A model generated the notes under the pieces. The model had not been told where the DNA came from. It made no database searches and saw only the letters and a list, made by a program, of their open reading frames with translations. This document shows, in pieces, positions 1 through 64,000 of a stretch of DNA of 64,000 nucleotides. Source of the DNA: Bacillota bacterium (GTDB taxonomy: Bacteria; Bacillota; Clostridia; Ch29); assembly GCA_013540605.1 (NCBI GenBank), contig JABVCK010000009.1, forward strand, positions 100,341 to 164,340, in the 5' to 3' direction. Within the stretch, counting starts at the first letter, position 1, and each line of letters opens with the position of its first letter. A program made the position numbers and the translations under genes.

Positions 1-54
1 TACCATAGGCAGTATAGAAAAATAGCATCATAGAATGTAAAGGGAGGTAGGACA

Positions 55-1848
55 ATGGAGATATATCGTTCCCATGTACTGATTTGTGCAGGTACAGGCT
101 GTACTTCCTCAGGGTCGCAGAGTGTAACGAACGCCTTTGAGCGACTGATAAAGGAAGAAGGGCTTGAGAGGGAAGTAAAGGTGGTAAGGACAGGATGCTT
201 CGGGCTTTGCGAGATGGGTCCTGTTGTAATAATATATCCTGAGGGTGCCTTTTACAGCAGGGTTGAAGAGAAGGATGTAGAGGAAATAGTAAAGGAGCAC
301 CTGATAAAAGGCAGGATTGTAAAGAGGCTTCTTTATGAAGAATCGCTGGACAAAGATACGATAAAATCTCTTAACCAGGTTGATTTTTACAAGAAACAGA
401 TGAGGATTGCCCTAAGGAACTGCGGCGTAATAGATCCTGAAAACATTGATGAATATATAGCTATGGACGGCTACAAAGCTATTGCGAAAGTGTTGACCGA
501 AATGACTCCCGAACAGGTTATAGACGAGGTAAAGAAATCAGGGTTAAGAGGAAGAGGTGGCGGAGGGTTCCCCACCGGAATGAAGTGGGAATTTGCGAGC
601 AAATCAAAGGATGATAAAAAATACGTATGCTGCAATGCCGATGAAGGCGACCCTGGCGCCTTTATGGACAGGAGCGTACTGGAGGGAGACCCCCACTCTG
701 TATTAGAGGCTATGGCTATTGCGGGTTATGCCATAGGATCCGATCAGGGGTATATTTATGTAAGGGCAGAATACCCCATAGCAGTTAAAAGGCTTCAGAT
801 AGCGATAAAACAGGCAAGGGAATACGGAGTACTGGGAAGCAACATACTGGGGACCGGATTTGCCTTTGATATAGATTTAAAGATAGGAGCAGGGGCTTTT
901 GTATGCGGAGAGGAAACAGCCCTGTTGAACTCCATCGAGGGTAAGAGGGGCGAACCGAGGCCGAGGCCGCCATTCCCGGCAGTGAAAGGTTTGTGGCAGA
1001 AACCAACCCTGCTCAACAACGTTGAGACCTATGCAAACATATGTCCCATAATACTAAACGGCGGCGAATGGTTTGCCGGCATAGGCACCGAAAGAAGTAA
1101 AGGAACCAAGGTATTTGCCCTTGGAGGGAAGATAAACAACACGGGCCTTGTGGAAATACCCATGGGAACGACCATCAGGGAAGTTATCTACGAAATCGGC
1201 GGAGGCTGTCCGAACGGTAAAGAGTTCAAGGCTGTACAGACCGGGGGGCCTTCCGGAGGGTGCATACCTGCAGAGCTTATCGATACTCCCATTGAATATG
1301 ACACCCTGGTGTCCATCGGCTCCATGATGGGTTCCGGCGGTATGATAGTAATGGACGAGGATAACTGCATGGTTGACATAGCCAGGTTCTTCCTTGACTT
1401 CACCTGTGATGAATCCTGCGGCAAATGCACATCGTGCAGGGAAGGCACGAGGAGGATGCTGGAGATACTTGAGAGAATAACAGAGGGCAAGGGACGAGAG
1501 ACCGATATAGAGAAGCTGGAGACGCTTGCAAAGAATATCAAGGCATCGGCCCTCTGCGGTCTGGGTCAAACAGCGCCCAACCCGGTGCTGTCCACCCTGA
1601 GATACTTCAGGCATGAATACGAAGCCCACATAAGGGACAAGAGATGTCCGGCGGGTGTATGTACGGCTCTTTTGCAGTATGTGATCGACGCAGATAAGTG
1701 CAAGGGCTGTGGTATCTGTGCCAAGAACTGTCCGGCTAATTGTATTTCGGGCAAACCGAAGACACCGTATGTTATTGATCAGGATAAGTGTATCAAATGC
1801 GGGACATGTCAGGATAAGTGCCCCTTTAATGCGATAGATAAGAAATAG
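55..1848 (+). CDS. NAD(P)H-dependent formate dehydrogenase/hydrogenase flavoprotein subunit, NuoF/HndC family. N-terminal thioredoxin-like [2Fe-2S] domain, FMN/NADH-binding core, C-terminal 2x[4Fe-4S] ferredoxin domain.
   Basis: 597-aa ORF. GGGGF-PTG FMN motif and a C-x-x-C-x-x-x-C cluster typical of NuoF (CDESCGKCTSCREG). C-terminal CKGCGICAKNCP and CIKCGTCQDKCP ferredoxin motifs. RBS AGGGAGG before the ATG at 55. Lies directly upstream of fdhA. Confidence 0.85.
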   Translation: MEIYRSHVLICAGTGCTSSGSQSVTNAFERLIKEEGLEREVKVVRTGCFGLCEMGPVVIIYPEGAFYSRVEEKDVEEIVKEHLIKGRIVKRLLYEESLDKDTIKSLNQVDFYKKQMRIALRNCGVIDPENIDEYIAMDGYKAIAKVLTEMTPEQVIDEVKKSGLRGRGGGGFPTGMKWEFASKSKDDKKYVCCNADEGDPGAFMDRSVLEGDPHSVLEAMAIAGYAIGSDQGYIYVRAEYPIAVKRLQIAIKQAREYGVLGSNILGTGFAFDIDLKIGAGAFVCGEETALLNSIEGKRGEPRPRPPFPAVKGLWQKPTLLNNVETYANICPIILNGGEWFAGIGTERSKGTKVFALGGKINNTGLVEIPMGTTIREVIYEIGGGCPNGKEFKAVQTGGPSGGCIPAELIDTPIEYDTLVSIGSMMGSGGMIVMDEDNCMVDIARFFLDFTCDESCGKCTSCREGTRRMLEILERITEGKGRETDIEKLETLAKNIKASALCGLGQTAPNPVLSTLRYFRHEYEAHIRDKRCPAGVCTALLQYVIDADKCKGCGICAKNCPANCISGKPKTPYVIDQDKCIKCGTCQDKCPFNAIDKK

Positions 1849-1899
1849 GGAAGCATCTATAGCAGAGTATTAAATTGGCCAAGGAGAGGAGTAAACGGT

Positions 1900-4587
1900 A
1901 TGAAGATGATAAGTCTGACTATTGACGGTATTAGTGTTCAGGTGCCTGATGGTACAACGATACTGGATGCTGCCGCCAGCCTGGGTATTGATGTGCCTAC
2001 CTTTTGCCATGATCCCCGGTTGAGACCGGACGGCGCCTGCAGGATATGTGTTGTGGAAGTTGAAAAGGCAAGGAGCCTGGTAACCTCCTGTTCAACTCCT
2101 GTGGGAGAAGGCATGGTAGTATATACTGACAGTCCCAGTGTGGTTGAGGCAAGAAAAGAGATACTCAGGCTGATGTGGGCAAATCACCCGTATAACTGCC
2201 TGACCTGCGAGAAGGCAGGAAACTGCAAACTGCAGGACTACAGCTACAGGTACGGTATAACCGATGAGGATATACAGCTTTTCGCCGGTGAAAAGAAGAA
2301 ACATGAGATAGACGACAGTAATAAGTTTTATATAAGCGATCAGAACAAGTGCATACTTTGCGGCAAATGCGTGAGGATTTGCGGCGAACTTCAGTGTACA
2401 AATGCCATAGGCCGTTCGGACAGGGGTTTCACTACCCATATAACGCCACCCTTTGAAATAAAGCTGGAAACCTCCGAATGCGTATCGTGCGGCAACTGTG
2501 TATCCTACTGTCCTACGGGAGCATTATCGGCGAAGAAGCCGGTAAAATACAGGGAATGGGAAGTAAAACGTGTGGACACCACCTGTACTTACTGCGGCGT
2601 AGGGTGCCAGCTGCAGCTGTTGGTAAAAGATAACAGAGTAGTAGGCGTAGAGCCGGTGAACGGTCCTGCCAATGAGGGCCTGCTGTGCGTCAAGGGTAAG
2701 TTCGGGTACAACTTCATAAACCATCCCGACAGGCTCAAAACACCGCTGATCAAGAAGGACGGCAAATTTGAAGAGGCAAGCTGGGCCGAAGCATTGGAGC
2801 TGGTAGCCGAAAAGCTATCGGAGACCCGTGACAAATACGGTCCCGACGCAGTGGCCGGGCTGTCGTCCGCAAGGTGTACCAACGAAGAGAACTACCTGTT
2901 CCAGAAGCTGATGAGGGGAGCGGTGGGCACCAACAACGTAGACCACTGCGCACGTCTCTGACACTCCTCAACCGTTGCCGGGCTGGCAACAACATTTGGG
3001 AGTGGAGCAATGACCAACAGCATAAAAGAAATAGACAAAGCCGATACAATATTCGTAATAGGCTCAAACACCACCGAGAACCACCCCGTAATAGGATCCA
3101 GGATAAAGAGAGCGGTAAAGAACGGGGCAAAGCTCATAGTAGCCGACCCAAGGGATATAGAGTTATCAAAGCATGCCACTCATTCCATGCGCTTAAAACC
3201 GGGCACCAACATAGCATTACTGAACGGCATGATGAACGTAATAATAGCCGAGGGGTTGCAGGCAGAAGAATACATAAAAGAGCGTACCGAAAACTACGAC
3301 GAGTTAAAGGAACTGGTAAAGGATTATACGCCCGAGAAGGTAGAAGAGATAACCGGCATACCCGCAGAAACAATAAAAGAAGCAGCGCGGCTGTACGCCA
3401 CCTCCGAAAGATCCATGCTGTTTTACGCCATGGGTATAACCCAGCACAGCACAGGCACCCAGCACGTATTCTCAATAGCCAACCTGGCGATGCTGTGCGG
3501 CATGGTAGGCAAAGAAGGCACCGGCGTAAACCCGTTAAGGGGCCAGAACAACGTACAGGGGGCCTGCGATGTGGGCTGTCTGCCCAACTTCATGCCCGGC
3601 TACCAGAAGGTGGGAGACCCTGTCGTAATGGAGAAGTTTGAAAAAGCATGGGGCACAAAACTATCCGACAAAGTGGGCCTCACAGTATCCGAGATAATCC
3701 ATGCCGCCGAAGAGGGGAAAGTAAAAACACTCTATATAATGGGAGAGAACCCCATGGTATCCGACCCCGACATAACCCATGTAAAGAAAGGGTTAGAAAA
3801 CTTAGACTTCTTAGTAGTCCAGGATATATTCCTGACCGAGACCGCAGAACTGGCCGACGTAGTGCTGCCCGCCGCATCCTTTGCGGAAAAGGACGGCACC
3901 TTCACCAACACCGAGCGAAGGGTGCAGAGAATAAGGAAGGCCATAGAGCCCATAGGCCAAAGCCGGGCCGACTGGGAGATAATCCAGGATATAATGAACC
4001 TCATGGGCTATACCCAGAACTTCAAAGACGCCGCCGGTATAATGGACGAAATAGCCGCTGTAACACCCCAGTACGCAGGTATCGACTATCAGCGTCTTGA
4101 AAACGGGAGCCTGCAGTGGCCGTGTCCTACCAAGGACCACCCAGGCACAGGGTATCTGCACAGCGGCAAATTCTCAAGGGGTAAAGGCCTATTTAAGCCA
4201 TCGCCCTATACACCGGCCGACGAGCAGCCCGATGATAAATACCCCTTAATCCTGACAACCGGCAGGGTGCTCTACCACTACCATACACGAACCATGACCA
4301 AGCGTGTCGAAGGGCTGGAGGCATTAGTACCCGAGAGCTATATAGAAATAAGCCCCTACACCGCGGGCAAACTGTCCGTAAAAGACGGTGACACCGTAAA
4401 AGTAAGCTCAAGGCGCGGAGAAGTAGCAGTAAAAGCAAAAGTAACCGACCGTCTGGATGACGACGTAGTATTCATGCCCTTCCACTTTGCCGAGGGCGCA
4501 GCCAACATGCTCACCAACACGGCGTTGGACAGCATAGCCAAGATACCCGAGCTAAAGGTATGCGCAGTCAAAGTAGAGAAGGTATAA
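1900..4587 (+). CDS. fdhA: Formate dehydrogenase catalytic subunit FdhA (molybdopterin/tungstopterin). Selenoprotein: UGA at 2959-2961 is read as selenocysteine.
   Basis: ORFs 1900..2961 and 3010..4587 are in the same frame (offset 1110 = 370 codons). A single TGA falls inside the conserved CAR-L-[U]-HSSTVAGL active-site motif. N-terminal 2Fe-2S and 4Fe-4S cysteine motifs are followed by an MopB and molybdopterin-binding domain. A SECIS-like hairpin lies 12 nt downstream of the UGA. Confidence 0.85.
2974..2990 (+). other. Bacterial SECIS-like hairpin (GTTGCC-GGGCT-GGCAAC) immediately 3' of the in-frame UGA
   Basis: A perfect 6-bp stem with a 5-nt loop starts 12 nt after the TGA at 2959-2961. 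Spacing and position match bacterial fdh SECIS elements. Confidence 0.6.
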
Positions 4588-4624
4588 AGTAAAATACCTT
4601 AAAAAAGGAGGAGTTATTTTATCT

Positions 4625-5494
4625 ATGGAAAAGCGAATTTTAGCACCGGCTCAGGTAGCAGACGCCATGGTAGGTGTAGGATGCAAAAAATGCAGCTTAA
4701 AGACGTCCCAGATGATGCTTTTAGGAATATTTGCAGGGATGTTCATAGCCTTCGGCGCTTTTGCATCAGGGATGATATCCCATTCTATCGAAAACGTAGG
4801 TCTAGCCAAATTTGCAGGGGCAGCAGTATTCCCCGTAGGACTAATGCTCGTAGTAATATGCGGCGCCGAACTGTTTACCGGCAACAACCTCATAACCCTG
4901 GCCCTGTTCAACAAAGAAGTAACCGTATCCCAGATGCTCAAGAACTGGGTAGTAGTATATATAGGCAACTTCATAGGTTCCATAGCAGTAGCTCTATTAA
5001 TTTACTGGTCCGGCCTTTTAAACACAAGCGGCGGTGGTCTGGGGGGTCTTGCAATACGGGTAGCCTCTGCCAAGGTAAGCCTGACAATGGGCGAAGCCGT
5101 GGTAAGGGGGATACTTTGCAACATGCTCGTAGTACTGGCGGTATGGGCGGCAATAGCAGCCCAGGACGTAATAAGCAAGATATGGGCGTGCTGGTTCCCC
5201 ATCATGCTCTTTGTACTGTCGGGTTTTGAGCACAGCATAGCCAACATGTACTTCATCCCCGTAGGCATGCTGGCCAAGGGCAGCGCCAAGCTGGCGGAGG
5301 CCAGCGGTCTTGCAGCCGACAAGCTGGCGGGTATAAACGTGGGCACATTCCTTATCAACAACATAATACCCGTAACCATAGGCAACATAATAGGCGGCGC
5401 GTTCATAGTAGGCTGGGTTTACTGGTATGTGTTCAAGGGCTGCACCAAAGCAGCCGAAGCCCCTGCCACCGCTTCCCAATCCGTTGCAAAATAG
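4625..5494 (+). CDS. focA: Formate/nitrite transporter family channel (FocA/FdhC-like)
   Basis: 289-aa polytopic membrane protein with FNT-family architecture. Sits directly after fdhA. RBS AAGGAGGAG. Confidence 0.8.
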   Translation: MEKRILAPAQVADAMVGVGCKKCSLKTSQMMLLGIFAGMFIAFGAFASGMISHSIENVGLAKFAGAAVFPVGLMLVVICGAELFTGNNLITLALFNKEVTVSQMLKNWVVVYIGNFIGSIAVALLIYWSGLLNTSGGGLGGLAIRVASAKVSLTMGEAVVRGILCNMLVVLAVWAAIAAQDVISKIWACWFPIMLFVLSGFEHSIANMYFIPVGMLAKGSAKLAEASGLAADKLAGINVGTFLINNIIPVTIGNIIGGAFIVGWVYWYVFKGCTKAAEAPATASQSVAK

Positions 5495-5520
5495 GTATAA
5501 TGAATTTAAATAGAATAATC

Positions 5521-5541
5521 AAAAGCGGCATTGCCGCTTTT
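5521..5541 (+). terminator. Rho-independent terminator hairpin (AAAAGCGGCA-t-TGCCGCTTTT)
   Basis: Perfect 10-bp stem ending in a T-run, 27 nt after the focA stop. Confidence 0.6.
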
Positions 5542-5575
5542 GATTATTTATCCGGATGATAAGGAGGCAGAAATA

Positions 5576-6115
5576 ATGTTGGAGGAAATCTTGAGCTACA
5601 ATAGAAGTTTTGTAGAAGAGCGCAGAAAAGAAGGTAAGGATAAGAAGATCAGCGGGCATGCCCAAAAGGAGGCAATGATATTCACCTGTATGGACACAAG
5701 GCTGGTGGGCCTTGTAGAAGATGCCATGGGATTTAAAAGGGGAGAAGTTAAGGTCTTAAAGAATGCGGGAAACACTATAAGAGACAATTGTGATGATGTC
5801 ATAAGAAGCATATCCCTTGGTATTCTTATGATGGGTATTAAGGAAGTCTTTGTAGTAGGACACAAAGACTGCGGCATGAAAAAGCTTACCGGAGACAAGA
5901 TAGCACAGGCAATGAGGGACCGTGGTATTGATGAAAACGCAATAGCCTCCGTGGACCTGGAAAAGTGGGCAGGAGTTATTAATAATGAGGCGGAAAATGT
6001 GGCAGAAGTGGTAGCAGCGATAAAAAACTCAAAATTCATACCAAAGGATGTAGCTATCCATGGCCTGATGATCGATCCGGACAGCGGAGAGCTTGAAGAA
6101 GTCCAATACATATAA
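5576..6115 (+). CDS. Beta-class carbonic anhydrase
   Basis: C-x-D-x-R (CMDTR) and H-x-x-C (HKDCG) zinc-ligand motifs. The ATG at 5576 is preceded by AGGAGG. The ORF track's upstream TTG start at 5531 lies inside the terminator hairpin, so it was not used. Confidence 0.8.
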   Translation: MLEEILSYNRSFVEERRKEGKDKKISGHAQKEAMIFTCMDTRLVGLVEDAMGFKRGEVKVLKNAGNTIRDNCDDVIRSISLGILMMGIKEVFVVGHKDCGMKKLTGDKIAQAMRDRGIDENAIASVDLEKWAGVINNEAENVAEVVAAIKNSKFIPKDVAIHGLMIDPDSGELEEVQYI

Positions 6116-6173
6116 TTTTGAAAAAAGTTTTAAAAAAGAGACTTGCGATTTTATGGAAGTATGTTATACTTAA

Positions 6174-6205
6174 TGTATACAATGCGAATACAATCAGCAT
6201 GCAAG
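6174..6205. promoter_or_regulatory. Candidate GntR operator: palindrome aTGTATACAat plus the shared tacaatcagcatGcaa box
   Basis: A T-N-GT-N-AC-N-A type palindrome sits just downstream of a TTGCGA-16-TATACT promoter-like pair in front of the gntR gene. The same 16-nt box recurs at 6943-6958. Confidence 0.5.
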
Positions 6206-6274
6206 ATGTTCATGAAAAGCAGTTGAAGGTTTTACGCAATTAATAATGTATTTCCTTAAGAAAGGGAAGAAGAT

Positions 6275-6919
6275 ATGGCCAAAAATACACGAAAAGAAAT
6301 TGCATATGACTACTTGTATGAAGGGATTATTAGCAGTAAGATCCCGCCGGGAGCTCCTATCATAGAACAGGAGATATCAAACACCTTAGGCATCAGCCGT
6401 ACGCCTGTCCGCGAAGCGCTAAAACAGTTGGAGGCCCAAGGACTGGTTAAGTATGTCCCACAGCGCGGAACTTTCGCTGAAGAGATAGGCATGCAGGATG
6501 TGGAAGAAATTTTCGCTTTAAGAGAAGCACTTGAGATACTCGCTCTTAAAGTATCGATAGAAGTAATACCGGATGAAGAAATTCTCAAGATGGAGAAAAT
6601 GTTGAAAGCGCTTGATCATAATAGTACTTTTGAGGATTTTTATGAAAGCGACCGTAGTATTCATAACCTTATAGTAAGATATGGCCAGAATAGGAGGTTA
6701 AACGTTTTCCTTAACAGCTTAAATTCGCAGATTGAAATGCTACGCCGGATTTCAGCTGTAACTCCAAAAAGACTTGAAAAATCGAAACAGGAGCATATGG
6801 AAATTCTCATGGCATTGAAAAAACGCGACCAGGTGAAGGCTTCCAAAGCTTTGAGTGAGCATATCAGAAACGTCAAAGAAAGCGTTATCAGGACGTATCA
6901 GAATCAAAGGTATGTATAA
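6275..6919 (+). CDS. GntR-family transcriptional regulator (FadR/FCD C-terminal domain)
   Basis: N-terminal winged-HTH (TLGISRTPVREALKQLEAQGLV) and an FCD-like C-terminal domain. Flanked by TTGTATACAA-type palindromes. Confidence 0.8.
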   Translation: MAKNTRKEIAYDYLYEGIISSKIPPGAPIIEQEISNTLGISRTPVREALKQLEAQGLVKYVPQRGTFAEEIGMQDVEEIFALREALEILALKVSIEVIPDEEILKMEKMLKALDHNSTFEDFYESDRSIHNLIVRYGQNRRLNVFLNSLNSQIEMLRRISAVTPKRLEKSKQEHMEILMALKKRDQVKASKALSEHIRNVKESVIRTYQNQRYV

Positions 6920-6930
6920 AAATTTTTTTG

Positions 6931-6958
6931 ATACAGATTGTATACAATCAGCATACAA
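6931..6958. promoter_or_regulatory. Candidate GntR operator: perfect palindrome TTGTATACAA plus tacaatcagcatAcaa
   Basis: A perfect 10-bp palindrome overlaps a possible -35 (TTGTAT-17-TATATA) upstream of the first RraA-like gene. Confidence 0.5.
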
Positions 6959-7116
6959 AATATATACACCCGGGAAACATTATTGGCGAGGGGGGTGACT
7001 GTTAGGAGGAAAGCATAATCGCATGTATTTGCGTTGAAGCTGCTATACAGAAAGAAAACGGTAAGCACAGTATGTACAAGCATAAAAAGAGTTGATAGGA
7101 AGAGGGGAAATGCGAT

Positions 7117-7743
7117 ATGTCTTTAACAGAAAATGAACTGCTTGAGTTATTGAAACTACCCACGGGGAATATTTGCGATGCCAACGACAAGTGCGGCAAT
7201 ATGGATCCTGCAATAAAGCCTGTTGACCCAAAAACAAAAATGGCTGGGCCGGCTTATACAGTCCGATGTCAACCTGGAGATAATATCACCATCCATAAGG
7301 CAATCTACGAAGCACCAAAGGGATCAGTATTGGTAGTGGATGCCCATTCCTATATTGGAGCTGGACCATTCGGCGAAATCATGGCTATTGCCAGCCAGAA
7401 ACGTGGCCTTGCAGGGCTTGTTATAGATGGCGCTTGCCGCGATGCATCTGAAATAGAGGAACTGGGGTTTCCAGTATTCAGCCGTGCCATTAATCCAGGC
7501 GGTACAGTTAAAGAAAGTGTAGGAGAAACCGATCTGGTTATTCAGTGTGGAGGGGTTGTGGTCAGACCGGGGGATATTGTGGTAGGCGACCGTGACGGAG
7601 TAGTTGTTATTCCCCGGGAAAAAGCCCGGACGGTATTGGAGAAAGCAAAGGCTATAGCTGATAGAGAAGCGCAGGTAACGGAAATGCTTCTCCAGGGCAA
7701 AACAATTTTGGAGATATATCAATTCGAGAAATTGAAGGGCTGA
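7117..7743 (+). CDS. RraA-family protein (HMG/CHA aldolase or oxaloacetate decarboxylase-like), paralog 1
   Basis: 208 aa. Conserved RraA/MenG-fold core (GD-N-x-x-H, VVDA..GAG.FGE, GLVIDGACRD). Confidence 0.75.
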   Translation: MSLTENELLELLKLPTGNICDANDKCGNMDPAIKPVDPKTKMAGPAYTVRCQPGDNITIHKAIYEAPKGSVLVVDAHSYIGAGPFGEIMAIASQKRGLAGLVIDGACRDASEIEELGFPVFSRAINPGGTVKESVGETDLVIQCGGVVVRPGDIVVGDRDGVVVIPREKARTVLEKAKAIADREAQVTEMLLQGKTILEIYQFEKLKG

Positions 7744-7774
7744 TAAACACAATTCTAGCAGGAGGGATTAATAA

Positions 7775-8446
7775 ATGGAGAAGTTGAACAAAATAGATGT
7801 GTCCATTATAGAAGGCTTTAAAGCCCTGGATACGACATGTGTATCCGACGCCCTTGACCGTCTAGGGATTCCAGGAGGGTTGGAAGGAATAAAACCCGTG
7901 GTTGGTGGAACAACCATTTGTGGAACTGCTTTTACTGTGCACTATGTACCTTGTGGAATCGAGAAAGGAACTGTAGGGGATTTCCTGGATGATGTTGAAC
8001 CGGGTCAGGTTGTAGTTATAGACAACGGGGGCAGGACTTACTGCACGGTTTGGGGAGACTTGATGGCTATAAGTGCATCTAGGCGCGGCATAGAGGGAAC
8101 GGTAATTGACGGTGTCTGCCGGGATGTCCCTACCATTAAAAGAGTAAAGTATCCGATATTCACCAAAGGATACTATATGGTAACGGGTAAAGACCGTGTT
8201 GAGGTAGATGGGGTTAATGTGCCGGTGGCTGTGTCAGGGATTCAGGTTAAGCCTGGAGATATCATACTGGGTGATGACACAGGAGTAGTAGTAATACCGC
8301 AGGAGAGGGCAGGAGAAGTGTTAGAACTGGCAAAGAGTATTGCAGAGAAAGAGGCCCTTATGGAAAAGGAAATACTGGCAGGGAAAACCCTACGCGAAGC
8401 CCGTGCCAATGTGAACTATCATCACCTGCAAACAAGAGAGAAGTAG
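7775..8446 (+). CDS. RraA-family protein, paralog 2
   Basis: 223 aa. SDALDRLGI, VIDGVCRDV and GD motifs shared with paralog 1. Confidence 0.75.
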   Translation: MEKLNKIDVSIIEGFKALDTTCVSDALDRLGIPGGLEGIKPVVGGTTICGTAFTVHYVPCGIEKGTVGDFLDDVEPGQVVVIDNGGRTYCTVWGDLMAISASRRGIEGTVIDGVCRDVPTIKRVKYPIFTKGYYMVTGKDRVEVDGVNVPVAVSGIQVKPGDIILGDDTGVVVIPQERAGEVLELAKSIAEKEALMEKEILAGKTLREARANVNYHHLQTREK

Positions 8447-8580
8447 ACAACGTATAGAAGAGCGCAGAATGTAAGTGTTTCCAATAATTGATACTTACGT
8501 GTCTACGAAACAGGTTTAATTTTGTCGAAATATGTGATATTTTGAACTATATAATATCGGAAAATACCACTTAGTTCAGT

Positions 8581-8596
8581 ATTCCTAGCTAGGAAT
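8581..8596. promoter_or_regulatory. Perfect 16-bp palindrome ATTCCTAGCTAGGAAT between the promoter region and the RBS of the transporter operon (operator candidate)
   Basis: Exact dyad symmetry, 25 nt upstream of the SBP start codon and downstream of a TATAAT-like -10. Confidence 0.4.
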
Positions 8597-8620
8597 CAAA
8601 ATAAAAAAGGGGGTAAAAAA

Positions 8621-9802
8621 ATGAAAAAGACACTTGCATTGATATTTGCGTTGGCAATGGTTTTACCACTTGCTGCATGCAGTCAGGGGTCAAGCGATCC
8701 GGCCTCTGGTGAGCTTGAACCGATTAAGATTGGCGCAGTTTTGTCCCAGACCGGTACTGTTGCCCATGCCGGTATTAACGCTCAGAGGGCTTGTGAGATT
8801 CTACTTGAAGAAGTTAATGCTGCCGGCGGAATAAAGGGACGTAAGGTCGAGCTCATTGTTGAAAACTCCAATACAGAGCCGGAAAGGGCGGTTACCGCTG
8901 CTTTGAAACTCACAAACGAGAATAAGGTTCTGGCAATAATTGGCCCGGACAACACATCTACCGCGATTGCTGTAAGGGATCAGGTCGCTGAAGTAGATGA
9001 AATAGTGTCAATTTCTGTAACGGGTAGTTCTCCAAAACTCACCGAAGGCAATCCGCGCTGGTTTTTCCGCGGTGCAACTCCCGCAAACTACCAGATGAGC
9101 GCTCTCACCAAATATATGGTGGATGAGCTCAAGTTTACCAAATTTGCGGTACTGGCCGATGCTACCCTCACCGATCAAGCAGATGCACTAGTTGCAGACC
9201 TGGAAAAATACAATCTCAAACCGCTCGCAATTGAGACTCATAAGTCCGGTGATACAAACTTCAACGGTCAGCTTATTAAGATTAAGCCGTATAATCCCGA
9301 GGCAATAATCTTTATTGGCTACGTCACCGAATGCGCGAGCGCCATTAAACAAGCTCGTGACATGGGCATTGACGCTCAGTTTGCCGGCAGCATCGGTATA
9401 GTGTACCAGGAGCTCTGTGATATTGGTGGAGATATTGTTGAAGGAACGCTCGGCACCATAGGTTTTACTGTAGCCAACCCGGATCCGAGAGTACAGGAAT
9501 TTGCAAAGAAATTTAAAGAAAAATATGGCGAAGAACCTGACCATGCTGCGGGCCAAGCTTATGACCAGCTTTCCCTCGTTCTCGATGCTATAAGAAATGA
9601 AGATCTGAGCTTCGACCCGAAGGATATTAAAAGCGACAGAACCCTCATCCGCGACTACCTTGAAAACAAAACCTATGGCTATAATGGCCTCACCGCGATG
9701 ATCAATTACACTAAGGAGGAACATACCGCTTACAAAATGGTTAACGTAATGCAAATAAAGGGCGGGACTTGGACAATTCTTGTTCCATCTAGCGAATTAT
9801 AG
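8621..9802 (+). CDS. ABC transporter substrate-binding lipoprotein, Liv/branched-chain-amino-acid type (Peripla_BP_6)
   Basis: Lipoprotein signal peptide (LAACSQG). Type I periplasmic-binding fold typical of LivJ/LivK-like proteins. Confidence 0.75.
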   Translation: MKKTLALIFALAMVLPLAACSQGSSDPASGELEPIKIGAVLSQTGTVAHAGINAQRACEILLEEVNAAGGIKGRKVELIVENSNTEPERAVTAALKLTNENKVLAIIGPDNTSTAIAVRDQVAEVDEIVSISVTGSSPKLTEGNPRWFFRGATPANYQMSALTKYMVDELKFTKFAVLADATLTDQADALVADLEKYNLKPLAIETHKSGDTNFNGQLIKIKPYNPEAIIFIGYVTECASAIKQARDMGIDAQFAGSIGIVYQELCDIGGDIVEGTLGTIGFTVANPDPRVQEFAKKFKEKYGEEPDHAAGQAYDQLSLVLDAIRNEDLSFDPKDIKSDRTLIRDYLENKTYGYNGLTAMINYTKEEHTAYKMVNVMQIKGGTWTILVPSSEL

Positions 9803-9838
9803 AAACATGATTACAAAATCTGAATGGAGGACATTAAA

Positions 9839-11146
9839 ATGACAGTTGATTTACGCACAAAACTTGGACCCTTAACACTGAAAAACCCACTAGTTTCAGG
9901 AGGAGGACCGGTAGCCGGAACCTTGCAGCACATAAAGAATGCCTGCGATGCGGGCTTCGGTGCAATTGTCACAAAGACTGCTTCATATTATGGCGAATTC
10001 CAGAGATATCCAAGGCCTGTATATAATATTTGCGACATAAGAGTGGCGGCAGACGATCCGATCGGTATCTCCGAATGCTCCTGGATGCATAACGACCACA
10101 ACTCTGTATACCCGCCTCATCAGTTTGTTAAATTCTTGCCGGAGGCATCAGAGTATTGCAAGAAGAATGACTGCGTTCTTATTGGTAGTTTTGCAGGTGC
10201 CGGGCTGGAACAGTGGGAAAGGATGGCAAGGGATTATGTAGATGCAGGATGCCAGGCACTCGAATTGAACTTCTGTTGTCCTTACCCACAGGTAATGCCT
10301 GAGACCGCGCAAGGGAACGAGCACCTTATCGGCCAGACATTTGGGGATAACCCCGCCCTTGGCGCTGAAGTCATCAAGAGGTTGAAGCAGATTGTCGATG
10401 TTCCCATATTCCCGAAAATGCCGCCTACTGCTAGAAAGGACATTGTTAACATAGCAAAGATGTATAAAGAAGCTGGTGCCGATGGGATCACCATCTATGC
10501 TAACTCCATGGTTCTTAAGATAGACATTGAAACTGGTGAACCGATGGGCTGGGGGGCTTCGATAGGCAGCTCGCACGGCCATATGCTTGATACATGCCAG
10601 GACACCGCTAAAATAGCCAAAGAGGTTCCGGATTTCGCAATAATGTCTGGCCGTGGAGCCAGGTACTGGTACGATTGTATTGAGCTTCTCATGGCAGGCG
10701 CTGCTTCGGTACAGTACTCCGCTGCTATACACGTGTATGGGCTGAAGCATGTTAAGAGTATGCTCAATGATATGGAAAACTGGCTTGAGCGTAAAGGTTA
10801 TAAGTCTATTGAACAGGTTAAGGGGCTAGCTTTACCGAAGATCTACCGCTCCGCAGATGTTAAGAACAGAGTAAAAGCGTTGGTTGCGAAGGTAGATGCT
10901 AGTAAGTGTATCGCCTGCGGTCGCTGCGCTGAGGTATGCTTCTATGACGCTGCCGAGTTGTTTGTTAAAAATGGAAAAGGTGCTGCAAAAATCAATCAGG
11001 ACAACTGCGCCGGCTGCACCATCTGTGGACAAGTGTGTCCCAAGAAGTGTATTAGCTTTACTGAAAGGGCAGAAGAAATCGAATACCTTAGAGCGCTGGG
11101 TTCTGCTCATCCGGATCTGCTGCCTGATATCTTCGGCGAAAAATAA
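9839..11146 (+). CDS. Dihydroorotate/dihydropyrimidine dehydrogenase-family FMN oxidoreductase (PreA-like) with a C-terminal 2x[4Fe-4S] ferredoxin domain
   Basis: TIM-barrel DHOD-like core. C-terminal CIACGRCAEVC and CAGCTICGQVCP motifs. GGAGGA RBS 6 nt before the ATG at 9839. Confidence 0.65.
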   Translation: MTVDLRTKLGPLTLKNPLVSGGGPVAGTLQHIKNACDAGFGAIVTKTASYYGEFQRYPRPVYNICDIRVAADDPIGISECSWMHNDHNSVYPPHQFVKFLPEASEYCKKNDCVLIGSFAGAGLEQWERMARDYVDAGCQALELNFCCPYPQVMPETAQGNEHLIGQTFGDNPALGAEVIKRLKQIVDVPIFPKMPPTARKDIVNIAKMYKEAGADGITIYANSMVLKIDIETGEPMGWGASIGSSHGHMLDTCQDTAKIAKEVPDFAIMSGRGARYWYDCIELLMAGAASVQYSAAIHVYGLKHVKSMLNDMENWLERKGYKSIEQVKGLALPKIYRSADVKNRVKALVAKVDASKCIACGRCAEVCFYDAAELFVKNGKGAAKINQDNCAGCTICGQVCPKKCISFTERAEEIEYLRALGSAHPDLLPDIFGEK

Positions 11147-11173
11147 TGTGATATCCCTCGCTTTTGTTTAATT

Positions 11174-11211
11174 GCATATAGCGGTCTTATAATACTACGG
11201 CCGCTATATGC
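11174..11211 (+). terminator. Strong hairpin (11-bp perfect stem GCATATAGCGG/CCGCTATATGC) after the DHOD-like gene. Candidate terminator or attenuator.
   Basis: Perfect stem, but the 3' tail is not clearly U-rich. A similar TATAGCGG...CCGCTATA hairpin at 21850-21881 precedes another copy of the GGGGACATT repeat. Confidence 0.35.
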
Positions 11212-11251
11212 AGAACACAAGGTTTATTGCATGATTGAATATGGCTTGAGT

Positions 11252-11417
11252 GGGGACATTCCGCGGCAAGGAATACCCGCGTAGCAGCGGTGTGTCCCCA
11301 TACCGATCGGGGACATTCCGCGGCAAGGAATACCCGCGTAGCAGCGGTGTGTCCCCATACCGATCGGGGACATTCCGCGGCAAGGAATACCCGCGTAGCA
11401 GCGGTGTGTCCCCATAC
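11252..11417. repeat. Tandem array of a 57-bp hairpin repeat: 2 full units plus 1 slightly shorter unit. Unit is GGGGACATTCCGCGGCAAGGAATACCCGCGTAGCAGCGGTGTGTCCCCATACC(GATC).
   Basis: Units at 11252-11308, 11309-11365 and 11366-11417 are identical. The outer stem is GGGGACA/TGTCCCC and the inner stem is CGCGG/CCGCG. The array ends 18 nt before the leuC-like ATG, directly abutting the RBS AAAGGAGGA. Confidence 0.9.
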
Positions 11418-11435
11418 CTTAAAGGAGGAATTTTT

Positions 11436-12671
11436 ATGGGGCATAGCATGATCTACAAAATACTTGCTAAAAAAATAGGCGATCAGGATTTCAAGGCTGG
11501 AGAAATATATATGACACCCGCTGATCTTGTCTTCACCCATGAGGTCGGTACAGCTGGAACGATGAGGGTGCTTGACAAGATTGGTGCGACTGAGTTGTAT
11601 CCGATAGAGATGGTAATAATATCCGACCATTTTGTGCCTGCGTCTATACTAACCCATGCAATAAATCAGAAAAAGGCCCGTGATTTTGCAAAGAAATATG
11701 GCATTAGAAATTATTTTGAAATAGGGCGCGCTGGCATAGGGCATCAGGTACTTATTGAAAAAGGATTTATTCGCCCGGGAGAGATAGCCATAGCTACCGA
11801 CGCACACGCTACCACCTACGGAGCGCTGGGCTGTCTCGGTATAGGCGTTGGCGTTACCGACATGGCTGTGCTGCTCGCCAGCGGACAATATTGGCTAAAA
11901 TATCCGAAGGTACTCGGTATACGGTTGGAAGGGAAGCTGCGTCCCGGAGTCAGCGCTAAGGATGTAGCGCTTAAGCTTTTAGGCGATCTTGGCACAGATA
12001 ATCTTATTTATTGGATGGTAGAGTTTTATGGATCGGGTGTTTCAACGCTCAGTATAGACAGCCGCGCATGTTTGTGCAACATGATGTCAGAAGGTGGAGT
12101 AAAGTCATGTCTTGTTGCGCCTGACAATCTTGCGATGGAATATGTAAGTGCCAGAACGGACAAAAAATTCACTCCCTTTGTTCCCGATGAAGACGCATAC
12201 TATGACAAGTATTTAACGTTGGATCTTGACAAAGTTGAACCGATGGTCGCGATTCCCGATACACCGACAAATTGTGTGCCCCGAAAGAGCGTAAGCGGTG
12301 TGGAAATAGATCAGGCATTTATCGGTTCGTGTACTAACGGCCGTATTGAAGATTTAAGGATTGCGGCTGCTATATTGAAGGGGAAAAAGGTGCATCCCAA
12401 TGTTAGGTTGATCGTGTCTCCAGCGTCACACGAGATCTGGCAGCAAGCGCTCAACGAAGGCTTACTGACTATTTTTAACCAGAGCGGGGCGGTAGTCACT
12501 AACCCGACATGTGGAGCATGCATTGGAGCGCATGGTTTGCTTGCCCCAGGTGAGGTGTGCATCGCCACTTCAAACAGAAACTTCAAAGGCAGAATGGGAA
12601 GTATTGACGCGAAGATATATCTAGCTTCTCCTGAAACAGTAGCTTACGCTGCGCTGACAGGCAGGATATAA
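11436..12671 (+). CDS. Aconitase-family dehydratase large subunit. LeuC/HacA-like, short archaeal-type 3-isopropylmalate / homoaconitate / methylmalate dehydratase.
   Basis: 412 aa with aconitase-family Fe-S ligand regions. The ORF track's 11250 start reads through the repeat array (GTFRGKEYPRSSGVSPYRS x3) and is an artefact. The ATG at 11436 has an RBS. Confidence 0.75.
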   Translation: MGHSMIYKILAKKIGDQDFKAGEIYMTPADLVFTHEVGTAGTMRVLDKIGATELYPIEMVIISDHFVPASILTHAINQKKARDFAKKYGIRNYFEIGRAGIGHQVLIEKGFIRPGEIAIATDAHATTYGALGCLGIGVGVTDMAVLLASGQYWLKYPKVLGIRLEGKLRPGVSAKDVALKLLGDLGTDNLIYWMVEFYGSGVSTLSIDSRACLCNMMSEGGVKSCLVAPDNLAMEYVSARTDKKFTPFVPDEDAYYDKYLTLDLDKVEPMVAIPDTPTNCVPRKSVSGVEIDQAFIGSCTNGRIEDLRIAAAILKGKKVHPNVRLIVSPASHEIWQQALNEGLLTIFNQSGAVVTNPTCGACIGAHGLLAPGEVCIATSNRNFKGRMGSIDAKIYLASPETVAYAALTGRI

Positions 12672-12695
12672 CCAACCATAGAGGGAGGGAAACCC

Positions 12696-13229
12696 ATGAG
12701 TCAGGTAATAAAAAAGAAGGTTGTCGCAATACTTGGAGACGATGTAGACACCGATGTGATATTCCCGGCTAGATACTTGGGCACATTTGATGAACAAGAG
12801 ACAGCTAATCATCTTTTTGAAGATGTGGATCCGTCTTTTAGAAATAAAGTAAAAAATGGAGGCGTGGTTATCGTAGGTAAGAACTTCGGATGCGGATCGG
12901 CCCGTGAACAAGCTGCAATGGCGCTTAAATATGCGGGAGTGACTATGGTAGTAGCGGTGTCTTACAATAGATCGTTTTATAGAAATGCAATAAACAACGG
13001 GCTGCTGCTAATGGAGTTTGAAAATCCGGAAGACTACCAGGCTTTTAAGGAAGATAACCAACTTATAGTGGATTATGCCTCCGGTATAATAAAAAACGAA
13101 ACAACAGGAAGAGAAATAAGATGCCTTGCTCCGAACAAATTTATACTTGATATAATCTCCGCGGGTGGAATATGTCAGCTTATAATAAAAAATCAAAGTA
13201 AAAACGGGGGAAAGCTATGCTTACTGTAA
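12696..13229 (+). CDS. Aconitase-family dehydratase small subunit (LeuD-like swivel domain)
   Basis: 177 aa. GDDVDTDVIFPARYL motif typical of LeuD. Confidence 0.75.
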   Translation: MSQVIKKKVVAILGDDVDTDVIFPARYLGTFDEQETANHLFEDVDPSFRNKVKNGGVVIVGKNFGCGSAREQAAMALKYAGVTMVVAVSYNRSFYRNAINNGLLLMEFENPEDYQAFKEDNQLIVDYASGIIKNETTGREIRCLAPNKFILDIISAGGICQLIIKNQSKNGGKLCLL

Positions 13230-14083
13230 TTATTATTGGCGTAACAGTAGGGCTCATATATGGATTAGTTGCGATAGGATATAGCCTTATCTGGCAATCT
13301 ATGAGTTTGGTGCATTTTGCGCAGGGCGATCTGCTGATGCTAGGGGGGTTTTTAGCCATAACATTAATTGGCATGAAGATTTCCAACCTTTTCGTAGTGC
13401 TTCTTCTGGTATTCGTCATGATGGCACTGGTTGGCCTCATAATCCAGCGCGGAGCGTATTGTTACATACCACAGCACAGGGGTACGACGAGAATCATTGC
13501 TACGCTCGGCGTTGGCATGATTTTAAGAAACATGGCCGTACTTATTTGGGGTACGAGGGCGAGAGGACTTCCCGATAATTTCTTTCCAGGCGGTTCACTG
13601 AAATTCAGTGGAGTGGCTATAAGGCCTGTATATTACTGGTCTTTCTTCATTGGTATAATGCTTGTCGTAGCGCTCGTAATCTTTCTGTACCGCACAAAGT
13701 TTGGCATGGCGATGCGTCTAACAGCATATAACTATTCTCTTGCTGAGCTTATGGGAATCAACCCGGGTATATATCAGACCCTTGCTTTTATGCTTGCTAC
13801 CGGCATCACCGGTGTGGCCGGCATACTCGTAAGCCCAATCAGCTTTGTAAGCTATCGAATGGGGCTCGCTTTTGGCGTTAAGGGTTTTGCCGCTGCGATA
13901 ATCGGAGGGCTTGACAGCTTGCCCGGTGCTTTAATAGGCGGCATAACAATAGGTCTTATAGAGGTGTTCTTCGGCAGATATATATCCGGATACGTGGATG
14001 TTCTTATCTTCGGTATAATGATAATCGTCCTTATCTTTAAACCGCGCGGGTTCTTTGGTAAGGTCCATGCTGAAAAGATATAA
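13217..14083 (+). CDS. Branched-chain amino acid-type ABC transporter permease (LivH-like)
   Basis: 288-aa polytopic membrane protein with LivH-family motifs. Confidence 0.75.
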   Translation: MLTVIIIGVTVGLIYGLVAIGYSLIWQSMSLVHFAQGDLLMLGGFLAITLIGMKISNLFVVLLLVFVMMALVGLIIQRGAYCYIPQHRGTTRIIATLGVGMILRNMAVLIWGTRARGLPDNFFPGGSLKFSGVAIRPVYYWSFFIGIMLVVALVIFLYRTKFGMAMRLTAYNYSLAELMGINPGIYQTLAFMLATGITGVAGILVSPISFVSYRMGLAFGVKGFAAAIIGGLDSLPGALIGGITIGLIEVFFGRYISGYVDVLIFGIMIIVLIFKPRGFFGKVHAEKI

Positions 14084-14097
14084 AGGAGGCATGAACG

Positions 14098-15066
14098 ATG
14101 TCAAATATTAAAAAGTATTATGGGATTATAATAATAATCGCCCTTCTTGCCATGCCTTTTGTAATAAACAGCTATTATTGGATACGCCTGCTTACTACGA
14201 TGGGGATCTATCTCATTATAGCAATGGGCCTTAATATGCTGCTTGGATATACTGGGCTAGTCAGTATAGGCCAGGCTGGTATCTTTGGCATTGCTGCATA
14301 TACGGCAGGACTTTTGATGAAAAACGCCGGGATAAGCTTCTGGGTATCTTTTATAATAGTTTTGATCCTTGGAGCTTTTATTGGCATGTTCATCGGTATT
14401 ATAACGCTAAAACTAAAGCAGGCATATCTAGCTATAGTGACTCTAGGGCTTGCGCTTATGACCCAAACCATACTGCTCAACTGGCGTGAGGTTACCGGCG
14501 GTTTTGAGGGACTGTTAAGGGTTCCCAAGCCTACTATTTTCGGGTTTGTGATTAAAGCCCCGAGCCATGTATTGTTTATGGTGACTGTGTTCTGTATAAT
14601 CACATTTTTTATCATACAGAATATATCCAAATCCAAATGGGGTAGAAGTATGCGCGCAGTGAGAGACGACGATATTGCAGCCAGCATGATGGGCATTAAC
14701 GTAGTAAAGACAAAATTATTGGCGTTTACGTTATCTGCGGTTCTTGCTTCAGTCAGCGGAGGCTTATATGCAGGACTTTATGGAGCCATGTTCCCTGATT
14801 ATTTCAGCATGGATCTTTCGGTGTTGTTCCTATGCATGGTTGTACTTGGCGGCATGGGCACAGTGATAGGCCCAATAATAGGTGCACTCCTTATAACATT
14901 CGGTCTCGAAGCACTCCGTGGCCTCGGTGAAGGGCAGATGCTTGTTTATGGCATATTCATAGTTGCTGTTTGTGTATTAAAACCGGGCGGATTTGTTGAG
15001 GTTGTCGGAGACATCAGGAATCTGTTTGCCTCAAAAAAGAGAAGGGAGGCGGAAGAGAATGCCTGA
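14098..15066 (+). CDS. Branched-chain amino acid-type ABC transporter permease (LivM-like)
   Basis: 322-aa polytopic membrane protein. Confidence 0.75.
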   Translation: MSNIKKYYGIIIIIALLAMPFVINSYYWIRLLTTMGIYLIIAMGLNMLLGYTGLVSIGQAGIFGIAAYTAGLLMKNAGISFWVSFIIVLILGAFIGMFIGIITLKLKQAYLAIVTLGLALMTQTILLNWREVTGGFEGLLRVPKPTIFGFVIKAPSHVLFMVTVFCIITFFIIQNISKSKWGRSMRAVRDDDIAASMMGINVVKTKLLAFTLSAVLASVSGGLYAGLYGAMFPDYFSMDLSVLFLCMVVLGGMGTVIGPIIGALLITFGLEALRGLGEGQMLVYGIFIVAVCVLKPGGFVEVVGDIRNLFASKKRREAEENA

Positions 15067-15862
15067 TACAATCATTAAGATTGAAAACATATCAAAGAAT
15101 TTTGGCGGCATTAAGGCGCTTATAAATGTCAGTACTGAAATAGAAAAAGGCAAAATACACGCGATCATAGGAGCCAACGGTTCTGGTAAAACAACACTAA
15201 TAAACATTATTACGGGATTCTACAAGCCGGATAGTGGCAGTATAATCTACAAGGGCCAAGATTTAAGGCAAAAGGCCCCGCATGAGATTGCGTGCCTGGG
15301 TATGGGCAGGACATTCCAGAATCTCCGCCTCTTCCACACCATGGACGTTGCAGAAAATATAAAGACCGCACTTCATTCGAGACTCAAAGAATCATTCGCG
15401 GCGTCTATTGCAGGTATTCCAGCAGTCAAGAAGCTTGAGAAAGAGGCAGATAAAGAGGTGGACAGGATACTTGAAATGCTGGATCTCACTGCCATAAAAA
15501 ACACCAAGGTTACCAGTTTGCCGTATGGTATGAGACGGTTGGTCGAAATAGCGAGAGCGTTGAGTCTGAGACCTGACGTACTTTTTCTGGATGAACCGGT
15601 TGCAGGTATGAACAATACCGAGAGTATTGAGCTTATGAAGAGAATAAAAAGCCTGGTTGATACGGGCATAACCGTTGTTCTTATAGAGCACGATATGAAA
15701 GTTGTTATGGGCTTCTCTGAAGAGATAACGGTTCTGGACCATGGGGAAGTAATTGCACGCGGCACTCCGAAAGAAGTCCAGAATAACCCAAAAGTTATTG
15801 AGGCATATCTCGGAAAAAGCCGTGAAGACAAAAAGGATGAGGAGGTCAGGAATAATGAGTGA
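15059..15862 (+). CDS. ABC transporter ATP-binding protein (LivG-like)
   Basis: Walker A (GANGSGKTT), signature and Walker B motifs. The ATG at 15059 overlaps the livM stop. Confidence 0.8.
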   Translation: MPDTIIKIENISKNFGGIKALINVSTEIEKGKIHAIIGANGSGKTTLINIITGFYKPDSGSIIYKGQDLRQKAPHEIACLGMGRTFQNLRLFHTMDVAENIKTALHSRLKESFAASIAGIPAVKKLEKEADKEVDRILEMLDLTAIKNTKVTSLPYGMRRLVEIARALSLRPDVLFLDEPVAGMNNTESIELMKRIKSLVDTGITVVLIEHDMKVVMGFSEEITVLDHGEVIARGTPKEVQNNPKVIEAYLGKSREDKKDEEVRNNE

Positions 15863-16574
15863 AAACGTACTGGTGATAAATGACCTCAACGTAATGTACG
15901 GTAAAATGATACATGCGATAAAGGACTTATCCATGGATGTGCGGCAAGGCGAGATAGTTGCAGTACTTGGTGCAAACGGTGCTGGAAAATCTACTCTTCT
16001 AAAAACAATTTCCGGTCTATTAAAGCCCAAAACCGGTTCAATAAAAATAAATAACCAGGAGTTGGTTGGGATCCCTGCACACAAAGTTCTTAGTTATGGA
16101 GTGGCACATGTTCCGGAAGGCAGAATGATAGTCCCGCATTTCTCGGTTAAGGAAAACCTTCTTGTCGGTGCTTATATCGCCGATAAGAAGAGCGTAAACG
16201 GAAATATTGAAAGGGTTATGGAAATATTCCCGAAACTGAAGGAACGTCTAAACCAGACTGCAGGCACATTGAGCGGAGGAGAACAGCAGATGCTCGCCAT
16301 TGGCCGTGCGCTCATGTCTGAACCAAAGATACTTCTACTTGACGAGCCTTCGCTTGGGCTTGCGCCCATTCTTGTAGATAAAGTAATGGAGATGGTCCAG
16401 CTTATCAACAAGACGCAGGGAGTTACTGTAATGCTGGTCGAACAGAATGTATATATAGCTCTTGACATTGCAGACCGTGCTTACGTCCTTGAGAACGGAT
16501 ACATTACGATGAGCGGTTCCTCGGCAGAGCTTAAAAAGGACGAAACGCTCAAAAAGCAGTATCTCGCCGGATAG
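15855..16574 (+). CDS. ABC transporter ATP-binding protein (LivF-like)
   Basis: Walker A (GANGAGKST) and LSGGEQQML signature. The start overlaps the livG stop (ATGAGTGA). Confidence 0.8.
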   Translation: MSENVLVINDLNVMYGKMIHAIKDLSMDVRQGEIVAVLGANGAGKSTLLKTISGLLKPKTGSIKINNQELVGIPAHKVLSYGVAHVPEGRMIVPHFSVKENLLVGAYIADKKSVNGNIERVMEIFPKLKERLNQTAGTLSGGEQQMLAIGRALMSEPKILLLDEPSLGLAPILVDKVMEMVQLINKTQGVTVMLVEQNVYIALDIADRAYVLENGYITMSGSSAELKKDETLKKQYLAG

Positions 16575-16623
16575 CTGCTCTGAGAGCAAAATATTATAAC
16601 ATTTTACAGGAGGAGATACTATT

Positions 16624-17313
16624 ATGCGTGAAGTTAAGAGGTTAGCAAAAAGACCGGGAAAGGAAATAATTGAGGGATTTATGAAGGTATCGACCTGCAA
16701 TGTATCCGACGCTTTGGATAAGCTTAATATGCCGTGCGGCATCTACGGGATAAGGCCGACATACGACTGCCCTAAGGTAGTCGGACCAGCGATAACTATG
16801 AGGGTTGTCCCATATGGACCCAATAACCCGGAAGGGCACATGGGAGTTGACCCGCTTTCGGCGGCGGAGCCCGGGGATGTCATAGTAATAGACAATTCCG
16901 GACGCATCGATCAGAACTGCTGGGGGGAGATAGTTACATATTCCGCTATCCAGGTCGGAGTGGCGGGTGTAATAATCGATGGAGCGACTCGCGATGTGGA
17001 TATCATCAAGGAAACAAATTTCCCGGTATATGCGCGTGGGATAGTACCTCTTACTGCGAGAGGCAGGAATGTGCAAGGTGACTACAACTGCCTTGTGCAG
17101 ATTGGCGGCGTGCAGGTAAGCCCTGGGGATTTAGTGATGGCCGACGTAAACGGAGTGGTGGTAATCCCTCAGGACAGGGCTGAAGAAGTGTTAGCAGTGA
17201 GTCTGGATCTTTATCAGCGCGAGCTTGATATAGTGGAAAAGATAAAATCCGGACAGTCATTCCTTGAAGTTGATAAGAAATCTGGGTATGATAAAATGCT
17301 GCAAAAAAAATAA
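16624..17313 (+). CDS. RraA-family protein, paralog 3
   Basis: 229 aa. SDALDKL, VIDNSGR and IIDGATRD motifs. Confidence 0.75.
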   Translation: MREVKRLAKRPGKEIIEGFMKVSTCNVSDALDKLNMPCGIYGIRPTYDCPKVVGPAITMRVVPYGPNNPEGHMGVDPLSAAEPGDVIVIDNSGRIDQNCWGEIVTYSAIQVGVAGVIIDGATRDVDIIKETNFPVYARGIVPLTARGRNVQGDYNCLVQIGGVQVSPGDLVMADVNGVVVIPQDRAEEVLAVSLDLYQRELDIVEKIKSGQSFLEVDKKSGYDKMLQKK

Positions 17314-17332
17314 ACTTAAGGAGATATCAAAA

Positions 17333-18577
17333 ATGCAGCTTACAAATTATGAAAATCGAATGCTTAACGGAGAAATGGGAGAACCAATTCGTAAAGCTAT
17401 GGAGATATTGGTGGCGCTGGGCGAGAGTTATGATGCAAAAAGAATGGTTGAGGTCAGAAATGTTCATCTGGCAGGCGCTTCTATAGTCGTAACGGGCGAA
17501 GCCGGTGTAAAATTCGCTGAAAGTATGCAGTGCCAGGGAGGATGCTTCTGTACCCGTACCACTTCCAATCCGACAGCACTGGACTGTGCTAAGTGGCGTG
17601 AGCTAGGAATTGCTGAAAAAGATGCCGAACTGCAGGGCAGATTGACTAACGCATTAGCAAAATTGGGCGCCCAGATAATCTCTACTTGCACGCCATATTT
17701 CGTGGGTAACGCACCCCGATTGGGCGAGCATGTGGCATGGGGAGAGTCCTCTGCGGTCATCTATGCCAACTCGGTGCTCGGGGCGAGGACAAATCGCGAA
17801 GGCGGGCCAAGCGGCTTGGCTGCAGCCCTCTGCGGCAGAGTACCGGAATGCGGTTTCCATCTTAAAGAAAATCGTTACGGCAAGCTGCTGATCAATGTAA
17901 CGATACCTTTAAGCGGCGTTACCGATTACGGCTGTTTGGGATATTTTGCAGGCATGCTCTCATCGCAGGATACACCTGTCTTCACAGGTATACCAGATAC
18001 AGCGACTCCCGACGAATTAAAAGGGCTGTCGGCTGCCCTGGGGTCTTCCGGAGCGGTAACAATGTTCCATGCCGTAGGAGTAACCCCTGAGGCCCCGGAC
18101 TTAGAAACAGCTTTTGGAGGCAAGAAGCCGGAAACCGTTGTGGAGTTCGGTGAGAAGGAAAAGAAGATGATGCTTGATAAACTGGACAGGGAAGAATCCA
18201 GCGATGTGGACTGGGTAATGCTTGGCTGCCCACATGCTTCTATGTTTGAAATAGCCGACATTTCACGTGCTTTAGAAGGGAAGAAAATAAATCCTGATGT
18301 AACGCTCTGGGTAGGTACTTCTATCCAGGTCAAGACGATAGCCGACCGTATGGGATATACCGACATAATTGAAAAGGCTGGCGGCAAAGTGGTGTGTGAC
18401 ACCTGCCCTGTTCTCGCGCCGACAAGGGATCTGGCCCAGAAGATGGGCTATAAAGTGCTTACTACTAATTCTGCGAAGATGGCGCACTACTCTCCGGGAC
18501 AGTTCGGGCTTATGACGCATTACGGAAACATTGATAAGATAATAGATGCGGCCGTTACCGGGAAATGGAAGAGGTGA
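17333..18577 (+). CDS. AcnX-type hydro-lyase large subunit (DUF521, aconitase X catalytic domain)
   Basis: 414 aa. N-terminal MQLTNYENRMLNGEMGEP, characteristic of DUF521/AcnX. AAGGAGAT RBS before the ATG at 17333. Confidence 0.65.
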   Translation: MQLTNYENRMLNGEMGEPIRKAMEILVALGESYDAKRMVEVRNVHLAGASIVVTGEAGVKFAESMQCQGGCFCTRTTSNPTALDCAKWRELGIAEKDAELQGRLTNALAKLGAQIISTCTPYFVGNAPRLGEHVAWGESSAVIYANSVLGARTNREGGPSGLAAALCGRVPECGFHLKENRYGKLLINVTIPLSGVTDYGCLGYFAGMLSSQDTPVFTGIPDTATPDELKGLSAALGSSGAVTMFHAVGVTPEAPDLETAFGGKKPETVVEFGEKEKKMMLDKLDREESSDVDWVMLGCPHASMFEIADISRALEGKKINPDVTLWVGTSIQVKTIADRMGYTDIIEKAGGKVVCDTCPVLAPTRDLAQKMGYKVLTTNSAKMAHYSPGQFGLMTHYGNIDKIIDAAVTGKWKR

Positions 18578-18582
18578 GTCAG

Positions 18583-19002
18583 ATGACAAAAGAGATAATC
18601 CTAAAAGGTAGAAAGGTTGTGAAGGGCAAAGCAGCTGGCTATGCGGTTGTGTCGACAGAGCCGATCAGTTTTAACGGGGGCGTTGATCCGGCTACTGGTA
18701 TAATGACGGAAGAGGAACATCCTATCAAGGATGTGAACATTGCCGGGAAAGTGCTGGTTTTTCCGACAGGTAAGGGTTCTACCGGCGGTTCTAACCGTAT
18801 TTACGATATGGCTGACCGCAAGACTGCCCCAGTCGCTTTCATACAAGCAAATGCCGAACCAATTACTACGATTGGCGCGATAATGGCGGATATCCCCGTT
18901 GTAGATAAACTCGACCAGGATCCTTTCGCAGTGATTGAAACCGGCGATTACGTAGAGGTTGATGCGGATAATGGAATAGTCAAAGTGATCAAAAAGGAGT
19001 AA
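18583..19002 (+). CDS. AcnX-type hydro-lyase small subunit (DUF126 swivel domain)
   Basis: 139 aa with the KGKAAGYAVVSTEPISFNGGVDP...FPTGKGSTGGS pattern of DUF126. Translationally coupled to the large subunit. Confidence 0.65.
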   Translation: MTKEIILKGRKVVKGKAAGYAVVSTEPISFNGGVDPATGIMTEEEHPIKDVNIAGKVLVFPTGKGSTGGSNRIYDMADRKTAPVAFIQANAEPITTIGAIMADIPVVDKLDQDPFAVIETGDYVEVDADNGIVKVIKKE

Positions 19003-19021
19003 GAATAAGGAGAGATGCTGG

Positions 19022-19681
19022 ATGAAAGCTACAAAAGAATTTGTAGATGCCTTTATGAAACTGTCAACCCCCACGGTATCTGACGCTATGGACAAGTTGG
19101 GAATTAGGGGCGGCTGTGAAGGGCTCATGCCGATAGTGGTTGGCAAAAAATTTGTTGGTCCGGCATTTACGGTGAAATTTATTCCGGTCGGCACCGTAAA
19201 AACAAAAGCAGGCGACTTTATTGACGAAGCCAAGGAAGGTGATGTCATTGTAATTGATAATGCCGGACGTACCTGGTGTACCGTATGGGGAGATATTCTT
19301 ACCTATGTTGCTGTTAAAAAAAGGATAGCCGGTACTGTCATTGATGGTGTCTGCCGCGACGTAGATGGCATTCGGGAACTGGATTATCCAATGTATACTA
19401 AAGGACATTTTATGGTAACCGGCAAGGATAGGGTTATGATGGAGTCGATGAATGAGCCGGTGTCCATCTGCGATGTGCAAGTTAAGCCAGGGGACCTCGT
19501 AATGGCTGATCAGTCTGGTGTTCTTATCATTCCTATTGATAAGGCGGAGGAAATTCTTCAAACAGCGGTTATGATAAATGAAACTGAGGAGAAGATTATT
19601 GAAGAGATTAAGAACGGTTCCACTCTGGTTGCAGCGAGGAAGAAGCTAAAATATGATACTTTACAGAGGCCCGGAGAATAA
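19022..19681 (+). CDS. RraA-family protein, paralog 4
   Basis: 219 aa. SDAMDKLGI, VIDNAGR and VIDGVCRDV motifs. Confidence 0.75.
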   Translation: MKATKEFVDAFMKLSTPTVSDAMDKLGIRGGCEGLMPIVVGKKFVGPAFTVKFIPVGTVKTKAGDFIDEAKEGDVIVIDNAGRTWCTVWGDILTYVAVKKRIAGTVIDGVCRDVDGIRELDYPMYTKGHFMVTGKDRVMMESMNEPVSICDVQVKPGDLVMADQSGVLIIPIDKAEEILQTAVMINETEEKIIEEIKNGSTLVAARKKLKYDTLQRPGE

Positions 19682-19683
19682 CT

Positions 19684-20718
19684 ATGAAAAACTATTCTAT
19701 TGCACTACTTCCCGGAGATGGAGTAGGTCCGGAAGTTATCGATGGCGCTAAGCAGGTCCTTGAAGCGGTAGAGAAAAAGTACCAGGTAAAGTTCAATTTC
19801 GAAGAATACCTAATAGGGAAAAAGGCCCTTGACGAAAAAGGTGACCAACTGCCGCTTGATACCCTTAACGGTATCAAGAATGCTGACGCGGCACTTATGG
19901 CAACACCGGCAGTCGCCGAACTACCCCCTCCAAGTGTAGTTGGAAGATTGCGCCGTGAGTTAAATCTATACGCCGATGTGCGCATGGTAAAGTCCTTTGA
20001 TGGTACATGGTCATTAAAACCGGGTATAGATATAGTATTCATACGGGAATGTACAGAGGGCTTTCTTGCTGATAGAAACCTTTACCGTGGGTTTGGTGAA
20101 TTTATGCCGACCGAAGATTGTGTTATGTCACTACGGGTACTGACAGGCGAAGCCTGTCGTAGGATAGCAAAATTTGCGTTTGACTATGCTGCCGCAACCG
20201 GCAGGAAAACCTTAACCGTAGCACACAAAGCGAATGTGTTGAGATGGGGCTGTGGTTTCTTCCTTGAAAAGGTCCGCGAGGTTTCAAAAAAATATCCGGC
20301 AGTTACACTTAAAGAGGAATCCGTAGATAGCCTTGCAAACCATCTAATCACGGATCCGCTTCAATACGACATTATACTTACCACTAATATGTTTGGCGAT
20401 ATATTATCCGACGAGGGAGCGGCACTTGTTTCGAATTTGGTATCGACTGCAAATATCGGCGAATTTGCCTCCGTATACGCACCAGTAGACCACAACCCCA
20501 GATGGCACGAGGCAGGCAAAGATATAACAAATCCTCTGCCTCTCATTCTATGTACCGGTATGATGCTCATGCATCTGGGTATGCATAAGGCATGTGCAGA
20601 TATAGAACGCGCAGTAAGTGCAGTTCTAAAGTGCAATATCAAGACGATGGATATGAACGGTAATAGTAGCACTTCGGAAGTTATTAAAAGCGTTTGTGAG
20701 AGATTCAAACACATATAA
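19684..20718 (+). CDS. Isocitrate/isopropylmalate/tartrate dehydrogenase-family NAD(P)-dependent beta-hydroxyacid oxidative decarboxylase
   Basis: 344 aa. N-terminal LLPGDGVGPEV typical of the LeuB/ICDH family. Internal NMFGDILSD motif. Confidence 0.75.
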   Translation: MKNYSIALLPGDGVGPEVIDGAKQVLEAVEKKYQVKFNFEEYLIGKKALDEKGDQLPLDTLNGIKNADAALMATPAVAELPPPSVVGRLRRELNLYADVRMVKSFDGTWSLKPGIDIVFIRECTEGFLADRNLYRGFGEFMPTEDCVMSLRVLTGEACRRIAKFAFDYAAATGRKTLTVAHKANVLRWGCGFFLEKVREVSKKYPAVTLKEESVDSLANHLITDPLQYDIILTTNMFGDILSDEGAALVSNLVSTANIGEFASVYAPVDHNPRWHEAGKDITNPLPLILCTGMMLMHLGMHKACADIERAVSAVLKCNIKTMDMNGNSSTSEVIKSVCERFKHI

Positions 20719-20814
20719 GCGAGATCAATGCCCGGCGGGACATGATGTTTTGCCGGGCAAAATGCATGATTTGCGGTGAGAATAGGAGTATAATATAAAA
20801 TAAACAATGAAACA

Positions 20815-21684
20815 ATGAAAGGAAGGGTTCAGACGGTGAAAAAGAAGAATGTCCTTGATTTTAGAAGGATGAAAAAGGAAGGGGAACAGGTGGCATGGGT
20901 GACGGCTTATGATTTCCCTATGGCATCTTTTGCCGAACAGGCGGGCATGGATATGATACTGGTCGGGGATTCTCTGGGCATGGTGGTTCTGGGCTATGAC
21001 AGCACCATCCCTGTAACAATGGAAGATTGTATTTCCCATTGCCAGGCAGTCAGGAGGGGTGCTCCCAATACCTGGGTTATAGGTGATATGCCATTCATGT
21101 CATACCAAAAGACGGATGAGCAGGCAGTTGAGAATGCAGGCCGTTTCCTCAAAGAGGCTGGCATGGACTGCGTAAAACTGGAAGGCGGCAGAAGGGTTGC
21201 CAGCCGCATAAAGGCGATAACCGATGCCGGTATTCTTGTTATGGGGCACATCGGGCTGACACCTCAAAGTTCAGGGCAACTGGGAGGATTTAAGGCGCAG
21301 GGCAGGGACGTGTCAAGTGCAAGGGAACTTATTAAAGATGCCTTAGCGGTTCAGGAGGCAGGGGCCTTCGCTATACTTCTGGAGGCAGTACCGCCCGAGT
21401 TGACGGCATTTATTGCGAAAAGGCTGGAGATTCCCGTTTACTCAATAGGCGCCGGTCCCTGTGATGGTCAGCTGCTTATTTGCGGGGATATGTTAGGGTT
21501 GTTCCAGGCCTTCACTCCAAAGTTTGTGAAGAAGTATGCCAATGTGGCGGAAATTGAGATAGACGCCTTCAGGCAGTACATAAAAGAAGTTAAAAGCGGA
21601 GAATTCCCGTCGGATGACCATGTTTACCACATTATAGACAGCATAGAACAGTTTAATGATTTGTTCAAGGAGTTTGAAAAATAA
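20815..21684 (+). CDS. panB: 3-methyl-2-oxobutanoate hydroxymethyltransferase (ketopantoate hydroxymethyltransferase)
   Basis: 289 aa. VTAYD, ILVGDSLGMVVLGY and GHIGLTPQS motifs. Confidence 0.85.
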   Translation: MKGRVQTVKKKNVLDFRRMKKEGEQVAWVTAYDFPMASFAEQAGMDMILVGDSLGMVVLGYDSTIPVTMEDCISHCQAVRRGAPNTWVIGDMPFMSYQKTDEQAVENAGRFLKEAGMDCVKLEGGRRVASRIKAITDAGILVMGHIGLTPQSSGQLGGFKAQGRDVSSARELIKDALAVQEAGAFAILLEAVPPELTAFIAKRLEIPVYSIGAGPCDGQLLICGDMLGLFQAFTPKFVKKYANVAEIEIDAFRQYIKEVKSGEFPSDDHVYHIIDSIEQFNDLFKEFEK

Positions 21685-21737
21685 AGTTAGTAATAGAATA
21701 TAGACAGACCGGTACATATCTAGTATAATTATTTATG

Positions 21738-21832
21738 AAAGAGCTCCGAGCCTTGGCTTCTAAGGGCAACTATGAAGCCGGGCCGATAGGGCATAAGGGG
21801 AAACCGTTGTGCCTCCCATGTTGGAAAGGAGT
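21738..21832 (+). promoter_or_regulatory. Candidate Moco/Wco riboswitch aptamer in the leader of the tungstate-transporter/moe/moa gene set
   Basis: A structured ~95-nt leader downstream of a TATAAT box (21724). It contains CUCCGAGCC, AUAGGGCAUAAGGGGAAAC, GCCUCCC and GGAAAGGAG segments, followed by an intrinsic terminator. The genomic context (tupABC, moeA, moaA, moaC) is classic for Moco RNA motifs. The motif identification is from memory and was not searched. Confidence 0.4.
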
Positions 21833-21849
21833 TATAAACAGCTGATTTT

Positions 21850-21890
21850 ATAGCGGTTTCCATCATGGATGGAACCGCTATATTTATTTC
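21850..21890 (+). terminator. Intrinsic terminator/attenuator hairpin (ATAGCGGTTTCCATC-atg-GATGGAACCGCTAT) with a U-rich tail, immediately after the riboswitch-like leader
   Basis: 14-15-bp stem with one bulge, followed by ATTTATTTC. Confidence 0.6.
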
Positions 21891-21920
21891 TGTACCTCCT
21901 TTCCCCAGTAAAATCTTATT

Positions 21921-21967
21921 GGGGACATTCCGCGGCAAGGAATACCCGCCCTCAGCGGTGTGTCCCC
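21921..21967. repeat. Single copy of the GGGGACATTCCGCGGCAAGGAATACCCGC...GCGGTGTGTCCCC hairpin repeat in the tupA 5' UTR
   Basis: Same ends and outer stem as the 57-bp tandem unit at 11252. It ends 23 nt before the tupA ATG. Confidence 0.85.
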
Positions 21968-21990
21968 AAACATTAATTGGGGGTATTGAA

Positions 21991-22845
21991 ATGAAAAAAG
22001 TTCTATCCGTAGTGCTGCTGGTGGCTCTGGTTTTAACGCTGGTCTCGTGTGCAAAGCAGAATTTAGCGCCTGAACAGCCGGCTCAGGAAGAGCCGTTGGA
22101 GCCTATAACCCTGGCAACCACGACGAGTACCGAGAACTCCGGGCTGCTGGCGTACATACTTCCCGATTTTGAGGCTAAGTACAACACCCAAGTAAAGGTT
22201 GTAGCTGTGGGTACCGGTCAGGCCATGGAGATGGGCAAGAACGGCGATGCGGATGTGCTGCTCGTGCACGCCAAGGAATCCGAACTCCAATTTGTAGCTG
22301 AGGGCTATGGCGTTGACAGGCACGAGGTCATGTACAACGATTTTATTATAGTCGGGCCTCCCGAAGATCCCGCAGGGCTGAAGGCTGGAGCGGGGTCCGA
22401 CGCGGTGGAGGCCTTGAAATTGATCGCCGGTAAGCAGGTTCCCTTTACTTCAAGGGGAGATAACTCCGGGACCCACCAGAAGGAAACAGCTCTGTGGAAA
22501 GAAGCGGGTATTGAGCCGGCAGGCGACTGGTACAAATCGGTTGGTAAGGGTATGGGTCCGTCTTTGACCTTTGCCAGCGAAGAAAAGGCATATATACTCA
22601 CCGACAGGGCTACGTATCTTTCGATGAAGGACAGCCTTGATCTGGCCGTTCTGGTGGAGGGAGACGAACTGCTCTTCAACCAGTACGGAGTTATTAAGGT
22701 TAATCCTGAAAAGCACCCGGGAATAAACAAAAGGGGTGCGGATAAGTTTGTAGAATGGATACTATCGGAGGAAGTACAGGCGAAGATAGCTGAATTCGGC
22801 AAGGACAAGTTCGGCCAGAGCCTGTTCATACCGAATGGTAAATAG
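21991..22845 (+). CDS. tupA: Tungstate ABC transporter substrate-binding protein
   Basis: Signal peptide with lipobox (LVSCAK). TTTSTENSGLL and SRGDNSGTHQKE motifs are characteristic of TupA. Confidence 0.75.
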   Translation: MKKVLSVVLLVALVLTLVSCAKQNLAPEQPAQEEPLEPITLATTTSTENSGLLAYILPDFEAKYNTQVKVVAVGTGQAMEMGKNGDADVLLVHAKESELQFVAEGYGVDRHEVMYNDFIIVGPPEDPAGLKAGAGSDAVEALKLIAGKQVPFTSRGDNSGTHQKETALWKEAGIEPAGDWYKSVGKGMGPSLTFASEEKAYILTDRATYLSMKDSLDLAVLVEGDELLFNQYGVIKVNPEKHPGINKRGADKFVEWILSEEVQAKIAEFGKDKFGQSLFIPNGK

Positions 22846-22856
22846 GAAGGATTCCA

Positions 22857-23543
22857 ATGGATAATATTACAAACGGATTTTTCGGAGCTCTGGAATTAAT
22901 CTTATCCGGCAACAGAGAGGTCTATGGAATAATAGGCCTCTCCCTTGTTGTATCTTTTGTGTCTGTCATAATATCCATGTTTTTCTCCGTACCTCTGGGG
23001 ATAGTTATAGGGATGAACAGGTTTCCCTTTAGAAAAGCTGTAATAATGATAATTAATACACTGATGGGTCTTCCTCCGGTTATAGCCGGCCTTGTGGTCT
23101 ACCTGTTACTTTCCAGGAGCGGTCCCCTTGGATATCTTAGGATGCTCCATACGCCGCAGGCCATGGTTATAGCCCAGGTCCTGTTGGTTTCGCCTATAAT
23201 CATCGGAGTCACGCTGGCCGGAGTTAAGGATAGGGGGAATCTAATTCAAAAAACCGCCTTTACATTGGGGGCAAACAGGTGTCAGGCCCTCTGGACCATA
23301 ATAAAGGAATGCAGGACGTCAATAGGGGCTTCGCTCGTGGCGGGCTACGGACGGGCAATATCAGAGGTTGGCGCTGTTATGCTGGTTGGAGGAAACATAA
23401 AGGGACATACCCGGGTTATGACAACCGCCATCGTTCTTGAGACAAACATGGGGAACTTTGACCAGGCTATAGCGATCGGCATAGTACTGCTCGTCTTGTT
23501 CTTTATATTAAATATACTTTTGCAGAAGTATCAGGGGGCATAG
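22857..23543 (+). CDS. tupB: Tungstate/molybdate-type ABC transporter permease
   Basis: 228-aa membrane protein with an ABC permease EAA-like loop. Confidence 0.7.
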   Translation: MDNITNGFFGALELILSGNREVYGIIGLSLVVSFVSVIISMFFSVPLGIVIGMNRFPFRKAVIMIINTLMGLPPVIAGLVVYLLLSRSGPLGYLRMLHTPQAMVIAQVLLVSPIIIGVTLAGVKDRGNLIQKTAFTLGANRCQALWTIIKECRTSIGASLVAGYGRAISEVGAVMLVGGNIKGHTRVMTTAIVLETNMGNFDQAIAIGIVLLVLFFILNILLQKYQGA

Positions 23544-23545
23544 AA

Positions 23546-24259
23546 TTGAAAGTACAGATATCCGGCCTATGCAAGAAATATGACGGAAAACCGGTGTTGA
23601 ATATTGATAACCTTACCTTTGAACAGGGAAGAATCCATGTAATAATAGGGCCGAACGGGTCAGGCAAATCTACACTGGTAAATATAATTTCGGGTCTGGA
23701 GAAAGCCGACCACGGCACAGTGGCATACGGCAGCAATCAAAAAAGGTTTGAAGAGGTTAGGGGAAGTATAACGCTGGTCATGCAGCATCCATACCTGTTC
23801 AACACCACGGTGTTTTCAAATATCGCCTATGGCCTCCGGTGCAGGGGAGCCGATAAAAAACAGACGGAGCTGCTGGTCAAAGAAGCGGCAGAAAAGGTTA
23901 ACCTGTCTGCTTTCCTTACGAGAAAGGCTGCGACCCTGTCGGGCGGTGAAATGCAGAGGGTAGCCCTGGCAAGGGCGCTGGTGCTGAAGCCTGAGCTTCT
24001 GCTTTTGGATGAGGCCACCGCGAACCTTGATCCGGAAAGCATCGGCATTATTGAAAGGGTGATTCGCGATTTCCAGACCGCTACGGGAGCAACTGTGGTG
24101 TTTATCACCCATAATATATTCCAGGCGAGGAGGATTGCCGAGCGGGTATACCTGATGATGGGCGGTAGAATAATAGAGGAAGGGAGCAAGGAAAAGACCT
24201 TCGGGAACCCTGAATCAAGGATAACCAGGGAGTTTCTGAGGGGAGAGCTGATATTTTGA
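23546..24259 (+). CDS. tupC: Tungstate/molybdate-type ABC transporter ATP-binding protein
   Basis: Walker A (GPNGSGKST), LSGGEMQRV signature and Walker B. Probable TTG start at 23546 with an AGGGGG RBS. Confidence 0.7.
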   Translation: MKVQISGLCKKYDGKPVLNIDNLTFEQGRIHVIIGPNGSGKSTLVNIISGLEKADHGTVAYGSNQKRFEEVRGSITLVMQHPYLFNTTVFSNIAYGLRCRGADKKQTELLVKEAAEKVNLSAFLTRKAATLSGGEMQRVALARALVLKPELLLLDEATANLDPESIGIIERVIRDFQTATGATVVFITHNIFQARRIAERVYLMMGGRIIEEGSKEKTFGNPESRITREFLRGELIF

Positions 24260-24277
24260 CAGCCGGGAGGTTTAGGT

Positions 24278-25504
24278 ATGCTGCTGAAGGTAAAGGATGT
24301 GGAGGAAGTTCTTGCTTTGATAAATAAAGAATTTGCTTTTCGCGGCAAGGATATGGAGGAAGTAGCCCTTGTGGATGCTGTTGGCAGGGTACTTGCCGAG
24401 GATATTGTGTCGGAGTATGATATACCGGATTTCAATAAATCCGTTGTGGATGGCTATGCTGTTAAAGCGCATGAAACCTTTGGATCCAGTGAATCTCTGC
24501 CTGCTTTTCTGCTGCTGGCGGGGGAGGTTAAGATTGGGTCAAGGGCGGAAATACCGTTAAAGCCCGGAGAGTGCGTCTATGTTCCAACCGGAGGCATGAT
24601 CCCCGAGGGAAGCGATGCGGTAGTCATGGTAGAGAATACCGAGGACCTGGGCGGTGACAGTATAGCCATATACAAACCGGTGAGTCCATGGGAAAACACG
24701 ATTAAGGCAGGGGAAGATGTCCATAGAGGGCGGCAGGTGTGCAGAAAAGGCACCGAAATCGGACCGCATCATGTGGGCGTATTGAGCAGTATAGGGATGA
24801 CCCGGGTGAAAGTCGTTCCAAAGCCGAGGGTGTCAATAATCTCAACCGGGGATGAAATCGTAGAACCGGGCAGAGCCCTTGAATTTGGACAGATTTGGGA
24901 CATCAACAGCTATTCGCTCTCTGCGGCGGTTAGTAAAGACGGCGGGTGTCCGGTGCTGCAGGGAATCGTCGGTGATGACAGGGACGAGATCAAAAAAAGG
25001 CTGCTTGATGCACTGGCTACAAGCGATATGGTCCTTGTTTCAGGGGGGAGTTCGGCGGGATTCAGGGATTACACCGCAGGTATTATTAACGAAATAGGCG
25101 ATCCGGGGGTACTCGTTCATGGGATATCGATAAAACCCGGTAAACCGACCATAATAGGAAAGGTAATGGGAAAACCCGTTGTGGGAATGCCAGGACAACC
25201 CGTTTCATCATTGATCGTATACCGCGTTATAGTTTCACCCCTGGTCAAGCGTTTGGGAGGCCTCCCGGAGACCCGGGGGAGTATTATTAAAGCCCGGTTC
25301 CGGGAGAATTATGCTTCCTCACCGGGAAGGGAGGAGTACCTGATGGTAAGCGCAGAGGAAAGCGGTGACGGATGGGTTGCGTATCCTGTCTACGGGAAAT
25401 CTGGAATGATAACAACTATTTCTGCAGCCACGGGGATGATTAAGATACCCAAGAACAAGGAAGGGCTGTACAGAGACGAGATGGTTGAGATTATCCTTCT
25501 TTAG
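24278..25504 (+). CDS. moeA: Molybdopterin molybdenum/tungsten transferase
   Basis: 408 aa with MoeA N, MoCF-biosynthesis and C domains (GGVSMG-like SGGSSAG motif). Confidence 0.8.
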   Translation: MLLKVKDVEEVLALINKEFAFRGKDMEEVALVDAVGRVLAEDIVSEYDIPDFNKSVVDGYAVKAHETFGSSESLPAFLLLAGEVKIGSRAEIPLKPGECVYVPTGGMIPEGSDAVVMVENTEDLGGDSIAIYKPVSPWENTIKAGEDVHRGRQVCRKGTEIGPHHVGVLSSIGMTRVKVVPKPRVSIISTGDEIVEPGRALEFGQIWDINSYSLSAAVSKDGGCPVLQGIVGDDRDEIKKRLLDALATSDMVLVSGGSSAGFRDYTAGIINEIGDPGVLVHGISIKPGKPTIIGKVMGKPVVGMPGQPVSSLIVYRVIVSPLVKRLGGLPETRGSIIKARFRENYASSPGREEYLMVSAEESGDGWVAYPVYGKSGMITTISAATGMIKIPKNKEGLYRDEMVEIILL

Positions 25505-25517
25505 GGAGGCACACGGA

Positions 25518-27437
25518 ATGAAACAGAGAAATGTATATCTTTCCAGCAAGGAACTGGAGTACGCTTTACAGGAATATCTAGGCTGCCTTAAGGACTATTT
25601 TGATGAAGATGCTACAGAGGAGATAGAAACCCAGGAAGCTCTCGGACGTATTACCGGTGAGCCGGTTTTCGCCAGAGTTTCATCACCGAACTTCAATGCT
25701 TCTGCGATGGATGGTATTGCCCTAACGGCGGAAAAGACCTTTGGCGCAAGCGAGAGGAACAGGATAAGGCTCAGGGAGGGTTTGGACTATATAGTTGTAG
25801 ACACCGGAGATCCAATACCTCCAGCCTATAATGCGGTGATAATGGTCGAAGACCTGATAGAGACAGGTGAAGGAGAGGTCGAGATTGCTTCAGGGGCTAC
25901 TCCCTGGCAGAATATAAGGCCGATCGGCGAAGATATAGTCCAGGGAGAATTGATAGTCCCTGCGTACCATAGAGTACGGCCGGTTGATATCGGAGCTATG
26001 CTTGCGGGAGGAGTAAATACAATAAAGGTCGTAGCAAAGCCGAGGATAGCCATAATACCTACAGGTACAGAACTGGTAGTTCCCGGACAGCCCCTTGAGG
26101 AAGGCAGTATTATCGAATTTAATTCCCATATATTCGGGGGCCTCATCACGGAATGGGGCGGAATAGCTGAAAGAATGATGCCGATTCCCGACGATTATGA
26201 GAGGATTAGAGCGTCGATTAAAGAGTGCTGTGAAAGGTATGATATGGTCCTGATTAATGCAGGTTCCTCTGCAGGCAGAGAGGACTTTACAAGGGGCATA
26301 ATCCAGGACCTCGGAGAGGTCATAACCCATGGCCTTGCAATCAAGCCGGGGAAGCCGGCAGTACTGGGAAAAGTGTACGGCAAGCCGGTGGTTGGAATAC
26401 CCGGTTATCCGGTTTCAGCTTTCATAGTTATGGAGAATATCGTTAAGCCCATTGTGCAGCGGAAGCTGCGCACTGCTGAACAGCCGCAGACGGAAGTGGA
26501 GGCAATATGCTCACGGAGGATTGTGTCCTCGCTGAAAAACAAAGAGTTTGTCAGAATGAAACTGGGCAAGGTGGACGACAAACTGATTGCGACACCGCTG
26601 ACCCGCGGAGCAGGCGTGGTGATGTCGCTGGTCCGGGCGGATGGTATACTTGAGCTTCCTCAGAACAGCGAAGGTATTGAGGCCGGTGAGAAGGTCCGGA
26701 TCAGGCTTGCAAGGGATTTGACGGCCATCGAGAATACCATAGTATGTATAGGCAGCCACGACCCCCTGCTTGATATTCTGGGGAACGAACTCCACGTCTT
26801 TAAACCGGGGCTTTACTTTGCTTCCGCCCACGTAGGCAGCATGGGAGGCCTTATGGCATTGAAAAAAGGTGAAGCCCATGTGGCGGGAACTCACCTGCTG
26901 GATGAAGAGACCGGGGAGTACAACACTTCCTACATCAAAAGGATTTTCAGCAGGGATGAGGTTGCCCTGATAAAGGTGGTAGGACGGATACAGGGCTTGA
27001 TAGTAAAAAAAGGCAATCCAAAAAACATAACAGGCTTCCGGGATTTGGAGAGGAAGGATGTAAGCTTTGTAAACAGGCAGAGAGGTTCAGGCACACGGAT
27101 GCTTTTGGATTATAAGCTGAAAGAGGAAGGGATAAAGCCGGAAACGATAAACGGATACGGCAGGGAGGAATATACGCATATGGCCGTAGCTGCGGCTGTT
27201 GCCTTTTCCGGTATAGATGCGGGGCTGGGAATATATTCATCGGCGATTTCCCTTGACCTGGATTTTATTCCTCTGTATCATGAAGAGTACGATTTGGCGG
27301 TCCCGGTCAGGTTTCTGGAAAAGGATTATATAAAAACGTTCATAGATATTTTGAGAGATAAAAAATTCAGACAAAAGATAGAGAGCATGGGAGGATACGA
27401 AACCGGAAGGATGGGTGAAATAGTCTTTATAGGTTAA
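25518..27437 (+). CDS. MoeA-family molybdopterin transferase fused to a C-terminal periplasmic-binding-protein-like (PBP_like, molybdate/tungstate-binding type) domain
   Basis: 639 aa. The MoeA core (INAGSSAGREDF) is followed by a ~230-aa PBP-like domain. The ATG at 25518 has a GGGAGG RBS. Confidence 0.7.
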   Translation: MKQRNVYLSSKELEYALQEYLGCLKDYFDEDATEEIETQEALGRITGEPVFARVSSPNFNASAMDGIALTAEKTFGASERNRIRLREGLDYIVVDTGDPIPPAYNAVIMVEDLIETGEGEVEIASGATPWQNIRPIGEDIVQGELIVPAYHRVRPVDIGAMLAGGVNTIKVVAKPRIAIIPTGTELVVPGQPLEEGSIIEFNSHIFGGLITEWGGIAERMMPIPDDYERIRASIKECCERYDMVLINAGSSAGREDFTRGIIQDLGEVITHGLAIKPGKPAVLGKVYGKPVVGIPGYPVSAFIVMENIVKPIVQRKLRTAEQPQTEVEAICSRRIVSSLKNKEFVRMKLGKVDDKLIATPLTRGAGVVMSLVRADGILELPQNSEGIEAGEKVRIRLARDLTAIENTIVCIGSHDPLLDILGNELHVFKPGLYFASAHVGSMGGLMALKKGEAHVAGTHLLDEETGEYNTSYIKRIFSRDEVALIKVVGRIQGLIVKKGNPKNITGFRDLERKDVSFVNRQRGSGTRMLLDYKLKEEGIKPETINGYGREEYTHMAVAAAVAFSGIDAGLGIYSSAISLDLDFIPLYHEEYDLAVPVRFLEKDYIKTFIDILRDKKFRQKIESMGGYETGRMGEIVFIG

Positions 27438-27451
27438 CAGGGGGTGATCTG

Positions 27452-28417
27452 ATGCGTGATAAATTCAACCGAGGCATTGATTATATGAGGGTTTCGGTTA
27501 CCGACCTTTGCAACCTTAGGTGCTTTTACTGCATGCCCGAAGACGGGGTGTGCAAAAGAGGTCATGGGGATGTTTTGAGGTATGAAGAAATTGTCCAAAT
27601 AGTAGAAGAGGGTGCAAAAATAGGAATAAACAAGATAAGGATAACCGGCGGAGAACCTCTGGTAAGGCCCGGTATAGAGGAACTTGTCGCCAGGATAAGT
27701 GAAATTGAAGGAATAAAGGAAGTATCCATGACAACTAACGGCATCCTGCTGGACGGCAAGGTGAAGGAACTTAAAAGGGCAGGGCTGAACAGAATCAATA
27801 TAAGCATGGACTCCCTCAACCCGGGCAAGTATAGGAGGATTACCAGGGGTGGCAGCCTGGAAAGGGTCTTCAGGGCAGTAAACACCTGCCTGGAAGAGGG
27901 TATTAAGCCCGTCAAAACAAACACCGTTATCCTTAAGGGCATAAACGACGATGAGATAGAGGACTTTGCCCGTTTAACCACTGTACTGCCGATACATGTC
28001 AGGTTCATTGAACTGATGCCCGTTGGTGAGGCAGCAGAGGTTTATGATAAATACTACATGTCCGTTGACGAGGTTATGGCGAAACTGCCCGGACTTGTAC
28101 CCGCTGTTCAGGGCATGGGCAACGGCCCGGCTGAGTGTTACGCATATAAAGGAGCCCTGGGAACAGTTGGTTTTATTGCGGCACTGAGCCATAATTTCTG
28201 CCGAAACTGCAACAGGATAAGGCTTACCGCCGACGGCAAGATTAAACCCTGTCTGAACAGCAATGTGGAAGTGGACCTAAAACCTGCCATTCGGGAAGGA
28301 AAGGGCAGTGTTGCGGAATTGTTCGGAGCAGCGATCGGGCAAAAACCCGAGAAGCATCACATGGAAGAGATGCAGGACGCCGGCGGGAACAGGCGAATGT
28401 ACCAAATCGGAGGGTGA
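27452..28417 (+). CDS. moaA: GTP 3',8-cyclase (radical SAM)
   Basis: CNLRCFYC radical-SAM motif and C-terminal FCRNCNRIRLTADGKIKPCL motif. Confidence 0.85.
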   Translation: MRDKFNRGIDYMRVSVTDLCNLRCFYCMPEDGVCKRGHGDVLRYEEIVQIVEEGAKIGINKIRITGGEPLVRPGIEELVARISEIEGIKEVSMTTNGILLDGKVKELKRAGLNRINISMDSLNPGKYRRITRGGSLERVFRAVNTCLEEGIKPVKTNTVILKGINDDEIEDFARLTTVLPIHVRFIELMPVGEAAEVYDKYYMSVDEVMAKLPGLVPAVQGMGNGPAECYAYKGALGTVGFIAALSHNFCRNCNRIRLTADGKIKPCLNSNVEVDLKPAIREGKGSVAELFGAAIGQKPEKHHMEEMQDAGGNRRMYQIGG

Positions 28418-28430
28418 TTTTATGAGCAGT

Positions 28431-28982
28431 TTTACCCATTTTAATACCGACGGCAGGGCCAAAATGGTAAACGTAAGCGGTAAGGATGTTACAACCAGGG
28501 AAGCGGTTGCCCGAGGAAGGGTATACATGAAAAGCGAGACAATCGACCTCATTGAAAAGGGCCGGATGAAGAAGGGCGATGTGCTTGCCGTTGCCCAGGT
28601 GGGTGGAATAATGGGAGCCAAGCAGACATGGAGCCTGATACCTATGTGCCACCCCCTGAATATAAGCGGAGTTGACATGGCCTTCGAACTGAACAGGGAT
28701 ATAAGCGCCGTTGAAATAGAAGCAAGGGTTTCGGTCGAAGGGAAAACGGGGGTTGAGATGGAAGCCCTTACCGCGGTGTCGATCGGAGCCCTTACGGTAT
28801 ATGACATGTGTAAGGCGGTAGATAAGGAAATGGTAATAGGAGATATCATGCTGGTGAAGAAGACCGGCGGCAAGTCGGGAGATTTTGTTAGTAGCGTGGT
28901 AATATGTCAAGAAAAAGTTTTTGGAACCTTGTTCGATAGAGCCAAGGAAGAACTTCGAGAACATACTGAGGAAAAAGGATAG
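28431..28982 (+). CDS. moaC: Cyclic pyranopterin monophosphate synthase
   Basis: 183 aa. MoaC fold motifs (VDMAFELNRD, EMEALTAVSIGALTVYDMCKA). The ATG at 28431 has a GGAGGG RBS. Confidence 0.8.
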   Translation, partial: FTHFNTDGRAKMVNVSGKDVTTREAVARGRVYMKSETIDLIEKGRMKKGDVLAVAQVGGIMGAKQTWSLIPMCHPLNISGVDMAFELNRDISAVEIEARVSVEGKTGVEMEALTAVSIGALTVYDMCKAVDKEMVIGDIMLVKKTGGKSGDFVSSVVICQEKVFGTLFDRAKEELREHTEEKG

Positions 28983-29439
28983 CCTGGACAACCATACGAA
29001 TATACGTTGCCGGTGTCGGCTGCCGAGGATGTCATCTCGCAGACTGGCTCTGATGAGCCGTCGGAAACCGATATGGTTGCGGAAGTTAAGGGAATGCACT
29101 TTTATATGATAGCGACCTCAGCAGGAATTTCCCCGAAGTGACCATTGAATATGGCATCATATACAAGGGTTTACACGTATTTGGTGGCTGGTTACCATTC
29201 CTGTTGATTGGTCAAGATATTATACAGGAGTGTGATATTGGTAAAACGTAACTGTATACAATAAGCGATACCTGCGGATATTGCCATATGGTGAAACAAT
29301 ACCCATGATAAGAATACCCCACACTGAAAAAACGTTTCCAGGGATGCAGATGCCCGTGTAAGGAACTGGATTACAGGGTTACATGGGGAGTCCCGGTTAT
29401 CCTTGTTGGAACGAAACGGTGGTGGGCTTTCGGACAAAA

Positions 29440-29640
29440 CCAAACTTGACCAGCTGCTATAGCCAGTGGCTAGTGGTTAATGATCAGTGGTCATGACAGA
29501 TCACAGATCACAGACGTCAGGGAAGTGCTTATGGGAAAACCCAAGATTTTGCCCAAGAACCTGTGACCTGTGAACTACGAACCAGCAACTCCACCTGCCA
29601 TCTGCCATCTATGACCCAGGATCCAGTATCCAGAACTTAA
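29440..29640. repeat. Low-complexity intergenic repeat family B: CAGTGG/CAGATCA-rich, containing ACCTGTGAACTACGAAC
   Basis: Shares the exact 17-mer CCTGTGAACTACGAAC and CAGTGGTCA-type iterations with the element at 40340-40420. Confidence 0.6.
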
Positions 29641-29649
29641 AATAGAAAC

Positions 29650-29676
29650 CGCGTTATATAAAGCGGTTCTCTTATT
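29650..29676. terminator. Hairpin AACCGCG-ttatataa-AGCGGTT with U/A-rich flanks on both strands (bidirectional terminator candidate)
   Basis: 6-7-bp stem with T-rich runs on both sides. It lies between the intact moa operon and the inverted pseudo-moa segment. Confidence 0.35.
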
Positions 29677-29769
29677 CTTCCAATTTGATTTCTGCCCCCA
29701 GGTTTATTTTGCCTCAAATGACTTTTGCAAATATCCCTCGGTCGGCATGATAACACCGCCCACCTGCTT

Positions 29770-30655
29770 AAAGATGGCGCATTTCATGGCATTCTTCCTT
29801 CACCTGGCTTATTTCCAGAAGCACTTCTCCGTCCTGATCCGGTACCGGATATCCAGCTGCAGTGCCTTATGCCTTCCGTAGTAATGTTTTCCGCAAACTT
29901 CTTCCGGTAACACAGCCCTTTATGCCCAGTAAGTAATCTTATCATATGCTCTCTGCCAGCAGGCTCACCTGCTCGTTATTTTCCGCATGCCATGTCGCCT
30001 TCCGCCCGAAATCCTTTATGAAGTTACCCCTCAGCTATACCTCTTGGGGACCTCTTTTCGCTAATGTTGCCAAATCTCACTTTCCTCTATCATTTCCATA
30101 CCTCCTAACAAAATTCCTCCGACTTGCCGCCGCCGGTCTTCACCAGCATGATATCTCCTATTACCATTTCCTTATCTACCGCCTACACATGTCATATACC
30201 GTAAAGGGTTCGATCGACAATCGCGGTAAAGGGCTTCCATCTCAACCCCCGTTTTTCCTTCGACCGAAACCCTGTTTCTATTTCAACGGCGCTTATACCC
30301 TCTGTTCAGTTCTCGAAGGCCATGTCAACTCCGCTTATATTCAGGGTGGCACATAGGTATCAGGTTCATGTTCGCTTGGCTCCCATTATTCACCACCTGG
30401 GCAACGGCAAAGTTAACATCGCCCTTCTTCATCCGGCCCTTTTCAATGAGGTCGATTGTCTCTGCTTTTCATATACCCCTTCGGCAACCGCTTCCCTGGT
30501 TGTAACATCCTACCGCCACGTTTTGGCCCTGCCGTCGGTATTAAAATGGGTAAACTGCTCAAAATCACCTCCTCGATTTTGGTACACATTTCGCCTGTTC
30601 CCGCCGGCGTCCTGCATTCTTCCACGTGGGAGGGCAAGAGATACCTGGATGGTTC
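29770..30655 (-). pseudogene. Decayed inverted duplicate of a moa segment: moaA 3' end, moaC-like region with indels and frameshifts, and a frameshifted MOSC-domain remnant
   Basis: The reverse complement of 30040-30650 aligns at nucleotide level with 28330-28900 (moaA end plus moaC). For example, cctaacaaaattcctccgacttgccgcc at ~30095 matches the reverse complement of 28861-28890, and tcctcgattttggtacacatttcgcctgttcccgccggcgtcctgca matches the reverse complement of the moaA stop region. Minus-strand frames at 29770-29935 read ...KKFAENITTEGI... and GEVLLEISQVKEECHEM, which are MOSC-domain motifs split by frameshifts. Only short ORFs remain. Confidence 0.65.
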
Positions 30656-30665
30656 CGGGGGGCCT

Positions 30666-31883
30666 ATGTGCGTCAGCCTGGGGCACTGTATTCCCGAAAT
30701 AGCTGATGAAATGTACGAACAGGCTAAGAAACTTTGCTTTGCGTACAGAATACAGTTCGATAACGATCCCTTGGAGAAGCTGTCAGAAAAACTTGCTCAG
30801 TGGGCTCCGGGAAACCTCAACAGATCCTATCTGGTGAACAGCGGTTCAGAAGCGAATGAAATGGCCTTGAAACTTGCCAGGAGTTACTGGATGGAAAAGG
30901 GCATGCCTTCAAAGACAATGATAATCTCCAGATGGTCAAGCTATCATGGAAGCACCATAGGCGCACTCTCAATGTCGGGCCATGTATCAAGGAGAATGGA
31001 GTACTTCCCCTATCTGGAGATGTATCCGCAGGTAGCGCCGCCTTACTGCTACCAGTGCCCCTTCGAGAAAAAACATCCCGAATGCGGCTGCATGTGCGCA
31101 AAGCAATTGGAGGATGCCATACACAGGATTGGTTCCAAGAACATATCCGCCTTCATAATGGAGCCGATAATAGCAGCTGCTGCAGCGGGAGTCTATGGAC
31201 CTCCGGAATACTATAAAATGATACGGGAGATCTGTGATAGACACGATATTCTGCTGATAGCCGACGAAGTGGTGACAGGATGCGGGAGAACCGGCGAGAC
31301 CTTCGCAATGAAGCACTGGGGAGTTGTACCGGATATTATCACTTTTGGCAAGGGAATAAGTTCCGGGTTTACTCCTCTCGCAGGGTTCATAGCCGGGGAC
31401 CATATATATGATGCAATACTGAACGGCTCAGGTCTGTTTCTGACAGGACATACCTTTGCAGGGAATCCGCTTTCAGCCGCTGTCGGATACAGCGTTCTAT
31501 CCTACATCGAAAAACACAACCTGGTCGAAGGAGCCCGCGAAAAAGGCGAATACATGGAAGCCAAACTAAAGGGATTGATGGAAAAGCACGAGATCGTAGG
31601 GGATGTGAGAGGAAAGGGTTTGCTCTGGGGAATAGAGTTTGTAGAAGACCGAGAAACCCATAAACCCTTTGATGCAAGCAAGAACGTCACCGGCAGGATG
31701 GTAGGGTATTCGATGGGCAATGGCCTCGTAGTATTTGCCAGCCAGGGAACCATAAACGGAGTAGCGGGGGATGCAATAATTGTTACCCCTCCGCTGACAA
31801 TCACCCATGAGCAGATTGATGAACTGGTTGAACTGCTGGAAAAATCAATTATTCAACTTACCGAGAAATTGCGGAGCTTATGA
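30666..31883 (+). pseudogene. Class III (omega-type) PLP-dependent aminotransferase, 5'-truncated at the junction with the inverted moa duplicate
   Basis: Homology starts abruptly at EGKRYLDGSGGPMCVSLGH, a motif normally found ~50-60 residues into class III aminotransferases. The PLP-lysine motif TFGKGI is present. Everything upstream is antisense pseudo-moaC sequence. The first in-frame ATG after the junction is 30666. The ORF track's 30456 start would give a chimeric N-terminus. Confidence 0.55.
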
Positions 31884-31900
31884 ATATAAATATAAAATAA

Positions 31901-31936
31901 AAGAGGTTTCGGTTGACGAAACCTCTTTTATTTTTA
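31901..31936 (+). terminator. Rho-independent terminator (AAGAGGTTTCG-gttga-CGAAACCTCTT plus TTTATTTTT)
   Basis: Perfect 11-bp stem followed by a T-run, 18 nt after the aminotransferase stop. Confidence 0.7.
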
Positions 31937-32158
31937 AGTACCTGTTGGAACATATTCACGGGTTTATTTAATAGAAAAATTATAGTATAATTAAGTGTGT
32001 TGCGTTGAATAATAATAAATTTATACATTTTCCGGAGATGGTGCGCAGGGTTAAAGGAATGTCCGCAATATATACGTTAAATGCGTAACAATAAAGGATT
32101 CTGAAAACCATTGTCGAATACCATTACGGTTTCATTAAAACAAAAGGGGTGAAAAGAA

Positions 32159-33493
32159 ATGCAACTGAAGTCACTGACCTTCAAAGGAGGTGTACATCCT
32201 CCTCACCATAAACATTATACAGAACACCTGCCTCTGAAAAAAGCTGAGGTGCCGAAGTTGGTAATAATACCGCTGCAGCAGCATATCGGCGCTCCATGCG
32301 ACCCGTTAGTGCAGGTGGGCGATGAAGTTAAACTGGGGCAGAAGATTGGTGAACCAAAGGGTTTTGTGAGTGCGCCTATTCATTCAAGCGTTTCAGGCAG
32401 GGTGGCTGCAATAGAAAAGCGGCCCCATCCCGGAGGCGGACTTGTCCTATCGGTTGTGATAGAATCCGACGGATTGGATTCGTTGGATGAAAGCATTAAA
32501 CCAAGGGGAAATCTTGAAAATTTAACGGCCGAAGACATCAAAAACATTATGAGGGAAGCCGGCCTTGTGGGTATGGGAGGAGCTACGTTTCCAACCCAGG
32601 TCAAGTTTTCACCGCCGGCGGACAAGCCGATCGATACGGTTATACTGAACGGTGCTGAGTGTGAGCCCTATCTGACAGCTGACCACAGGCTTATGCTGGA
32701 GAACGCCGGAGATGTTGTTCTCGGGCTGAAGGCTATGATGAAAGCGGTCAATGTTAAGAAGGGCTATATTGCGATAGAGAACAATAAACCCGATGCAATA
32801 AAAGCAATAGCCGAAGCCGTGCAGGGAGAAGGGGATATTGAGGTTGTTTCATTGAAAACCAAGTATCCACAGGGCGCTGAAAAACAGCTGATTAAAGCCT
32901 GTACCGGCAGGGAGGTGCCTTCCGGCGGACTGCCTATGGACTGCGGTGTTATAGTAAACAACGTGGGAACATCGGCTGCCCTTGGCAATGCAATAAAAAC
33001 GGGGATGCCGCTCGTTGAGCGTATAGTAACCATCACCGGAAGTGGAGTTAAGGAACCGCAGAATCTTGTTGTAAGAATAGGGACGCCCTTTGCAGACGTA
33101 ATTGAGCAGTGCGGCGGCCTTGCGGATAATGTCGGGAAGGTAATACAGGGTGGTCCCATGATGGGTATTGCCCAGTATACAACCGAGGTTCCTGTAATAA
33201 AAGGTACTTCGGGAATTCTGGTACTAAAAGAGGAAGACCTGGGACTAAAACCTGAGATTGCGTGCATCAAGTGTGCAAGATGCGTTGACGCATGTCCCAT
33301 AGGACTGCTTCCAACCAAGCTGGAAGGCTTTGCGCAGAAAGGAATGCTGCAAGAGGCTGATGAATACCATGTGATCGATTGTATAGAATGCGGGAGCTGT
33401 TCCTTTATCTGTCCTGCCAAGAGACCTCTTGTCGAGAGGATCAGGCTGGCGAAAGCCCAGGTAATGGCGGAAAAACGCAAAGCAAAACAATAG
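32159..33493 (+). CDS. rnfC: Rnf electron-transport complex subunit C (NADH-binding, 2x[4Fe-4S])
   Basis: 444 aa. RnfC N-terminal barrel-sandwich and NuoF-like core. C-terminal CIKCARCVDACP and CIECGSCSFICP motifs. Confidence 0.85.
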   Translation: MQLKSLTFKGGVHPPHHKHYTEHLPLKKAEVPKLVIIPLQQHIGAPCDPLVQVGDEVKLGQKIGEPKGFVSAPIHSSVSGRVAAIEKRPHPGGGLVLSVVIESDGLDSLDESIKPRGNLENLTAEDIKNIMREAGLVGMGGATFPTQVKFSPPADKPIDTVILNGAECEPYLTADHRLMLENAGDVVLGLKAMMKAVNVKKGYIAIENNKPDAIKAIAEAVQGEGDIEVVSLKTKYPQGAEKQLIKACTGREVPSGGLPMDCGVIVNNVGTSAALGNAIKTGMPLVERIVTITGSGVKEPQNLVVRIGTPFADVIEQCGGLADNVGKVIQGGPMMGIAQYTTEVPVIKGTSGILVLKEEDLGLKPEIACIKCARCVDACPIGLLPTKLEGFAQKGMLQEADEYHVIDCIECGSCSFICPAKRPLVERIRLAKAQVMAEKRKAKQ

Positions 33494-33516
33494 CGTGAGG
33501 TTAGGAGGGAAAAGCA

Positions 33517-34440
33517 ATGGACTATGGTAACCTGGTAGTGAGTTCGTCTCCTCACATTAGGTCTGAAGATACTGTGCAGAGAATAATGATGGACGTCATT
33601 ATTGCACTGCTTCCTGCTACTGCTGCCTCGATATACTTTTTCGGATTCAGGGCTATGGCAATTGTGGTTGTGAGCATTCTTGCCGCAGTAGCAACAGAGG
33701 CAGTGATTCAAAAAATAAGGAAAAAACCTGTGACTATTAGCGACGGCAGCGCGGTAATAACCGGTCTGCTGCTGGCTTTGACCATATCACCGGCGATGCC
33801 GCTGTGGATGACAGCGGTTGGAGCTGTTGTTGCAATAGGAATAGGCAAACAGGTTTACGGCGGACTGGGAAGCAACCCGTTCAATCCTGCCCTTGTCGGA
33901 AGGGCATTCCTGGTAGTAACTTTCCCTGTCCATATGACGACCTGGATAAACCCGATGGACGGAGTTTCTTCGGCAACACCGCTAAACCTATTGAAGATGC
34001 AGGGAATTAAAACAGGCTATATGCCTCTGCTTTTGGGCAACGTGGGTGGAAGCCTCGGGGAAACCTCGGCGCTGCTACTTCTTATAGGAGGTATCTACCT
34101 GCTGTACAGGGGTATTATAGACTGGAGAATTCCGGTATCCTATTTGGGCACGGTAGCCGTATTGACCCTGGTTCTCGGCAGCGACCCGGTATTCCATCTT
34201 CTTGCCGGAGGACTTATGCTGGGGGCTTTCTTCATGGCCACAGATATGGTAACAACCCCGGTGACCAAGTCAGGCAGGCTGGTATTCGGCATTGGAGCAG
34301 GGCTGCTGGTGGTAATTATCAGGCTTTACGGTGGGTATCCCGAAGGAGTGCTGTTCTCGATACTTCTTATGAATACGTTCACTCCGATAATCGACAGGTA
34401 TACACGTCCCAGAATCTATGGGGAGGTGAAGACAAAATGA
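33517..34440 (+). CDS. rnfD: Rnf complex subunit D
   Basis: 307-aa membrane protein of the NqrB/RnfD family with the FMN-attachment TGAT(I)SS motif. Confidence 0.85.
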   Translation: MDYGNLVVSSSPHIRSEDTVQRIMMDVIIALLPATAASIYFFGFRAMAIVVVSILAAVATEAVIQKIRKKPVTISDGSAVITGLLLALTISPAMPLWMTAVGAVVAIGIGKQVYGGLGSNPFNPALVGRAFLVVTFPVHMTTWINPMDGVSSATPLNLLKMQGIKTGYMPLLLGNVGGSLGETSALLLLIGGIYLLYRGIIDWRIPVSYLGTVAVLTLVLGSDPVFHLLAGGLMLGAFFMATDMVTTPVTKSGRLVFGIGAGLLVVIIRLYGGYPEGVLFSILLMNTFTPIIDRYTRPRIYGEVKTK

Positions 34441-34985
34441 AAAACTCAACAGCAAGGCTGATAATCGTACTGGCAATAATATCCATCGGTTCAGGGCTGT
34501 TACTTGCCCTGACCTATAACTTCACCATTCCTTCGATTGAAGCTAATGCAGCCAGGGAGCAGGAGATAGCGATACTCGAAACCCTTCCCGGAGCAACCAA
34601 ATACGAAGAAATTGCTGGTACCGAGTATTCCATGTATAAGGGGTTTGATGATACCGGAAAACTGATTGGTATATCCTACGTTGCGGAAGGCGGAGGTTTT
34701 CAGGGAATAATAAAAATGATGATTGGAATAAACCCGGAAAAAGAAGAAATTACAGGGATTAAGATATTAAGCCATTCGGAGACGCCCGGCCTTGGAGCAA
34801 GAATAGGCGAAGCAGGATTCCAGGGTCAGTTTGCCGGAAAATCGATTAATGATTCATTTGTGGCAAAAGAGGATGTGGAGGCTATAACAGGGGCTACAAT
34901 CTCTTCAAAGGCTGTAGCAGGAATTATTAAAGATAGTCTTCCCAAAGCCATGGAACAGTATAAGGCATCGGGAGGTGGAAAATAA
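34437..34985 (+). CDS. rnfG: Rnf complex subunit G (FMN-binding)
   Basis: 182 aa with N-terminal TM and an FMN_bind domain (GITGATISS). Confidence 0.8.
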   Translation: MKNSTARLIIVLAIISIGSGLLLALTYNFTIPSIEANAAREQEIAILETLPGATKYEEIAGTEYSMYKGFDDTGKLIGISYVAEGGGFQGIIKMMIGINPEKEEITGIKILSHSETPGLGARIGEAGFQGQFAGKSINDSFVAKEDVEAITGATISSKAVAGIIKDSLPKAMEQYKASGGGK

Positions 34986-35590
34986 TGAAATCCACTAGCT
35001 ATGAGTTTTTTAAAGGTCTATGGAAGGAAAACCCGACTTTCAGGTTGTTGCTGGGTATGTGCCCGACCCTGGCGGTGACAAATGCTGCAATAAACGGATT
35101 TGCCATGGGTCTGGCGACAACCTTTGTGCTGTTGGGATCCAACATCATGATTGCTGCGTTGAAGAAGCTAATCCCGGATAAGGTAAGAATACCTTCATAT
35201 ATCATAATCATCGCCACATTCGTTACGATAGCCGACCTTGGCCTGGCGGCGTATTTCCCTGACATATACAAGGTCCTTGGCCTGTTTATTCCGCTAATAG
35301 TGGTCAACTGTATTATACTGGGAAGAGCGGAAGCCTTTGCGTCCAGGAACTCAGTCGGCGCTTCACTGCTTGATGCGCTGGGTATGGGGGCAGGTTTTAC
35401 ATGGGCACTGACACTGCTCGGAATAATCAGGGAGATATTGGGTATGGGCTCGGTATTCGGCATCAAGCTGTTTGGCGAGAGCTTTATTTCATGGATAATA
35501 TTTATACTTCCTCCCGGGGCGTTCCTAACCTTGGGACTGCTGTTAGGCCTGTTTAACGCACTTTCCAAGAAAAAGGCAGAAGCTAACTAG
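34985..35590 (+). CDS. rnfE: Rnf complex subunit E
   Basis: 201-aa membrane protein of the NqrD/RnfE family. Confidence 0.8.
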   Translation: MKSTSYEFFKGLWKENPTFRLLLGMCPTLAVTNAAINGFAMGLATTFVLLGSNIMIAALKKLIPDKVRIPSYIIIIATFVTIADLGLAAYFPDIYKVLGLFIPLIVVNCIILGRAEAFASRNSVGASLLDALGMGAGFTWALTLLGIIREILGMGSVFGIKLFGESFISWIIFILPPGAFLTLGLLLGLFNALSKKKAEAN

Positions 35591-35633
35591 GCAGGGTCAT
35601 AATGAAAAGGAAAAAGGAGGTAGAAATGAGAAA

Positions 35634-36215
35634 ATGGAACTATTGTTACTGTTTATAAGCACAGTATTGATAAACAATTTCGTTCTGTCAAGGTTCCTTG
35701 GAATATGTCCCTTCCTGGGAGTGTCCAAGAAGCTTGAAGTAGCGTTCAGCATGGGATTGGCTGCCACCTTTGTTATGACCCTTTCGGCCATAGCAACCTG
35801 GCTAATCCAGCACTATATACTGATGCCTTTCGGTATGGAGAGATTTCTCCAGTATGTTGCTTTTATTCTTGTTATAGCATCCCTGGTCCAGTTTGTGGAG
35901 ATGTTTCTCAAGAAAAACAGCCCGGCGCTGTACCAGAGCCTTGGCATATTTCTGCCGCTGATTACAACCAACTGTGCAATTCTTGGCCTTGCGCTGCTGT
36001 CAGCGCTGAACGGATATGGTCTGGTAACCAGTACGGTATTTGGTTTTGGCGCCGGTGTCGGATTTACGCTGGCGATCTCAGCAATGGCGGGTCTGAGGGA
36101 AGCAATGGAATTTGGAGATGTTCCGGTGCCCTTCAAGGGAGTGCCGATAACTCTGATAACTGCGGCGATTATGTCGATGGCGTTTCTGGGGTTTTCCGGC
36201 CTTATTGCCATGTAA
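35634..36215 (+). CDS. rnfA: Rnf complex subunit A
   Basis: 193-aa membrane protein of the NqrE/RnfA family. Confidence 0.8.
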   Translation: MELLLLFISTVLINNFVLSRFLGICPFLGVSKKLEVAFSMGLAATFVMTLSAIATWLIQHYILMPFGMERFLQYVAFILVIASLVQFVEMFLKKNSPALYQSLGIFLPLITTNCAILGLALLSALNGYGLVTSTVFGFGAGVGFTLAISAMAGLREAMEFGDVPVPFKGVPITLITAAIMSMAFLGFSGLIAM

Positions 36216-36224
36216 ATGATTGAT

Positions 36225-36248
36225 CGGGGACATTCCGTGGTGAGTCCC
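36225..36248. repeat. Minimal copy of the GGGGACATTCC...GTCCCC hairpin (GGGGACATTCCGTGGTGAGTCCCC) in the rnfA-rnfB junction / rnfB 5' region
   Basis: Same 5' end (GATCGGGGACATTCCG) as the 57-bp unit. It lies 25 nt before the rnfB ATG. Confidence 0.6.
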
Positions 36249-36272
36249 CTGACCTTATTGGAGGTGAAAAAA

Positions 36273-37307
36273 ATGGATAATACAGTCCTAATTGCAGTAG
36301 TAAGTATGGGCGCTATAGGAGTGTTTTTCGCCGCTTTCCTTGCCTTTGCATCTACAAAATTCGCTGTTGAGGAGGACCCGAGGGTCGAAGCGGTGCAGAG
36401 CATACTCCCGGGGGCGAACTGCGGTGCCTGTGGGCAGGCAGGGTGCTCCAACTTTGCTGCGGCTGTTGTAGCCGGAGAAGTACCGGTATACGGCTGTCCG
36501 GTGGGCGGCAGTGAAACAGGTGACAAGATTGCCGAAATCCTGGGTATGGAAGGCAGCGGTGGCAGCGGAGGCAAAAAAGCTGTTGCAAAGGTTATGTGTA
36601 ATGGTGATGACGAAAAATGCAAGAACAAATATAGATATATCGGCGTTCAGGACTGCGTGGCGGCAAGCAGGATGGCCGGTGGCGGTCCAAAGGCGTGTGA
36701 ATACGGCTGTCTGGGCCTGGGGACATGCGTGGGGGTATGTCCGGTGGATGCCATTACGATAAGCGAGGATGGTCTTGCGGTAATAGATGAGGAAAAGTGC
36801 ATAGGATGCGAAAAATGCGTTGCCGCATGTCCTAAGAATGTAATCAGGATGGTACCGTACGGACAGCAGGTGCACGTGATGTGCAACAACCCTGAACCCG
36901 GGAAAATCGTCAGGAAAAAGTGTGAGGTGGGCTGCATCGCTTGCAAAAAATGCGAGAAGGCATGTAAATTCGATGCCATTCACGTGGAAGGCAATCTCGC
37001 TAAGATAGACTATGAAAAATGTACTGAATGTATGGAGTGCGTGAAGGCCTGTCCTACCTATACAATCGTGGGGGATCTGGAAAACAGGAAAATAGCCAGG
37101 ATCCTTGAAGACAAATGCATCAAATGTACGATATGCAAAAAGAACTGTCCCTTTGAGGCGATAGAGGGTGAAGTCAAACAGCCCCACAGAGTCCTTGAAG
37201 ACATTTGTGTCGGGTGCGGGGTTTGTTACGAGAAATGTCCTAAAGACGCTATCGAGATGATAGGTAGCAAAGTCGAAAAAAACAAAAATTCAAAGGAAGT
37301 TGTTTAA
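36273..37307 (+). CDS. rnfB: Rnf complex subunit B (polyferredoxin type)
   Basis: N-terminal TM, a 4Fe-4S Fe-S-binding region (CGACGQAGC...GCPVGG) and multiple C-x2-C-x2-C-x3-CP motifs. The ATG at 36273 has a GGAGGTG RBS. Confidence 0.85.
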   Translation: MDNTVLIAVVSMGAIGVFFAAFLAFASTKFAVEEDPRVEAVQSILPGANCGACGQAGCSNFAAAVVAGEVPVYGCPVGGSETGDKIAEILGMEGSGGSGGKKAVAKVMCNGDDEKCKNKYRYIGVQDCVAASRMAGGGPKACEYGCLGLGTCVGVCPVDAITISEDGLAVIDEEKCIGCEKCVAACPKNVIRMVPYGQQVHVMCNNPEPGKIVRKKCEVGCIACKKCEKACKFDAIHVEGNLAKIDYEKCTECMECVKACPTYTIVGDLENRKIARILEDKCIKCTICKKNCPFEAIEGEVKQPHRVLEDICVGCGVCYEKCPKDAIEMIGSKVEKNKNSKEVV

Positions 37308-37334
37308 ACCGGTGAGGTTCACCGGTTTTTTTCT
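37308..37334 (+). terminator. Rho-independent terminator (AACCGGTGA-ggt-TCACCGGTT plus TTTTTTT) after rnfB
   Basis: Perfect 9-bp stem with a T7 run immediately after the stop codon. Confidence 0.8.
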
Positions 37335-37457
37335 TGCTGGATTTTTTATCACTGGTATATGGATGCATGAAGAAGGTTTATATTGGCAATTATTGCGAAC
37401 AAATAGAGGAAAAATTGAAATTTTATAGAAAACTATTATTTAGCCTAATCAAATGAG

Positions 37458-38960
37458 GTGAATTTATTGAAACCTTTTGTTTTTATCCATGAAAATGCCT
37501 ATGGTTTTTCCAATGCCTTAAAAGTGCAGAGTGAGGAGTATTCTGTGCAAAAGGGTGTTGAAAACGTGGAAAGGATAATGGATAGCTATGACTTGGGATT
37601 ACTGCTTACGGTAAAGGAGGATTTACTGAAGCGCCGGGAAGAGTACAGAAGGCTTAAGAAAAGATTCGCCTTTTTGAATATAGCATTGGCTCAGGATGAA
37701 CCTGCCGATGTGCTTTATAGCGATATCATTGACGATGTATTTTCCGGTGGGGATGACTGGGATGGGAGGATTAGAAATATTTTTCTTGTCAGCCGCTCCA
37801 ACAAAACGTGTCTCCAGATTAATGCCAGGGACTTAGTTGCCATGGGAGAATTTGACCTTTTCAATGACAACATGCTGATACAGCCCGGAAATATTGACAT
37901 AAGCCATTTCAAATCCATCATACGGTATGTTGATACCTGTATCAGACCGGGACATATTAATAAAATATGTCTATGTGTAACCGGCCGAAAAAACCTGCGG
38001 TGCGAATGCTCCAACTGTAGTTTGCCATTCAAACCGCATCATATTCCGATAAAGCTGAGCTTCAACGGACAGGACTACCTCATAGGCTGGACAAGGGCGC
38101 TTCCGGTTGCGGGTGGCCAGGATGATGCTGATATAGCAGCTCATTTTGCCAAAATGCTGGCATCAATAGCCGGCGCCTGGGCGTCTGATGTTTATTCAGT
38201 TGTTTTTAAACTCTTCAGCAGCAGTATTGACCTAATATTTAAGGATATCACCCGCCGACAGGAAGAGGAAGAAAGAAAGGAGCAGCGGGAAAAGCTGCTG
38301 CTGGCAGGGGAATTGGCAGCGTCTATTTCCCATGAAATCAAAAATCCGCTGTCGGTGATATCGGGACTATTACAGCTTTTCAAGGATAAGGAGAATATAC
38401 AAGAAGGCGCGATTAAAAAATATGCTGATATGGGGCTTAAGGAACTGAGTAGGATACAAGGCCTGCTGGAGGAATACCTGTCGACGGTAAAAACGGGCAG
38501 CATAAAACCCGAAATCATAGATGTCATAGATGTTATTGATGAGTTTATTGTTCTGCTGCGCCTATCCATGGGTGCGTCCACGGTGAGTATACGTTTCAAC
38601 GCCTCCGGAAATGTTCCCGCTATAAAGGTCGATGTGTCCCAACTCAAGCAGGTGATACTGAATCTCGTGCAAAATGCGGTTCATGCCGTAGAGGGCAGCG
38701 GATGGATAGAAATAAGGACTTTATACGATGAGCAGGCCGACAGAGTCCTGATCGAAATTGAAGATAACGGCGTAGGTATACCCAACGATTGTATTGACAA
38801 AATCTTTAAGCCCTTTTATACTACAAAGAAAAACGGTACCGGTCTGGGTTTGTTTTTATGCAGGCGGCTGGTTATTGAAAACGGTGGAGGCATAGAGGTT
38901 GACAGCAAACCGGGACAGGGAAGCAAATTTACAGTTTGGTTTCCGGCGCACCGTGACTAA
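37458..38960 (+). CDS. Orphan sensor histidine kinase (HisKA plus HATPase_c) with an N-terminal ~270-aa domain of unknown function
   Basis: H-box SHEIKNPLS and N/G1/G2 boxes (NLVQNAVHAV, DNGVGI, GTGLGL). GTG at 37458 or TTG at 37467 are possible starts, downstream of GAGGTG. Confidence 0.7.
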   Translation: MNLLKPFVFIHENAYGFSNALKVQSEEYSVQKGVENVERIMDSYDLGLLLTVKEDLLKRREEYRRLKKRFAFLNIALAQDEPADVLYSDIIDDVFSGGDDWDGRIRNIFLVSRSNKTCLQINARDLVAMGEFDLFNDNMLIQPGNIDISHFKSIIRYVDTCIRPGHINKICLCVTGRKNLRCECSNCSLPFKPHHIPIKLSFNGQDYLIGWTRALPVAGGQDDADIAAHFAKMLASIAGAWASDVYSVVFKLFSSSIDLIFKDITRRQEEEERKEQREKLLLAGELAASISHEIKNPLSVISGLLQLFKDKENIQEGAIKKYADMGLKELSRIQGLLEEYLSTVKTGSIKPEIIDVIDVIDEFIVLLRLSMGASTVSIRFNASGNVPAIKVDVSQLKQVILNLVQNAVHAVEGSGWIEIRTLYDEQADRVLIEIEDNGVGIPNDCIDKIFKPFYTTKKNGTGLGLFLCRRLVIENGGGIEVDSKPGQGSKFTVWFPAHRD

Positions 38961-38964
38961 TTTC

Positions 38965-39085
38965 GGGGACATTCCGCCGCAAGGAACTTTAATGGGGACA
39001 TTTCTTGGCCATAAAGGAATACTAAAAATGAAGGTGTGTCCCCTGGCCTTATAGGCGCAGCGGTGTGTCCCCATACCTTAAAAGG
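38965..39085. repeat. Composite, nested copy of the GGGGACATT...TGTCCCC hairpin element. The 5' half of one unit is followed by an inserted variant unit and then the 3' half.
   Basis: GGGGACATTCCGCCGCAAGGAAC // GGGGACATTTCTTGGCC...GTGTGTCCCC // TGGCCTTATAGGCGCAGCGGTGTGTCCCCATACC. It ends 8 nt before the RBS of the DUF1015 gene with the same CCATACC-TTAAAAGGAGGA junction as at 11417. Confidence 0.8.
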
Positions 39086-39093
39086 AGGACAAT

Positions 39094-40338
39094 ATGGCTG
39101 TAATAAAACCCTTTAAGGGTATCAGGCCGGTGGAAGAGCTGGCCGAAAAGGTAGCAGCCCTTCCCTATGATGTGATGACAAGGGAAGAGGCAGAAAATCT
39201 GGTCGAGGGCAATCCACTGTCATTTTTGCGGGTTGACCGGGCAGAGATTGAGCTTCCGCGGGAGGTTCCATTCAATCATTCCAGTGTGTATGAGCGGGCG
39301 GCTTACAATTTGGAAAAACTTATGAAGAGTGGAGTACTGAAGCAGGACAGCAGGGAAGTATTTTATATTTATCAACTGGAGGTTGGAGGCAGGCGCCAGT
39401 CGGGACTGGTTGCATGCTTTTCAATCGACGATTATCTGAGCGGTGTTATCAAGAAGCATGAGCATACAACGGAGGATAAAGAAAAGGACCGGATCCGCCA
39501 TGTGAAGGCCTGCAACGCCCATACAGGTCCAATACTGCTTTTCAACAGGGAGGATGTCCGGGTGAACCAGGTTATGGAATCCTGGATGAAAGGGCATAAG
39601 CCGGTTTATGACTTTTCTGCTCAAGACAATGTTGAACACAGGGTATGGGTCATCGATGAAACCAATGTAATCTATGAGCTGAAAAATTTGTTCAGTGGAA
39701 TTGACAAACTGTACATAGCCGACGGCCACCATCGGTGCGCTGCCGCGGTAAAAGTTGGGCTGGACAAGAGAAAAGGCGTGCTTCATGGGGATGAGGAATA
39801 CAATTATTTTCTCGGTGTAGTTTTTCCCCATAACCAGCTTCGGATCCTTGACTATAACAGGGTGGTCCGGGACCTGAACGGCCTGTCGGTCAGCCGTTTT
39901 CTCGACAGGGTTAGTCTGTATTTTGATATAAATCCCATTCAAAACGGGGAAGCATACAAACCCGGCCATATCCATAGTTTTGGCATGTTTGTGGATGGCG
40001 GGTGGTATGAATTGATAGCAAAACCAGGGACTTGGAACGATGAGGACCCGGTTGAGAGGCTCGATGTCCGTATACTCCAGAACAATCTGCTGGGGCCCAT
40101 TCTTGGGATAGAGGATCCCAGAAAGGATAAAAGGATCGAATTTGTAGGAGGAAGCAGAAGGCTGATTGAACTGGAAAACATGGTCAGACAGCAGGGGGAA
40201 GGCGCCGCATTTGCCCTATATCCCACTTCCATTGTCCAGTTGATGGATGTGGCTGACATGGGAAAAATTATGCCGCCCAAATCCACCTGGTTTGAACCCA
40301 AGCTGAGGAGCGGCCTGTTCATTCATGATATAGGCTAA
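39094..40338 (+). CDS. DUF1015 family protein (function unknown)
   Basis: 414 aa. N-terminal MAVIKPFKGIRP is the conserved DUF1015 start. Confidence 0.6.
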   Translation: MAVIKPFKGIRPVEELAEKVAALPYDVMTREEAENLVEGNPLSFLRVDRAEIELPREVPFNHSSVYERAAYNLEKLMKSGVLKQDSREVFYIYQLEVGGRRQSGLVACFSIDDYLSGVIKKHEHTTEDKEKDRIRHVKACNAHTGPILLFNREDVRVNQVMESWMKGHKPVYDFSAQDNVEHRVWVIDETNVIYELKNLFSGIDKLYIADGHHRCAAAVKVGLDKRKGVLHGDEEYNYFLGVVFPHNQLRILDYNRVVRDLNGLSVSRFLDRVSLYFDINPIQNGEAYKPGHIHSFGMFVDGGWYELIAKPGTWNDEDPVERLDVRILQNNLLGPILGIEDPRKDKRIEFVGGSRRLIELENMVRQQGEGAAFALYPTSIVQLMDVADMGKIMPPKSTWFEPKLRSGLFIHDIG

Positions 40339-40339
40339 T

Positions 40340-40420
40340 CAGTTGCCAGAGTATAGTTACCAGTGGTCAGTGGTCAGTGACCAGTGACTAGCACCTAGTA
40401 CCTAGTACCTGTGAACTACG
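40340..40420. repeat. Low-complexity repeat family B copy (CAGTGGTCAGTGGTCAGTGACCAGTGAC ... TAGTACCTAGTACCTGTGAACTACGAAC) between convergent genes
   Basis: Iterated CAGTGG/CAGTGAC and TAGTACC units. Shares the 17-mer with 29563-29590. Confidence 0.6.
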
Positions 40421-40422
40421 AA

Positions 40423-41223
40423 CTAAATCTTTACAAATTCCGGGTTTCCATCAGAGAAACGGGAAATATACCTGAAACCGGCGCTGCGGGCAATGTCCAG
40501 CGCCTGGGGAAAACGCTCCGCAACCTGGCTCGGCGTATGGGCGTCCGAGCCTATGGTTAATATTTCTCCTCCCAGCTCTCTGTACCTTTTTATCAAGTCA
40601 AAATCCGGCATAGTGCTGGAAAGATTATAGCGAAACCCGGAAGTATTTATCTCCAGGCCCCTTCCGGTGCTGATCAGCAGCCTGAAAATTTCATCAAGTA
40701 TATCGCTGTAGTCCGGATATCTCAGCGACCTGTCCCGATAGTCCCCGTATCTTCTTATAAGGTCAATGTGGCCCAGCACATTGAACCTGGAAAACCCGTC
40801 AACGCACCGGTAGACCTCCTGAAGGTATTCGAAGTAGGTCTCTTTTTTTGTGCGGTTGGCACAGAATTCGCCGTTGTGCAGGTCCATTTTTTTTACCGCA
40901 TGAACAGAGGCTATTATAAACTGGAAATCCTTATCTTCCAGGTAGTCCACACATTCTTTTATGACATGGGGCTGAACACCGATTTCTATTCCCTTAATTA
41001 TGCTAATTTTGTTTCCAAAGCTCTCCCTTGCCCTGTCTATCGCATCGGAATATAAGGTGTAATCCAGGTCAAATTCGATGCTGCTATCCGGATAATCGAT
41101 ATCCAGGTGGTCGGTTACGGCTATCTCAACGACGTCTTTAGCGATTGCCGCTGCGCACGCCTGGCGAAGCTCCATTCTGCCGTCACTTGAGAAACCCGTA
41201 TGGATATGGTAGTCATAATACAT
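40423..41223 (-). CDS. hisJ: Histidinol-phosphatase, PHP family (HisJ/HisK type)
   Basis: N-terminal YDYHIHTGFSSDG PHP motif. The ATG at 41223 is preceded by GGGGAGGG. The ORF track's longer start is less likely. Confidence 0.75.
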   Translation of the reverse strand: MYYDYHIHTGFSSDGRMELRQACAAAIAKDVVEIAVTDHLDIDYPDSSIEFDLDYTLYSDAIDRARESFGNKISIIKGIEIGVQPHVIKECVDYLEDKDFQFIIASVHAVKKMDLHNGEFCANRTKKETYFEYLQEVYRCVDGFSRFNVLGHIDLIRRYGDYRDRSLRYPDYSDILDEIFRLLISTGRGLEINTSGFRYNLSSTMPDFDLIKRYRELGGEILTIGSDAHTPSQVAERFPQALDIARSAGFRYISRFSDGNPEFVKI

Positions 41224-41607
41224 AGATAACCCTCCCCTATTGTACAATAGAGATTTTACTAGCGACACAGCCCGATGTCAAGGGCAGGCGCATCAACCCT
41301 CCATTTAGGGGGAGGGGGAATGATAATAATATCTCAGCGCTTGCCGATTTTCACACAGTTGACGTTCCCTTAATATATATTAATTACCAAGAGAAGAAGG
41401 GATTTGGATATATATACAGAATAATACTATTATAGCAAATATGGTTAACGAGGTGAGATGCTTGTATCCCATACCGTGGTATGTTGCACTGCTGGAAACT
41501 GTACCTGAAACATTTCTTGTTATTAAGTTGGGTTTTAGGCTTTTCGAAATGGATGTAGATACAAGAAAGGCCTTGATAATATCTCTGATGAACGGGGATT
41601 GATAGCC

Positions 41608-42537
41608 ATGATAAAAGATAGAAGCCTAATTATAATGAATACCATATTGGTACAGATACTTCTGATTGTTATAGTTAACCAGCAGATAATGACAATGGAG
41701 GACATGAACATTTATAAACAGTGTTTACCCTTTTTGAATCTACTGGTAATAATACTGGGAATTTTCTCAATGTTTTCTATAACGGAGATTAAGAAAAGCA
41801 CCTCCATGTCAGTTGAAGTAAGCCTTATAAAAAACCACCTTGAGCAGATAGAGAGGCTGGCAGAGGTGCTGCATAAAAGCAAGCATGAGCATGCAAGGCA
41901 TATACAGACCATACAGTCAATGCTTAACCTGGGAAAGTACGATAAGGCGATAGAGTATATAGAGGGTATTGCCGAAAGTTACTGGCCTTGTGACGAGATG
42001 GTGTATGTAGACCATCCTGCATTAACGGCACTCTTGAACAGCAAAAAAAAGAGCGCCGAGCTAAAGGGTGTGGAATTTGCCTTCTGTGCAAAGTGCGATT
42101 TAAAAAACATACCGGTTAAACCCTGGGACCTATGCAGCATGGTGGGAAACCTCCTGGACAATGCCTTTGAAGCCGTTGTCTGCACGCAGGGGCCAAAGAG
42201 GGTGGGGCTTGAGATAAAGCATGAGCAGGGCCATTACATAATATATGTGCATAACAGCGGCCCCCGCATACCCGACAGGTTAAAAGAAGAGATATTCAAT
42301 CCCGGCGTTACCACAAAGGGGTCCCCTGCAAGGGGCTACGGCCTGTACCTAGTAAAAAAACTGGTGGAGGAGTATGGCGGGCATATAGAAGTTATATCCG
42401 GGGACAAAACCACATTTATCATATATTTGCCGGATCTACCTATTCCAGATGCCTGGTTACCGGGCTTGCCCCAACAGCATGTGGATACTTTACGAGCCGG
42501 ATATACCCCGGAGCCTGAAAAAATAAGGATTGGTTAA
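41608..42537 (+). CDS. GHKL-type sensor histidine kinase of the LytTR-partner class (AgrC/SpoOB-like, HATPase_c_5)
   Basis: N-terminal TM segments. C-terminal GHKL ATPase motifs (NLLDNAFEAV, HNSGPRIP, GYGLYLVKK). Adjacent to a LytTR regulator. The start could be TTG 41599 or ATG 41608. Confidence 0.65.
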   Translation: MIKDRSLIIMNTILVQILLIVIVNQQIMTMEDMNIYKQCLPFLNLLVIILGIFSMFSITEIKKSTSMSVEVSLIKNHLEQIERLAEVLHKSKHEHARHIQTIQSMLNLGKYDKAIEYIEGIAESYWPCDEMVYVDHPALTALLNSKKKSAELKGVEFAFCAKCDLKNIPVKPWDLCSMVGNLLDNAFEAVVCTQGPKRVGLEIKHEQGHYIIYVHNSGPRIPDRLKEEIFNPGVTTKGSPARGYGLYLVKKLVEEYGGHIEVISGDKTTFIIYLPDLPIPDAWLPGLPQQHVDTLRAGYTPEPEKIRIG

Positions 42538-42538
42538 C

Positions 42539-43267
42539 ATGGTAAGCATACTTATTCTTGAAGATGAATACTATACCAGGGAATACCTAAAAGGGCTGGT
42601 GGCTAAAAACCCTCTCGCAAGCAGGGTTATAGACGTGTCATCCGGCAGCGAGGCAGTAAGGACTGCGAAGGAGCACCTCCCGGATATTGCACTGCTTGAT
42701 ATAGAGCTGGATACGGGGGAAGGTATAAACGGTATAGATGTGGCAAAGATGATTCAGGATATAAACCCTCGGATGCACTTAGCGTTTATAACCGGCTACG
42801 CAAAGTACGCCCTGGATTCCTTCCGGGTACACCCCTACGACTATATACTGAAGCCTTTCAAAACCGAGAGGGTGATGGAGGTAATATCAACCCTTGCGGC
42901 AAAAGTACTGCAGGATAGGGATACGGATAATGCCACTGACAAAATAACGATAAGAACAGGCGATGAAATACTTTTTCTAAGGGCGGAAGAAATTCTGTTT
43001 ATAGAAAGGCAGGGTAAATAAACCCTTGTCCACACGCTTAACAGTATTCATGAAATAGCTATGTTCCTTAACGAGCTGGAAGGGATATTACCCCAAAACT
43101 TCCTGAGGGTCCACAAATCCTTTATCGTAAATACCGATAAAATAAAGAAGATCAGAGAAGTAAGCAGGAGGTCATACGAAATAGAGTTCTATAATTATAA
43201 TAAGACAGCCCATATGAGCAGGTATAAATACAAAGAGCATAAGGAATTGTTTTCCCCCTCCAGATGA
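42539..43267 (+). pseudogene. LytTR-family response regulator (REC plus LytTR) interrupted by a single in-frame TAA at 43019-43021
   Basis: ORFs 42530..43021 and 43061..43267 are in the same frame (offset 531). The stop falls inside the LytTR domain, where homologs have an aromatic residue (...FIERQGK*TLVHT...). Downstream, LRVHKSFIVN and the rest of the LytTR domain are intact. Confidence 0.6.
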
Positions 43268-43317
43268 GGGGTGTTTTTTTGCTGCTCAGGGCACAGCCTC
43301 TGGGTCATTGAGTCGCC

Positions 43318-43372
43318 GTATTGGGCTATTCAGTTCCCATATTGGGCTATTCAACCCTCAAAATGGGCTATT
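43318..43372. promoter_or_regulatory. Three direct repeats (TATTGGGCTATTCA x2 and AAATGGGCTATTCA) with 21-bp periodicity. Candidate LytTR-regulator binding sites.
   Basis: Repeats at 43318-43331, 43339-43352 and 43359-43372. LytTR regulators (AgrA, PlnC, ComE) bind 9-bp direct repeats separated by 12-bp spacers. Located 50 nt downstream of the regulator gene. Confidence 0.55.
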
Positions 43373-43723
43373 CAGGAAAACGGGAAGGAAAGGTTAAAAG
43401 GGGTGTAGAATACAATAATAGGAAAAAATAACATCCCTGCCGGAGGACAAGCTCTGGCCGAGACTGACACCGGCAGGGACCACCCTTTACCTGTCAGAGA
43501 CAGGCTGGGAGTTAAGTCTATTATACCTCCCTCCTCTGTCTCTGTAAAGGTAAAGGAGACTCTAAGAGGGAGGAGTGGTGTGTATTAAAATATAAAAATA
43601 ATTAGAGTAATTTTGTCGGCAGATTATTCTGAACACGAAGGAACGTTGTAGTTTGGTGGGAATATTATTCGTAGTTCTATCTTACGAATAATATTTACTA
43701 AAAATACGAGGGAGTGTATTATT

Positions 43724-44347
43724 ATGAAAAAAGCCTTCAGTATGATAATAAGTGTTTTTTTGTTACTCAATCTGTTATCGGTTAATGTGGCTTCAGCAGG
43801 CAAAGTAGATTCGCAATCAGAGGTTATTTTGCAATTAAAGGCAAATGAGGAACAATTGAAAATACTTAATAGTCTAGATAGAACAGATATGACATTGTAT
43901 GAGGTTATAAGAGAAGTATTCCCTAAGGAGTTTTCAAAACTAGATAGAGAAACTAAAATAAAACTATCCATGATGAGATATGGGGAGCAAAATAATGGTG
44001 ACGGCGTAGGTATTTTTGCTGATCTAACATATGGTTCGGAGATTACAGGATATGGCAATTCACTAAAATTCTGGTCATATAATGATTTGAGCTGGGTTAG
44101 TCCAGAAATGTGGGTGGAATCAAAGCTAATTGACGACGATACTGGCGATATAGTCGAATATGCTTTAGAGGCAGCTACGTATACTTCTTATTTAGAAGCG
44201 GGTGATATTGAAGACCCACCAACAGGAAACTACAGAGTCCATGGCGATCATTGGTGGCTATATTATGATTCACTGTATAATGATTGGCTATGGCTGCATT
44301 TAGTTTCACATACTAGGACGTTTAGTTATGTAAACCCATATGAATAG
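43724..44347 (+). CDS. Secreted hypothetical protein (signal peptide, W/Y-rich C-terminus)
   Basis: N-terminal signal peptide MKKAFSMIISVFLLLNLLSVNVASA. No recognisable domain. GAGGGAG RBS. Confidence 0.5.
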   Translation: MKKAFSMIISVFLLLNLLSVNVASAGKVDSQSEVILQLKANEEQLKILNSLDRTDMTLYEVIREVFPKEFSKLDRETKIKLSMMRYGEQNNGDGVGIFADLTYGSEITGYGNSLKFWSYNDLSWVSPEMWVESKLIDDDTGDIVEYALEAATYTSYLEAGDIEDPPTGNYRVHGDHWWLYYDSLYNDWLWLHLVSHTRTFSYVNPYE

Positions 44348-44589
44348 AAGCTGTTAAATCGTCTTGCAAAAATATAGAGGATGATTATAATCATCCTCTA
44401 TATTTTTGCTCCATTATATGCTCATTTTATGCAGGAATGATTCGAGGTTACAATAATAGCCTAAATATAGTATACTGTGATTGATATTACCAAATTAGGC
44501 AAGAGTAAAGTTTGACTCTTAAGTTGATATTTTTTGACTTATACCCGATTGGTGTTTTGCTTTAAAAACTAATAAATGGAGGTAAATCT

Positions 44590-45453
44590 ATGAGAAGGAT
44601 TAGTTTAGCTGTGTTAATATTAAGCATTCTCATTACCGGATGCCAGAACAACTATATACAGGAAACTGATAATCAATTTGTAGAAGATAATGTTGATGAA
44701 ACCGACAGGGAATACTTCGAAGACGAAATGGCGGAGGGTTTCTTCCGGGAGGACGTTGGCATTACCAGTCTGGAAAAACATGAGGTGTATAGAACCGGTA
44801 ATAAACTGAATGTGGATTTTTATTTTACAAAAGAGGCCAAAAGAAATGAAATCAGTAGCAGCAAAGACTTTGTTATGAAGTTATTCGTTTTAGGGGACAT
44901 GTATCATCTCTCGAAAGGCCCATATTCCCGGCTGCTGGCTGAGGGAGTATTCTGGGACCAGGTAAGCTATAGAGCCTATATGGATAATACGTTGGTATTA
45001 AGAGAGAACTTTGATTTGCATGAAGGCGGGCAGTTTTCCAGTGATTACTATGAAAACACCGATATGGAACTTGCATCACGGATGATTGATGAGGATGTAA
45101 CCGGGGAGTTTGTAGAAGATATTAAGAAAAGCTACTGGGCAATCCGGGACGTGTATATGGAAAGAAGCTATAAGGGAAATGTGCTTATAATTAAACTTAA
45201 GGGATGGAAAAAGTACAACGATAAGGACATTAGCAATATAAAGAATATGATAGAAACCAATTTAGCGCCGGTACTCGAAAAAGAATCAAAGGAAAAGTAC
45301 ATGCAAAACATTGACTACCTTGGATTGGTGCTGCAGCTTTATTCCTGGGATAACAAGTATTACGAAGAAGTTTATTTTAACGGCGAGGAAAAGGAATGGC
45401 TGGACGAGGACTGGATGAACTACGATTTCTTTGGCAGGTATATAAATAACTGA
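44590..45453 (+). CDS. Hypothetical lipoprotein
   Basis: Lipobox LITGCQ after a hydrophobic h-region. Acidic, low-complexity N-terminal region. No recognisable domain. Confidence 0.5.
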   Translation: MRRISLAVLILSILITGCQNNYIQETDNQFVEDNVDETDREYFEDEMAEGFFREDVGITSLEKHEVYRTGNKLNVDFYFTKEAKRNEISSSKDFVMKLFVLGDMYHLSKGPYSRLLAEGVFWDQVSYRAYMDNTLVLRENFDLHEGGQFSSDYYENTDMELASRMIDEDVTGEFVEDIKKSYWAIRDVYMERSYKGNVLIIKLKGWKKYNDKDISNIKNMIETNLAPVLEKESKEKYMQNIDYLGLVLQLYSWDNKYYEEVYFNGEEKEWLDEDWMNYDFFGRYINN

Positions 45454-45594
45454 TAAAGAGATTCGCCGCGGATGTCAAACCGGGAATATATTCAGGAAAA
45501 AATAGAGGAATTATTAACTTTCCTGAACTATTATAGCCATAATGGACAAAATAAGATATAATGGTAATGGAATAAAAATCGGGAGGTTAGCTTA

Positions 45595-46074
45595 ATGGAA
45601 GTGTATTCGGTTGCAGAGGCTAAAAATAATTTTCCGAAGTTGCGCCGGCTGGCTGCTCAAGGAATGGAGTTTGTGGTTGTTGACCATAAACGGGCTGAAA
45701 CGGCTCCTGTTTCGGTTATTGCCACTGAGCTGCTGGATAGAATTACAAAGGAGGACCTGGCCGGACTCACCTATGAGTGGCTGGACAGACCGGGGGACGT
45801 AATCACGGAAGAAGAAGTAAACCGGACCTGGAACCTTTGGAATGATCAACTGAAGATTCTTGGGATCGGGGAAACAAAAGAAGAGGCTGTCCGGAGCCTG
45901 GCCGAAGATGCGGTTGAGTACGCCGATGAGTATTTTGACAACCTTGATTTCTTTTTAAATCCCAGATCCGAAAGGGCCGGGCATTACTGGATTTTACGGG
46001 GTATAAGACATTGTAACGGGGATCTTGCCAAGGTGATAGAGATCATGGGCCTGGACAGACTCCTGGAGGCGTAA
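45595..46074 (+). CDS. Phd/YefM-like antitoxin-domain protein with a C-terminal extension. No cognate toxin is adjacent.
   Basis: N-terminal YSVAEAKNNFPKL...VVVD...PVSVI matches the Phd/YefM pattern. 159 aa is longer than typical. Confidence 0.35.
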   Translation: MEVYSVAEAKNNFPKLRRLAAQGMEFVVVDHKRAETAPVSVIATELLDRITKEDLAGLTYEWLDRPGDVITEEEVNRTWNLWNDQLKILGIGETKEEAVRSLAEDAVEYADEYFDNLDFFLNPRSERAGHYWILRGIRHCNGDLAKVIEIMGLDRLLEA

Positions 46075-46284
46075 GGATGGGTTATACGTTTAGCTGGATG
46101 GTTTTTCCTGTTTAATAAAAAATCCGGACTTACCGGCACCACTTCAGATAAACTGAAGGCGTGCCGGTCTACTTTTTCCGGGGCAAAGCAATAGCCGGGC
46201 AAGAGTACCCCTTGCCTGTTCACTGTGTTCCTGGTCCCTCCATTGGAATGTCCGGGTGTTAAGCTCAATATCATGTTGGATGTG

Positions 46285-46367
46285 GGTGACAAGGAACATT
46301 TTTGGTGTATAAGGTGACATGAGGACGTTTCGTTTGCCACGGGCTACGGTACGTTGCAGGTGGGCAA
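46285..46367. repeat. Left arm of imperfect inverted repeats flanking the TPR gene (core GACGTTTCGTTTGCCA)
   Basis: The 16-nt exact core at 46324-46339 is the reverse complement of 48661-48676. Extended similarity (gtgacaagga-acatttttg ... gggctac ... gtgggc) runs across ~70 bp. Confidence 0.6.
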
Positions 46368-46461
46368 TACTTCCCTATGAAAAATGAAATGTCTAGGAAT
46401 AGGTAGTATTCTATAGTATAATGTAGGAAGAATTGGTAGAGAGGTATTTGGGGGGTGCGCC

Positions 46462-48597
46462 ATGAAAAAGAATAGTCTTCTTAAGAGTATAATATTGTAT
46501 ATATGCATAATAATTGTCATGTTGAGTATGTTTCTTATAGTCGATGATCTATTGATGTACAGGGCGAGGAAACTTGTAGAAAATGGAGATGTTTGGGATG
46601 GTGTGGAGCAGTACGGCAAACTGGTAAGCCTTATTCCTGACAGTTCCATAGCTGATGACGCGCTGTATGAAGCGGGTGCAGCCCTCTGGGAGTTCCCGCT
46701 ATCCGACCGTATACAGCTATGCAAAGTATCGACCGAAGGAACGGTCACATCAACTGTCTTGGAAGAGGAACTGGATATGGAGGTTGCTTTAAACTGCTGG
46801 CTCTCCCTTGCCAAAAAATATCCGGACAGCAGTCTGGCAAAGGCTGCGAGGGTGAGGATAGCAGAGGTATACTATCACATGGGATTATGGGAAAATGTTA
46901 TAGATGAACTGGAGGGGTCGCCAGAGGAATACAAAGAGGACTGGGATAGGGCTGCCTTTTTGAAAGCAGGGGCATACATCAGAAAAGGCAGGCCGGATGA
47001 CGCTATAACATTGATTGAAGGTATTAAACAGGATTTGACTCCGTGGCTAAGGATACTCAAGGGCGATGCCCTCGCAGAAATTGGGGAGTTAGACCTTGCC
47101 GGCGATGCTTACTCAAGTATAGATGCATACAGCCTTGATACCAACAGCGCAATCGTACGGCAAAGGCTGCTGAGGCTTGAGTGCCTGGGGTATGATAAGG
47201 ATGAGGGCGGCATTTTGCTTCAGGGTAAAATTGATTCAGGCGAAAGCAGCCTGGCCGGCATAGAGGTCAGAGCGGTTAATAAATACAACGAACAGCAGAT
47301 ATACATAACGTACACGGATAAAAAGGGAGTGTACCGGTTTGAAACCCTCCCGGAGGGAGTCTACTTAATTGAGGCCTTTGTACCCGCGGAAATTCTTCAG
47401 AATAAATACCTTGTAGTTGACGGGCCATCGTATATAGCGGTTGACGTAGGCAGTATGAATAACATTGATTTTCATCTGAGGAATAGGTTTACGGCCAAGT
47501 TGTACAGGGACGGGCATGTTGTAAACCTTGAGTGGCAGGACTATCCCGGAGCTTCGGGATATAGGATGAATATCGGAGAGGTTGTGAGAAAGGGCGGGAC
47601 CGGAAAAGCAGCCAACCCGACGTTTCTTAACGTGATGGGCAGTACCGTTGTAAAGCAGCAGGTGAGTAAAGATGAGAACTGGACCGCGTACTATGCTCCG
47701 GTAGGAGATGTGCCAGGTACTAAATATGAATTTGACGCTGCAAGGGAGAATGGCAGGCATTTTGCAGACATGATAGGTAAAGCGCCGGCAAGTCCTGGAT
47801 TTGTGTTGGGAATGCCGTATTACGGAGGAGAATTTGCGTTTAAGGTTCAGGCTTTGGATGGTAAAGGCGAGGTAATATCGGAGAGTAATGAATGTCTCAC
47901 AGCTTTCCTGTATGAAGACACGGGGAAAATTAATGAATTGATAATAAATTACAGGTTTGAGGGCGCAAAGGATATGCTGGAGGATGCCGACAGTCCTGGT
48001 GACCTCGAAATTTTGGCGAGGCTGTACCAGGCAACGTTTAAATTCGATAAAAGCGCGGAGGTATATTATTCATTGTTCGGAAAGACCGGGAAGGAAGACT
48101 GCCTGGTTAAAGCTTTGGAGATGTGGGAAAAAGCTGAGGATTACGAAAAGGTGGTAGATATCCTGGAAATCGTTCCAAGATCCTTGAGAGAGAAAATGCA
48201 ATACCAAATGGCAAAATCATACCTGTGGAGCGGTGAAATGGAGAAGGCAGGACAACTGTTGGACTCGGCTGATGAAAAGGCGCAGGACACGAAGATGCAT
48301 GTGTTATATCACATGCTTGCGGAAGAATATGATAAGGCTGCAAAGATAGAGCACCCTTACAAGCTGCAGTATTTTGGATACGTGGTCGGCAGAGGTATCC
48401 GGCAGATGGAGATGTGTACTTCAGAGGCTGCCATGGAGAGTTTTAAAGGATGCATCAAAAAGCTCGACAGCCCCCGTGAAGACAGCATGCAGAAATTCAT
48501 TGTAGAGTATAGGGGTTTCAGAGATGCGTATAAAGCCCAGTATCCTGAGATGGAGGCACTTCTTTTAGAACTGGGAAGGATATACTGGGAAATTTAG
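46462..48597 (+). CDS. Membrane-anchored TPR-repeat protein with an internal carboxypeptidase-regulatory-like (CarboxypepD_reg) beta-sandwich domain
   Basis: N-terminal TM (SIILYICIIIVMLSMFLIV). Multiple TPR-like helical repeats. The central segment GIEVRAVNKYNEQQIYITYTDKKGVYRFETLPEGVYLIEAF fits the CarboxypepD_reg pattern. Confidence 0.55.
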   Translation: MKKNSLLKSIILYICIIIVMLSMFLIVDDLLMYRARKLVENGDVWDGVEQYGKLVSLIPDSSIADDALYEAGAALWEFPLSDRIQLCKVSTEGTVTSTVLEEELDMEVALNCWLSLAKKYPDSSLAKAARVRIAEVYYHMGLWENVIDELEGSPEEYKEDWDRAAFLKAGAYIRKGRPDDAITLIEGIKQDLTPWLRILKGDALAEIGELDLAGDAYSSIDAYSLDTNSAIVRQRLLRLECLGYDKDEGGILLQGKIDSGESSLAGIEVRAVNKYNEQQIYITYTDKKGVYRFETLPEGVYLIEAFVPAEILQNKYLVVDGPSYIAVDVGSMNNIDFHLRNRFTAKLYRDGHVVNLEWQDYPGASGYRMNIGEVVRKGGTGKAANPTFLNVMGSTVVKQQVSKDENWTAYYAPVGDVPGTKYEFDAARENGRHFADMIGKAPASPGFVLGMPYYGGEFAFKVQALDGKGEVISESNECLTAFLYEDTGKINELIINYRFEGAKDMLEDADSPGDLEILARLYQATFKFDKSAEVYYSLFGKTGKEDCLVKALEMWEKAEDYEKVVDILEIVPRSLREKMQYQMAKSYLWSGEMEKAGQLLDSADEKAQDTKMHVLYHMLAEEYDKAAKIEHPYKLQYFGYVVGRGIRQMEMCTSEAAMESFKGCIKKLDSPREDSMQKFIVEYRGFRDAYKAQYPEMEALLLELGRIYWEI

Positions 48598-48617
48598 AGG
48601 ACTTTTTCATGTCTTTA

Positions 48618-48728
48618 GCCCACTTCAGTAGCCCACCCTTAAGGGTGGGCTACTCATGTATGGCAAACGAAACGTCCCCTTGCCACCCACGATAATCACA
48701 CAGAAAGGCAAAAATGTCTTGACACCGG
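48618..48728. repeat. Right arm of imperfect inverted repeats flanking the TPR gene (core TGGCAAACGAAACGTC). Contains the perfect 11-bp hairpin GTAGCCCACCC-ttaa-GGGTGGGCTAC.
   Basis: See the left arm. The hairpin at 48629-48654 may also terminate the TPR gene. Confidence 0.6.
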
Positions 48729-48812
48729 GCATCATTTAATATAGAATAATCACATTAGCTCACTATCGAATTAGCGATTTAGCGCAATAAAGCATAAAAG
48801 GAGGAGCGGCGG

Positions 48813-50111
48813 ATGTCCGATTATAGATTTCAAGTTCCCGATGGCGTCAGCGACATAACCACGGATGAATGCGCAATAAAAAGGTGCACGGAGAATAGGA
48901 TGAGGGCAGCCTTCAGGGGTTATGGTTTTAGCGAGGTGAGTACACCGGCCTTTGAGTATCTGGATGTATTCAGCAACAGAAATATCGCCATAGAGCAGGA
49001 GCACATGTTCAAGCTCATTGACCCGAACGGCAGGGTGCTGGTTCTACGGCCGGATGTCACGGTTCCCATAGCAAGGATGGTGTCAACCGGCATGAAAACA
49101 GTACAAAAACCATTAAAGCTGTTTTATATATCGGATGTATACAGGATCAACCCTATGCAATCATCAAATGAGCGGGAATTCACCCAGGCGGGGATTGAAA
49201 TAGTCGGCGCAGACAGTACCGAAGCGGATGGGGAAGCTATAGCAGTGGCGGTTGAAGCGCTGGCTGCTTCGGGCCTGGATGATTTCAGGATAGATATAGG
49301 GCAGGTGAAATTTTTCCAAAGCATTATTGACGAAATAGATATTCCCACAGCGGATAAGGAGAAGGTTAGAAGCTACATTCACAACAAAAACCTGGTAGCT
49401 GTTGAAGAGTTTCTTGACAGCAGGGGTATTAACGGAAAATACAAAGAACTGCTCTTATTGATACCTGTGCTTTACGGTGAACCTGAAGAAGTTATGAGCA
49501 GGGCAAGGGAGTTCCGGCTTAATGAGGGTGCAAAAAAGGCACTGAAGGATATTGAGGAGGCCTATGAGATAATAAAGGAATACGGATATGAGAAGTATGT
49601 TTCAGTTGACCTGGGAATGGTCAGCGAGTTGGCATACTATACGGGAATAATATTTAAAGGCTTTACAAGGGACCTGGGATATATCATATGCAGCGGAGGG
49701 CGGTATGACGACCTGTATGGCGAGTTTGGCGAAAAGAGGGCTGCAACGGGTTTTGCCATAAACGTGAACAGGGTGGTGCAAGCCCTAAGGAAGCAGAAAA
49801 AAGAAGAAAAGCAGGAAGAAAGAAGTTACCTGTTAAGCTATGAAAAGATGGATAGAAGAAAAGCGATAGAGACTGCAAAACGGTTGAGGAATGCGGGATA
49901 CTGTATAGAACTTGATATACTGGCCAGGAGCCCGCAAGAGCTTTTGGATTATGCAAAGGGTAAGGGAATCATGGGTATTATCGGTATTGAAGAAGGAAGC
50001 AGGTTGAAGGTTACCGATACAAAAACAGGGATAAGCAAGATCACCAGCATTCCGGGCATGGTTGCAAGCGTCTGGGGTGACAGGCTGGACAACATCTCCG
50101 GATGGCACTAG
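48813..50111 (+). CDS. hisZ: ATP phosphoribosyltransferase regulatory subunit (HisS paralog)
   Basis: 432 aa with a class II aaRS-like core and no anticodon-binding specificity. Directly precedes a short-form hisG. Confidence 0.8.
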   Translation: MSDYRFQVPDGVSDITTDECAIKRCTENRMRAAFRGYGFSEVSTPAFEYLDVFSNRNIAIEQEHMFKLIDPNGRVLVLRPDVTVPIARMVSTGMKTVQKPLKLFYISDVYRINPMQSSNEREFTQAGIEIVGADSTEADGEAIAVAVEALAASGLDDFRIDIGQVKFFQSIIDEIDIPTADKEKVRSYIHNKNLVAVEEFLDSRGINGKYKELLLLIPVLYGEPEEVMSRAREFRLNEGAKKALKDIEEAYEIIKEYGYEKYVSVDLGMVSELAYYTGIIFKGFTRDLGYIICSGGRYDDLYGEFGEKRAATGFAINVNRVVQALRKQKKEEKQEERSYLLSYEKMDRRKAIETAKRLRNAGYCIELDILARSPQELLDYAKGKGIMGIIGIEEGSRLKVTDTKTGISKITSIPGMVASVWGDRLDNISGWH

Positions 50112-50121
50112 GAGGACCTCT

Positions 50122-50763
50122 ATGGATAGGTTTATAAGAATAGCCCTTGCAAAGGGGAGAATTGCATCACAGTCTAAGCATCTGTTTGAAAAAATAGGAA
50201 TGGACTGCAGCCAGCTTGGGACCGGCAGCAGGAAGCTGATAGTTGCGGATATGAATAACAGGGTTGAGTTCATTCTGGTTAAAGCTAACGATGTGACAAA
50301 ATATGTTGAGCAAGGGGCTGTCGATATGGGAGTCGTGGGCAAGGACACGCTTCTTGAGCAGCAGCCTGACCTTTTTGAGGTGCTGGACCTTGGAATTGGA
50401 AGATGCAGGATGGTTGTGGCAGGTAAAAGTGGTTATATGGACGGTGGGAACGATGCAGTAAAGGTTGTCGCCACAAAGTATCCTGTTACGGCCCAGCGAT
50501 ACTTCAGAGAAAAGGGAGAAAACATAAGAGTGGTAAAACTCGACGGGTCGGTAGAACTGGCCCCCCTTGTCGGCCTGTCCCATGTGATCGTCGACCTTGT
50601 GGAAACCGGGAGGACGTTAAGGGATAATGGGTTAGTCATACTTGAAGAAATATGTCCGATCAGCGCCCGGCTGGTGGTTAACAAGGTGAGTTTGAAGATG
50701 GAGAATGAAAGGATCACAGGGGTGCTGAAAGCGCTAAGGGAAGTATTGAGGAAGGCGGGTTAG
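50122..50763 (+). CDS. hisG: ATP phosphoribosyltransferase, short form
   Basis: 213 aa. The ATG at 50122 follows AGGAGGA. Short HisG(S) that requires HisZ. Confidence 0.85.
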   Translation: MDRFIRIALAKGRIASQSKHLFEKIGMDCSQLGTGSRKLIVADMNNRVEFILVKANDVTKYVEQGAVDMGVVGKDTLLEQQPDLFEVLDLGIGRCRMVVAGKSGYMDGGNDAVKVVATKYPVTAQRYFREKGENIRVVKLDGSVELAPLVGLSHVIVDLVETGRTLRDNGLVILEEICPISARLVVNKVSLKMENERITGVLKALREVLRKAG

Positions 50764-50765
50764 GT

Positions 50766-52058
50766 ATGAGGGTTATTGATTTGCGCAAGGGTGGCTATAC
50801 TGCTCTCAGCGAGGTTCTTGACGGGAGGAAAGGGCTGGTTTCAGGAGATTACTGGGAGATTGTGAAGAGGATAGTGGAAGAAGTAAGGGAGAATGGCGAC
50901 AGCGCACTTCTGAAATTCACACTGGAGTTCGATGGTATCGTCCAGCCGGAAGAAGGGCTGAGGGTGGGCAAGGAAGAGATTGAAGAGGCCTATGCAAAAG
51001 TTGACGGCGATTTTATAGGAGCCCTTGAAAAGGCGATCAAGAATATTTTTGAATTCCATGACAGTCAAAGGGAAAAATCCTGGTTCTCCAATAAGCAAGG
51101 CATAATCCTCGGTCAGATTGTAAACCCGATAGAGAGCGTTGGGGTGTATGTACCGGGAGGAACCGCAGCATATCCTTCGTCGGTGCTCATGAACGTGATA
51201 CCGGCGAAGGTTGCGGGCGTAAAAAGGGTTGTTATGATAACACCGCCCGGCCGGAGAGGTATCAAACCGGAGGTTCTGGTAGCCGCAGACAGAGCCGGTG
51301 CCGATGAGATATACAGGGTGGGAGGAGCCCAGGGAATTGCCGCCCTTGCCTATGGAACCGAAACCATTAAGCCGGTGGATAAGATAGTAGGACCCGGAAA
51401 TATATACGTTGCCCTTGCAAAAAAAATGGTCTATGGCGATGTTGGGATAGATATGATAGCCGGCCCAAGCGAGATACTAATCATAGCGGATTGCAGCGCA
51501 AGGCCCGAGTTTGTTGCAGCGGATATGATTTCCCAGGCAGAACACGATATCATGGCATCCTCGGTATTGATAACCGATAGTAAGCAGCTGGCGGAAAGGG
51601 TGTGCGTGGAAATAAACAGGCAGCTTGACCTGCTGCCGAGGAGGGAAATTGCGAGTAAATCCCTTGAAGATTACGGCGTTATAGCGCTTGCAGGCAGCCT
51701 TAAAGAGGCCTGCGATATAGCAAACAGTATAGCGCCGGAGCATCTGGAGCTTATGGTTGAAAATCCCATGGAACTGCTTGGGAGGATAAGAAACGCGGGG
51801 GCAATATTCATGGGGGAGTTTTCACCGGAGCCCCTGGGGGATTATTTTGCCGGCCCAAACCATGTACTTCCCACCGGAGGAACGGCGCGGTTCTCTTCTC
51901 CGCTGTCGGTTGACCAGTTCGTAAAGAAATCAAGCCTCGTTTATTATTCAAGGGAAGCCCTTGAAGAGGCGGCGGGAGAAGTATTGAAGCTTGCCAGGGT
52001 TGAAGGGTTGGACGGCCATGGCAGGGCGGTGGAAGTGAGGTTTGAGGATAATGATTGA
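50766..52058 (+). CDS. hisD: Histidinol dehydrogenase
   Basis: 430 aa with conserved HisD motifs (GPGNIYV, SQAEHD). Confidence 0.9.
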   Translation: MRVIDLRKGGYTALSEVLDGRKGLVSGDYWEIVKRIVEEVRENGDSALLKFTLEFDGIVQPEEGLRVGKEEIEEAYAKVDGDFIGALEKAIKNIFEFHDSQREKSWFSNKQGIILGQIVNPIESVGVYVPGGTAAYPSSVLMNVIPAKVAGVKRVVMITPPGRRGIKPEVLVAADRAGADEIYRVGGAQGIAALAYGTETIKPVDKIVGPGNIYVALAKKMVYGDVGIDMIAGPSEILIIADCSARPEFVAADMISQAEHDIMASSVLITDSKQLAERVCVEINRQLDLLPRREIASKSLEDYGVIALAGSLKEACDIANSIAPEHLELMVENPMELLGRIRNAGAIFMGEFSPEPLGDYFAGPNHVLPTGGTARFSSPLSVDQFVKKSSLVYYSREALEEAAGEVLKLARVEGLDGHGRAVEVRFEDND

Positions 52059-53112
52059 AAATCTGATTCGGGAAGAGATCAGAGGGCTTAGGGCATATAA
52101 GGAAGGCGGCATCAACAGCAGGTTCAAGCTGGACGCAAACGAGAACGGCTGGGGCCTGCCGGACAGTACAAAGGCTTCAATCGTGGAGAGCCTCAAAGAT
52201 TTTCCGTACCATAGGTACCCCGATTCCGACAGTACCGATCTGCGTGAAAGGCTGAGCGGGTATACGGGGGTAAAACCCGAGCATCTTATGATAGGCAACG
52301 GTTCTGATGAACTGATACAATATATTGTCCAGACGTTCATTGGCAGGGGCGACAGGGTGGTAACCCAGTATCCCACCTTCTCTATGTACGGGTTCTTTAC
52401 CAAGCTTATGGGAGGAATACCAATAGAAGTATATGGAGATGGAGCGTTCCGTGTAGATACAGAGTTAATCATAGATACTGCAAAGGCCGAGGAGGCAAAG
52501 GTGGTTTTCCTGTGCAATCCGAACAACCCCACCGGAAGAGCTATGGCATCAGAAGAGATAAGGAAGGTGCTGACGGGAGTGCCGGGAGTTCTTGTGGTGG
52601 ATGAGGCCTATTTTGAGTTTCACGGCGAGAGCGTTATAAAATGGATATACAGGTATGATAATCTTGTGGTCCTGAGAACGTTTTCAAAGGCCATGGCTAT
52701 TGGCGGATTAAGGGTGGGATACCTGGCAGCCAACGACAGCATAATGAAATATCTTACACGGGTTAAAGTCCCCTACAATGTAGGGTCCTTTTCACAGCAT
52801 GCTGCCGCGAAGGTGTTGGAACACCTGGAAAGCGTGCGGGAATGGCTGGCAGCATTCGGCGAAGTAAGGGATGCTTTTATTGAAAGCCTGTCTGCCGTTG
52901 ACAGGATTAAAGTTATTCCCAGCAGGGCGAATTTTGTTCTCATAGAGGTAGATGATGCTGAATGGCTGTGGAACAGGCTGGTAGAAAAAGGAATTCTGGT
53001 GCGGAAGTTCGGAGATGAAAGGCTTAGGAAACACCTCAGGGTTACCATAGGCACGCCCCATGAAAACGAGGCCTTTCTCCTCGAAATCAAAAGGATACTT
53101 GGAGGTATGTGA
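52042..53112 (+). CDS. hisC: Histidinol-phosphate aminotransferase
   Basis: 356-aa class II aminotransferase with PLP lysine in the FSKAMAIGGLRVGY region. Confidence 0.85.
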   Translation: MRIMIENLIREEIRGLRAYKEGGINSRFKLDANENGWGLPDSTKASIVESLKDFPYHRYPDSDSTDLRERLSGYTGVKPEHLMIGNGSDELIQYIVQTFIGRGDRVVTQYPTFSMYGFFTKLMGGIPIEVYGDGAFRVDTELIIDTAKAEEAKVVFLCNPNNPTGRAMASEEIRKVLTGVPGVLVVDEAYFEFHGESVIKWIYRYDNLVVLRTFSKAMAIGGLRVGYLAANDSIMKYLTRVKVPYNVGSFSQHAAAKVLEHLESVREWLAAFGEVRDAFIESLSAVDRIKVIPSRANFVLIEVDDAEWLWNRLVEKGILVRKFGDERLRKHLRVTIGTPHENEAFLLEIKRILGGM

Positions 53113-53113
53113 C

Positions 53114-53698
53114 TTGAGAAGAGCTGAGCAAAGCAGGGAAACCAAAGAAACAACCGTAAAAACAATTCTGGTTATAGACGGCTCAGGCAGCTCGCAGGTT
53201 GACACGGGCGTAGGCTTTTTCGACCACATGCTGGAGCTTTTTGCGCGGCATGGTTTTTTTGACCTGATGGTAAAAGCAGAGGGAGATACCCGGGTTGACT
53301 ATCATCACACAGTGGAGGACACGGGCATCGTATTGGGTAAGGCGATAGCCCTGGCCCTTGGCGACAGGTCGGGTATCCGCAGGTATTCAACCGAATTTAC
53401 GCCTATGGATGAGAGCCTTTCGATGATTTCACTGGATGTAAGCGGCAGGCCGTACCTGTACTTTGACGTTCAATACACAGGCGAAAGGGTAGGCGGATTT
53501 GATGTGGAACTGGTTGAGGAGTTTTTCAGGGCGTTATGCAATAACGGGGGATTAACCCTCCATGTGAAGCTTATACACGGCAGAAACAACCATCACATCA
53601 TTGAGAGCATATTTAAAGGGTTCGGAAGGGCACTGGACCGGGCAACCTCAGTGGACGACAGGGTGGCCGGCGTACTTTCCACCAAGGGAATTCTATAG
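53114..53698 (+). CDS. hisB: Imidazoleglycerol-phosphate dehydratase
   Basis: RAEQSRETKETTV N-terminus and the HH..ED / H.IE..FK motifs of IGPD. Probable TTG start at 53114 with a GGAGGT RBS. Confidence 0.85.
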   Translation: MRRAEQSRETKETTVKTILVIDGSGSSQVDTGVGFFDHMLELFARHGFFDLMVKAEGDTRVDYHHTVEDTGIVLGKAIALALGDRSGIRRYSTEFTPMDESLSMISLDVSGRPYLYFDVQYTGERVGGFDVELVEEFFRALCNNGGLTLHVKLIHGRNNHHIIESIFKGFGRALDRATSVDDRVAGVLSTKGIL

Positions 53699-53711
53699 CA
53701 GGGGTGAGGAC

Positions 53712-54317
53712 ATGATTGCAATTATTGATTATGGAATGGGAAACCTGAGAAGCGTGGAAAAAGCCGTACAGTCCCAGGGGTTTGAGGTGAAGGTCTCAAG
53801 CGATCCCGGTTTTGTTGCGGAGGCTGACAAGCTTATACTTCCGGGAGTGGGTGCGTTTCCGGATGCGATGGATAACCTGGAAAAAACGGGGCTGGCCGAT
53901 ATTATTATAGAATCGGTTAGCCGGGGGAAACCGCTCCTCGGCGTATGTCTCGGAATGCAGCTTCTGTATGAACTGGGGCTGGAAATCGAGGAGAAAAAGG
54001 GCCTTGGGTTTTTAAAGGGGAGAATAGAAAAACTGCCGCCGGGGCTTAAGATACCCCATATGGGCTGGAATTCCATAAATATCACGGAAAACTGTAAGCT
54101 GCTTAGAGGTATTGAAAACGGAAGCTATATGTATTTTGTTCACTCATACTACGCTGCGGGAGTCTCCCGGGACGAAGTACGCGCTGTTTCCGATTACGGA
54201 GTTGAAATTCCCGCTGTGGTTTGCAGCGGGAAGGTGTACGGCACCCAGTTCCACCCGGAAAAAAGCGGCGATAGGGGTATTCTGATATACAAGAACTTTG
54301 GGGAGCTGGTAGAATGA
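53712..54317 (+). CDS. hisH: Imidazole glycerol phosphate synthase glutaminase subunit
   Basis: IAIIDYGMGNLRSV N-terminus, catalytic Cys in GVCLGMQ, and HPEKS. Confidence 0.9.
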   Translation: MIAIIDYGMGNLRSVEKAVQSQGFEVKVSSDPGFVAEADKLILPGVGAFPDAMDNLEKTGLADIIIESVSRGKPLLGVCLGMQLLYELGLEIEEKKGLGFLKGRIEKLPPGLKIPHMGWNSINITENCKLLRGIENGSYMYFVHSYYAAGVSRDEVRAVSDYGVEIPAVVCSGKVYGTQFHPEKSGDRGILIYKNFGELVE

Positions 54318-55030
54318 TTGTTTATCCGGCAATCGATATAAAAAACGGCGAGTGTGTCAGGCTGATACAGGGTGACATGGAAAGGGCTACTACCTACTAC
54401 AAGAACCCGGCGGCAGCGGCTCTGAGATGGCAGAATTTAGGGGCAGAGCACTTGCATGTTGTTGACCTGGATGGAGCCGTTTCCGGGAAACCCCATAATA
54501 CTGCGGCGATTAAAGAGATACTGGATGCTGTATCGATACCTATACAGTTGGGCGGCGGGATTAGAGACCTGGAAACGGTGGAAATGGCACTCAATATGGG
54601 CGTTGAACGGGTTATTATCGGCACCGCAGCGCTGAAGGACGAGGCGTTTATACGCAGTGCTGTTTGCCGGTACGGGTCAAGGATTGTCATTGGGATAGAT
54701 GCGAGGGACGGCTGTGTGGCGGTGGAGGGTTGGAAAAGGACGAGCAGGGTAAGGCCAATGGAATTGGCTAAAAGGATGGAAGCCTATGGCGCTGAACGGG
54801 TTGTTTATACCGACATATCCAGGGATGGCATGCTGGAAGGTCCGAGCTTTGGAATGATAGAAGAGATGGTGAAGCAGACATCCATGAGCATTATAGCTTC
54901 GGGCGGCATAAGCAGTGTTGATGACCTGTTAAGGCTGAGGGAAATCGGAGCCGGTGGCGCGGTAGTTGGAAAAGCGCTGTATGCCGGCAGTATTGACCTG
55001 AAAGAAGCGCTCGATATACTGAGGAGGTAA
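54314..55030 (+). CDS. hisA: 1-(5-phosphoribosyl)-5-[(5-phosphoribosylamino)methylideneamino]imidazole-4-carboxamide isomerase
   Basis: [18 protein letters not shown]-terminus typical of HisA. Confidence 0.9.
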
Positions 55031-55035
55031 GACGG

Positions 55036-55794
55036 ATGCTCACACGCAGAATAATACCCTGCCTGGATGTACACGCAGGGAGGGTGGTTAAGGGTGTAAA
55101 CTTTATCAACTTAAGGGATGCCGGCGACCCGGTTGAAATAGCGGCCGTTTATGATAAAGGTGGCGCTGATGAAATCGTATTTCTGGATATTACAGCCTCT
55201 TCGGACGGCCGGGATATAATGGAGGAGGTTGTAAGAAGGACCGCGGAGCAGGTATTCATACCCCTTACGGTGGGAGGAGGAATAAGGTCCATAGACGATA
55301 TCAGAAATATACTGAAATGCGGTGCGGATAAGGTATCATTGAACTCTGCCGCAGTAAGGAATCCTTCGCTGATAAAAGAGGCAGCAAGGCGTTTCGGGAG
55401 CCAGTGTATAGTGGTTGCGGTCGATGCAAAATCCGTAAAAGGCGGAGGGTGGAATGTCCTTATAAACGGAGGCAGGGTTGACACCGGAAAAGACGCAATC
55501 GAATGGATAAAAGAGGTGGAAGAGCTCGGAGCCGGAGAAATTCTGCTGACCAGCATGGATAGAGACGGAACCAGAGACGGATACGACCTTGAACTCACCC
55601 GCAGGGTTTCGGAGGCGGTAAACATACCGGTTATAGCTTCAGGAGGTGCAGGCAAAAAAGAAGATTTTTTTCTGGCTCTGACCGAAGGTAAGGCTGATGC
55701 GGTTCTCGCAGCTTCATTGTTTCATTACCGGGAGCTATCCGTAAAAGAGTTAAAGGAATACCTTGCCGGGAAAGGGGTGCCTGTAAGAATATGA
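55036..55794 (+). CDS. hisF: Imidazole glycerol phosphate synthase cyclase subunit
   Basis: RIIPCLDV...VVKGV N-terminus and [11 protein letters not shown] motif. Confidence 0.9.
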
Positions 55795-56450
55795 AAAAAG
55801 CAGAGATAGACAGCCTGGTTTTTGACGGCAGAGGATTGATACCTGCAGTAATCCAGGACTATAGAACGGGCCAGGTACTCATGCTTGCTTATATGAACAG
55901 GGAATCGCTGTTAAAGACCATCGAAACAGAGACGACATGGTTTTACAGCCGGAGCAGGCAGAGTTTATGGAATAAGGGTGAAACATCGGGCAATATTCAA
56001 CGCGTTAAGGGCATTTTTGCCGATTGCGACAAGGATTCTCTGGTCGTAACGGTTGAGCAGCAGGGAACCGCCTGTCACACCGGCGAGAAATCCTGTTTCT
56101 TTCATTCCATTGCGGGGAGCAGGTATGAATATAGTGTGAATGCCTGGAGCATCCTTGAGGAGATATATGCAACCGTAGAAGACCGCCGGGACAATCCAAA
56201 GGAGGGTTCTTACACAAATTATCTGTTGAATAAGGGAATAGACAAAACCCTAAAGAAAATCGGAGAGGAATCTGCAGAAGTAATAATAGCGGCCAAAAAT
56301 CCGAAGGCCCAGGAAACCATCTGCGAGATTGCGGATTTGTTCTACCATATTACGGTGCTAATGTTTCAAAGGGGGATACGGTATGAAGATATATACGGAG
56401 AGTTGAGAAAAAGACACAAAGCAGTTGAGACAAAAAAGGAGAATGAATAG
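55791..56450 (+). CDS. hisIE: Bifunctional phosphoribosyl-AMP cyclohydrolase / phosphoribosyl-ATP pyrophosphatase
   Basis: 219 aa with a HisI N-terminal domain ([14 protein letters not shown]) and a HisE C-terminal domain. Confidence 0.85.
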
Positions 56451-56729
56451 TTTATAAAGATAAATTCAGGGTATAATAATTAATGCTTAGTAATACAATA
56501 AATAGAGTGGATAAAAATGCGGCGGACGGCTGCGCGGCACGACTCCCGGTTGCAATTTTATTTTCGGTTGCAGGATAGTTGTTACCGCAACCGGGGTCGG
56601 CTGTTTATATAAAGGCCTCTCAGAGTTTCTGGGAGGTCTTTTAGTAGTGAGGAAAGGAGATTATTCAAACGCTTACACCCAAAGGAATACTGCTGCATAG
56701 TATAATTATAGGTATTTGGGGGTGGCGGA

Positions 56730-57686
56730 ATGGGGAAAAAAGACTTGATACTTACTGCAAATATGGGGGACGACAGTATCTGCATTTATAATGGGAAGTC
56801 TTTCGAAATGTTGGAAAGGCTGGTTGTTAAGCCGTCGGGTTTTAAGCTGTTCAACACAAGTCATTTTACTAAAGGGCCGGCGGCAGGTCCGGGACATCTT
56901 TACCATTATAAATCAAAGAACATCGTTTTGGCGCTGAATGTATACGACGACAGCTTACTGTTTATTGATCTTGATACGTTTAAGCCGATGGACACGATAT
57001 TTGCCGGGAACCACCCGTATCAAATAGAAGTATTTGAAGAAGCAGATAGGGCCTTTGTCAGCAACTATGATTCCGACAGCATATCGGTTATTGATCTATC
57101 AATACCGCAGATAGTAGGACAGATACCCTGCGGGATGATGCCTCAGTCATTGGTTATCAATAGAAACACCAGCTGCCTTTATGTTACAAATACAGGCAGC
57201 GATTATATATCAATAATAGATGTGCTTACCCTTGATAAACTATTCTGTTTAAAAGTGGATGGAAACCCGGTTGATATTTGCAATGATGCGGAGGGAGAGA
57301 GGATTTTTGTAATCGTGCGGCACCCTGAAAGGCAGGTAAAGGACCAGCTGGTCGAATATGATATGGTGACAGGCAAGAGGCTTAGGTCGATGGAATTAGG
57401 ACTAATGCCCGTTGATATCCTCTATAACAATATGAATGAAAGTGTTTATGCTCTGGACGCAATAGAAAACAATCTCAGGATAATTAATGTTGAAAGTTTC
57501 GACTTTGAAACTACCATACACTTGGGCAGGATGCCTATAAACCAGTGCCTGAACAGCGAAAGGAGCCTTCTGTTTGTAGTTTGTATGATCGAAAACAAAT
57601 TGTATGTAGTTGATACACACAGGCATCAAATAATTAGAGAAATACCCACAGGCATAGAGCCTTCATCGGTGCTGTTCGTCAGCTAG
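56730..57686 (+). CDS. YVTN-family beta-propeller repeat protein (YncE-like)
   Basis: Repeated ...LYVTNTGSDYISIID... / ...FVSNYDSDSISVID... 40-residue beta-propeller units. Confidence 0.55.
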   Translation: MGKKDLILTANMGDDSICIYNGKSFEMLERLVVKPSGFKLFNTSHFTKGPAAGPGHLYHYKSKNIVLALNVYDDSLLFIDLDTFKPMDTIFAGNHPYQIEVFEEADRAFVSNYDSDSISVIDLSIPQIVGQIPCGMMPQSLVINRNTSCLYVTNTGSDYISIIDVLTLDKLFCLKVDGNPVDICNDAEGERIFVIVRHPERQVKDQLVEYDMVTGKRLRSMELGLMPVDILYNNMNESVYALDAIENNLRIINVESFDFETTIHLGRMPINQCLNSERSLLFVVCMIENKLYVVDTHRHQIIREIPTGIEPSSVLFVS

Positions 57687-58222
57687 TCGGACTTTGGATT
57701 TATCAAGGCATTAACTATGCTGCCAAACAGCAGCGGAGCGCTGTTTTCCCAGTTTTCGCATATACTCCTGGCCAATTTATGGGACGTTACTCTCAACTCG
57801 AGGTTAAAGGTCGTTTTATTGTGCTCTATTATTCTAAGGGTCACAAGATATTCATTCTCCGATTCTATGGTATACCTCCCGATGATTTGTTTTTCTCGTT
57901 TTATTTGTTCTCCATTATCAGAAAGATACTCAGAAACCTGCTGCCTGATTTTTTGAGGTATTCTATTTTTGAACAGGGTGAGAGTGCTTTCACCCTTCTG
58001 TTCTAACCTGTAGAAGTGCTTGGATTTGTCCTGATAACACGTTACAAAGCCGCTATTAACAAGGTCTCCCAGCATTTGCTGCATAGCAAAGTAGTTCATA
58101 AGGTTATTCCCCATTACAATTTGCGTCAAATCGTTTTTTGTAAGGGGTATTTTGCTCTCGGACATTATATACAAAAGGAGAAGTTTGTTTTCAGCCAGCT
58201 CTTCAGTATCCCTGTAAAGCAT
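57683..58222 (-). CDS. PadR-like transcriptional regulator (DUF4364-type)
   Basis: 179 aa. N-terminal winged-helix-like segment (KLLLLYIMSE...LTKNDLTQIVM...YFAMQQMLGDLVNSGFV). RBS GGAGGCG before the ATG at 58222. Confidence 0.4.
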   Translation of the reverse strand: MLYRDTEELAENKLLLLYIMSESKIPLTKNDLTQIVMGNNLMNYFAMQQMLGDLVNSGFVTCYQDKSKHFYRLEQKGESTLTLFKNRIPQKIRQQVSEYLSDNGEQIKREKQIIGRYTIESENEYLVTLRIIEHNKTTFNLELRVTSHKLARSICENWENSAPLLFGSIVNALINPKSD

Positions 58223-58448
58223 ACCATCGCCTCCGAAGATATTATACTATAGGAAGGATAATAAAAAAAGCGCCTCCCGCACTCCGCTATGGAACCCTAG
58301 GTTCCTTCGGCGTCCGGCACTTACTCATATATGCTTCCTTACTCTTATATACTTTGTAGTAAGTGCCGGACTGAGCACCCTCCTTAAACCGGCGGGGAAC
58401 CTTTCCCCTGCACCCCTTCCTTTTTTTATAACACTCTCGAAAACTCGT

Positions 58449-58943
58449 ATGGCTTTCGAGGCCTCTATTTCAGGGGCAAGCAAATTTCACTTCCCCCTAA
58501 AATCCACCATTTGTGCTATTTGCGGATTTCATTATGGAGATGCCCCTTCTGCCAGTTCTTACTATGACTTCATCAAACGTCTCTGGAAAACTCCTCATAA
58601 AATCCATGTGGCCAGGACAAAGAAACTCAGGCCTTTCAAGGCTAAACCACGTAAAAAACTCAAGGCCGGACAGAAAGATGTACAAAAACTCTCTGTTGCC
58701 GGTGACGGTACCCCGTTTTATTCCGGTGCCTCCCATTACGGTACAAAGGTCTGTGATTGCAAAGAACATGGTATCTACGACTGCCAGTGTCCCAGACGTT
58801 ATTCCGACCCGGATGCCAGATGGGGTTGGGATAGCTACAGGGAACAGTGGTTCTATCGCAATAACCTTTTTAACATCACTGCTTCCGACAGTCCTTTTAT
58901 GAACTCATGTATCATTGGGATATCATACCCTTCATCCCCTTAG
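58449..58943 (+). pseudogene. N-terminal fragment of an IS5/IS1182-family (DDE_Tnp_1) transposase, truncated or frameshifted
   Basis: CxxC zinc-finger-like N-terminus (ICAICGF) and a DPDARWG motif characteristic of IS5/IS1182 transposases. The ORF then decays into non-homologous sequence and stops. Confidence 0.5.
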
Positions 58944-59216
58944 ATTCCAAGACCAAACAATCTCTGGACAAGCTTCCTCCTGGAATCATCTGCTTAGATA
59001 ATGAAGGCAGACCCATCTGCCCAGGCAGCGATATACTGGCTTAGCTTTGCTATGTCCATTTTCAGCAAGTTATACAGCATATTTGGTTAACTAAGAGGCA
59101 CTCTGTCTGAAGGGTGAAAAAGATGTGCTTTATGATGAGATTAAAAACAAATTAAATTTTTTCTTGTAACGGGTATTACATGGCTGTATAATATATGTAA
59201 CGAACGTTACAAAGGA

Positions 59217-59762
59217 GTGAGAAGAGTGGAAAAAAGAAAATGGTTGGTGATAAACTATAACCTGCCCACAGAGCCATCAAGATTGAGAGTGGCAGCATGG
59301 CGAAACCTTAAAAAGCAAGGTGCCGTTAATATAAAGCAATCCATGTGGGTTTTGCCGCATAACGATGATAATTACTCTGCACTGCAAACAATTTCTCAGG
59401 AGATTGAGTCTAATAATGGTGAAGTACTTTTGATGGAATGTGTTTTCTTTGATCAAAATCATGAACAAAAGGTTATTTCCTATTTTAATAACGTAAGGGA
59501 TGAGGAATACAAAGAATTTATAGATAAGTGTGAGGATTATTTCAAGGAACTTGAAAAGGAAATCGCTATAGAAAAGTTCACTTTTGCAGAGCTTGAAGAG
59601 GAAGAGGAAGAGCTTGAGAAGCTTTTGGCGTGGTATGCGAAGATTGAGGCAAGGGACATATTTCATTCTTCCCAAAGGGCTTGTGCAGAGGAGAAACTGG
59701 ACCAGGTTAAAAAAGCATTCGAAAACTATAGTGATATGGTTTACAAGTATAATAATGAATAA
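59217..59762 (+). CDS. ChrB N-terminal domain protein (chromate-resistance regulator-like), short form
   Basis: WLVINYNLPTEPSRLRVAAWRNLKKQGAVNIKQSMWVLP matches the conserved ChrB_N signature (WLLL..SLP..PS..RV..WR.L...GA......GVWVLP). Confidence 0.5.
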   Translation: MRRVEKRKWLVINYNLPTEPSRLRVAAWRNLKKQGAVNIKQSMWVLPHNDDNYSALQTISQEIESNNGEVLLMECVFFDQNHEQKVISYFNNVRDEEYKEFIDKCEDYFKELEKEIAIEKFTFAELEEEEEELEKLLAWYAKIEARDIFHSSQRACAEEKLDQVKKAFENYSDMVYKYNNE

Positions 59763-59792
59763 TAGAAAAGGCCGCTTATAGGGGGGATAGGT

Positions 59793-60992
59793 GTGAGTGT
59801 TGACAACGGGAAGCAGAAAAAGGTCTTAGGGCTTGAATGGAATATATTTTTTACAGGCTTAACCAGCTTTTTAACTGATACAACAACAAAAATGATATAT
59901 GCTGTCATGCCGCTTTTTTTAATGTCTATAGGAGCATCGAAGACAGAGCTGTCCCTTATTGAAGGAGTTGCGGAGAGTACAGCATCGGTTCTCAAGGCTT
60001 TGTCGGGCTGGTGGAGTGATAAGATCGGCAAAAACAAACCTTTCATGCTGGTAGGCTATGCAATTACAGCTGTTTTATCTCCATTATTTTCAATAGTAAC
60101 TTCACCCTTGCAGGTCCTAATAATCCGCTTTGCCGAAAGGGTTGGAAAGGGAATAAGAACTGCGCCGAGAGACAGCCTTATAGCCGGATCATCAAGTGAG
60201 GGTAAAAAAGGGAGAAGTTTTGGCTTTCATAAAGCTATGGATAACAGTGGTGCAATAGTAGGACCACTATTGGCGTTTGCCGTTTTGGCAGCATTTCCAG
60301 GTGACTATCGTAAGGTATTCCTGCTTTCAGCAGTACCGGGTATGCTGGGAGTCATTGCCATAGCTTTCTTTGTCAGGGAGGCTAAGAAAAACAAAGCCGA
60401 GCTTCCTGGGAAAATTGTATTCAAGGACTTTCCAATGAGATATTATATGTTCCTGGGGATCGCTTTTATATTTACCCTTGGCAACTCAACCGACGCCTTA
60501 TTGCTGGTAAAGGCTAGTGATGTCGGTATAAAAGCCTTGTTCATACCTTTTGTATACCTGATATTCAACTCAGTCTCTGTGATTTTTGCCGTTCCTGCCG
60601 GTATGCTTTCCGATAGAATTGGCCGGGAAAGGCTCATTATTTTCGGATATTTGCTTTATTCCATCATATATTTCGGTTTTGGAAGGACAAACGATAAAGC
60701 GGCAGTTGTTCTGCTTTTTGCCTTATACGGGCTTTACAGCGCGGCAACAGATGGCGTGCAGAAGGCGCTGGTTTCCGATCTTATAGATAAAAACAAGAGG
60801 GGGACGGGACTCGGCATATACAATTCGCTTATTGGTATCACGCTGCTTCCAGCAAGTGTTATAGCCGGTATACTATATGACAAGGTAGATAATAGAGCTC
60901 CTTTTTATTTCGGTTCGGCAATGGCGTTAACTGCTGCGATTTTAATGCTTGGGTTTTATAGGAAAAATGTGGCAAAGGGACGTTTCGTTTGA
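59793..60992 (+). CDS. MFS transporter
   Basis: 399 aa with 12 predicted TM segments. MFS motif A-like region (GWWSDKIGKNKP). GTG start after a GGGGGG RBS. Confidence 0.7.
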   Translation: MSVDNGKQKKVLGLEWNIFFTGLTSFLTDTTTKMIYAVMPLFLMSIGASKTELSLIEGVAESTASVLKALSGWWSDKIGKNKPFMLVGYAITAVLSPLFSIVTSPLQVLIIRFAERVGKGIRTAPRDSLIAGSSSEGKKGRSFGFHKAMDNSGAIVGPLLAFAVLAAFPGDYRKVFLLSAVPGMLGVIAIAFFVREAKKNKAELPGKIVFKDFPMRYYMFLGIAFIFTLGNSTDALLLVKASDVGIKALFIPFVYLIFNSVSVIFAVPAGMLSDRIGRERLIIFGYLLYSIIYFGFGRTNDKAAVVLLFALYGLYSAATDGVQKALVSDLIDKNKRGTGLGIYNSLIGITLLPASVIAGILYDKVDNRAPFYFGSAMALTAAILMLGFYRKNVAKGRFV

Positions 60993-61173
60993 TACAACAG
61001 ATATTGTGTTGTACTTTTAAAATCCGTGCTGTGACTGGCAGTCAAGTATATTGCCTTTATTGATATATTTGATGCGTTTAATGCTAATACTCATGCTATC
61101 CTTTTTTCCGGTATGCATGATATTTGTTGAAAATTAAGCTGTGGACAATGTCACTGTCCGCGGCTTTTTGTAT

Positions 61174-62131
61174 TTATTCACACATCTGGAGAATCATCTC
61201 CCTTTGCACTGAAGCCGCATAAGACTCAGATGCGGCCCTATATATCTTCTTGAGGTCTTCCATGAATTCCTTCTGATCCTTATATGCCACATACTTCATG
61301 GAGTTACGAATCTGGTGAATGATGCAGGTTTGGATCTCCACTTGAGGGAACACCGTCTTTATCGCATCCGGAAAGCCTTTCAGTCCGTCGATACAGGCAA
61401 TGAGGATATCCTGTACGCCCCGGTTTTTAAGGTCGTTACAGACACCCAGCCAGAACTTCGCCCCTTCGCTTTCCCCAATCCAAATACCAAGGATATCCTT
61501 GTATCCTTCCCTGTTGATACCTAGGCAGATGTACGCCGCTTTGGAAACTATTTTCCCATCATCTCGTACCTTGTAATGTATGGCATCGAGGTATATGATG
61601 GGATACATCTTGTCTAGCACCCGGTTCTGCCAATCGGCAGCTGCACCCATAACTTTGTCGGTGATGGTAGATATCATAGCGGGCGACACATTGATTCCGT
61701 AGATTTCTTCCAGTTGGGCTTTGATATCCCGCGTGGTCATGCCTTTTGCGTACATGGCTATAACCTTTTTGTCCAAGTCATTGCAGACCGTCTCGTATTT
61801 CTGTACAACGACCGGTTCAAATTCACTCTTGCGATCTCTAGGGATATCCAATTCCATCTCACCCATGCTGTTTTTGATTGTCTTCTGACTATGGCCGTTT
61901 CTGTGATTGTCGGATGGTTCGTCAGCACGCTCATATTTGTCTCGCCCTAAATGGTGGGCCATTTCGCCTTCGAGCATATTCTGGATGACATCTGATTGCT
62001 TTGTGCCGCGTGCGGGTTTGAGTTCGGAAAAGTTCCTTTAAGTTTTTAAGGTACAGTGCCTGAATGGGCTCGAAAATGCCGGTCGATTGGCTGCTTCCTG
62101 CTAAAACTGAGCTGGAATGCCTAATTACCAA
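61174..62131 (-). pseudogene. IS256-family (Mutator-type) transposase remnant, truncated at both ends and possibly frameshifted
   Basis: The 267-aa ORF covers the central DDE region (EAEMTEHLG-like LEGEMAHHLGRDKYE, ...DGLKGFPDAI...). It lacks ~100 N-terminal and ~90 C-terminal residues of ~400-aa IS256 transposases. An upstream short ORF carries an N-terminal fragment in another frame. Confidence 0.65.
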
Positions 62132-62174
62132 TTACTTTTCGAGATCATTCTTATTATCTATTATCAGGTCGTAG

Positions 62175-62396
62175 CTACTGACCGGAAATTTGCCGTTCTG
62201 CAATTGCAATCATTCTTTTAACCATCTCTCCGCCAACTCTGCCGCAGTCCCTAGACGAGAGGTTGCCCCAATAATCTTCCGAACCCTGGTAAACCGGCAG
62301 ATTAAACTCGCTGGCAATTTCATATTTCATATCATCAAGAGCGGGATGGGCCTTCTGCACCAATTTTTTGCCCGGTGTCTGCTGTCCAGCTGCCAT
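62175..62396 (-). CDS. Small acid-soluble spore protein, alpha/beta type
   Basis: 73 aa. KLVQKAHPALDDMKYEIASEFNLP...GGEMVKRMIAIAERQ matches both conserved alpha/beta-SASP blocks (germination-protease site region plus the C-terminal KRLV..AE block). Confidence 0.85.
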   Translation of the reverse strand: MAAGQQTPGKKLVQKAHPALDDMKYEIASEFNLPVYQGSEDYWGNLSSRDCGRVGGEMVKRMIAIAERQISGQ

Positions 62397-62588
62397 TCTT
62401 TTTCCCTCCTTAAAAGTAAATATATTTTATGATATTAATTTAACCGTATTGAAAAAAAAATATGTTAGCATTTTCTGTTTTCATGCATAAATTGTATATG
62501 AATTACATATAATTATATTTGATTTCACTGCACGAACTAAATTTTTATGATTTGATTGTACCTTGACAACTTCATGTAATAACCATTA

Positions 62589-63998
62589 TTAGGAAAATAC
62601 CAAGGATAATTTACAATTATGAGCCGGTTTTTGCTTCAAATTTACTCTATTTATGCCTGTTTCCTTGGTTCTTTCATCCCTTTCAGCTAAAAATGGGCGC
62701 ACTATCCCTGGTAGTGGAATATTGGTAGTTTTTGGTTTATATCCACCTTGCAAGTATTTGATGAACCGTTTGATGTTCTGTACAGTTACCTTCAATCCAC
62801 ATACTACAGTGCTTTTAGCTTTTCCACGGACATCAAGCTTATCCAGTCCTGACCTTTTCAACGCAGAATTGCTGCCTTCGATTCCTGCACGTTTACTCGT
62901 GTTCTCTTTTCTGCTTGCTTTCATTGTTTCACGTTCTCGACCAGTTTTTACTGCCTTGAGGGGTATACGGATAACACAGTCTTTGACTTGCTTCTTACTA
63001 TAGCATTGTTTGCGATACTCACAGTTAGCACAGGCCTCATGGGGAAAATGTGCTGATGTCTGTCCTCCGCTTACTCCGGCATGAGTTGGAATGTATCCTC
63101 CGGGGCATTTATTAATTATGTTTGTGGTTTCATCTATGTCAAATTCGGTTACAGGCAGTTTCTTTGTCGGCTCTGTCCCGCTCATGTTAGTCAGGTGGAT
63201 TTCTATTCCGTTTTCCTTTGCGGTTTGATGGACATGCTCGGAGTGGAAGCCTCCATCTACATACATGTCGGTACAGCCGGTGTTTTCATGGATTCCCTTT
63301 AATCGATCCTGCAGGATTTCTACATCGCTGGTGTTATTGGATTCAACCGCATAATCGGTGATGAGTTGAAAGGTGTTTCCCTTGTCGCAGGTTTCGGATA
63401 TTTCAAGGACATAACCGCTCTGGCTCACATTCCCTTTCCTGCGAAAGGTAGCGTCTTCATCATGCGCTGCCTGGAGGGACCCGGATGGAATTTCCTTCTT
63501 TGGCTTGGGGATGAGTTTTCCGCTTTCCGCTTCGGTTGTGGATTGTTCGCTTAAGAATCGCCTAACTATCCGTACTTCTTCAGAATCCAGCATGTCGGGC
63601 TGTGCTTCCAGTATCAAAAGCGCTTCCTGGCAGAGATTTAAAAGCAGTGTCAGCTTGCTGTCTCCTTCTTGTGCTTTTGCACGATAGAGCACATCGGTTT
63701 TGAAGTCCGGCTCCAACACGTTGGAAAGAGAGCCTGTGAGTTTCTCCTTTGGTATTGCTTTGACTGCCTTAACCAGTACGTCATAAGCCAGAGATACCCG
63801 CCCTGCTTTCTTGATGTTGCTCATAAAGAGTGTGGTGTCTGTCCTTTGTTCTTCCAGAGATATTCCGGCTTCTTTCGCAAAATCACGAAGCAGCTTGATA
63901 AACTGGCCGAACAAGAGGTCATCCTTGCCGGGGTTCTCCAGGCAGTACTGATAGACTCTTTCCCTGAAATAGTAGAGGGTTCTTTCGGCAAGGTTCAT
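62589..63998 (-). mobile_element. IS1182/IS5-superfamily transposase gene (DDE_Tnp_1). The ORF start is at or beyond the window edge.
   Basis: 469-aa ORF with a D-E-D-A-T-F-R-x-K motif and the C-terminal RAGIEGSNSALKRSGLDKLDVRGKAKSTVVCGLKVTVQNIKRFIKYL block typical of IS1182-family transposases. The ATG at 63996-63998 is 2 nt from the window end. Confidence 0.6.
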
Positions 63999-64000
63999 TT

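Follow-up and report, generated by a model that had tools for sequence, protein, structure and literature searches.

REP sequences are short (21-65 bp), G+C-rich, imperfect palindromes that occur in many copies, exclusively in extragenic or intercistronic DNA and often right after stop codons, either singly or in clusters; they produce no target-site duplication, are regarded as elements that are non-autonomous and based on single-stranded DNA hairpins, and affect mRNA stability (PMC3184786, PMC3116915, PMC3733652). They can also serve as targets, since the full-length insertion sequences IS1397/ISKpn1 and IS621/IS1594 insert specifically into them (PMC3184786). REPs carry a GTAG or CGTC tag, are usually restricted to particular lineages, form inverted pairs in REPIN and BIME arrangements, and are expected to go along with a single-copy gene, flanked by the repeats in the same genome, for RAYT, the Y1/HUH transposase that mobilises them. 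Such repeats and their transposases have been studied almost wholly in Proteobacteria, and the REP and HUH surveys as well as the repeat review do not cover the anaerobic Bacillota that are the hosts in the present case.

Bacterial MITEs, among them Nezha, Chunjie, Correia and ERIC, are small, non-coding and intergenic, have inverted termini, can end upstream of genes and are present in some and absent from others of a set of related genomes; they are accompanied by a target-site duplication and have an identifiable parent IS. In ERIC, longer variants arise through internal insertions. The elements of the IS200/IS605 kind, in turn, end in two distinct imperfect hairpins with fixed mismatches that are read on one strand, insert with orientation specificity and without target-site duplication, use a 4-5-nt target located 5′ of the left end, and carry a short conserved motif past the foot of the hairpin. 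At the right-end hairpin of IS608, the cleavage site lies about 10 nt 3′.

Here we describe a locus in a 64-kb stretch of bacterial DNA (the window, i.e., the whole stretch that was analysed) which resembles these systems in different respects. We consider it likely that this locus is a two-level nested member of a small, non-autonomous, mobile hairpin repeat family resembling REPs and MITEs. At positions 38965-39080, a complete unit with both of its tails lies in the apical loop of a unit that belongs to a different sub-family (Table 1).

Table 1. The nested composite and the other repeat copies of the window.
Feature	Positions	Strand	Sequence and remarks
Histidine kinase ORF (HisKA + HATPase_c), stop codon	38958-38960	+	TAA, then TTTC
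Outer unit, 5′ arm	38965-38987	+	GGGGACATTCCGCCGCAAGGAAC; terminus GGGGACATT, second-stem strand CCGCCGC, loop start AAGGAAC
Inner unit, 5′ tail	38988-38993	+	TTTAAT; partial fit to the 5′-flank profile of the family
Inner unit, complete 50-nt hairpin	38994-39043	+	GGGGACATTTCTTGGCCATAAAGGAATACTAAAAATGAAGGTGTGTCCCC; termini GGGGACATT / GGTGTGTCCCC
Inner unit, 3′ tail	39044-39051	+	TGGCCTTA; fits the 3′-tail profile of the family
Outer unit, 3′ arm	39052-39072	+	TAGGCGCAGCGGTGTGTCCCC; pairs with 38965-38987
Outer unit, 3′ tail	39073-39080	+	ATACCTTA; leads into an A-tract and the Shine-Dalgarno
Shine-Dalgarno	39083-39088	+	AGGAGG; serves the DUF1015 gene (ATG 39094)
Three tandem canonical units	11252-11299, 11309-11356, 11366-11413 (array 11252..11418)	+	Pattern search
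Single unit	21921-21967 (with tail to 21972)	+	Pattern search
Minimal degenerate 24-nt unit	36226-36249 (with tail to 36257)	+	GGGGACATTCCGTGGTGAGTCCCC, tail TGACCTTA

The first 22 nt of the outer 5′ arm are those of four other full units of the window with one mismatch, and the outer 3′ arm is laid out as TAG, then GCG-CA-GCGG, then TGTGTCCCC. The inner unit differs in its second stem (TCTT/AAGG instead of CCGC/GCGG), and its loop includes AAAGGAATAC. Its 5′ tail agrees with the flank profile of the family at -6 (T), -3 (A) and -1 (T/C), with an A at -2, where T is usual. Among the loci with the outer-type pattern, no stand-alone copy of this inner unit was found. The order of the half-sites in the composite is 5′-5′-3′-3′ and not 5′-3′-5′-3′; in a pairing test, the outer arms form 4 bp with each other and the inner arms likewise 4 bp, with cross pairings confined to the invariant 2 bp. 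In the predicted fold of the 113-nt RNA (-47.5 kcal/mol, z = -4.35), one hairpin encloses another, a nested fold also predicted for both DNA strands, and the 3′ end of the nested hairpin lies 21 nt upstream of the DUF1015 start codon. An independent assembly of the locus, L119 (GCA_030017455.1), contains the composite with one substitution (TTTCTT to TTCCTT), by which CCTT replaces TCTT in the inner second stem, so that the composite is not an assembly artefact.

The strings and coordinates that the initial annotation gave for positions 38965-39085 are right on direct reading, and its description of a complete variant unit lying between the 5′ and 3′ halves of another is confirmed by the matched stems and the nested folds. 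That one unit was inserted into the other, as it went on to propose, finds support in the stem pairing and in the two tails of the inner unit, which are as in stand-alone units, and further in the six or more inner units found elsewhere in one and the same outer unit and in the uninterrupted form of the latter, both described below. No target-site duplication was found, and the exact insertion point is ambiguous by a few bases. A TAA duplication at the composite was considered as such a target-site duplication and dropped, the other window loci being without one.

Several further copies exist in the window. The pattern GGGGACA-N10-40-TGTCCCC occurs five times, against 0.00 in 100 shuffles, and two half-unit motifs have five matches each, against 0.01-0.02 expected. 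The canonical unit is GGGGACATTCCGCGGCAAGGAATACCCGCGTAGCAGCGGTGTGTCCCC, followed by ATACC; in the tandem array, three such units are separated by 9-nt junctions ATACCGATC and followed by a terminal tail ATACC; these units end 22 nt before the start (ATG 11436) of a gene of the aconitase family. The single unit at 21921 is placed between the terminator after a Moco riboswitch and the RBS of a PBP_like_2 solute-binding gene (ATG 21991), and the degenerate unit at 36226 between an rnfA/E-like gene and rnfB (ATG 36273). All window copies are on the + strand, in sense orientation, with their 3′ ends 21-26 nt before start codons, and the genes that follow them (aconitase family, solute-binding protein, RnfB, DUF1015) are unrelated.

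The spacer between the histidine kinase and DUF1015 genes measures 133 nt in the window. At the orthologous site of L184-L187, where DUF1015 is 67% identical and the gene order Rnf-HK-DUF1015-PHP-his matches that of the window, the spacer is TAA-ACAG-AGGAGG-TTAAT-ATG, 15 nt; in L188, with a 62% identical DUF1015, it is TAG-CATAGGGAGGGGCAT-ATG, also 15 nt. Furthermore, L187 has no rnfA/rnfB unit and no unit in 21 kb. These short spacers imply that in the window about 118 nt have been added to an operon spacer of 15 nt, in the interval from stop+4 to the Shine-Dalgarno; the relatives are at only 62-67% protein identity, and the ancestral spacer sequence is thus not exact. The 118-nt block between the histidine-kinase stop and the DUF1015 RBS is shown by this comparison to be inserted DNA. 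The tail ATACCTTAAA, with its CCTTA motif, is absent from the empty spacers and therefore apparently arrived with the insert, as a part of the element and not of the target. The site is occupied in L182 and L183 (DUF1015 89% identical), in which the 3′ part of the composite is present and the contigs break inside it.

Ga0067045, a related metagenomic population, offers a complementary view: the outer unit of the window recurs there with at least six different inner units, and the break in its loop always falls within one and the same stretch. It is found at ...AAGGAATAC|ATC (GGAATAC|ATC) in ten loci, at ...AAGGAATGTC|AAWT (GGAATGTC|AAWT) in four and at ...AAGGAAC|TTTAAT in two. In L155, the outer unit is uninterrupted, and its loop reads GGAATACCTTAAATCAGCGG, thus containing the tail-like motif ATACCTTAAA. 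The Ga0067045 contigs match the window at the DNA level in the repeats only, and their proteins are 27-57% identical, so that orthology is uncertain. A tandem junction ATACC|GATC is found at six or more loci. Moreover, a metagenomic locus, L151, contains the window composite at 92.4% identity over 119 nt, alike in both junctions and in the inner unit, placed between other genes and with flanks unrelated to those of the window. Since the whole composite is found at an unrelated locus, it was copied as one piece. The initial annotation had seen in self-insertion a mark of mobile miniature elements, and mobility is indeed supported by the empty orthologous sites in two relatives together with this copy of the whole composite.

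Strictly co-oriented nesting is a regular habit of the family. When about 190 non-redundant clusters are written as strings of 5′ and 3′ half-sites, single units (53) account for 94 and tandem pairs (5353) for 9; the strings 5533 (n = 18), 555333 (n = 5), 553 (n = 16) and 533 (n = 9) follow, with single cases of the 53333 and 5555533 types and deeper stacks such as 5555333353 and 53555533333, the deepest having five 5′ halves. Nesting or stacking, to a depth of up to five, is seen in about a third of the clusters. Units of a cluster are always co-oriented: all 30 nested composites counted have their units in the same orientation and 0 are inverted, and tandem adjacencies are direct in 35 cases and inverted in at most 1. 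L004 contains a stack of three complete minimal hairpins, nested precisely at GGGGACATT^CC. The pairing test was applied to six heterologous 5533 composites, that of the window included, and in them outer arms pair with outer and inner with inner, cross pairings staying at the invariant 2 bp.

Some loci also point to remodelling. Units have been gained or replaced where matching loci are compared, L123 (53) with L125 (553) and L002 (5533) with L021 (553). Identical stacked half-units (L112, L115, L099 and L164) and unequal numbers of 5′ and 3′ halves show that arrays in the family are also remodelled, in a secondary process, by local duplication or deletion. The alternative of internal duplication, raised in the initial annotation, thus holds in part: it fails as the origin of the 38965 locus, where the stems differ, and it stands as a secondary process elsewhere in the family.

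The units share a common anatomy: a 5′ tail that is short and AT-rich precedes an imperfect hairpin, whose second stem (4-5 bp) co-varies, and a conserved 3′ tail follows, according to the formula GGGGACATT-CCNN...NNGG-TGTGTCCCC + tail WTWCCTTA. The termini, GGGGACATT(CC) and (GG)TGTGTCCCC, are invariant, and their pairing includes two fixed mismatches, T.G and T.T; the T.T at 9/30 is present in 145 of 152 units and the T.G at 8/31 is nearly invariant. The stem comprises 11 bp and is extended by another 2-5 pairs, of which the first two co-vary: among 152 distinct units, 96% are paired at positions 12/27 and 95% at 13/26, by TA, GC or CG, where shuffles reach 69% and 65%. The hairpin stem is therefore under selection. 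Loops range from 3 to about 140 nt, and the shortest units have 24-31 nt. On the 5′ side, the conserved bases are T (-6), A (-3), T (-2) and T/C (-1), and the 3′ tail W-T-W-C-C-T-T-A occupies +1 to +8, with C at +4 in 93-97%, C at +5 in about 80%, T at +6 and +7, and A/T at +8. Convergent genes located 3′ of a unit very often have the TTA of the tail as their stop codon, 5-8 nt away.

A scan of species-representative genomes with the pattern GGGGACATT-N22-50-GGTGTGTCCCC gave at least 118 loci. The hosts are anaerobic Bacillota from at least two NCBI classes, Clostridia and Tissierellia; among the matches listed, they include Peptococcaceae, Desulfotomaculum, Desulfocucumis, Desulfosporosinus, Pelotomaculum and Formimonas, then Syntrophomonas, and also Sedimentibacter and further Tissierellia, with a few MAGs labelled as other phyla. 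A metagenome scan with the window's own sub-family added 54 further loci, most of them from Ga0067045, and more than 170 loci were fetched from genomes and metagenomes altogether. Among the matches listed, 138 of 144 clusters are intergenic. In the sub-family set, formed by the window and its metagenomic relatives, clusters in sense orientation that end up 20-28 nt before a start codon make up 23 of 41, a placement that could reflect selection at the RNA level and not mobility alone. The repeat gave no match by blastn in plasmid and phage collections, and it occurs in about four distinct viral-contig loci, one of which is a doubtful high-GC case. Searches of the literature by sequence string and by topic yielded no description of it, and it would apparently represent a so far undescribed family of mobile hairpin repeats across anaerobic Firmicutes.

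Other explanations of these observations deserve to be weighed against a mobile nested element. The hairpin might be a functional structured RNA, i.e., a protein-bound 5′-UTR or intercistronic element, a stabiliser or an attenuator, of which the nested form would be a selected variant. The sense orientation of all window clusters and their position shortly before start codons, a placement that recurs in the sub-family set, speak in its favour, together with the co-variation of the second stem, the conservation of the termini across two bacterial classes, and the fixed mismatches, which as U.G and U.U are tolerated in RNA on this strand only. However, antisense copies are at least as common in the diverse set (39 opposite/opposite against 38 same/same relative to the flanking genes, among the matches listed; 66 against 38 by end-adjacency), the downstream genes are unrelated to one another (elsewhere, by inspection of translations, they encode ribosomal proteins, GatA/B, ProS and IspG), loci carry anything between 1 copy and more than 5, and the element is wholly absent from the orthologous loci of relatives. 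Nor does any Rfam family match: Rfam 15 gives gathering-level hits in the window to the Moco riboswitch and to Clostridiales-2 alone, the units themselves, scanned permissively, had only sub-threshold matches far below each family's gathering score, and scans of the flanking structures in L116, L063, L016, L030, L075 and L002 gave no family. A link might conceivably exist to 5S rRNA, for which expansion segments have been reported in Peptococcaceae (PMC7812874). The tight distances to starts and stops can, moreover, be explained without regulation, because a short operon spacer has no room for an insert except in the interval from stop codon to Shine-Dalgarno. We therefore hold a functional RNA to be an improbable account of the family. 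More particular RNA roles were also dropped: the composite was not flagged by a terminator scan that flags the true terminator after rnfB (37306-37328), and its tail reads ATACCTTA where a terminator would have a run of T; a riboswitch-like 5′-UTR element does not suit a repeat that occurs in both orientations and upstream of unrelated genes; and mimicry of SD/anti-SD by a CCTCC/GGAGG second stem was set aside because the window sub-family uses CCGC/GCGG.

The remaining possibilities concern the way in which the nested arrangement arose. If replication slippage or template switching within a single unit had produced it locally, with no insertion of a second element, then the identical half-unit stacks and the unequal strings counted above would find a ready explanation. 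Yet second stem, loop and tails are not the same in the two units of this locus, no arm pairs with any but its own partner, one outer unit is found elsewhere with six or more unrelated inner units, and the unequal counts follow if inserted units later lose sequence by slippage across the direct repeats that nesting creates (L002/L021, L123/L125), which makes a purely local origin very unlikely. Extremely unlikely is the idea that the units are sites of a site-specific recombinase, similar to attC, and that nesting is produced when such sites recombine, not by transposition: hairpins that are imperfect, with fixed mismatches and variable loop length, strict co-orientation within clusters and the reproducible tandem junction ATACC|GATC would suit it, but the unit ends show no integron-like core sites (RYYYAAC / GTTRRRY) and do not fit R″/R′, neighbouring units are nested or separated by 9-12 nt, leaving neither an ORF nor a gene cassette between them, units are scattered singly among apparent housekeeping genes, and no recombinase gene was noticed among the unit-adjacent ORFs, whose translations were read by eye. 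Finally, tandem arrays do exist, that at 11252-11413 being an example, and the initial annotation had named a divergent tandem pair as the reading that would undo its own. The 5533 order, the predicted nested folds, and the pairing of outer with outer and inner with inner arms from different sub-families exclude it, as the last point excludes a duplication of the outer unit, and its probability is practically nil.

Taking the locus, then, as a nested mobile element, the comparison with known systems reveals a mixture of features. As in REPs, the units are short imperfect palindromes, multi-copy and extragenic. Unlike REPs, they have no tag, the termini being GGGGACAT / TGTGTCCCC and the flank profiles containing neither tag sequence; both tails are conserved, the termini are conserved across families and two classes, and the inverted pairs typical of REPIN and BIME are replaced by tandem and nested units of the same orientation. 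No RAYT gene was matched by the hand-written probes in the 1.34 Mb of fetched loci (see below). The preference of a mobile element for a repeat hairpin recalls the insertion sequences that target REPs, except that the element which enters is, in this case, itself a member of the miniature family. With MITEs, the units share small size, lack of coding capacity, inverted termini, intergenic position, the ability to end upstream of genes and, as seen at the orthologous sites, presence or absence among related genomes. In contrast to MITEs, the 5′ flank (T..ATY) and the 3′ tail (WTWCCTTA) differ in profile and form no direct repeat. No parent IS was found in the window, which encodes a Transposase_mut (61174-61977) and a DDE_Tnp_1 (62589-63998); no GGGGACA terminus is near either gene. 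The literature searched contains no description of self-nesting up to five levels deep as a habit of bacterial MITEs.

The resemblance to the ends of IS200/IS605 elements extends to the imperfect hairpin with fixed mismatches read on one strand, the lack of target-site duplication, the orientation specificity and the short motif past the hairpin foot, here CCTTA, which ends 8 nt 3′ of the stem, a position comparable to that of the IS608 cleavage site. In this case, however, there is one hairpin per unit, no fixed target could be defined, and CCTTA seems to be carried by the element. This tail also resembles the CCTYN strand 3′ of the insertion point in some nested stacks, e.g., L004, and for this reason tail and target are not cleanly separable. 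Altogether, the element behaves like REPs or miniature elements of the IS200/IS605 type, while departing from each in several defining features; what is distinctive is the unusual conservation of the termini across families and the self-nesting.

With respect to the mechanism, the fixed mismatches, the motif 8 nt past the stem, the orientation specificity and the absence of target-site duplication lead us to infer a single-strand HUH/Y1 route. The units would travel as folded single strands, and an enzyme encoded elsewhere would act in trans, the leading candidate being an HUH/Y1 transposase of the RAYT or IS200/IS605 kind. Once extruded, the apical loop of a unit could constitute a favoured, strand-specific target, because it is single-stranded and often carries a tail-like CCTTA motif, and nested stacks would result. 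Slippage between the direct repeats made by nesting would then delete or multiply half-units. When hand-written probes for IS200 TnpA and RAYT were used in tblastn against the 1.34 Mb of fetched loci, nothing significant was found, and the genes between inverted units look housekeeping, with no transposase noticed when translations were inspected by eye. As for the strand, no consistent bias relative to GC skew exists in the diverse set (54 vs 65), which counts against a strict lagging-strand mechanism, as this would predict such a bias; in the sub-family set, the bias is moderate (26 vs 11).

When transcribed, the nested hairpin would give an intercistronic stem-loop of very high stability ahead of the DUF1015 start; by analogy with REPs, this would probably be a passive barrier in mRNA stability or processing and not a specific regulator. 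A broader proposal, which we put forward tentatively and regard as possible rather than probable, is that of a cross-class mobile family built on a single hairpin, with strand-specific self-targeting of the loop and stacks copied whole, mobilised by an enzyme that would be neither a classical RAYT nor an IS200 TnpA, and whose hairpins would secondarily act as modular intercistronic stem-loops before the RBS. A family of different architecture in Clostridia and Tissierellia would widen the known range of miniature mobile DNA, and so widespread a counterpart would point to a further mobilising enzyme.

The units add stable hairpins (to about -47 kcal/mol) between co-transcribed genes, and for this reason they should be annotated and considered in expression studies, those of syntrophic, sulfate-reducing and dehalogenating anaerobes being concerned. 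The contigs of L120, L182 and L183 end inside units, which hence break short-read assemblies. In the window, an ORF listed at 11250 starts within the tandem array, an example of how naive ORF calls can read through such arrays.

In Peptococcaceae and Desulfocucumis MAGs, the small hairpin repeat is accompanied by two further conserved hairpins, …GCTAACAGCCTGTAAGACCCCG…CGGGGATTAACAGGCTGT… and GTTCGGTAGGGGAATAACCCCTTCCGAAC, and the units are placed either between them or in place of their apex, in both orientations relative to them. The unit and the two hairpins constitute a larger multi-copy element, with compensatory changes across genomes, for which no match was found in Rfam. It has been described that several Peptococcaceae, a family that also includes several of the repeat-bearing genomes found here, carry unexplained helical expansion segments in their 5S rRNA genes, as well as large insertions in the 16S and 23S rRNA genes (PMC7812874).

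Much larger family members also exist. In Ga0067045, the metagenome population with most loci of the window's own sub-family, the family termini surround interiors of about 140 nt at loci L128 and L132 (and also at the edges of L121, L135, L139 and L144); these interiors abound in low-complexity sequence of the gatcacagatcac / ctggcaactgg-like type. Furthermore, the tandem junction ATACC/GATC is identical at no fewer than six different loci, belonging to at least two organisms; it could mark a boundary at which units insert reproducibly, or else the place where the ends of a circular or multimeric intermediate are joined.

Tandem arrays of units also constitute an annotation pitfall. The mechanical ORF call at 11250-12671 of the window begins within such an array, which is translated as three copies of the peptide MGTFRGKEYPRSSGVSPY fused to an aconitase-family gene whose true start is 11436. 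Hairpin repeats break assemblies as well: Logan short-read contigs terminate within the units located 5′ of the DUF1015 gene, both in L120 (1-34) and in the relatives L182 and L183 (1-58).

Among the other genes of the window, the Clostridiales-2 RNA appears to bear no relation to the hairpin repeat, and no GGGGACA-type terminus occurs close to either of the two transposase genes. An additional minimal unit lies in the rnf region, and the orthologous spacer of L187, a relative with the same gene order, is devoid of it. Another unit is found 3′ of a riboswitch and its terminator and 5′ of a PBP_like_2 solute-binding gene, which starts directly 3′ of this series; the unit is therefore situated between the expression platform and the ribosome-binding site under its control.

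Repeat-associated loci and other RNA and transposase genes
Feature	Location	Strand	Remarks
Tandem junction ATACC/GATC	window 11300-11365; L121, L127, L138, L154, L160		
Moco/tungsten riboswitch, terminator hairpin, repeat unit (in this order)	window 21732-21972		RF01055, 68.7 bits (riboswitch)
Minimal unit GGGGACATTCCGTGGTGAGTCCCC with tail TGACCTTA	window 36226-36257		between rnfA/E-like gene and rnfB
Clostridiales-2 RNA	window 58300-58425	-	RF02937, 65.2 bits
Mutator/IS256-type transposase, truncated	window 61174-61977	-	Transposase_mut, profile positions 38-290 of 379; near window end
DDE_Tnp_1/DDE_Tnp_1_6 transposase	window 62589-63998	-	near window end
Unit with two conserved hairpins	L002 about 4300-4850; L021, L038, L085, L100; L016, L063, L116, L030, L051, L075

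Follow-up and report, generated by a model that had tools for sequence, protein, structure and literature searches.

A shared nonsense codon in the LytTR regulator gene of an apparently decaying agr-type cassette from an uncultured Bacillota bacterium

The locus described here raises a simple question, namely, what to make of a response-regulator gene whose receiver and LytTR domains lie in one frame that is broken by a TAA codon inside the DNA-binding domain. The gene lies within a stretch of 64,000 nucleotides of bacterial DNA, which was analysed as a whole and is hereafter called the window. A preliminary description of the gene had put forward a recent inactivating nonsense mutation, a sequencing error and programmed read-through as possible answers. 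As argued below, we consider it highly probable that the gene has become a pseudogene through a fixed nonsense mutation, and that the cassette around it is a redundant and decaying agr-type quorum-sensing paralog in an uncultured Bacillota bacterium (MAG HPY66).

The interrupted regulator gene and its stop codon

The features of the regulator gene, all on the plus strand, are as follows.

42539..43267 (+): receiver plus LytTR regulator gene, now a pseudogene, whose product ends after residue 160 (translation; Pfam; 84-86% identity to P0001 and P0002)
43019..43021 (+): in-frame TAA at codon 161, in the window and in L001, L002 and L022; CAA, AAA or CGA in paralogs
43022..43264 (+): untranslated rest of the LytTR domain, 81 codons (Pfam; the last 68 codons are HPY66_0817 in GenBank)
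43255..43280 (+): intrinsic-terminator-like hairpin and T-run where the regulator gene originally ended, conserved in paralogs

Translation of this region gave a single receiver plus LytTR frame of 242 codons, consisting of 160 sense codons, the TAA, 81 further sense codons and a TGA at 43265-43267, with the TAA as the sole break; neither a second stop nor a frameshift was found within the 81 codons that follow it. With the stop masked, Pfam placed Response_reg (PF00072) at residues 4-116 (E 5e-15) and, in the same frame, LytTR (PF04397) at residues 143-238 (E 4.6e-21; profile positions 2-97 of 98), and the 68-aa ORF that follows the stop matched LytTR by itself (E 1.2e-14). The coordinates and domains of the preliminary description are thereby borne out. 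The interrupted regulator is a real broken gene, and a chance pattern of open reading frames is ruled out.

What the stop spares and what it removes can be read from the translation. The N-terminal receiver domain is present with its phospho-acceptor aspartate, and all of the receiver signature residues, E8, D9, D54, T85 and K105, are kept. A complete LytTR domain as part of the same translated chain is absent, and this domain is recognisable at the DNA level only, as translation stops at about position 20 of 98 in its profile. The DNA-contact motif that defines the LytTR family, FhRhHRS (PMC4227749), is encoded as FLRVHKS at codons 186-192, downstream of the TAA, and is therefore untranslated. 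The regulator has a weak but specific sequence match to the AgrA structures 3bs1 and 4xqq and to ComE (4cbv); in 3bs1 the TAA site aligns with the loop K167-S168 | H169-R170, which is the first beta-hairpin loop of LytTR. The gene is thus a member of the LytTR/AlgR family by descent, as a pseudogene, and not by function.

In both GenBank and JGI the locus is annotated as two ORFs, of 160 and 68 aa, with the LytTR match in the second one, as would be expected if the regulator were naturally split into a stand-alone receiver and a stand-alone LytTR protein, the latter made by re-initiation at the ATG at 43061. We find such a split scarcely credible. First, the 68-aa ORF begins at LytTR profile position 36 of 98, and it lacks the strand that bears a conserved histidine (H in 107 of 119 homologs). 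Second, there is no Shine-Dalgarno sequence before ATG 43061 and no ATG, GTG or TTG in 43022-43060, and residues 161-174 would fall in neither product. Third, no homolog is split in this manner: the 119 homologs that were aligned, each 200 aa or longer, are without exception single chains that run through the stop position, and orthologs that end here and are followed by a separate LytTR gene, an arrangement that the preliminary description had allowed for, were not found among them. By exact-sequence look-up, the 160-aa product is identical to MBA1335194.1 (HPY66_0816, from a MAG labelled 'Firmicutes bacterium') and to MDI6705550.1. HPY66_0816 and HPY66_0817 (and MDI6705550.1), which were deposited as two hypothetical proteins, should be annotated as one pseudogene.

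The homologs also bear on the codon from which the stop arose. The five closest relatives have full-length regulators, 83-86% identical to that of the window; four of them measure 242 aa, among them P0001 and P0002 (84-86% identical), and one measures 261 aa owing to a 19-residue N-terminal extension. The regulator of one closest relative is cut by a contig end. Codon 161 is CAA in P0002 and P0001, AAA in P0003 and P0005, and CGA in P0004 (Q, Q, K, K and R, respectively), and its column among the 119 homologs is variable (K26, F13, N13, G13, R10 and others). Tyrosine, which had been taken to be typical here, is not among the common residues. The ancestral codon was, to judge from these sequences, most likely CAA (Gln) or AAA (Lys), and one C-to-T (or A-to-T) change would make the TAA, with CAA to TAA the most parsimonious. 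A one-nucleotide origin of the stop, as first supposed, therefore stands, but not one from TAT or TAC. Two collections of metagenome and genome contigs, neither of which contains this locus, gave no exact match to a locus-specific 39-mer around the stop with the first base of the codon set to N, and a search of both for related loci returned paralog-type loci only (L013-L021), none of them syntenic with the window flanks, and no sister-species ortholog in the strict sense was among them.

Programmed read-through or recoding of UAA, giving some full-length regulator, could draw on the frame after the stop, which is still open and recognisable by Pfam, on the A that follows the stop, and on the many residues that this position tolerates. 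We nevertheless give it next to no credence. Among ordinary stops in the window TAA is the most frequent, closing 25 of 59 ORFs (TAG 20, TGA 14; counted on non-overlapping ORFs of at least 100 aa under the standard code, covering 87% of the window), and genes tile normally under the standard code at this coding density. A tRNA scan found no tRNA gene, so no suppressor tRNA, within the window, and the paralogs and orthologs all have a sense codon at this site, with no conserved recoding site. UAA is read by both release factors, and it is the least leaky stop in bacteria. Stop usage and coding density in the window, together with its tRNA scan, led us to reject an alternative genetic code or a suppressor. 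In an Rfam scan of 41000-44000 no family was matched, bar one sub-threshold chance match.

The same TAA, in the common context GGT AAA TAA ACC, is present in four separately assembled records. In addition to the window, these are L001, which is contig JASEIP010000013.1 of GCA_030017455.1 (99.8% identical to the window over 20.5 kb, with 28 substituted bases and a 10-N scaffold gap); L002, a contig in JGI metagenome 3300001095 (99.86% over 4.4 kb, with 6 differences); and L022, a contig in JGI metagenome 3300027690 that carries the cluster mate P0241 (98.0% over 1.6 kb, differing at 32 positions). On these records, the TAA allele appears to be fixed across the sampled population of a species-level lineage. 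Because four assemblies that differ by SNPs all carry the stop, a sequencing error is effectively excluded; and because it is common to lineages about 2% diverged locally, it is not recent. Of the recent, system-inactivating nonsense mutation that had been proposed, the nonsense character is upheld, the recency is not, and loss of the system is not obvious, as there are two full-length paralogs. The apparent splitting of the L001 kinase into 205 and 100 aa, considered as an extra lesion, was rejected, since it corresponds to the 10-N scaffold gap.

An artefact of another kind, in which the codon really reads CAA or AAA, a sense codon, and the TAA arose by error or from a chimera of paralogs, has also to be weighed. 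All of the records are metagenome assemblies, paralogs that are 85-92% identical in DNA could confuse assemblers, and both L001 and L022 contain tracts identical to a paralog. However, the four assemblies agree on this base although they stem from different projects or samples and show 6 to 37 SNPs elsewhere; a paralog chimera would bring CAA, and no paralog has TAA; and the codons that flank the TAA are locus-specific. An artefact is, in our judgement, very improbable.

Cassette remnants and sister loci

If the regulator gene is a nonsense pseudogene, its neighbours may tell whether it stands alone in this condition. Upstream of it, also on the plus strand, the following features were recognised.

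41441..41602 (+): 53-codon stub of a sensor module that has lost about 330 bp; matches residues 1-52 of the ORFs, 121-165 aa long, that lie upstream in L003, L009, L010 and L012
41608..42537 (+): AgrC-like histidine kinase core with 2 TM helices, SpoOB-type DHp and HATPase (Pfam SPOB_a, HATPase_c and HATPase_c_5; 90% identical to paralog P0121; aligned to 300-aa paralog kinases)
42436..42470 (+): 35 bp of internal agrB sequence, flanked by a deletion junction on each side; 97% identical to L003 2462-2496, which is inside the AgrB gene at 2233-2877
42479..42526 (+): agrD relic, MWILYEPDIPRSLKK and a stop, out of frame with the overlapping kinase tail; compare the 44-aa AgrD-like ORF of L003, which ends in SPNSMWILYEPDIPRSLKK

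These features are best understood against the sister loci, whose layouts are given below.

L003 (P0002), from the same metagenome as L002: 121-aa membrane ORF, 300-aa kinase, AgrB (PF04647), 44-aa AgrD-like ORF and 242-aa regulator
L009 and L012, from other metagenomes: layout as in L003, with membrane ORFs of 164-165 aa
L008, from Pelotomaculum schinkii: layout as in L003, with a membrane ORF of 203 aa
L005/L006 (P0001), L006 being from the same assembly as L001: kinase and regulator only

Between kinase and regulator, the sister loci with the L003 layout carry a 44-46-aa peptide ORF and a protein recognised by Pfam as AgrB. Judging by these contigs, the same genomes appear to hold a full agr-like locus, with kinase, AgrB, AgrD and regulator, and a second kinase-regulator pair.

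DNA alignment to L003, L009 and L012 located the lesions. First, the window at 41595/41592 joins L003 1043 to 1373, which is a deletion of some 330 bp in the sensor-module ORF. Second, window 42434-42470 joins L003 2215 to 2462-2496 and the latter to 2937, with the loss of agrB bar 35 bp and of agrD bar its last codons. Of the AgrB protease gene (PF04647), present in L003, L008 and L012, only the 35-bp relic is found at this locus, and of the AgrD precursor gene, a full 44-aa ORF in L003, only the last 15-16 codons or so are left. The agrB and agrD deletion junctions are also present in L022, and the 53-aa sensor stub is also present in L001. For annotation, the 53-aa ORF next to the kinase is a gene remnant.

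The kinase had been described as intact, which holds for its catalytic part only: the core ORF is open, the sensor module is cut to 53 aa, and the agrBD deletion has given the core a new C-terminal tail. Homology links the membrane ORF to residues 1-154 of fused AgrC-like kinases of 442-456 aa (35-41% identity; E 3e-25 and 1e-32), and it is on this ground that we take it to be the sensor module of the kinase.

In this clade the AgrC-like kinase consists of two adjacent ORFs, a polytopic sensor module of 155-203 aa and a core of 280-300 aa with two TM helices (L009 469-1852; L012 3776-5180; L010 777-2139; L008 2769-4228; window 41441-42537), and the two are fused in the 442-456-aa relatives P0171 and P0219. 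The two-ORF kinase seems to be a true arrangement and not the result of a frameshift, because it recurs in several genomes, including that of the isolate Pelotomaculum schinkii. The sensor-module ORF of L003 (889-1254) has only 121 aa, versus 164-165 aa in L009 and L012, and its end diverges (FFVFGNIQHCR and a stop), suggesting a frameshift there too.

At least three copies of the cassette have lost agrB and agrD, each by deletion at breakpoints of its own, namely, the window (42434-42470), L005 (5912-5953, versus L003 2256-2957) and L010 (2115-2274). From these junctions, several copies appear to have shed their signal-production genes in separate events, with the receptor genes kept each time. 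The loci L016 (4031-4570) and L020 (4999-5538), on two other MAG or metagenome contigs, preserve no more than about 75 codons from the 3' end of a related regulator gene, together with the downstream box and RNA region described below, and are possibly remnants of another decayed copy.

In some strains only, short tracts of the kinase gene are identical, or nearly so, to the intact paralog in L003 (window 41709-41779 versus L001 9170-9240; L022 1-328). A 91-bp tract of the L001 kinase is identical to L003 at 91 of 91 positions, and the L022 kinase segment is 99.1% identical to L003 versus 93.7% to the window. This pattern suggests either gene conversion between paralogous cassettes or paralog-chimeric assembly. 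No paralog-identical tract covers the TAA, and the stop is unrepaired in all four records. Gene conversion from an intact paralog could keep the sequence of the locus healthy-looking without selection.

Substitution counts and a possible receiver-only product

In the pseudogene reading that we favour, the ancestral cassette would have comprised a sensor membrane module, a kinase core, AgrB, AgrD, a LytTR regulator and an operator-box promoter. Three kinds of lesion would then have accumulated: the truncation of the sensor module through the loss of about 330 bp, the deletions that removed agrB and most of agrD, and a single-base change at regulator codon 161, most parsimoniously CAA to TAA. 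The predicted product consists of the receiver, the linker and about one-fifth of the LytTR domain, from its N-terminal end, and, without FhRhHRS, would have no role as a DNA-binding activator. Such a loss of regulator function would be tolerated because the same genome appears to keep the full agr-like locus as well as the second kinase-regulator pair, with the same putative boxes.

The agr system of Staphylococcus, Listeria and clostridia is the closest known parallel. It is alike in that the regulator of the window combines a receiver with LytTR, the kinase belongs to the SpoOB-type/GHKL class and is labelled AgrC by JGI, and the sister loci encode AgrB together with a 44-46-aa peptide and have direct-repeat boxes at a 21-bp spacing. 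It is different in the gene order, which here is kinase, agrB, agrD and regulator as opposed to agrBDCA, and in that the sensor module of the kinase is here a separate ORF. Several agr-like loci per genome, some of them orphan, are known from clostridia, as in the case of Agr1/Agr2 and RgaS-RgaR of C. difficile and agr-1/agr-2 of C. botulinum. These resemble the present situation in that there are several modules per genome, and L005, L010 and the window, which have no agrBD, would depend on a peptide from elsewhere; in the window, however, the receptor side is itself damaged, by both the sensor truncation and the nonsense codon in the regulator. Loss of function of agrA, including premature stops and frameshifts, is well documented in S. 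aureus and Listeria as a route to agr loss (PMC7479134), with the difference that the broken copy described here is one of at least three paralogs and not the only agr locus of the cell.

The substitutions were counted for what they may reveal about selection. Those specific to the window are, in the regulator, 4 synonymous and 3 nonsynonymous before the stop and 1 and 3 after it (5 and 6 in total), and in the kinase 4 and 8, respectively. Between the window and L022, both of which have the stop, five regulator codons differ (42, 142, 168, 173 and 174), all nonsynonymously, whereas the two regulator differences between the window and L001/L002 are both synonymous. These counts lean toward relaxed constraint, but they are not significant and are too few to separate relaxed from purifying selection. 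Some residual function of the kinase or of the receiver-only product is conceivable, because the kinase core ORF and all receiver signature residues are preserved.

It is tempting, therefore, to consider the 160-residue product of receiver and linker as retained for use as a single-domain regulator, that is, as a phosphate sink or decoy for paralogous AgrC-like kinases that would tune the quorum-sensing output of the intact copies. Like the single-domain phosphate sinks of the CheY or Spo0F type, the predicted product is essentially a receiver with all of its phospho-acceptor residues; in contrast with them, it derives from a two-domain protein cut short and still carries part of the output domain. 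The allele is fixed, being present in all four assemblies, an open kinase core ORF lies directly upstream of the intact receiver residues, the two differences from L001/L002 in the receiver part are both synonymous, and the paralog regulators, at 84-86% identity, make cross-phosphorylation plausible. Against this, no independent example is at hand: among the homologs listed, only this cluster ends here, and among the matches listed from the protein databases searched there is no family of such truncated receiver proteins. In addition, about 25 residues of a broken beta-domain on the product would likely be destabilising, the changes before the stop between the window and L022 are 2 nonsynonymous and 0 synonymous, and the deletions of the sensor module and agrBD alongside point to general decay. 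We therefore regard a retained receiver-only product as unlikely. The more specific proposal, in which the nonsense allele is kept since a receiver-only stub, co-transcribed with the open kinase core, damps two intact agr-type paralogs as a decoy or phosphate sink, seems to us more doubtful still. If true, quorum sensing would here have acquired a negative regulator through the domestication of a truncation.

Returning to the nonsense pseudogene, the stop codon by itself would be an ordinary one that opens no new question, a known kind of event met here in an uncultured anaerobe. The locus as a whole can be seen as a small, clean case of decay in a duplicated peptide-signalling cassette, in which the signal-production genes appear to have been lost independently in several copies, followed by the sensor module and the regulator, with gene conversion from an intact copy possibly ongoing.

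Operator-like boxes and a structured RNA downstream

Beyond the end of the regulator gene, two further features were found.

43301..43374 (+): four direct repeats at 21-bp spacing, TGGGTCATTGA followed by three copies of TGGGCTATTCA; putative LytTR operator array, conserved 3' of regulator genes
43434..43556 (+): conserved two-hairpin RNA element 3' of the box promoter (inverted repeats; consensus fold of 39 pairs, 5 of them with compensatory changes, from 7 loci)

The exact 11-mer TGGGCTATTCA has three copies in the window, versus 0.04 expected by chance, and all of them are in this array. An array of this kind lies directly 3' of every regulator gene in this family. It is conserved in L003 (3768-3841), L005 (6783-6835), L009 (3319-3392), L010 (495-568, 3101-3174 and 6117-6148), L013, L014 and L018, and it is degenerate in L008 of P. 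schinkii. L010 has three such arrays. Since AgrA binds direct repeats upstream of P2 and P3 (PMC4227749), the boxes fit the architecture expected of a LytTR operator, although TGGGCTATTCA is not the AgrA consensus and, differently from agr, the boxes lie 3' of the regulator gene and face variable cargo genes. A -10-like TAGAAT follows them at about 43407. From its position and conservation, the array is probably the LytTR operator of an output promoter facing cargo genes that vary between copies, to which the regulators of these cassettes would bind. Intact paralogous regulators could still drive the promoter of the window, because their loci share the same boxes.

The two-hairpin RNA has no match in Rfam, and the cargo genes beyond it differ between copies of the cassette. 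Within window 43434-43600, CCUCCCUC has two alternative pairing partners, one inside hairpin 2 and the other a Shine-Dalgarno-like site further downstream, GAGGGAGG, which precedes a tiny ORF of about five codons. The RNA could be a leader, a riboregulator or an RNAIII-like effector. In P. schinkii (L008 6137-9750), the cassette and its boxes are followed 3' by two small ORFs (50 and 100 aa) and two radical-SAM/SPASM enzymes, and the cassette may there control a RiPP gene cluster. The two-ORF kinase, the operator array and the structured RNA, which would drive a variable cargo of secreted proteins, are likelier to repay work than the stop codon.

Elsewhere in the window, the largest gap in the non-overlapping ORF set, of about 1.5 kb with no ORF of at least 100 aa in a window that is otherwise 87% coding, is at 28418-29945. 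An Rfam match to the Clostridiales-2 sRNA lies at 58300-58425 on the minus strand (65.2 bits, versus a gathering score of 58.6), and a Moco (molybdenum/tungsten cofactor) riboswitch lies at 21732-21847 on the plus strand (68.7 bits, versus a gathering score of 36), upstream of an ORF that starts at 21865.
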